Shown here one piece after another: positions 1 to 24,000 of a DNA stretch of 24,000 nucleotides. Position 1 is the stretch's first letter. Every line of letters starts with the position of its first letter. The notes under the pieces are model-generated. The model was not told the DNA's origin. It saw only the letters and a list, made by a program, of their open reading frames with translations, and did no database searches. The DNA comes from Beijerinckiaceae bacterium (GTDB lineage: Bacteria; Pseudomonadota; Alphaproteobacteria; Rhizobiales; Beijerinckiaceae), in NCBI GenBank assembly GCA_024304885.1, contig JALJOM010000003.1, positions 382,110 through 406,109 of the forward strand, given 5' to 3'. A program made the position numbers and the translations under genes.

Positions 1-392
1 GCGGTCAGGCCCATGGTAATGCCATTGGAGAGCGAGACCGCCGAGATCATGATCGGGGCGAGGTAGAGCATCGAGAACGGATTCTCGATCCCGCCGGTGA
101 GATAGAGGAGCGCGGTGAGCTGCAAGATGTCGAAGCCGAGCATCATGGATGCCGGCCCGTCCTCCAGCCGGTCGATGCGCCGGAAGCGAATGCGCAAGCC
201 GATGTTCAGGGCGGCGGAAGCCGCGATCACGACGAGGCTCGGGGCAAGGGGAACCGAGAATCGCAGCACGAAATGGGTCACGATCAAGGCGATCGACTGC
301 CCGAGCAACGCGATCCAGCGCAGCTTGACGAGCGTGTCCACCCGCAAGCGGCGCGACCTTCGGCCGAGATCGAGGTTCAGGAAATCAGCCAT
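1..392 (-). CDS. regB: Sensor histidine kinase, ActS/PrrB/RegB family, N-terminal membrane portion (3' end runs off the window)
   Basis: Absent from the ORF track because it is open at the window edge. My translation from the ATG (rc of 390-392) is MADFLNLDLGRRSRRLRVDTLVKLRWIALLGQSIALIVTHFVLRFSVPLAP...FDILQLTALLYLTGGIENPFSMLYLAPIMISAVSLS. The multi-TM pattern and the LTGGxxNPF...L.P..ISA motif match what I remember of RegB/PrrB/ActS N-termini. Confidence 0.6.
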   Translation of the reverse strand, partial: MADFLNLDLGRRSRRLRVDTLVKLRWIALLGQSIALIVTHFVLRFSVPLAPSLVVIAASAALNIGLRIRFRRIDRLEDGPASMMLGFDILQLTALLYLTGGIENPFSMLYLAPIMISAVSLSNGITMGLT

Positions 393-582
393 AGGAGCAT
401 TTTCCTGCGAGGCGGGTACCGGTTCGCGGATTGCGGGCGAGGCTTCCCCGCCCTCTTGGGCTTCGTAGCGGTCGTTCCCCAGGTAGGGAAGGACCGGTCC
501 TCGCGGTGGCGGGGAACGCCCGCGCGACAGCGGCGTCGATGCAACGGCGCGAGATCGCAGGGAGCTGGACCCGCTGTCCGGC

Positions 583-690
583 CTCGAGTGCATTTTCCAG
601 TGAACCGGACCCCGGTTCACGTCCGGAAAATGCGACAAAACAAGGGGGTAGAGCTGCTTTCCGAGTCCGTCGGATCAAAAAGCACTCGAG
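583..690. repeat. Palindromic intergenic element, copy A (ctcgagtgc...gcactcgag ends)
   Basis: The termini are inverted (ctcgagtgc / gcactcgag). There is a perfect 9-bp hairpin gtgaaccgg-acc-ccggttcac at 600-620. The element is collinear with 8444-8581 (ttccagYgaaScggacMccggttcRc ... gcgaMaaaacaag..gtagagc..tttccga.tc..ggatc). Confidence 0.55.
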
Positions 691-1303
691 CGCCATGGAA
701 TGCGCCGGGAGGCCGTGCGCCCTGCAGGCGTAGGCCGCAGCGGGGCCGGTTCGGCCGAGGACGTGACGACGACAGGGGAAAATGAAGCCGGGTCCAAAGT
801 TTTTCTCGTCCGGCTGCTGCGACAGGTCTATCATCCGGAGACGATCCGCCTGCAGGAGCCACCGCGGTAATAGTTTCCAGGCGATGCATGGTATTCGGCT
901 CGCGTCGTATAGACTTGTGACCGAACAGCCGAGCAGGTTGTTCGGGTCCATGTGCCCATCTCGCACGATCCCGCCGAGCTCGGCGAGCTTCTTCGTTCCG
1001 GGACGACAACGGCCTCGGGCGTCGACCTGCGCGATGCTTCGAAACGGCGCCACCGCTTGCATCAATGTGACTCCGTTACCATATGGGCCATTGATTCGAG
1101 CTTCGAATTGTATCAGGGTCGGGGAAGTAGCCTCGACCTCGGCGAGGAGACCGCTTCACGAGTGGTGCGGTCGGCTTGCCGCGAGAAAGGCGGGGTAGGC
1201 TTCGTGGTCGTCCCGGATCCATGTCCCGAGGTTCGGCCGGTGCCGCCTCGACGCCGACGACCACACGAAGCTCGGTGCGTGAACCGAGCTCGGAGGCTTG
1301 TTG

Positions 1304-2614
1304 ATGGCTCCGTTTACCTATGAGATGCACGAGATCGCCTATCTCGCCATTGCCCCGGCGCGGGCCCTCTCCGATGTCGCGCGGCATTGGTTCCTGAGCG
1401 CCGGGAACCCCTTGTCCTATACCCATGTCGGGCGCAACCTGATCGCCTCGGTGGAATTGTTCGAGCGCCTGACCCGACGCTACGGCAAGCCCGATTTCGG
1501 CTTCCGCTCGACCGTGGTGGACGGGGTGCGGGTCCCGATCGTCGAGCGTGTCGCCTGGCAGAGCCCGTTCTGCAATCTGGTTCGGTTCGAGCGGCAATTC
1601 GACCGAGCCCCGGCGGAGCCCGAGCAGAAGCTCCTCATCGTCGCCCCGATGTCCGGGCATCATGCGACCTTGCTGCGCGGCACCGTCGAGGCTTTCCTGC
1701 CGTTCTACGACGTCTACATCACGGATTGGGTGGATGCCCGCACGATTCCCGTCTCTGCCGGGAAATTCGACCTCGACGACTACATAGATCACGTCGTCAT
1801 GATCTGCGAGCACCTGGGCGACCAACAAGACGGCGGCGCCTTGCATGCGCTCGGCGTTTGCCAGCCGGCAGTGCCGCTGATCGCCGCCGTCGCTCTCATG
1901 GAGGCGGACAGCAATCCTCGTGTGCCGGCCTCCATGACCTTGATGGGCGGCCCGATCGACACGCGGGAGAGCCCGACCAAGGTCAACCTTCTGGCCCAGG
2001 AGCGCGGCAGCTCCTGGTTCCGCCGGCATTGCATCAGCACGGTTCCCTTCGGCTATCCGGGAGCCGGCCGCGAGGTCTATCCGGGCTTTCTCCAGCTCGC
2101 CGGCTTCATGGCGATGAACATCGATCGCCACGTCACGGCGCATTTCGACCTGTTCAGCCATCTCGTCGAGGGCGACGGCGATTCGGCCGAGAAGCATCGG
2201 GATTTCTACGACGAGTACCTCGCGGTGATGGACCTCACCGCCGAGTTCTACCTCCAGACCGTCGATACCGTCTTCGTCAGGCACGCGCTGCCGAAAGGCG
2301 AGATGATGCATCGCGGTGTCCCGGTGGACCTCGCCGCGATCGAGAACGTCGCGCTCCTGACCGTCGAGGGCGAGAACGACGACATTTCCGGGCTCGGCCA
2401 GACCTATGCCGCCCATGCGCTGTGCCCGAACCTGCCCGATCACCTGAAGCAGCATCACACCCAGGAAAAGGTGGGCCATTACGGCGTGTTCAACGGTTCG
2501 CGGTTCCGCAACCACGTGGTTCCGCGCATTCGTGACTTCCACGCCACGGTCACGAAAGGTCCGGATCTCCATTTCGTCCCCGCAGAGGCCTCGGCTGCCC
2601 TCCTTGCGGAGTAA
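1304..2614 (+). CDS. phaZ: Intracellular poly(3-hydroxyalkanoate) depolymerase (PhaZ)
   Basis: ORF track 1298..2614. The first ATG is at 1304, preceded by GGAGG at 1292-1296. The N-terminus MAPFTYEMHEIAYLAIAPARA..., the roughly 435-aa length and the overall sequence fit the intracellular PHB depolymerase family as I recall it. Confidence 0.85.
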   Translation: MAPFTYEMHEIAYLAIAPARALSDVARHWFLSAGNPLSYTHVGRNLIASVELFERLTRRYGKPDFGFRSTVVDGVRVPIVERVAWQSPFCNLVRFERQFDRAPAEPEQKLLIVAPMSGHHATLLRGTVEAFLPFYDVYITDWVDARTIPVSAGKFDLDDYIDHVVMICEHLGDQQDGGALHALGVCQPAVPLIAAVALMEADSNPRVPASMTLMGGPIDTRESPTKVNLLAQERGSSWFRRHCISTVPFGYPGAGREVYPGFLQLAGFMAMNIDRHVTAHFDLFSHLVEGDGDSAEKHRDFYDEYLAVMDLTAEFYLQTVDTVFVRHALPKGEMMHRGVPVDLAAIENVALLTVEGENDDISGLGQTYAAHALCPNLPDHLKQHHTQEKVGHYGVFNGSRFRNHVVPRIRDFHATVTKGPDLHFVPAEASAALLAE

Positions 2615-2689
2615 GAATGCCGGGAGCCGCCGAGTCCTGGCGGCGTGGAGAGGCTGGCGACTCGCTCGCGACTTCGCTACGCTCGCGCC

Positions 2690-3550
2690 ATGTTGCGCAG
2701 GGTCAATCCCGGTCTCCCTCGGGGCGGGGAGGTCGCCTTCTTCGAGGTCTCGCATAGCGGGGAGACCTTCAAGGTCAACCTGAGGCGGACCAATGCGGCC
2801 CGTCGGTTCACCTTGCGCGTGCGGGCGCCGTCCGGCGACGTCGTGCTCACCATGCCCGCGCGGGCGAGCCTCTGCGACGCGAGATCCTTCGCCGAGCGAC
2901 ACGCCGCCTGGATCGGCATGAGGCTTCGGCGCCTGCCCCGTCGCGCGAGCTTCGAGCCGGGCGAGCTGGTACCTCTGCGCGGGGTCTTGCATCGGGTGAC
3001 CTCGCGTCGCGCGCTCCGCGGATCCGTCTGGACCGAGGCACCCTGCGCGACCGAGACCGGTGAACCTCTGCCGCTGCTCTGCGTCAATGCCGAGCCCTGC
3101 TTCGTGGCGCGCCGCGTGCGCGACTTTCTCGTTGCCGAGGCCCGCCGCGACCTCGAAGCCGCGGTCGAGCGCTATGCCCGCGCGCTCGGGGTCCGCCCGC
3201 GCAAGGTCACCTTGCGCGATACTCGAAGCCGCTGGGGATCCTGCTCCTCGGCAGGCGCGCTGAGCTTCTGCTGGCGCCTCGTGATGGCGCCGTCCTTCGT
3301 GCTCGACTATCTCGCCGCGCACGAGGTCGCGCATCTCTTGCACATGAATCATTCGGCGGCGTTCTGGGCCGCGGTCTCCGCCACCTGCCGCGACAGCGCC
3401 CGCGCGGAAGCTTGGCTCCAGGCACACGGCGCGAGCCTGCACCGATTCGCCCTCGAAAGCCGCGGGGAAGACGGGCGGGGGAGCCCGGGTCAGGCGGCGG
3501 GCGTCGGCGCTGCGGAGGCTGCGGCAACCTCGTCGAGGCGCTTGCGATAG
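2690..3550 (+). CDS. YgjP/DUF45-type (M48-like) zinc metallohydrolase
   Basis: ORF track 2645..3550; the first ATG is at 2690. HEVAHLLHMNHSAAFW is an HExxH motif in the C-terminal position typical of this family. The start is uncertain (GTG 2645 or ATG 2690). Confidence 0.78.
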   Translation: MLRRVNPGLPRGGEVAFFEVSHSGETFKVNLRRTNAARRFTLRVRAPSGDVVLTMPARASLCDARSFAERHAAWIGMRLRRLPRRASFEPGELVPLRGVLHRVTSRRALRGSVWTEAPCATETGEPLPLLCVNAEPCFVARRVRDFLVAEARRDLEAAVERYARALGVRPRKVTLRDTRSRWGSCSSAGALSFCWRLVMAPSFVLDYLAAHEVAHLLHMNHSAAFWAAVSATCRDSARAEAWLQAHGASLHRFALESRGEDGRGSPGQAAGVGAAEAAATSSRRLR

Positions 3551-3972
3551 AGTGCGGCGAAGTCGATCGGATCGATGTAGAGCGGCGGAAAGCCGCCGCC
3601 GCGAACCGCATCCGCGATGATCTGGCGGGCGAAAGGAAACAGAAGCCTCGGGCATTCGATCATGACGATCGGATGCATGTCGTCGGGCCGGATGTTGATC
3701 AGCCGGAACAGGCCGGCGTAGTCGAGCTCGAACTTGAACAGGAGGTCCTGGTCCGCTCCAGCCGAGCCTTCGAGCAGGATATCGACCTCGAAGTCCGACT
3801 CGGCCACCTGTCGCGCGTTGACATTGACCTGGATCGCGATATTCGGCGCCTTCTCTTGCGGCCCGAGCGAGCGCGGCGCATTGGGATTCTCGAAGGAGAA
3901 ATCCTTCGTGTACTGCACCATCGCATTGATCGCGGGCGCGCCGTCGCCCAGGGCTCCGTTTCCGTCTGTCAT
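3490..3972 (-). CDS. secB: Protein-export chaperone SecB
   Basis: ORF track 3490..4164 with an internal ATG at 3972 (rc of cat 3970-3972). MTDGNG...AINAMVQYTKDFSFENPNAP...MIECPRLLFPFARQIIADAVRGGGFPPLYIDPIDFAALY is an unmistakable SecB sequence of about 160 aa. Confidence 0.9.
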   Translation of the reverse strand: MTDGNGALGDGAPAINAMVQYTKDFSFENPNAPRSLGPQEKAPNIAIQVNVNARQVAESDFEVDILLEGSAGADQDLLFKFELDYAGLFRLINIRPDDMHPIVMIECPRLLFPFARQIIADAVRGGGFPPLYIDPIDFAALYRKRLDEVAAASAAPTPAA

Positions 3973-4193
3973 CTCGTGTCTCCTGCGGCTGCGGGTAGCA
4001 TGGAAGCAGAGCGAGGACAAGCCGACCTCCCGAAAGGCTCGCGCCTCGCCCTCGCGACCCGTTCGGGGGCTACGGAACCCGCGCGCCGGTGCTATATGAA
4101 TAGTTCGACGCACCTTTCGGTGGCCACCGCGTCGCGCGAGGGATACAGCGTGCCGCGGCGTCACGACGACGCGCGAAAGGAGCCCTGCGAAGA

Positions 4194-4823
4194 ATGGATC
4201 ACGTCGAGCCGCGCCTCTATCTGATCACGCCCCTCGTTTCCGACGCCGCCGCGTTCCGGCCCGTGCTCGAGGCCGCGCTCGGCGCCGGCGACGTGGCCTG
4301 TGTCCTCGTCCGCACGGCGACCATGGACGCGCCGGCTCGGCGACAGGCCGTCGGGCTCCTGGCCGGGGTGACGCAGGGACAGGGGGCCGCCTGCCTCGTC
4401 GAGAACGATGCCGCGCTCGCGCTCGCCGCGGGCGCGGACGGGGTTCACCTCGAGGCCACCGACGCGGTGCTCGCGCCGGCTCTCGACTCCTTGCAGCCCG
4501 GGCATATCGTCGGGGCAGGGGGGCTCACGACTCGCGATGCGGCCATGACCGCGGGGGAGGCGGGCGTCGACTACCTCATGTTCGGGGGGCCTGCGTCGAC
4601 CGAGCCTCATGCGGCCGTCGTCGAGCGGGTCGCCTGGTGGGCCGAGATTTTCAATGTTCCCTGCGTCGGCTACGCCGCGACCCTCGCCGGCATTGCCGAC
4701 CTCGTGCGTGCGGGAGCCGATTTCGTCGCCCTCTGCGATGCCGTCTTCGCCGATCCGCGCGGGGCCGCCGCAGCTTTGCGCGAGGCCTCGGCGATCCTGT
4801 CCGACCTGCACACTGCGGCGTGA
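4194..4823 (+). CDS. Thiamine-phosphate synthase-like (TMP-TENI family) protein
   Basis: ORF track 4194..4823. It shows the PRLYLITP...GADGVHL...GAD.V pattern of ThiE-like TIM barrels. It is divergent from secB and followed 6 nt later by the Sel1 gene. Confidence 0.65.
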   Translation: MDHVEPRLYLITPLVSDAAAFRPVLEAALGAGDVACVLVRTATMDAPARRQAVGLLAGVTQGQGAACLVENDAALALAAGADGVHLEATDAVLAPALDSLQPGHIVGAGGLTTRDAAMTAGEAGVDYLMFGGPASTEPHAAVVERVAWWAEIFNVPCVGYAATLAGIADLVRAGADFVALCDAVFADPRGAAAALREASAILSDLHTAA

Positions 4824-4828
4824 CGCCG

Positions 4829-5806
4829 ATGCGGGCCGCGCTGCGCCGGATTCTCGCTGCCGCGCTCGGCGCCGCGCTCGGCTTGCCGGCGGGCGCGCAG
4901 CCTCTCCCGCCGGCCCGCCCCGCCGCCGGCCCGCCGCCCGTCACGGCGTCCCCCTCGCCTCGCGGCGACGAGGGGCGCGATCTGGCCTTCGGCGCCTTCC
5001 AGCGCGGCTATTACTCGACGGCCTTGCTCGAGGCCATGAAGCGGATCGAGGCCGACCCCTCCGACGCCGCGGCGATGACCCTCGTCGGTGAGCTCTATGC
5101 GCAAGGGCTCTCCGTCCGGCGTGACCCTGCGGAAGCCGCGCGATGGTACCGCCTCGCGGCCGACCGCGGCGATCGGCAGGCGACCTTCGTGCTCGCGGTC
5201 GCCTTGCTGAAAGGGGACGGCATCCCGAAGGACAAGGCCGCCGCGGCTGCACTCTTCGAGAAGGCCGCCGCGCAGGGCCATCCAGGCGCGCTCTACAATC
5301 TCGGGGTCCTCGCGCTCGAAGGCAACGGCGTCGTCCCCGACTATCCCAAGGCTGCGACCTTGTTCCGGCGAGCCGCCGATCAGGGCGACGCCGATGCCGC
5401 CTATGCGCTCGGCATCCTCTATCGCAACGGCAACGGGGTCGAGAAGAGCGAAGCGCGCGCCGCCGAATGGATCGCGCGCGCTGCGGCCGAGCGCAACGTC
5501 GCGGCCGAGGTCGAATATGCCATCATGCTCTTCAACGGCATCGGCATCGAGAAGGACGAGACGGCGGCCGCGAAACTGTTCCTGAAGGCGGCGGCGAAGG
5601 ACAATCCCGTTGCACAAAATCGGATCGCGCGCCTTTTCGCCTCCGGCCGCGGCGTCGAGAGAAACCCCGTCGAGGCGATGAAATGGCACATTCTCGCGCG
5701 CAGCGCGGGCGTGACCGACAGCTGGCTCGACGGCGAGCTCGCGAAGCTCTCCGCCGAAAATCGCGAAGCGGTCGATGCGGCTGTGCGCAAATATATTGGG
5801 CGCTAG
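4829..5806 (+). CDS. Exported Sel1-repeat (TPR-like) protein
   Basis: ORF track 4637..5806. The ATG at 4829 gives a signal-peptide-like MRAALRRILAAALGAALGLPAGAQP. Repeated units of about 36 aa follow, of the form A..W[YI]..AA..G...A...LG.LY..G.GV..D (Sel1 consensus). Confidence 0.85.
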   Translation: MRAALRRILAAALGAALGLPAGAQPLPPARPAAGPPPVTASPSPRGDEGRDLAFGAFQRGYYSTALLEAMKRIEADPSDAAAMTLVGELYAQGLSVRRDPAEAARWYRLAADRGDRQATFVLAVALLKGDGIPKDKAAAAALFEKAAAQGHPGALYNLGVLALEGNGVVPDYPKAATLFRRAADQGDADAAYALGILYRNGNGVEKSEARAAEWIARAAAERNVAAEVEYAIMLFNGIGIEKDETAAAKLFLKAAAKDNPVAQNRIARLFASGRGVERNPVEAMKWHILARSAGVTDSWLDGELAKLSAENREAVDAAVRKYIGR

Positions 5807-5856
5807 ACGATTAAGCGCAGGATCGGAAGCGGCCTATCACGCTCGATCGTGTGGCG

Positions 5857-5949
5857 TCGTCATTGCGACCGCGAGCCGTAGGCGAGACTGGAAGCAATCC
5901 AGTAGCGTAGACTACGAACTGGATTGCTTCGCTCCGCTCGCAATGACGG
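5857..5949. repeat. Nested imperfect palindrome (REP/RIME-like intergenic element)
   Basis: The outer arms are cgtcattgcga... (5857-) and ...tcgcaatgacg (-5949). The inner arms are gaagcaatccagt (5891-5903) and actggattgcttc (5918-5930), around cgtag-a-ctacg. The cattgcga/gaagcaatccag words are typical of dispersed repeats I remember from Rhizobiales genomes. Confidence 0.6.
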
Positions 5950-5989
5950 AACCTACCGGATTCCTCTCATTGTAGCTTCGTGCGTTCGA

Positions 5990-6791
5990 CTCGAGCCCGT
6001 GCACGGCCTTGCCCGTGACCGCGGCCGCTCCTGCCTTCCCCCGATAGCGTGGCATTAATCTTCTCGAGAAAATCCTTGCGGCCTTCGAACAGACCTTCGA
6101 GTGACGCGAAGGGGAGATTTCTCGGCATCCGTCCCGGCTTCTCGGCTCGCGCTTTCGCGGGCAGATCTACGATCCCGGTCGATTTCAGCGAATTGGCGAG
6201 ATCTATGACGTTCGAGAACGTGAAGCTCTAGAGCGGGATGCGGGCGGGAAACCGCTGTACACTTTTGGAATCGATCCATGACTTTGGATCGAGTCGATCC
6301 AAAGTCATCGTGATCTAGTGGCGATTGATCCTCTTCAGCCGCTCGAGACGGCCCTGCTGTGCCGCTTTGGAGGCGTCCGCCGGTTCGTATCTCGTTCTGC
6401 GCTCGGCACTATTCGAGGCGAGGGCAATGTAGAGCTCCTTCCTGTGATGGAGCGCGAGCCAAGCCTCCCAGTGCGTGTAGGAAATGCCTTTGCCATCGCC
6501 GAGCGGCGGCAAAGTGGTGGCCAGACTCGGATCCTTGGCCAGAAGTGCGCGTGCATCCCGTTGGACGGGTGCCGCTCCGGCCATGTCGCCGACGAAATGA
6601 ACGGCGCCGTTACAATGGCTTATGTAGCTATCGAGCTCGTCGAGGATTCTACGTCCGAGGTCCTTCGAATCCTCCTGGATTTTGACCTCGACATTATACC
6701 GCGTGAGGTCGTGACGGAGAGCTTCGTGTTAGGAGCCGAATTCGGCGGACACCGCCGACACGGAGATCCGAACTGTTTTCGGCTCCGGCAT
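5990..6791 (-). pseudogene. Decayed TIR-like (DUF4062-type) / STAND NTPase gene remnant
   Basis: My translation from the ATG (rc 6789-6791) is MPEPKTVRISVSAVSAEFGS*HEALRHDLTRYNVEVKIQEDSKDLGRRILDELDSYISHCNGAVHFVGDMAGAAP...ISYTHWEAWLALHHRKELYIA...RLERLKRINRH*. There is an in-frame TAA at 6729-6731. After a 90-nt element (6228-6317) the same frame continues SFTFSNVIDLANSLKSTGIVDLPAKARAEKPGRMPRNLPFASLEGLFEGRKDFLEKINATLSGEG. A +1 shift then gives AGAAAVTGKAVHGLE, which looks like the approach to a P-loop, and the similarity stops at about 5990. Confidence 0.5.
6228..6318. repeat. Palindromic CTAG-bounded element, copy D, inserted in the STAND remnant
   Basis: The sequence runs ctagagc...gatctag. 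It contains a perfect 15-bp palindrome atgactttggatcga-g-tcgatccaaagtcat at 6278-6308. It shares gaagctctagagc with the ubiE-proximal end of copy B (8438-8450). Confidence 0.55.
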
Positions 6792-6960
6792 GAGCGGCCC
6801 AAAAAATCAAAAGCGCGGTTCGTCCGGCCTGTGCAACTCGCCTGAGTAGGATGAAGGTCGGGATCCAACCTCGGTCGCTCTGTTCCAAATGCAAGCGCGC
6901 CGCGAACCCGCGAAGTGGTCCGCTTCGCTGGAAATGGTCTCGACGTAATTTTCGAATAAT

Positions 6961-6987
6961 GGCGCGCGCTCCAGAGAAGAGCGCGCC
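6961..6987 (-). terminator. Putative intrinsic terminator of the 59-aa gene
   Basis: The minus strand reads ggcgcgctc-ttctctg-gagcgcgc(gc)c followed by attattcgaaaatt. It begins 16 nt after the stop codon at 7003-7005. Confidence 0.4.
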
Positions 6988-7002
6988 AAGACGAGGCAAG
7001 CT

Positions 7003-7182
7003 CTAGCGAAGCAGGTTCGGATCCTCGCGGACCAATTCGTAGGTCGGCCCGGTCTCACATTGATTGCAGGGCGGGAACTTGTGCCCCTTGACCATTTTCA
7101 CTTCATGCGGCTGCTTGTGTTCTTTATCATGGATGGCCTTCCAAATTCCCGTTGTCGGACAAGATTCGCCCTTTTTCGGCAT
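7003..7182 (-). CDS. Small (59 aa) Cys/His-containing hypothetical protein
   Basis: It falls below the 60-aa cutoff of the ORF track. My translation is MPKKGESCPTTGIWKAIHDKEHKQPHEVKMVKGHKFPPCNQCETGPTYELVREDPNLLR*. GGAGAG sits 5 nt upstream of the ATG, third codon positions are G/C-rich, and a hairpin follows downstream. Confidence 0.55.
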   Translation of the reverse strand: MPKKGESCPTTGIWKAIHDKEHKQPHEVKMVKGHKFPPCNQCETGPTYELVREDPNLLR

Positions 7183-7697
7183 CGTTGCTCTCCTCGATCG
7201 AAAAGGTTGCTGTCGTCTTCGTATCGTCGTCTGTCATGGCTCGTGGCGGGCCGCCTCGAGACCCTGCAGGACGCGTTCGGCTTGTCGCTATCCTGCCGAA
7301 GCCGAGGGGATCGGCGCAGGCCGCGACGAAACGAGCGAAGCTCGGACCGCGCCTCTCGCGGTCGATCCGGTCACGTCCGGTCCCGCACTGAAGCACGCCG
7401 AGCCTCGTGTAGCGACGAATATGGCGCGACCGCGGCGGGATCAAGACAGTAATACGTCGCAGCGACGGACAAGGCGGGCGCCGCGCCCCCACCGGCTCCT
7501 GCGGCGCCATATAGGTATTGCCAAATCCGGAGGGCCCCGCCAAACCAGGGCCCCGACCCGCGCCGCCCTGGTATCCGCCGCCTTTGAAACCCGAGTCGGA
7601 AACCGAGCCGGCTTCAAACGCGAAGAAGCGGATACGCCGAAAACAACCGAAGTACCGGAAATCGTCGATTCCCGGTACGAGCATCCCCCGGAGAGTC

Positions 7698-8447
7698 ATG
7701 ACCGACGAGACCCATTTCGGCTTTTCCCGCGTTCCGCTCGGCGAGAAGCAGAAACACGTCGATGCCGTGTTCCAGCACGTCGCGTCGCGCTACGACCTCA
7801 TGAACGATCTGATGTCTGGCGGGCTTCACCGCGTCTGGAAGGATGCTTTCGCGGCCAAGGTACGGCCGCCACGGTCTCGCGTCTTTCGCCATCTCGACGT
7901 GGCCGGCGGCACGGGGGACATCGCGTTCCGCATCGCAAAGGCGGGCTCGGCGAAGACCGAGGTCACGATCCTCGACATCAACCCCGACATGCTGGAGGTC
8001 GGCCGCGCGCGGGCGAGGAAGGTCCGCTGCGACGCGCGGCTCGAGTTCGTCGAGGCCAATGCCGAGGCGCTTCCCTTCGCCGACGATTTCTTCGACGCCT
8101 ATACGATCGCCTTCGGGATTCGCAACGTGCCGCGGATCGAGACGGCGCTCGCCGAGGCGCACCGTGTCCTGAAACGGGGCGGTCGTTTCCTCTGCCTCGA
8201 GTTCTCGAACGTGGACGTGCCGCTCCTCGACCGGCTCTACGAAGCCTATTCCTTCCGCGTCATTCCCGTGCTTGGACGGCTCGTGACGGGCGACGGCGAT
8301 GCCTATCGCTACCTCGTCGAATCGATCGCGCGCTTTCCGGACGCGGACAGGTTCCGCGCGATGGTGGCCGACGCCGGCTTCGGCCGGGCGGACTTCACGA
8401 GGCTCACCGGGGGGATCGTCGCGATCCATTCCGGCTGGAAGCTCTAG
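7698..8447 (+). CDS. ubiE: Demethylmenaquinone/ubiquinone C-methyltransferase UbiE
   Basis: ORF track 7518..8447, with an internal ATG at 7698 preceded by GGAGAG (7690-7695). Recognisable stretches are [48 protein letters not shown]...[12 protein letters not shown]... Confidence 0.9.
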
Positions 8448-8581
8448 AGCAATTTCCAGCGAAGCGGACACCGGTTCGCATATCGATCTCGATGTTTCGA
8501 TAGATCGACATCGATGCGAAATTGCGAAAAACAAGAATGTAGAGCCGGTTTCCGATTCGACCGGATCGGAAACCGCTCTAG
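8444..8581. repeat. Palindromic CTAG-bounded element, copy B (between ubiE and ubiB)
   Basis: The sequence runs ctagagc...ccgctctag. There is a perfect 10-bp hairpin ggtttccgat-tcgaccgg-atcggaaacc at 8547-8574. It is collinear with copy A but carries an extra internal segment of about 35 bp. Its first CTAG contains the ubiE stop codon (8445-8447). Confidence 0.6.
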
Positions 8582-8600
8582 CTGATCAGGCAAAGCGCCC

Positions 8601-10166
8601 GTGGCCTTTTCTCCCGGCTCCTTCCTGCGCCTCCTGCGCGCAGGGCTCGTGATGGCGCGCTCCGGCGTCTTGAGCGACATCGATCCCACGCTCGTGCCGC
8701 CCTCGGCCCGCGTGCCTCTGGCCCTCGCCAAGCTCATCGCCAAAAGGACGGCGAAGCCCGGCATCGCCAATCTCCCCGCGGCGATCAGCAAGCTCGGGCC
8801 CTCCTATGTGAAGCTCGGCCAGTTCCTCGCGACGCGTCCGGATGTCGTCGGCCCGTCTGCCGCAAGCCATCTCGAGCGCTTGCAGGACCGGATGGAGCCG
8901 TTCCCGCGCGAGGTGGCGATCGCGACGGTCGAGGCGGCCTTCGGGCGCCCGCTCGACGAGCTGTTTTTGAAGTTCAGCGAGCCCGTGGCCGCCGCCTCGA
9001 TCGCACAGGTTCACCGCGCCCGCGTGCGCGACGCCGACGGGGACCGCGAGGTCGCGGTGAAGATCTTGCGCCCCGGCGTCGAGCGGCGCTTCCGGCGCGA
9101 CCTCGGCGATATGTTCGCCGCTGCGCGCCTCGCCGAGCGCTGGTCCGACGAGGCGCGGCGGCTGAAGCTGATCGAGGTGGTCGAGACCCTCGCCCGCTCG
9201 GTCAAGATGGAGATGGATTTCCGGCTCGAGGCCGCGGCGGCCTCGGAATTCGCCGAGAATGTCGCAAAGGATCCCGATTTCCACGTGCCGCGTGTCGATT
9301 GGGATCGCACCGAGCGGGAGGTCTTGACCCTCGAATGGGTGGAGGGCACGCCTCTCGGCGATCTCGACGCCTTGGCCGCCAAGGGTCACGACCTGCCGAG
9401 CCTCGGGCGCATCGTCCTCCAATCCTTCCTGCGCCATGCGATGCGGGACGGGTTCTTCCACGCCGACATGCATCAGGGCAATCTCTTCGTCGATGCACAA
9501 GGCCGGCTCGTGGCGGTCGATTTCGGCATCATGGGGAGGCTCGGCTACAAGGAGCAACGCTTCCTCGCCGAGATCCTATACGGCTTCATCACCCGCGACT
9601 ACCGCCGCGCCGCCGAGATCCATTTCGAGGCCGGCTACGTCCCGAGCATCCACAAGGTCGAGGATTTCGCCCAGGCGATCCGTGCGATCGGCGAGCCGAT
9701 CCATTCGAGGACCGCGGACCAGATCTCGATGGCGAGGCTCCTGACCCTGCTCTTCGAGGTGACCGCGCTCTTCGACATGCGCACCCGTATCGAGCTCGTG
9801 CTCATGCAAAAGACCATGGTCGTGGTCGAAGGCGTCGCCCGCATGCTCGATCCGCGGCTCGATATGTGGGCGACGGCCGAGCCCGTGGTGCGCAGCTGGA
9901 TCGAGCAGAACCTCGGCCCGGCCGGCAAGCTTCAGGATGCCGGGCGCGCGGCCTCGACGCTCGCGCACTTCGCCGCTAACTTGCCGGCGGCGCTGGTACG
10001 TGCGGAAAATCTCGTCGTGAAGCTCGAGGGGATGGCCGAGGACGGCTTCGAGGTGTCGGAACGTGCCGTCCGGCGAATCGGCGAGGCCGAGGCACGAAAA
10101 GCGCGGCTCGGGCATCTCGCGCTGTGGGCGATCGCTCTGGTGGGGTTGTTGTTGCTATTACGATGA
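8601..10166 (+). CDS. ubiB: Ubiquinone biosynthesis protein UbiB (ABC1/ADCK atypical kinase family)
   Basis: ORF track 8601..10166 with a GTG start. SFLRLLRAGLVMARSGVL...KLGPSYVKLGQFLATRPDVVG...PVAAASIAQVHRA...HADMHQGNLFVD plus a C-terminal TM segment are diagnostic of UbiB. Confidence 0.9.
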   Translation: MAFSPGSFLRLLRAGLVMARSGVLSDIDPTLVPPSARVPLALAKLIAKRTAKPGIANLPAAISKLGPSYVKLGQFLATRPDVVGPSAASHLERLQDRMEPFPREVAIATVEAAFGRPLDELFLKFSEPVAAASIAQVHRARVRDADGDREVAVKILRPGVERRFRRDLGDMFAAARLAERWSDEARRLKLIEVVETLARSVKMEMDFRLEAAAASEFAENVAKDPDFHVPRVDWDRTEREVLTLEWVEGTPLGDLDALAAKGHDLPSLGRIVLQSFLRHAMRDGFFHADMHQGNLFVDAQGRLVAVDFGIMGRLGYKEQRFLAEILYGFITRDYRRAAEIHFEAGYVPSIHKVEDFAQAIRAIGEPIHSRTADQISMARLLTLLFEVTALFDMRTRIELVLMQKTMVVVEGVARMLDPRLDMWATAEPVVRSWIEQNLGPAGKLQDAGRAASTLAHFAANLPAALVRAENLVVKLEGMAEDGFEVSERAVRRIGEAEARKARLGHLALWAIALVGLLLLLR

Positions 10167-10202
10167 TCAGCCGCCGACGTGGTTTCTCTCGACCATGGCA
10201 AC

Positions 10203-11375
10203 TCATGGCTCGTAGTCCGGAAGCACGATATCGTCCCGGAGGCTCGACCCGATCAACAGCTCGGCCAAGGGAGAGAACGCCAACAGCCTCGAGGTGATGT
10301 TGCGGACGAGGAGCCCCACCTCGGTGCGTGGCGCAAACCAGGAGGCGAAGCGCTCGGCGGATATCTGCTTCGCTCCTATGAAGTCCCGCAGGCATTGCTC
10401 GTATCGGGCGAACGCCGTGCCATGATCGCCCGCCGCACGATCTAGCTCGCCCGCGAGCACATAGGCGGCCGCCATGGCGAGGCCGGTGCCTTCGCCGGCG
10501 AGGAGCGAGACGCAGAAGGCGGCATCGCCCACGAGCGCGACGCGCCCTTTTGTCCATCGGGGCATCCGGATCTGGCTCACGCGGTCGAAGTAGAGGGTGT
10601 CGCACCTGTCCATGGCCGCCAGGATTTGCGGGCATTCCCAACCGACATCGCCGAAGGCACGATGGAGCGCTGCGCGTTGGCCGCGCTCGTCACTTCCCCG
10701 AAAATCGTCGCGAAACATGAAGAAGAACACGGTTCGGTCGTCGCGCAACGCGAAACGGGCCACCTGCCGGCCGGGCACCGTGTGGCCGACATAGACGAGC
10801 TCGTCGTGCGGCTCGTAGCCCTTGGTCTCGAAGGCCGCGACGCTATAGCCCAAATGCTTCTCGAACATACCGTCGGGACCGAAGGCGATACGGCGCACTA
10901 CGGAATGCAATCCGTCGGCGCCGATCACGAGGTCGAAATCGCGGGGCTTCTCGCGCGCGAACCGGACCCGGACCCCGCCCTCGCGCGGCTCGAAGCCCGC
11001 GATCGTGTCGGAGAACAAGGTCTCGACCTTGCCCGCGATCGTCTCGTAGAGAATCCTCGAGAGTTCGCCGCGCGGCAGGCTCGTGAATCGTCCGCCGGCG
11101 AGACGACGGATCACCTCGGCGGGAAATCCGCCTGCCTTCGCGCCCTGTGCATCGACGAAACGGACCTCGCGAACGCGGTAGCCGCGGTCGAGCACTTGCC
11201 CCAGACTCCCCATGCGCTCGGCGATGTCGTAGCCCAACCCCCAGAAATCGACGATATAGCCGGTGTCGCGAATGCCGGGCGCCTGTTCCACGAGAACCGG
11301 CTCGAACCCATAGCGCAAGAGCCAATAGGCGAGGGTCGGCCCCGCGATCCCGGCGCCGCTGACGAGTATCTTCAT
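10203..11375 (-). CDS. FAD-dependent monooxygenase (PF01494-like aromatic hydroxylase family)
   Basis: ORF track 10203..11375. MKILVSGAGIAGPTLAYWLLRYGFEPVLVEQAP is a GxGxxG dinucleotide fold. A later ...VALVGDAAF... region matches the GD motif. Confidence 0.8.
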   Translation of the reverse strand: MKILVSGAGIAGPTLAYWLLRYGFEPVLVEQAPGIRDTGYIVDFWGLGYDIAERMGSLGQVLDRGYRVREVRFVDAQGAKAGGFPAEVIRRLAGGRFTSLPRGELSRILYETIAGKVETLFSDTIAGFEPREGGVRVRFAREKPRDFDLVIGADGLHSVVRRIAFGPDGMFEKHLGYSVAAFETKGYEPHDELVYVGHTVPGRQVARFALRDDRTVFFFMFRDDFRGSDERGQRAALHRAFGDVGWECPQILAAMDRCDTLYFDRVSQIRMPRWTKGRVALVGDAAFCVSLLAGEGTGLAMAAAYVLAGELDRAAGDHGTAFARYEQCLRDFIGAKQISAERFASWFAPRTEVGLLVRNITSRLLAFSPLAELLIGSSLRDDIVLPDYEP

Positions 11376-11526
11376 GCAGGGTGCTCCTCGAGACCTTACC
11401 CGGAGAAGGATTTTTCGCAGCTCGGGCTGTCCGGCGCCGTCACGGCGCCTACATCAATGAGCGGGAGCTTCGTCCGTTCCGCGTGTACGCCCGCAGCCGT
11501 GACGAGGCTCCTCGAGGAGCCGAGCC

Positions 11527-11649
11527 ATGGCAAAGAGTCAGTTGCGCAGTGGCCGCGAGGCCAAGAAGCCGAAAAAGGTCAAGCCGAAGATCGTGGCGAG
11601 CGCGCCGTCGTCCGTCATGACGGTCGCGGATATCGCCAAGAAGAAATAG
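11527..11649 (+). CDS. Small (40 aa) lysine-rich hypothetical protein
   Basis: My translation is MAKSQLRSGREAKKPKKVKPKIVASAPSSVMTVADIAKKK*. GAGGAG lies at 11513-11518. It resembles small basic proteins I recall as conserved hypotheticals in Rhizobiales. It is below the track cutoff. Confidence 0.45.
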   Translation: MAKSQLRSGREAKKPKKVKPKIVASAPSSVMTVADIAKKK

Positions 11650-11669
11650 CGAGCGCAATCTTCGCGCTG

Positions 11670-12788
11670 TCACCGCACGGCCGGGGGAGGCTTCGGCCGC
11701 TCCCCGACCTGCGCGCGATGGCACAGGAAGTGGTCGGCGAGCACGCAGGCGACCATGGCCTCCCCGACCGGCACCGCGCGAATGCCGACGCAAGGATCGT
11801 GGCGCCCCTTGGTCACGATGTCGGTCTCCTGGCCCGCGCGGTCGAGCGTTTGCCGCGGCGCGAGGATCGAGGAGGTAGGCTTCACCGCGAAACGCGCAAT
11901 GATCGGCTGGCCCGTCGAGATGCCGCCGAGGACGCCGCCGGCATGGTTCGAAAGGAAGATCGGCCTGCCGTCCGGCCCGAGCCGCATCTCGTCGGCATTG
12001 GCTTCGCCCGATAGCGCCGCCGCAGCGAAGCCGTCGCCGATCTCGACCCCTTTGACCGCGTTGATCGACATCAGCGCCGCGGCGAGATCGGAATCGAGCT
12101 TGCCGTAGATCGGCGCGCCCCATCCGGCCGGCACATCCTCCGCGACGATCTCGATCACGGCACCGATGGAGGAGCCTGCCTTGCGGATCTCGTCGAGATA
12201 GGTCTCGAAGAAGGCGGCGGCCTTGGCGTCCGGGCAGAAGAACGGATTGCGCGAAACCTCCTCCCAGTCCCACCTTTCGCGGTCGATCGCATGGGGACCG
12301 AGACGGACCAAGGCTCCGCGGATGCTCGCCGGCGCGACGATCTTGCGCGCGATCGCCCCGGCCGCGACGCGCGTGGCGGTCTCCCGCGCGGAGGACCGTC
12401 CGCCGCCGCGGTGATCGCGGATTCCGTATTTCACGTCATAGGTGAAATCGGCATGGCCCGGCCGATACTTGTCCTTGATCTCGTCGTAGTCCTTCGAGCG
12501 TTGGTCGGTGTTCTCGATCTGGAGCGCGATCGGGGTGCCCGTCGTCACCTGCCGCCCGGTCTTCTCGTCGAGAAAGACGCCCGAGAGGATCTTCACTCGG
12601 TCCGCCTCCTGGCGCTGCGTCGTGAAGCGCGAGGTCCCGGGCCGGCGCAGATCCAGGAAGGCCTGGATATCCGCCTCGTCCAGCGGGATCAGCGGGGGGC
12701 AGCCGTCCACGACGCAGCCGATCGCCGGCCCGTGGCTTTCGCCGAAGGTCGTGACCCGAAAGAGATGACCGAAGGTGTTGTGGGACAT
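11670..12788 (-). CDS. aroC: Chorismate synthase
   Basis: ORF track 11670..12812, with an ATG at 12788. Recognisable stretches are [32 protein letters not shown]...[25 protein letters not shown]... Confidence 0.92.
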
Positions 12789-13177
12789 GGTTCTCCGCGC
12801 AGAGCATGGCACCTCCCCTGACCGAGGAGTCGAGCGGAGACAAATCGCTAAAGGCAGGGAGCGGTCAAGCGTTTGCGTAACAGGGGGTCATATCAGGCCG
12901 ACTCTAGCGGCGCTGTTGGGCTCAGAATGGAGCATCAGGCTCTGGCTCGCTGTAAGGAGCTGGGCCATTGTGATTCAAGGTCTCCCGATGACCTTCATGA
13001 CGCGCAGCATTTCGGCCCATCAACGATCAGCACAGTCGGCTCGAAACACCGTTGCCGAGGGATGCGTGAGGTGAGCCACGTCTCGAAGCTCGGCGGGTGA
13101 TCCGGCCTCGCTTCATGCACTCAAATACAGCGGATACTGGATCGATGCGTGGGCCGTCGTACGCTGGCACAAGATAC

Positions 13178-13534
13178 TCATGGAATACCCATCGCCTCTA
13201 CAAAGTCCTTCGCCTCTTTCAACCCGGCGCGCGTGATAGCACGGTGAATTTTGATCGCTTCGATTTTCTGCGCGCTCATTAAAGCTTCGATGAAATCCTT
13301 CGCCTGTTCGAGGCTCGCACCTGTAACCTCTCGATAAATCTTAATGGCATCAATCTTATTGGCGTTGCCGATGCGTTCTGCCAATTGTTGGTATGCATCC
13401 TTTTGGGGAACCACCGTTATTGCGTTTTCGATTGCAACCATACGCTCCTGAATTTCAGCAATGACTCTATCACGTGGGTCCGAGCTCTGCCGCATTTGAA
13501 AGCTCGCATTAGCCTGCGTGATAGGGTTGCTCAC
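13178..13534 (-). CDS. Protein with two tandem ribosomal L7/L12 C-terminal-domain-like modules (probably the 3' part of the gene above it)
   Basis: ORF track 13178..13534, with a GTG start and no SD. KIDAIKIYREVTGASLEQAKDFIEAL and KIEAIKIHRAITRAGLKEAKDFVEAM match the K[IV]xVIKxVRxxTGLGLKEAKDLVE core of L7/L12 CTD. It is in frame with 13592..14032. Confidence 0.55.
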   Translation of the reverse strand: MSNPITQANASFQMRQSSDPRDRVIAEIQERMVAIENAITVVPQKDAYQQLAERIGNANKIDAIKIYREVTGASLEQAKDFIEALMSAQKIEAIKIHRAITRAGLKEAKDFVEAMGIP

Positions 13535-13591
13535 TTTGTAGTTAGGATTTTTAATTGCTCTGGCAGAACCTATTACACGCTCTCTAGCTTG

Positions 13592-13996
13592 TTAAATGCT
13601 TTGCCAATCCGTCAGGTCAACAAAAATAGTACGATGAGCTACAGTATCAAAAGGCAGCGCTGTGCCTGCCCTTGCGATATGAATCGTGGGCTTCTGGGTT
13701 GAGTGTCGGATTCCCAATTCATAAAATGCATTTGGATTCAGGTCGGTAAGGTCGGCAACGACCAGCTCAGCATTGATGATATCGCTAATAACCCTATCGC
13801 CGATCATGCCAGGGTCCGCGTCCTCGTCCGCGCGCCTCACGACATAGTTAAACTCCTCGTTCTGCAGGACGTGCTTTATTATGGCGTTGAGGAGCATGTC
13901 AGAATGCTTTCGCTCCACGCTTCCGTCTTTGCCGATCGGTCCGACAACGAAGCAAAGTGGGCCGTCGCCTTCGGTCAATTTCTTTATGTTAGCCAT
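13592..13996 (-). CDS. Nucleoside 2-deoxyribosyltransferase-like / TIR-like domain protein
   Basis: ORF track 13592..14032; the likely ATG is at 13996 (MANIKK...). LCFVVGPIG...DRVISDIINAELVVADLTDLNPNAFYELGIRHSTQKPTIHI is the Rossmann-like pattern with the conserved Glu of NDT-like domains. It ends at a TAA that is in frame with the downstream ORF. Confidence 0.6.
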   Translation of the reverse strand: MANIKKLTEGDGPLCFVVGPIGKDGSVERKHSDMLLNAIIKHVLQNEEFNYVVRRADEDADPGMIGDRVISDIINAELVVADLTDLNPNAFYELGIRHSTQKPTIHIARAGTALPFDTVAHRTIFVDLTDWQSI

Positions 13997-14229
13997 TTTT
14001 ATCTTCGATCGTCGGGGCTGCGCACGGTCCATGTAACCCGGGGCGCGTGGATGAAGCCTAGCTTGCGATACTTTAGTCCAAATGCAATCAAGTTTACATC
14101 ACTGTAAAGATGGGCGAACACCGTACGAAATTGCAGGTTGTTGACGGTCTCTTCGAGCGGCCTCCCAACCTGGCGACTTACCCCACTCCAGCGCGGATTC
14201 TGGGCGAGGTCCAGACGCGGCATGCCGCT

Positions 14230-14565
14230 CTATCGGCTCGAGACGTGGGCCGGAGTGGACGGAGTCGGGTCACGTGCCTGCCGCTCGAACGCGATGCGCA
14301 GCCTGGTTCCGGTCGCCTCGGCGAAGCGCTCGAGAGTCCTTGTCGAGGGTTTTACTCGCCCGCTCTCGAGGCGAGCGACGACGGCCTGCGTCGTTCCCAT
14401 CGCTTCCGCGACTTGCTCCTGTGTCATCTCGGCATCGGCACGGGCCTTGATCATGGCGGCAGCGAGCGCGAACTCGTCCTCCAAGGCGTCATAAGCGGCC
14501 TTGAACTCAGGGTCCTTCATCCTTTCTTCGGCCCATTCATCGACGGGAATGTGTCGTCGGGTCAT
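14230..14565 (-). CDS. higA: HTH (XRE-family) antitoxin, HigA-like
   Basis: ORF track 14230..14565. AEMTQEQVAEAMGTTQAVVARLESGRVKPSTRTLERFAEATG is an XRE helix-turn-helix. AAGGAGG lies upstream, and there is an ATGA start/stop overlap with the toxin gene. Confidence 0.8.
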   Translation of the reverse strand: MTRRHIPVDEWAEERMKDPEFKAAYDALEDEFALAAAMIKARADAEMTQEQVAEAMGTTQAVVARLESGRVKPSTRTLERFAEATGTRLRIAFERQARDPTPSTPAHVSSR

Positions 14566-14885
14566 TCGACCTCCTTTGCCCTGCTCAGGGCGATCTCGAT
14601 CTCGTGGCGGGGAGTCTTCCGGGTCTTCTTCGCGAAGACATGCACCACGACAACCCGCCGACCTGTGGCCGTGACATAGGCGGCTCGGGCAATACCGTCC
14701 TTGCCCTTCATGCGCATTTCCCAGATCGGGCCTTCGAGATGCTTCACATAGGGCTCCCGCATACGTTCGAGCCCCAAGGTCTGGATCAATTGTGCGATCC
14801 GCAAGAAGGCCGCTCCGATGTCGCTCGGCAGCGCGTCGAGCTCTGCTCTGACGTCATCGTTCAAGAACTCCACGCTCCAACTCAT
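14562..14885 (-). CDS. higB: RelE/ParE-superfamily toxin, HigB / phage Gp49-like
   Basis: ORF track 14562..14885. ...YVKHLEGPIWEMRMKGKDGIARAAYVTATGRRVVVVHVFAKKTRKTPRHEIEIA... is the typical Gp49/HigB core. The toxin-first gene order fits HigBA. Confidence 0.8.
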   Translation of the reverse strand: MSWSVEFLNDDVRAELDALPSDIGAAFLRIAQLIQTLGLERMREPYVKHLEGPIWEMRMKGKDGIARAAYVTATGRRVVVVHVFAKKTRKTPRHEIEIALSRAKEVE

Positions 14886-14978
14886 TTCGATTCATATATC
14901 AATTTTGCAATAATCCCGCCAGCGCGCGCTACAGTGCCGCGGCGACCGGTTTCGCTGCCCCTCGGGGAGCAGGGTTGG

Positions 14979-15308
14979 TCACCTCACGAAAATTCGGACG
15001 AGCGTGAACGAAGCGCCGACGATCACGACGGTCTGGAAACCGATCGTGCCGACGATCCGTTTCAGGATGTCCGCCTTCACCTCGACCAGCTCGGCCTTCG
15101 TCGCGAGACCGTCCATCTTGATTTCGAGCCTGGCCTCGAGTGCCTCTACGTCCGCCTTCAGCGCAGCAACGTCCGCCTTTGTCGCGAGGTCGCCGTGCTG
15201 GGCCTCGCCTAAGGCCTCGGCGAGAGTCTCCACCTGCTCCGGCGTGAAGCCGCCCTTGTCTCGCAAGGTCCGGGAGAGCCGAAGCGTGTCGAAGAGGATG
15301 GCATTCAT
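14979..15308 (-). CDS. DUF1640-like coiled-coil protein with C-terminal TM helix
   Basis: ORF track 14979..15344, with an ATG at 15308. [33 protein letters not shown]...[19 protein letters not shown]... is followed by a hydrophobic tail. Confidence 0.7.
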
Positions 15309-15421
15309 GCGGCAATTATGGGCGCGGACCCGCCGGAAGTCCAACCGCCCGCCTCGGGCGCCCTTGCGCGAAAGGGCGCCGTCCCTATAGTCGCGGCCTT
15401 CGCCTTCCCCATGAGCATCCC

Positions 15422-16660
15422 ATGTCCGCCGAGCCCAAAGACATCAAGAAAGTGATCCTCGCCTATTCGGGCGGCCTCGATACCTCGATCATCCTCAAAT
15501 GGCTGCAGACCACCTATGGCTGCGAGGTCGTGACCTTCACCGCCGATCTCGGCCAAGGCGAGGAGCTTTCGCCCGCCCGCGAGAAGGCGATCTTGCTCGG
15601 GATCAAGCCGGAAAACATCTTCATCGAGGATCTGCGCGAGGAATTCGTCCGCGACTACGTCTTCCCGATGTTTCGCGCCAATGCCCAATACGAGGGGCTC
15701 TATCTTCTCGGCACCTCGATCGCGCGCCCGCTCATCGCGAAAAAGCAGATCGAGATCGCCCGCAAGACCGGGGCGGACGCCGTTGCCCATGGCGCGACCG
15801 GCAAGGGCAACGACCAGGTTCGCTTCGAGCTCTCCTATTATGCCCTGGAGCCGGACATCAAGGTGATCGCCCCCTGGCGCGAATGGGATCTCGCGTCACG
15901 CACCGCGCTCCTCGAGTTCGCCGAGAAGCACCAGATCCCGATCGCCAAGGACAAGCGCGGCGAGGCGCCCTTCTCGGTCGATGCCAACCTCCTGCATTGC
16001 TCCTCCGAGGGCAAGGTGCTGGAGGACCCGGCCCAGGAGGTGCCGGACTATGTCTACTCGCGCACCCTCGATCCCGAGAAGGCGCCGGATGCGCCGACCT
16101 ATATCGAGGTGGATTTCGAGAAGGGCGACGCGGTCGGAATCGATGGCGAGCCGCTTTCCCCCGCGACATTGCTGGCCAAGCTCAACGAGCTCGGCCGCGC
16201 CAACGGAATCGGAAGGCTCGATCTCGTCGAGAATCGCTTCGTCGGGATGAAGTCGCGCGGCATGTACGAGACGCCGGGCGGCACGATCCTTCTCGTCGCG
16301 CATCGCGGCATCGAGCAGATCACGCTCGATCGCGGCGCGGCGCATCTGAAGGACGAGCTGATGCCGAAATATGCCGAGCTCATCTACAACGGGTTCTGGT
16401 TCTCGCCCGAGCGCGAGATGCTGCAGGCCGCAATCGATCATAGCCAAGCCTATGTGACCGGCCGCGTGCGGTTGAAGCTCTACAAGGGATCGGTCGGCGT
16501 GGTCGGGCGGTCGAGCCCCTATTCCCTCTATGACCAGGATCTCGTGACCTTCGAGGAAGGCGCGGTCGCCTACGACCATCGCGACGCGGCGGGTTTCATC
16601 AAGCTCAATGCGCTCAGGCTGCGCACGCTCGGCAAGCGCGCACGCAAGGTGGCCGGGTAG
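15422..16660 (+). CDS. argG: Argininosuccinate synthase
   Basis: ORF track 15422..16660. Recognisable stretches are [20 protein letters not shown]...TADLGQGEE...[13 protein letters not shown]... Confidence 0.95.
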
Positions 16661-16763
16661 GATCGCCCGATCTGTAGAATTCTAGCGAGTGAGGCACCGG
16701 TCGCTCGAGCTTTTTCCTCCACATTGTGCCTGTCTTTGCGATCGATCGGGCGGGAATGGTTCC

Positions 16764-17072
16764 ATGTGGAAGAGAAGCATCATCCGGGTCGCGCTTTCCG
16801 TGGTGATCTCGAGCGTCGCGCACGTCGGGCAGATGTCGTTCGGGCATGCTCAGGTCCAAGGCCTCGACACACCGAATCGCGCCGATTGCCCCGGCGGCTT
16901 TGTCGAGGGCCTCGGCTGTAGCCGCCCCCGTCCGGTCGGGCCCGGCATCCAGGACAGCGACCAGGGCTGGCAACGCGATTGGCGCGATTTCGGAGCGGGG
17001 GATCCGGGCTTGTCGATCATCTACGGCGACGAGGGCGGGCCGCGTCGGTTCCGTCCGCGGTTCCGCGACTAG
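16764..17072 (+). CDS. Small exported Arg/Asp/Gly/Trp-rich protein, paralogue 1
   Basis: ORF track 16689..17072, with an internal ATG at 16764. The signal-like N-terminus is MWKRSIIRVALSVVISSVAHVGQMSFGHAQ. It shares its 5' leader (atcgatcggg...tccATGtgg), the AQ.(F)VQGLD motif, a Cys pair and the W.R[DE]WRDF motif with paralogue 2. Third codon positions are G/C-rich. Confidence 0.5.
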   Translation: MWKRSIIRVALSVVISSVAHVGQMSFGHAQVQGLDTPNRADCPGGFVEGLGCSRPRPVGPGIQDSDQGWQRDWRDFGAGDPGLSIIYGDEGGPRRFRPRFRD

Positions 17073-17206
17073 AGCGCGTTCCAGCGAAGCGACCATGCGC
17101 CACGCCGCGCAGATGTGTTGGATTTTAACGATGCGTGCGCGGCTCGGTTGAGCCTTTTTCGCCAGGATCGACGCTTTCTCGCGAATCGATCGGGGGGCGC
17201 AAATCC

Positions 17207-17671
17207 ATGTGGGGACAAAGCATCGTGGGGCTCGTGCTCGGTGCCGCGATCGGCGGCATCGCTCTCGTCGGTCCGGTCTCGTGCCGGGACGCCGTCGCCC
17301 AAGGCTTCGTCCAAGGCCTCGACGATCTCGGTCGATCGTGGCAAGACCGCGGTCGCGATCATCGGGACGCTTCGAGAGACTGGAGCGACCGGGACGGATG
17401 CCGTGGGGGCGCCGGCCTCGACTGCGACGGAAGACGCCATCGCCGAGACCACCGCGATGCCGACCACGGCGATCGCTGGCGGCACGAGTGGCGCGATTTC
17501 GACTCCCGTCATTCGCGCGGCTGGGGTCCAGGCGATGGGGGCGGAAGCGATGCGCGGGGTCGGTGGCATCGCGGACCCGGCGGCTTCGAGCCTCCCCTTC
17601 GCGACTACGGCGGGGGCGATTTCGACGGCGCGCCGCGCGGCATGGGCCTGCCCTACTGGGCTCCCGATTGA
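17207..17671 (+). CDS. Small exported/anchored Arg/Asp/His/Gly/Trp-rich protein, paralogue 2
   Basis: ORF track 17135..17671, with an internal ATG at 17207. MWGQSIVGLVLGAAIGGIALVGPV is followed by ...RDHRDASRDWSDRDGCRGGAGLDCDGRRHRRDHRDADHGDRWRHEWRDFD... Third codon positions are G/C-rich. Confidence 0.5.
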   Translation: MWGQSIVGLVLGAAIGGIALVGPVSCRDAVAQGFVQGLDDLGRSWQDRGRDHRDASRDWSDRDGCRGGAGLDCDGRRHRRDHRDADHGDRWRHEWRDFDSRHSRGWGPGDGGGSDARGRWHRGPGGFEPPLRDYGGGDFDGAPRGMGLPYWAPD

Positions 17672-17745
17672 GCAAGCGCCGAGCGTCCTCAGCTCCTGTT
17701 CATCTTCGTGCCTGTAACACCGCGCCCGAGCGACAGGAGCAAGAC

Positions 17746-18210
17746 ATGAAGATCGCAGCGAGTGCCGTCATCGGGCTCTCGATCCTATTGGGCGTGGGCG
17801 GCGCGGATACCGCTCGCGCGATGGCGGCGAGCCGAGGATCCGGCGCGACCATGGCCGAAGTGCCTCTGCCGCTCGAGCCGGCCCAATATGATTGGGGCGG
17901 GCAGCCCTATTGCTGGTATTTCGAGGGCTGGCGGGGACCCGGCTGGTATCGCTGCGGCAATCCTTGGCGGCGCGGCTATGGCTGGGGCGGCGGCCACGGC
18001 TGGCGCGGCTGGGACGTGCCGGGCTGGCGCGGCGAGCACCATGGCCGCCGCCGCGACTGGGACGACCGCGGACGCCGGCACGATTGGGACGACAGGGGCC
18101 GTGGACGACGCGACTGGGGCGACGACGGGCACGGTCGGCGCGGGGGATGGGGCGGCGGCGACGACGGCGATCGGCGGGGCAGAGGCAGAGGCCGCGACGA
18201 GGACGGCTAA
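17746..18210 (+). CDS. Small exported Trp/Gly/Arg/Asp-rich protein
   Basis: It is in frame within ORF 17209..18210. The ATG at 17746 is preceded by AGGAG (17735-17739). The signal peptide is MKIAASAVIGLSILLGVGGADTARA. Then comes YDWGGQPYCWYFEGWRGPGWYRCGNPWRRGYGWGGGHGWRGW and a DW(D/G)D.G..RR repeat tail. A hairpin terminator follows. Confidence 0.6.
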   Translation: MKIAASAVIGLSILLGVGGADTARAMAASRGSGATMAEVPLPLEPAQYDWGGQPYCWYFEGWRGPGWYRCGNPWRRGYGWGGGHGWRGWDVPGWRGEHHGRRRDWDDRGRRHDWDDRGRGRRDWGDDGHGRRGGWGGGDDGDRRGRGRGRDEDG

Positions 18211-18231
18211 GAGGCCCGACGGCAAAGCGAA

Positions 18232-18268
18232 GGCCCCGATGCACAGGGCATGCGGGGCCGGGTTTTCG
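18232..18268 (+). terminator. Putative intrinsic terminator
   Basis: The stem is ggccccg(atgc)-acaggg-(gcat)gcggggcc, followed by gggttttcgc. It begins 22 nt after the stop at 18208-18210. Confidence 0.5.
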
Positions 18269-18664
18269 CTATCTTGCGAAATGCTGGTTGTGGACGACCA
18301 GCCATGTTTCGAAGCCGAACGCGCGTGGCCTTTGCTTGTTCGTGCTTCCGTCTGACTTCCCGAGCTATCGGCGGCGCGTCTCGAAAATCAGCGCTCAATT
18401 CTTCCGACGCACCGTGACCCTGCAGCACGCACGGGTCGATCGTTTTGCCCCGGTGGCGTCATGCTCCTCTCGATTCTGTTCCAAACAGCTGGCCACTGAG
18501 AGAGCCGGCCAGCAGCTCTCGTCGCCCTCTATCGAGGTCCCGCTCGAGGGGCTCGCCGTGAACATGGACCGCGCCATGGTTTCACGGCTTCCGAGACCAT
18601 AAAGGTGGACCCGCACCCCTTGTTGGTCAAGTGAAAAAACCAGCCTGCGACATTCTCGACCGGT

Positions 18665-19645
18665 TCAGAAACGTGTCCGTTCGTGCGCTTTTTCCATCGC
18701 GCCGTACTTGCGCTTCCAATCCGCTGGGTTCAGCGCCTGGCGCGGCTCGGTCCAGATCTCGGCACGCCGATAGCCTTGCACGAAAAGGAGCGCGGTGAGA
18801 TCGGCGCGATCGATCCGCGCCTGCGCCGCGGCGGCGACGATGGGCTTCGCATGATAGGCGATGCCGAGACCGGCCTCCTGCAGCATGGCGAGATCATTGG
18901 CGCCGTCGCCGACCGCGAGCGTCTCCGCGGCGGCGAGCGCCAGCCGCTCACGGGTCTCGATCAAGGCGTCGAGCTTCGCGGCCTTGCCGAGGATCGGCTC
19001 CGCCACGCGGCCTTCGAGCTTGTCGTTTGCGCCGACGAGGAGCCTGTTCGCGCGATGCTCGTGGAAGCCGAGCTTCTCGGCGACGGCTCCGGTGAAGAGC
19101 GTGAAGCCGCCGGAGACGAGCACGCAATGCGCGCCGTCGCGCCGCATGGTCTGGACGAGGGCGCGGCCTCCCGGCGTGAGCGTGATCTTTCGCGCGAGGA
19201 CCCGCGAGACGACCGCGACGGGCAAGCCTTCCAGCACGGCGACGCGCTCGCGGAGCGCCGGCTCGAACTCGATCTCGCCGCGCATGGCGCGTTCGGTGAT
19301 CGCCGCGACGAGATCCTTCTTGCCGATCTCGGCGGCGAGCTCGTCGATACATTCCTGGCCGATCATGGTCGAATCCATGTCGGCGAGCAGCAGCTTCTTG
19401 CGCCGTCCCTCCGCGCCCTGGACGACGACATCGATCGCCGCCGATCCGAGCCTGCCGCGCAGCCGGTCGGCGATCGCACGGGCGTCGGCGCCGGGCTCTG
19501 GCGTGAACGGCAGATCGACCGCTATGCCCATGTCGAGCCACGAGGGCTCGGAGGCCTGCGGCAATGCCTGATGCGCCAGCCGGACCACGTCCTGCGTGAT
19601 CAGCGGAAAGCTCGGGTTGCAGACGAGGGTCGCGACATGGGTCAT
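18665..19645 (-). CDS. serB: Phosphoserine phosphatase SerB
   Basis: ORF track 18665..19681; the likely ATG is at 19645 (MTHVATLVCNP...). KKLLLADMDSTMIGQECIDELA is HAD motif I (DxDST), and ...VGDGANDLAML... is motif III. Confidence 0.85.
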   Translation of the reverse strand: MTHVATLVCNPSFPLITQDVVRLAHQALPQASEPSWLDMGIAVDLPFTPEPGADARAIADRLRGRLGSAAIDVVVQGAEGRRKKLLLADMDSTMIGQECIDELAAEIGKKDLVAAITERAMRGEIEFEPALRERVAVLEGLPVAVVSRVLARKITLTPGGRALVQTMRRDGAHCVLVSGGFTLFTGAVAEKLGFHEHRANRLLVGANDKLEGRVAEPILGKAAKLDALIETRERLALAAAETLAVGDGANDLAMLQEAGLGIAYHAKPIVAAAAQARIDRADLTALLFVQGYRRAEIWTEPRQALNPADWKRKYGAMEKAHERTRF

Positions 19646-19743
19646 GAGTTGTCTCGCGGAGGGCGGCTCGGTTTCACCCATGCGGCCGGATTCGCCGGGC
19701 CATCTTCGCCTCGAGGGGAACGATGCCGCCCCGCGGTACGCGC

Positions 19744-20064
19744 CTAAATTTCGACCTTCTCGCCGGCCTTGGACCAGCCGTCGAAGCCGCCGGGATAATG
19801 CGCCGTCACGTCGGTGCGGCCGGCCGCCTGCGCGAGCTCCAGCGCCTTGAGCGAGCGGTTGCCGGCCCGGCAGGAAAACACCACGCGCTTGCCGGGCTCG
19901 GAGGGGATCGCCTTCGGGTCGAACTTCTGCAGGGGGTTGAGGATCGCTCCGGGAATGTGCCCGGCATTGAACTCGTTGGGCTCGCGCACGTCGACGAGGA
20001 TGACCGTGCCGTCGGCGAGCCCCTGCTTCAGATCCTCGATGGAGACATTTTCGACTTTTGCCAT
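19744..20064 (-). CDS. Single-domain rhodanese-like sulfurtransferase
   Basis: ORF track 19744..20064. It contains ...LVDVREPNEFNAGHIPGA...VVFSCRAGNRS, and CRAGNRS is the active-site loop. Confidence 0.85.
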   Translation of the reverse strand: MAKVENVSIEDLKQGLADGTVILVDVREPNEFNAGHIPGAILNPLQKFDPKAIPSEPGKRVVFSCRAGNRSLKALELAQAAGRTDVTAHYPGGFDGWSKAGEKVEI

Positions 20065-20115
20065 GATCCTCGCCCTCGATGAGCCGACGCCGAGCTGCGG
20101 CGATGCGGCCGCTCC

Positions 20116-20757
20116 CTATAGCAAACGTGACGCCTGCGCCGCCAGCGCCTCCGCGGCGAGGAGATCTTCCGGCTCGTTTGCATTGAAGAACGGGTCATAG
20201 GGCTCGATCGGCCATTCCACCTGCGCGGACGCATACCGTTCCGTGAATGCGCCCATCTTGCGTAAGCCCTCCTCGACCAGAGCCCGGCGCAAAGCGTGCC
20301 GCATCTCGACCGGCCAGAGCGTGACGACCGGATGATCGCGTCCGCCCGAGCAAGCGAAAGCGATCCCGGCCCCTTGCTCGGCACGCGCGGCGTCGAGGCG
20401 CGACACGAGATCCGACGGCAGGAAGGGCGTATCCGTCGGCACGCTGACCGCACGCGCCACCTCGGGATGATGAGCGGCGATCCAATCGAGGCCGGCGAGG
20501 ATGCCGGCGAGCGGGCCTTGGAACCCCGGCAGATCATCGGCGACCACGGGAAGGCCGAGATCGGCGAAGCGGGAGGGATCGCCGTTGGCGTTCAGCACGA
20601 GGCCGACGCATTGCGCCTGCATCACCGCGACGACGCGGGAGAGGATCGAGGCGCCCCCCACCGGCCGCAGGCCCTTGTCCCCGCCCCCCATCCGGCGGGC
20701 GAGGCCTCCCGCGAGCAGGATTCCATAGCAGGCTCCAGGCATCGATCTCGCCGGCAT
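20116..20757 (-). CDS. mobA: Molybdenum cofactor guanylyltransferase MobA
   Basis: ORF track 20116..20757. GILLAGGLARRMGGGDKGL is the MobA N-terminal signature. The gene is immediately downstream of fdsA. Confidence 0.85.
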   Translation of the reverse strand: MPARSMPGACYGILLAGGLARRMGGGDKGLRPVGGASILSRVVAVMQAQCVGLVLNANGDPSRFADLGLPVVADDLPGFQGPLAGILAGLDWIAAHHPEVARAVSVPTDTPFLPSDLVSRLDAARAEQGAGIAFACSGGRDHPVVTLWPVEMRHALRRALVEEGLRKMGAFTERYASAQVEWPIEPYDPFFNANEPEDLLAAEALAAQASRLL

Positions 20758-20787
20758 CGGCCCGAGCGTCGGCTCGGGCCACGCACC

Positions 20788-23556
20788 TTATTCCGCCGCC
20801 TCGCGCGCCTCGGCCCGCGTGACGCGCACCGCGCAGAACTTGAACTCGGGAATCTTGCCGAACGGGTCGAGCGCGGGGTTGGTGAGGAGGTTCGCCGCGG
20901 CCTCGGCGTAGCAGAAGGGCATGAAGACCATGTTCTCCGGCACGTCTCGGTCGGCACGGACCTTCACCTCGACCGCGCCGCGCCGCGTGTCGAGCCGGAC
21001 GAAGTCCCCCGCCCAGAGATTGAGGCGGCGCAGATCCTTCGGCGAGAAGAAGGCGACGGCCTCGGGCTCCAGCGTGTCCAGCACGTTGGCGCGCCGTGTC
21101 ATCGAGCCCGTGTGCCAATGCTCGAGCAGGCGGCCGGTCGTCAGCACCATGGGGAAGTCGGCATCCGGCAGCTCGTCGGGTGCAACCACCTGCGCGGGGA
21201 CGATCTTGCCGCGGCCGGACTCGGTCGGGTAGCCGGTCGTGAAGATGATCTCGTTGCCGGGCCCGTCGGTCGTATCGACCGGATAGGTGACCGCACCCTC
21301 GCGCTCGAGCCGCTCCCAGCTGATGTTGGCGAGCGAGGGCATGGTGCTCGCCATCTCGGTATAGACCTCGGCCGGACCGGAATAGTTCCAGTCGAGGCCC
21401 ATGCGCTTCGCGATCTCCTGGATGATCCAGAGATCCTGGCGGGCGTCGCCGGGCGGGGGGACCACCTGGCGCGCCAGCTGGACGCGCCGGTCGGTGTTGG
21501 TGAAGGTGCCGGATTTCTCGGCGAAGGCCGAGGCCGGCAAGATGACATCCGCGTGGTAGGCAGTCTCGGTCACGAAGAGATCCTGCACCACGAGATGCTC
21601 GAGCTTGGCGAGCGCCTGGCGGGCATGCTGGAGATCCGGATCCGACATGGCCGGATTCTCGCCCTCCACATAGAGGCCGGTGATCGTGCTCTCGTGGATC
21701 GCATCCATGATCTCGACCACGGTGAGCCCGCGGACCGGATCGAGCTTCGCGTTCCACAACTTCTCGATGGGCTCGCGCAGATCGGTGCGCCCGACCGGCT
21801 GGTAGTCGGGCAGGAACATCGGGATGAGGCCCGCGTCCGAGGCACCTTGTACGTTGTTTTGCCCACGCAGGGGATGCAAGCCCGTGCCCGGCCGGCCGAT
21901 CTGGCCGGTGATGAGGGCGAGCGCGATCAGGCAGCGCGAGTTGTCCGTCCCGTGGATATGCTGGCTGATCCCCATCCCCCAGAAAATAATGGAGGATTTC
22001 GCCGTCGCGTAGAGCCGCGCGACCTCGCGCAGCGTCTCCGCCGGGATGCCGCAGATCGGCGCCATCCTCTCCGGCGGGAACTCCTGGATTTTCGCCTTCA
22101 GCTCCTCGAAGCCTTCCGTGTAGCCGGCGATATATTGCTCGTCGGTCAACCCCTCGACAATGATCGTGTGGATCATCGCATTGAGCATGGCGACGTCGCT
22201 GCCGGGCTTGAAGGCGAGATGACGATAGGCGTGGCGCGACAAGGTTTGCCCACGCGGATCCATGACGATGAGCTTTGCGCCCTTTTTCGCGGCGTTCTTG
22301 AAGAAGGTCGCGGCGACCGGATGGTTGACCGTCGGGTTGGCGCCGATGACGATGATGACCTCGGCCTCGAGCGCCGCCGAGAACGGGGCCGAGACCGCGC
22401 CCGAGTTCAGGCCCTCGACGAGCGCGGCGACCGAGGAGGCGTGGCAGAGCCTGGTGCAATGATCGACATTGTTGGAGCCGAAGCCGGTGCGCACGAGCTT
22501 CTGGAAGAGATAGGCCTCCTCGTTCGAGCCCTTCGCCGAGCCGAACCCCGCGAGCGCCTTCGGTCCTTTCTCGTCGCGAATCTTCACGAGGCCGCGCGCG
22601 GCGACGTCGAGTGCTTCCTCCCATGTGGCTTCGCGGAAATGGGTGAAGGGATTGGCCGGATCGACCTGGTCGTTCGCGTCCTTCCGGGCGTTGGCCAAGC
22701 GGATCAGCGGCTTCGTGAGCCGATGCGGGTGGTGGATATAGTCGAAGCCGAACCGACCCTTGACGCAGAGGCGGTTGTGGTTGGCGGGGCCGTCGCGTCC
22801 TTCGGCGTAGATGATCTGCTCGTCCTTGACCTGGTAGCTCACCTGGCAGCCGACACCACAGAAGGGGCAGAGCGAATCCACCGTGCGGTCGGCATAGACG
22901 ACCCGCGCCTGGTGCTCGTCGAGGAGCGCGGCCGGCATCAGGGCGCCGGTCGGGCAGGCCTGGACACATTCGCCGCAGGCGACGCAGGTGGATTCTCCCA
23001 TGGGGTCGTCGAAATCGAAGACGATCTTGGCGTCGGCGTTGCGATAGGCCATGCCGATGACGTCGTTGACCTGGACCTCGCGACAGGCGCGCACGCAGAG
23101 CCCACATTGGATGCAGGCATCGAGGTTGACGCGCATCGCGGTGTGGCTCGCGTCGCCGATCCAGCGCGCCGAGGCCGGGAAGCGGCTCGTATGGACCTCG
23201 ACCTTGTTGGCCCAATGCCAGAACTTCGAATCGGGGTCGTGGGCGGTCTCGCGCGCCGGCTGATCGGCGACGAGGAGCTCCATCACCATCTTGCGGGCCT
23301 GCGTCGCGCGCGGGCTCGCGACCTTCACCTTCATGCCCATGGCGGGGGTGCGCTTGCAGGAGGCGGCGAGGACCCGCTCCCCCTCGATCTCGACCATGCA
23401 GGCGCGGCAATTGCCGTCGGGCCTGTAATCGGGTTGCGGCGAGTAGCAAAGATGCGGGATGTCGGTGCCCACGCGCTTGGCGACCTGCCAGATCGTCTCG
23501 CCTGGGCTCGCCTCGACTTGCTGTCCGTCGAGCTCGAACAGGATCTTGTCGCTCAT
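20788..23556 (-). CDS. fdsA: NAD-dependent formate dehydrogenase, alpha (molybdopterin) subunit
   Basis: ORF track 20788..23754, with an internal ATG at 23556 (MSDKILFELDGQQVEASPGETIWQVAK...). It has N-terminal 2Fe-2S and 4Fe-4S Cys clusters followed by a molybdopterin oxidoreductase body. There is an ATGA overlap with the upstream fdsB. Confidence 0.93.
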   Translation of the reverse strand: MSDKILFELDGQQVEASPGETIWQVAKRVGTDIPHLCYSPQPDYRPDGNCRACMVEIEGERVLAASCKRTPAMGMKVKVASPRATQARKMVMELLVADQPARETAHDPDSKFWHWANKVEVHTSRFPASARWIGDASHTAMRVNLDACIQCGLCVRACREVQVNDVIGMAYRNADAKIVFDFDDPMGESTCVACGECVQACPTGALMPAALLDEHQARVVYADRTVDSLCPFCGVGCQVSYQVKDEQIIYAEGRDGPANHNRLCVKGRFGFDYIHHPHRLTKPLIRLANARKDANDQVDPANPFTHFREATWEEALDVAARGLVKIRDEKGPKALAGFGSAKGSNEEAYLFQKLVRTGFGSNNVDHCTRLCHASSVAALVEGLNSGAVSAPFSAALEAEVIIVIGANPTVNHPVAATFFKNAAKKGAKLIVMDPRGQTLSRHAYRHLAFKPGSDVAMLNAMIHTIIVEGLTDEQYIAGYTEGFEELKAKIQEFPPERMAPICGIPAETLREVARLYATAKSSIIFWGMGISQHIHGTDNSRCLIALALITGQIGRPGTGLHPLRGQNNVQGASDAGLIPMFLPDYQPVGRTDLREPIEKLWNAKLDPVRGLTVVEIMDAIHESTITGLYVEGENPAMSDPDLQHARQALAKLEHLVVQDLFVTETAYHADVILPASAFAEKSGTFTNTDRRVQLARQVVPPPGDARQDLWIIQEIAKRMGLDWNYSGPAEVYTEMASTMPSLANISWERLEREGAVTYPVDTTDGPGNEIIFTTGYPTESGRGKIVPAQVVAPDELPDADFPMVLTTGRLLEHWHTGSMTRRANVLDTLEPEAVAFFSPKDLRRLNLWAGDFVRLDTRRGAVEVKVRADRDVPENMVFMPFCYAEAAANLLTNPALDPFGKIPEFKFCAVRVTRAEAREAAE

Positions 23557-24000
23557 TCGGCGGCTCCCTTGGCTCCGAATTCTTCCGGAAAATACTTGAT
23601 GACGGTGGTCACCGGATTGGACGCGGCTTGGCCGAGCCCGCAGATCGAGGCGTCTCTCATGCACTGGGCGAGCTCCTCGAGCAGGCCCTGGTCCCATTCC
23701 GGCCGGTCCATCAAGGCGACGGCCTTCTGCGTCCCGACCCGGCAGGGCGTGCACTGGCCGCAGCTCTCGTCCTCGAAGAACCGCATCAGGTTCAAGGCGG
23801 CGCCCTTGATATCGTCCTTGTCCGACAAGACGACGATCGCGGCCGAGCCGATGAAGCAGCCGTATTTTTCGAGCGTGCCGAAGTCGAGCGGGATATCGTC
23901 CATGGCGGCCGGCAGGATGCCGCCCGAGGCGCCTCCCGGCAGATAGGCGCGGAAAGTGTGGCCCTCGGCCATGCCGCCGCAGAATTCCTCGATCAGCTCG
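23553..24000 (-). CDS. fdsB: NAD-dependent formate dehydrogenase beta subunit (NuoF-like), C-terminal part; 5' end lies outside the window
   Basis: ORF track 23553..23972, and the frame stays open to the window edge. EDESCGQCTPCRVGT is the NuoF-type 4Fe-4S motif. Confidence 0.85.
   Translation of the reverse strand, partial: ELIEEFCGGMAEGHTFRAYLPGGASGGILPAAMDDIPLDFGTLEKYGCFIGSAAIVVLSDKDDIKGAALNLMRFFEDESCGQCTPCRVGTQKAVALMDRPEWDQGLLEELAQCMRDASICGLGQAASNPVTTVIKYFPEEFGAKGAAE

Follow-up and report, generated by a model that had tools for sequence, protein, structure and literature searches.

Classical hydrophilins are rich in Lys, Glu and Gly and poor in Trp, and the criteria of Garay-Arroyo for these proteins are said to be a Gly content above 6 % and a hydrophilicity index above 1 (GRAVY below -1). 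Small exported alphaproteobacterial proteins in which a Cys-containing prefix precedes low-complexity repeats are represented by the BA14K-like proteins (PF07886) and by the NCBI GCG_CRPN prefix-to-repeats domain. Bacterial hydrophilin or LEA-like disordered stress proteins include DtpA and DtpB of Acinetobacter baumannii (reviewed in PMC13552118). The stretch of DNA analysed here, referred to as the window, is 24,000 nucleotides long and originates from a Beijerinckiaceae bacterium; three small ORFs (ORF1 to ORF3) lie downstream of argG in it. Like hydrophilins and LEA-like proteins, their products are small, hydrophilic, Gly-rich, charged and of low complexity, and are predicted to be disordered, but they have no sequence homology to hydrophilins and differ from them in a predicted signal peptide and disulfide loop, and in relying on Arg and Asp, with much Trp and no Lys. 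The general architecture of the BA14K-like and GCG_CRPN proteins (signal peptide, short Cys module, repeats) recurs in the family of ORF3, although the motifs differ and neither the ORF3-family proteins nor the window proteins match any Pfam or NCBIfam model. A further counterpart is the uncharacterised hypothetical protein WP_244613656.1 of Nitrobacter winogradskyi, a member of the ORF3 family with a signal peptide, a YCWY..GWRGPGWY.CG..RRGYGWGG core and a low-complexity tail.

Locus organization

The upstream neighbour and conserved anchor of the locus is argG (argininosuccinate synthase, 15422..16660, + strand, a 412-aa ORF), the product of which is 92 % identical to its orthologue on a syntenic metagenome contig, L004, where the orthologue carries PF00764 and PF20979. 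Three further syntenic loci (L087, L089 and L091) were included in the comparison. ORF1 (16764..17072, 102 aa), ORF2 (17207..17671, 154 aa) and ORF3 (17746..18210, 154 aa) follow on the + strand at the positions given in the initial annotation, and all of the motifs listed there were read directly from the sequence. The downstream neighbour is a convergent gene for a serB-like HAD-family hydrolase (18665..19681, - strand; Pfam HAD/Hydrolase), which is syntenic across all related loci. The order argG, ORF1-family gene and convergent serB-like gene is found in the window and in L004, L087, L089 and L091. Exact copies of the window proteins were seen only in one NCBI assembly and in Logan contigs; contigs of roughly 1.7 kb from the runs SRR31369333, SRR31369334 and SRR31724217 cover precisely the stretch from ORF1 to ORF3.

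Coding status of the reading frames

In comparison with L004, dN/dS was 0.44 for ORF1, 0.27 for ORF2 and 0.40 for ORF3, relaxed relative to argG (0.11); the differences are mostly at third positions, all indels are whole codons and the frames are intact. The G + C content at third positions is 0.83, 0.74 and 0.80, respectively. In the artefact frames of the window, Arg is abundant (23 to 39 % R in the most extreme of those listed) but Asp and Trp are scarce, so that the composition of the three ORFs is not that of the usual high-GC artefact.

The alternative is that the ORFs are non-coding high-GC artefacts and that the true genes are antisense, at 16614-17675 and 17785-18225 on the - strand, or that the region is intergenic. 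High-GC DNA gives long ORFs in every frame, long antisense ORFs recur in L004, and a crude GC3-minus-GC2 ORF picker favoured the antisense ORFs over ORF2 and ORF3; the choice of frame is not decided by composition alone. Among three short Logan contigs, two also lack a gene call for ORF2. However, columns of Cys, Trp, Tyr and Gly in the + frames are invariant among 42 homologues of ORF3 and 16 of the ORF1/ORF2 family, signal peptides are conserved across both families, and the antisense products show the runs of Ala/Pro/Val or of Arg that characterise shadow frames. Two of the grounds that the initial annotation had named for rejecting the genes failed. One was a lack of frame conservation, and the frames proved to be conserved as protein; the other was a preference of trained gene predictors for the antisense ORFs, and the public gene-calling pipelines use the + frames. 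The artefact reading is already contradicted by this conservation and is most improbable. Judged by protein-level conservation, dN/dS and the public gene calls, all three ORFs are real protein-coding genes, as had been proposed.

The ORF1/ORF2 family

The suggestion that ORF1 and ORF2 are paralogues is supported by BLASTP (E = 1e-5), by tblastn (down to 2e-10 against the L004 copy) and by common leader DNA. The shared leader has the form gcga(a)tcgatcggg...tccATGtgg, and DNA similarity between the two genes covers about 85 nt 5' of both starts, including a terminator-like hairpin with a T-run; pattern scanning placed one copy after argG, within the conserved ORF1 leader (16686..16716, + strand), and the duplicated copy in the ORF2 leader (17141..17162, + strand). 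The leader block with its hairpin is conserved in L004, L087 and L089. Both proteins begin with MW..SI, and both combine a signal peptide-like start with (A/G)x(A/G)(Q/E)V(Q/E)GLD, a Cys-x7-9-Cys loop and W..(D/E)W.(D/E)F. The individual versions are AQVQGLD, C42-x9-C52 and WQRDWRDF in ORF1, which also holds the conserved block GPGIQDSDQGWQRDWRDFGAGDPGLSIIYG, and AQGFVQGLD, C65-x7-C73 and WRHEWRDF in ORF2, which carries the family C-terminal motif PPLRDYGGGDFDGAPRGMGLPYWAPD and, as an expansion relative to ORF1, an insert rich in Arg, Asp and His.

Among 12 ORF1 orthologues, AxVQGLD, both Cys residues and (I/E)DSDQGWQRDW are all invariant, and across 16 sequences of the ORF1/ORF2 family the V, G, L and D, both Cys residues and W73 are invariant. 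The family amounts to 16 proteins among 5.8 billion, and to 6 clusters among 1.84 billion representatives; a search of metagenomes with an ORF1-family profile gave no confirmed locus. Wherever the family was seen, its gene lies approximately 100 nt 3' of argG. By sequence comparison, the two genes are tandem paralogues within a family that is very small and clade-restricted, and a single ancestral copy downstream of argG was duplicated together with its leader in the lineage of the window and L004.

ORF3 and its alphaproteobacterial family

The three ORFs had been presented as a trio, and the grouping as homologues did not hold: the locus comprises a duplicated pair and a third gene from a much larger family that is not related to it. 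Homology of ORF3 to the ORF1/ORF2 family was rejected, with no sequence relation between them and an hhalign probability of 9 %. ORF3 has its own ribosome-binding site, AGGAG (17735..17739, + strand), read from the sequence 6 nt 5' of the ATG. Its predicted signal peptide, MKIAASAVIGLSILLGVGGADTARA (17746..17820), ends before Met at a cleavage-type site (TARA/MAAS). The conserved core (residues 47-89, QYDWGGQPYCWYFEGWRGPGWYRCGNPWRRGYGWGGGHGWRGW; 17884..18012) is supported by an alignment of 42 homologues and by the AlphaFold model, and the remainder (18013..18210, including the stop codon) is a low-complexity tail rich in Arg, Asp, Gly and Trp, without Lys and with RDWDD-type repeats, modelled with pLDDT below 50.

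The family core reads YCWY..GWRGPGWY.CG..RRGYGWGG..GW with an invariant C-x13-C, which in ORF3 is the loop C56-x13-C70 (CWYFEGWRGPGWYRC). The columns invariant in the 42 aligned homologues are C56, Y58, W62, G64, G66, Y68, C70, G71, G77, G79, W80, G81, G82, G85 and W86, and ORF3 possesses both Cys residues and all 13 others. Searches gave 46 proteins of the family and at least 362 confirmed loci in GTDB species genomes, and all named organisms among the best-scoring 80 of these loci are alphaproteobacteria; carriers include Bradyrhizobium, Nitrobacter, Rhodoplanes, Pseudolabrys, Beijerinckiaceae and Caulobacteraceae. The genome of the window is not represented in these 80. Members share a signal peptide, a linker, the Trp-, Gly- and Arg-rich core of about 40 residues, and a hypervariable low-complexity tail. 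The tails lack Lys in 55 of 62 cases and contain Arg in all (7 to 41 %), and range from GNRPG, GGH, GYR and PRP repeats through to RD(E)F polyampholytes like that of ORF3. In most relatives the tail is basic and enriched in Gly, Pro, His or Asn; tails combining Arg with acidic residues, as in ORF3, number about 7 of 62. Only short and weak tandem DNA repeats were found in the tails.

An ORF3-type gene adjoins the ORF1/ORF2 pair only in the sublineage of this window, and ORF1/ORF2 homologues were not found next to other ORF3-family members in 80 loci. No conserved operon partner of ORF3-family genes was detected (the most frequent neighbour cluster, seen at 12 of about 80 loci, follows the synteny of the lineage), so that the genomic surroundings offer no hint of function. 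The initial annotation could assign no named family, and this was confirmed: neither family has a relative in Pfam, NCBIfam or the PDB. Searches of the three window proteins against Pfam-A and NCBIfam with E up to 1 returned only a sub-threshold match to DUF2380 (12 bits, cut-off 26), and the 42 ORF3-family members, scanned singly with E up to 0.01, gave no match. Literature searches with the core motif strings returned nothing, and keyword searches nothing specific. The motifs for which a check of conservation had been advised do define families, with 42 aligned homologues for the ORF3 core and 16 for the ORF1/ORF2 motifs. On this alignment evidence, the ORF3 family is widespread in Alphaproteobacteria, unrelated to ORF1/ORF2 and without a curated model.

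Leaders, promoters and an adjacent candidate RNA

A structured RNA or riboswitch in the ORF1 and ORF2 leaders was not indicated, with a fold z of about 0 and no Rfam match. A scan of 16400-18800 for sigma-70 promoters found none, and inspection of the leaders for hexamers by eye gave nothing convincing. A loose pattern for an EcfG-type general-stress promoter (GAAC-N16-18-CGT) is enriched upstream of ORF3-family genes, with 8 of 59 compared with 23 of 575 (p = 0.005), and a strict pattern (GGAAC-N16-17-CGTT) is not, with 2 of 59 compared with 6 of 575 (p = 0.17). Upstream of ORF3 in the window there is no EcfG-type pattern.

The terminator reported after ORF3 was recovered as a strong hairpin (GGCCCCG...CGGGGCC, 18232-18259) with flanking T-runs and a 3' GGGTTTT, the whole feature spanning 18232..18266. 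Its 11 pairs are kept in five syntenic loci, apart from one mismatch in L004, including loci without ORF2 and ORF3. The hairpin is probably a bidirectional terminator, predicted to end ORF3 on the + strand and a candidate RNA on the - strand.

As a separate observation from that on the proteins, the 430 nt 3' of the ORFs hold this strongly conserved candidate structured small RNA of about 370 nt (18233..18640, - strand). Its conservation among the window, L004, L087, L089 and L091 exceeds that of the protein genes, compensatory changes occur at 15 of 70 predicted pairs, and a putative promoter has the form CTTGAC-N18-CAnnAT. It has no match in Rfam; a covariance model recovers only the known copies, and a diverged copy is present in an unrelated gene context (L092-L097).

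Export signals, composition and predicted disorder

The N-termini, described at the outset as bearing signal peptides, were judged by heuristic features (K/R, an uncharged run and A-x-A) and are signal peptide-like throughout both families. Among 63 ORF3-family N-termini, K or R occurs in the first 8 residues in 61, an uncharged run of at least 10 residues in 61 and A-x-A in 55, and export-type features are present in 15 to 17 of 17 ORF1/ORF2-family proteins. In ORF1, the signal peptide-like segment covers approximately residues 1-29 (FGHA/QVQGLD). Each mature protein contains exactly one conserved Cys pair. All three proteins would thus be exported by the Sec pathway and cut by signal peptidase I, and the single Cys pairs may be oxidised in the periplasm to give short disulfide loops.

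The dominance of R, D, G, W and H in the mature parts is as originally described, at 48 % in ORF1, 69 % in ORF2 and 71 % in ORF3. Lys is absent from all three mature parts and Trp reaches 10 %; the mature ORF1 protein has a pI of 5.2, and ORF2 contains 18 % R and 18 % D. With GRAVY values of -0.98, -1.62 and -1.68 and Gly contents of 19, 21 and 26 %, ORF2 and ORF3 lie within the Gly and GRAVY limits of hydrophilins and ORF1 is borderline. AlphaFold models of ORF3 reach a pLDDT of about 80, with three short strands, in the core only, and most of the protein is below 50. For ORF2, the model contains only an N-terminal helix and a short helix at residues 90-94; no secondary structure is present elsewhere and pLDDT in the mature part is mostly 46 to 56. 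These low-confidence regions are consistent with disorder, and the mature chains may be largely disordered, very hydrophilic polyelectrolytes.

Proposed role and alternatives

The three genes probably encode hydrophilin-like proteins of the envelope that are exported by Sec and carry a disulfide loop; what they do biochemically is a best guess, and the reading is given a probability of about 0.55. The conserved aromatic/Arg core of ORF3 would be its sole folded, ligand-binding module, the ligand probably being an anionic or glycan envelope polymer, and the variable tail could provide a spacer or coat that is charged and hydrated. Of the functions first suggested, envelope or polymer interaction and a stress-related disordered protein are compatible with the data as inferences, and metal binding is unsupported. 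A more specific and rather doubtful version holds that the ORF3 core is an undescribed disulfide-stapled Trp/Arg/Gly mini-domain of about 40 residues, which in hundreds of alphaproteobacterial species would display a fast-evolving polyelectrolyte tail and dock on peptidoglycan glycan, LPS or exopolysaccharide; recruited beside the duplicated Arg/Asp polyampholyte pair, it might form with ORF1 and ORF2 a periplasmic or surface hydrated gel or coacervate that protects against drying. It is likewise unlikely that ORF1 and ORF2 are lipoproteins or are tethered to the membrane by a signal anchor that stays uncleaved, rather than soluble in the periplasm. ORF2 residues 3-20 are modelled as a helix (pLDDT about 71 to 79), a Cys occupies position 26 (VSC), and the ORF2 n-region has no basic residue, unlike that of its orthologues, which leaves room for an anchor in place of a cleaved signal. 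Yet Cys26 is not conserved, being Phe in ORF1 and Val or Gly in most orthologues, and the PVSC or QVSC context is no canonical lipobox ([LVI][ASTVI][GAS]C was absent as a conserved feature among orthologues), while in 14 of 17 family members a small-x-small site immediately precedes the conserved (Q/E)V(Q/E)GLD.

Periplasmic binding or buffering of Ni, Cu or Zn through His and Asp side chains is suggested by the composition of ORF2 (6 % His and 18 % Asp, clustered for example as HRRDHRDADHGDRWRHE) and by the 6 of 62 ORF3-family tails with at least 15 % His, for example in GGH repeats. This function is improbable: the ORF3 family has no invariant His, Asp or Glu, its tails are mostly rich in Pro, Gly, Asn and Arg with little His (below 15 % in 56 of 62) and without acidic residues, and metal transport or resistance genes are not among the conserved neighbours. 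In the ORF1/ORF2 family only D39 is invariant among 17 members, with no conserved His, and the DSD block is conserved within the ORF1 subgroup. A role as secreted peptides of an antimicrobial or bacteriocin-like kind is less probable still. The ORF3 core is a short Cys-stapled beta element rich in Trp, Arg and Gly, as in a cationic disulfide hairpin, and tails of the PRP type, such as RPPRPGRP, occur in many Bradyrhizobium homologues and resemble proline-rich antimicrobial peptides. With net charges of -1.2, -1.6 and +2.9, however, the window proteins are close to neutral or acidic, no conserved immunity, export or processing genes lie nearby, and the gene is chromosomal and stable, with no plasmid-borne copy of ORF3 found.

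Significance

Few components of bacterial genomes are understood as poorly as small exported proteins of low complexity, which are readily dismissed as high-GC artefacts, and this locus contains two such families under purifying selection. The practical gain at present is modest, consisting of improved annotation and a candidate new domain family. The ORF3 signature of about 40 residues occurs in hundreds of soil Alphaproteobacteria, and no Pfam or NCBIfam model, solved structure or literature was found for it. As Sec-exported, hydrophilin-like envelope proteins, the products of these genes would aid soil Alphaproteobacteria under envelope or water stress, and definition of the ORF3 domain and its hypervariable Arg-rich tails offers a testable entry into the organisation or protection of the periplasm and envelope.

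Gene content and organization of the locus

The window is chromosomal alphaproteobacterial DNA with a GC content of about 65 %. Three small genes of one orientation, ORF1 (16764-17072, 102 aa), ORF2 (17207-17671, 154 aa) and ORF3 (17746-18210, 154 aa), all on the plus strand, lie between argG (15422-16660, plus strand) and a convergent serB-like gene for a HAD-family hydrolase (HAD gene; 18665-19681, minus strand). The locus is surrounded by housekeeping genes, among them those for a PHB depolymerase, ubiE, an ABC1 kinase, aroC, argG, the HAD gene, and genes for a rhodanese, a MobA-like protein and a molybdoenzyme of the formate-dehydrogenase type.

Upstream of argG is an island of low GC content (0.51-0.56 versus about 0.65; 13000-14900), which carries beside argG a gene for a Gp49/HigB-like toxin (14562-14885, minus strand) and one for its partner HTH antitoxin (14230-14565, minus strand), and its small ORFs weakly match phage-associated Pfam families (DUF6793; Phage_blade below threshold). 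On L004, a syntenic JGI metagenome contig, a BrnT/BrnA pair occupies the equivalent place, so that toxin-antitoxin cassettes have been swapped beside argG. ORFs of 117-175 aa without a Pfam match are located at 115-468, 952-1323, 3734-4099, 6318-6845 and 13592-14032. The GC content reaches 73-74 % within 4000-5500, and a Sel1-repeat protein is encoded at 4637-5806.

Coding status of ORF1-ORF3

ORF1-ORF3 are genes, on four lines of evidence: synteny, selection, family conservation and gene calls. L004, whose DNA is about 80 % identical, carries argG, ORFs of 116, 167 and 174 aa, and the HAD gene in the same order as the window. Codon-aware dN/dS between the two is 0.44 for ORF1, 0.27 for ORF2 and 0.40 for ORF3 (references in the same comparison: argG 0.11, serB 0.20); changes are most frequent at third positions, and indels are without exception whole codons. 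Cys, Trp, Tyr and Gly are conserved position by position across many sequences of both protein families described below, and public assemblies come with gene calls in the plus frames. The initial annotation had read these frames as coding, which is borne out, and each sequence motif it listed is found in ORF1-ORF3. That they are artefact frames of high-GC DNA is contradicted by this conservation and is extremely unlikely. Shadow frames of the window are Arg-rich but poor in Asp and Trp; R, D, G, W and H together make up 48 %, 69 % and 71 % of mature ORF1, ORF2 and ORF3, from which Lys is absent and in which Trp makes up as much as 10 %. Two points call for caution: a crude composition-based ORF picker favoured antisense ORFs over ORF2 and ORF3, and ORF2 has no gene call on two short Logan contigs.

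Three independent Logan contigs of 1.4-1.75 kb, L001, L002 and L003 (SRR31369333, SRR31369334 and SRR31724217), span essentially just ORF1-ORF3, and two of them share one end point, about 128 nt past ORF3. If the runs behind them are metatranscriptomes, a polycistronic, well-expressed ORF1-ORF3 transcript would be indicated.

The ORF1/ORF2 family

Judged by homology, the tandem trio falls into two families. ORF1 is a paralogue of ORF2 (tblastn E-values as low as 2e-10), and ORF3 is homologous to neither. The ORF1/ORF2 duplication took along about 85 nt of leader, including a hairpin and a T-run. The family is very small: among 5.8 billion proteins a profile search turned up 16 members, and HMMER, run exhaustively against 1.84 billion cluster representatives, turned up six. 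Three loci (L087, L089 and L091) have one such gene each, about 100 nt past argG and ahead of the convergent HAD gene, and paired genes occur in three places (the window, L004 and one 1.6-kb contig). The small-x-small end of the signal peptide abuts (Q/E)V(Q/E)GLD, a CPGGYVEGLGC-type loop and GPGIQDSDQGWQRDW.DF are conserved, and longer members, ORF2 among them, have a C-terminal RDYGGGDFDG.PRGLGLPYWAPD.

The n-region lacks a basic residue in 2 of 17 members, of which ORF2 is the only one started by ATG. The start of ORF2 (MWGQSIVGL, 17207-17221) is nearly identical to that of the ORF1 orthologue of L004 (MWGQKIIGL, L004:2990-3004) and is unlike that of the L004 ORF2 orthologue (MCRRKIIGF); gene conversion between ORF1 and ORF2 may account for this N-terminus.

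The ORF3 family

Homologues of ORF3 number 46 in the protein collection, and GTDB species representatives contribute at least 362 tblastn-confirmed loci. The named organisms in the 80 loci kept are alphaproteobacteria throughout (Bradyrhizobium, Nitrobacter, Afipia, Pseudolabrys, Rhodoplanes, Beijerinckiaceae, Methylocella, Roseiarcus, Caulobacteraceae and Phenylobacterium). A signal peptide (basic n-region and hydrophobic run in 61/63, A-x-A in 55/63) is followed by a linker whose last residues are (A)Q(Y/F)xWGG and then by the core, YCWYxxGWRGPGWYxCGxxxRRGxGWGGxxGWxGW. Fifteen columns of the core, both Cys among them, are invariant, and C-terminal to it is a hypervariable low-complexity tail. 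Tail kinds include GNRPG, GGH, GYR, PRP and W-rich repeats; tails of the window's type, Arg plus acidic residues, are found in 7 of 62 members, and 55 of the 62 tails are Lys-free. Lineages other than Bradyrhizobium, whose homologues are described next, have GNRPG, GGH or GYR repeats, so that the tail has been swapped wholesale between lineages, with the 40-residue core almost invariant.

Bradyrhizobium homologues (L012, L032, L044, L049 and L080-L085) have Pro/Arg-repeat tails (RPPRPGRP, VARPPVVRPRPP), which resemble proline-rich antimicrobial peptides. Tandem pairs occur at L020:5377-6354, L046:5947-6972 and L064:5881-end, in some Caulobacteraceae, Pseudolabrys and Roseiarcus genomes, and copies also lie on separate contigs of one genome, e.g. 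in Bradyrhizobium sp. Gha and Pseudolabrys SMAG_U3856. No conserved operon partner of the family was found. Within 150 nt upstream of the genes there is an enrichment of a loose ECF/EcfG-like motif (GAAC-N16-18-CGT, located between -60 and -96), present in 8/59 cases versus 23/575 other genes (p=0.005; L008, L011, L018, L030, L037, L042, L046 and L070); the strict form, GGAAC-N16-17-CGTT, is not enriched there, and ORF3 of the window has neither.

A candidate small RNA downstream of ORF3

ORF3 and the HAD gene are separated by 430 nt whose conservation exceeds that of the protein genes; this holds for every syntenic locus, even those without ORF2 and ORF3. The non-coding element (18233-18640, minus strand; other copies at L004:4550-4985, L087:6470-6905, L089:6545-6960, L091:7045-7470 and L097:7285-7800; about 370-430 nt) has indels of 1-2 nt and no conserved ORF. 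A diverged copy lies 3' of a flavin monooxygenase gene in another organism and an unrelated gene context. Common to both contexts are a putative minus-strand promoter (CTTGAC-N18-CAnnAT), the invariant block GAGGAGCATGACGCCACCGGGGCA, several helices in which compensatory changes affect 15 of the 70 predicted pairs, and a strong hairpin at the terminus that is also the ORF3 terminator. The element matched nothing in Rfam, and a covariance model of its central 168 nt, run on 0.93 Mb of alphaproteobacterial loci, found only the known copies. The element is a candidate for a new small RNA, about 370 nt long.

Predicted structure and proposed role

No Pfam or NCBIfam model matched ORF1-ORF3 or 42 ORF3-family members, and there is no PDB sequence relative, in agreement with the earlier failure to assign a named family. 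AlphaFold models were built with family alignments. That of ORF3 reaches a pLDDT of about 80 only at residues ~45-72, where three short strands enclose the Cys pair, and is below 50 outside this stretch; that of ORF2 contains only an N-terminal helix and a short helix (residues 90-94), the remainder having no secondary structure and a pLDDT mostly of 46-56. Foldseek found nothing in the PDB. Support for the frames and for the two families is solid. As a kind, exported small proteins of low complexity or hydrophilin-like character are known; neither family, nor the ORF3 core motif, is described in curated libraries or the searchable literature.

Metal binding, as proposed in the initial annotation, finds neither conserved ligands nor metal-related gene context here and is improbable for ORF1-ORF3. 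A role as secreted antimicrobial peptides would sit poorly with the absence of immunity and export genes and with the nearly neutral charge of the window's proteins, and is very unlikely. Membrane anchoring of ORF1 and ORF2 is unlikely, and a lipoprotein reading founders on a lipobox that is neither conserved nor canonical.

Bacteria possess hydrophilins that aid desiccation tolerance (PMC13552118), to which neither family is homologous. ORF1-ORF3 begin with export-type segments, each of the mature proteins contains one conserved Cys pair, and all three are extremely hydrophilic (GRAVY from -1.0 to -1.7; Gly 19-26 %) with predicted disorder. From these features we infer that the proteins would be exported via Sec, that signal peptidase I would remove the signal segment, that the Cys pair would be oxidised in the periplasm, and that the products may act as hydrophilin-like polyelectrolytes of the envelope. 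Since invariance in the ORF3 core falls on aromatic residues, Gly and Arg, none of them a metal ligand, a small module binding glycans or anionic polymers would fit better than a metal site, and the tail, which varies freely, would fit a spacer or coating.
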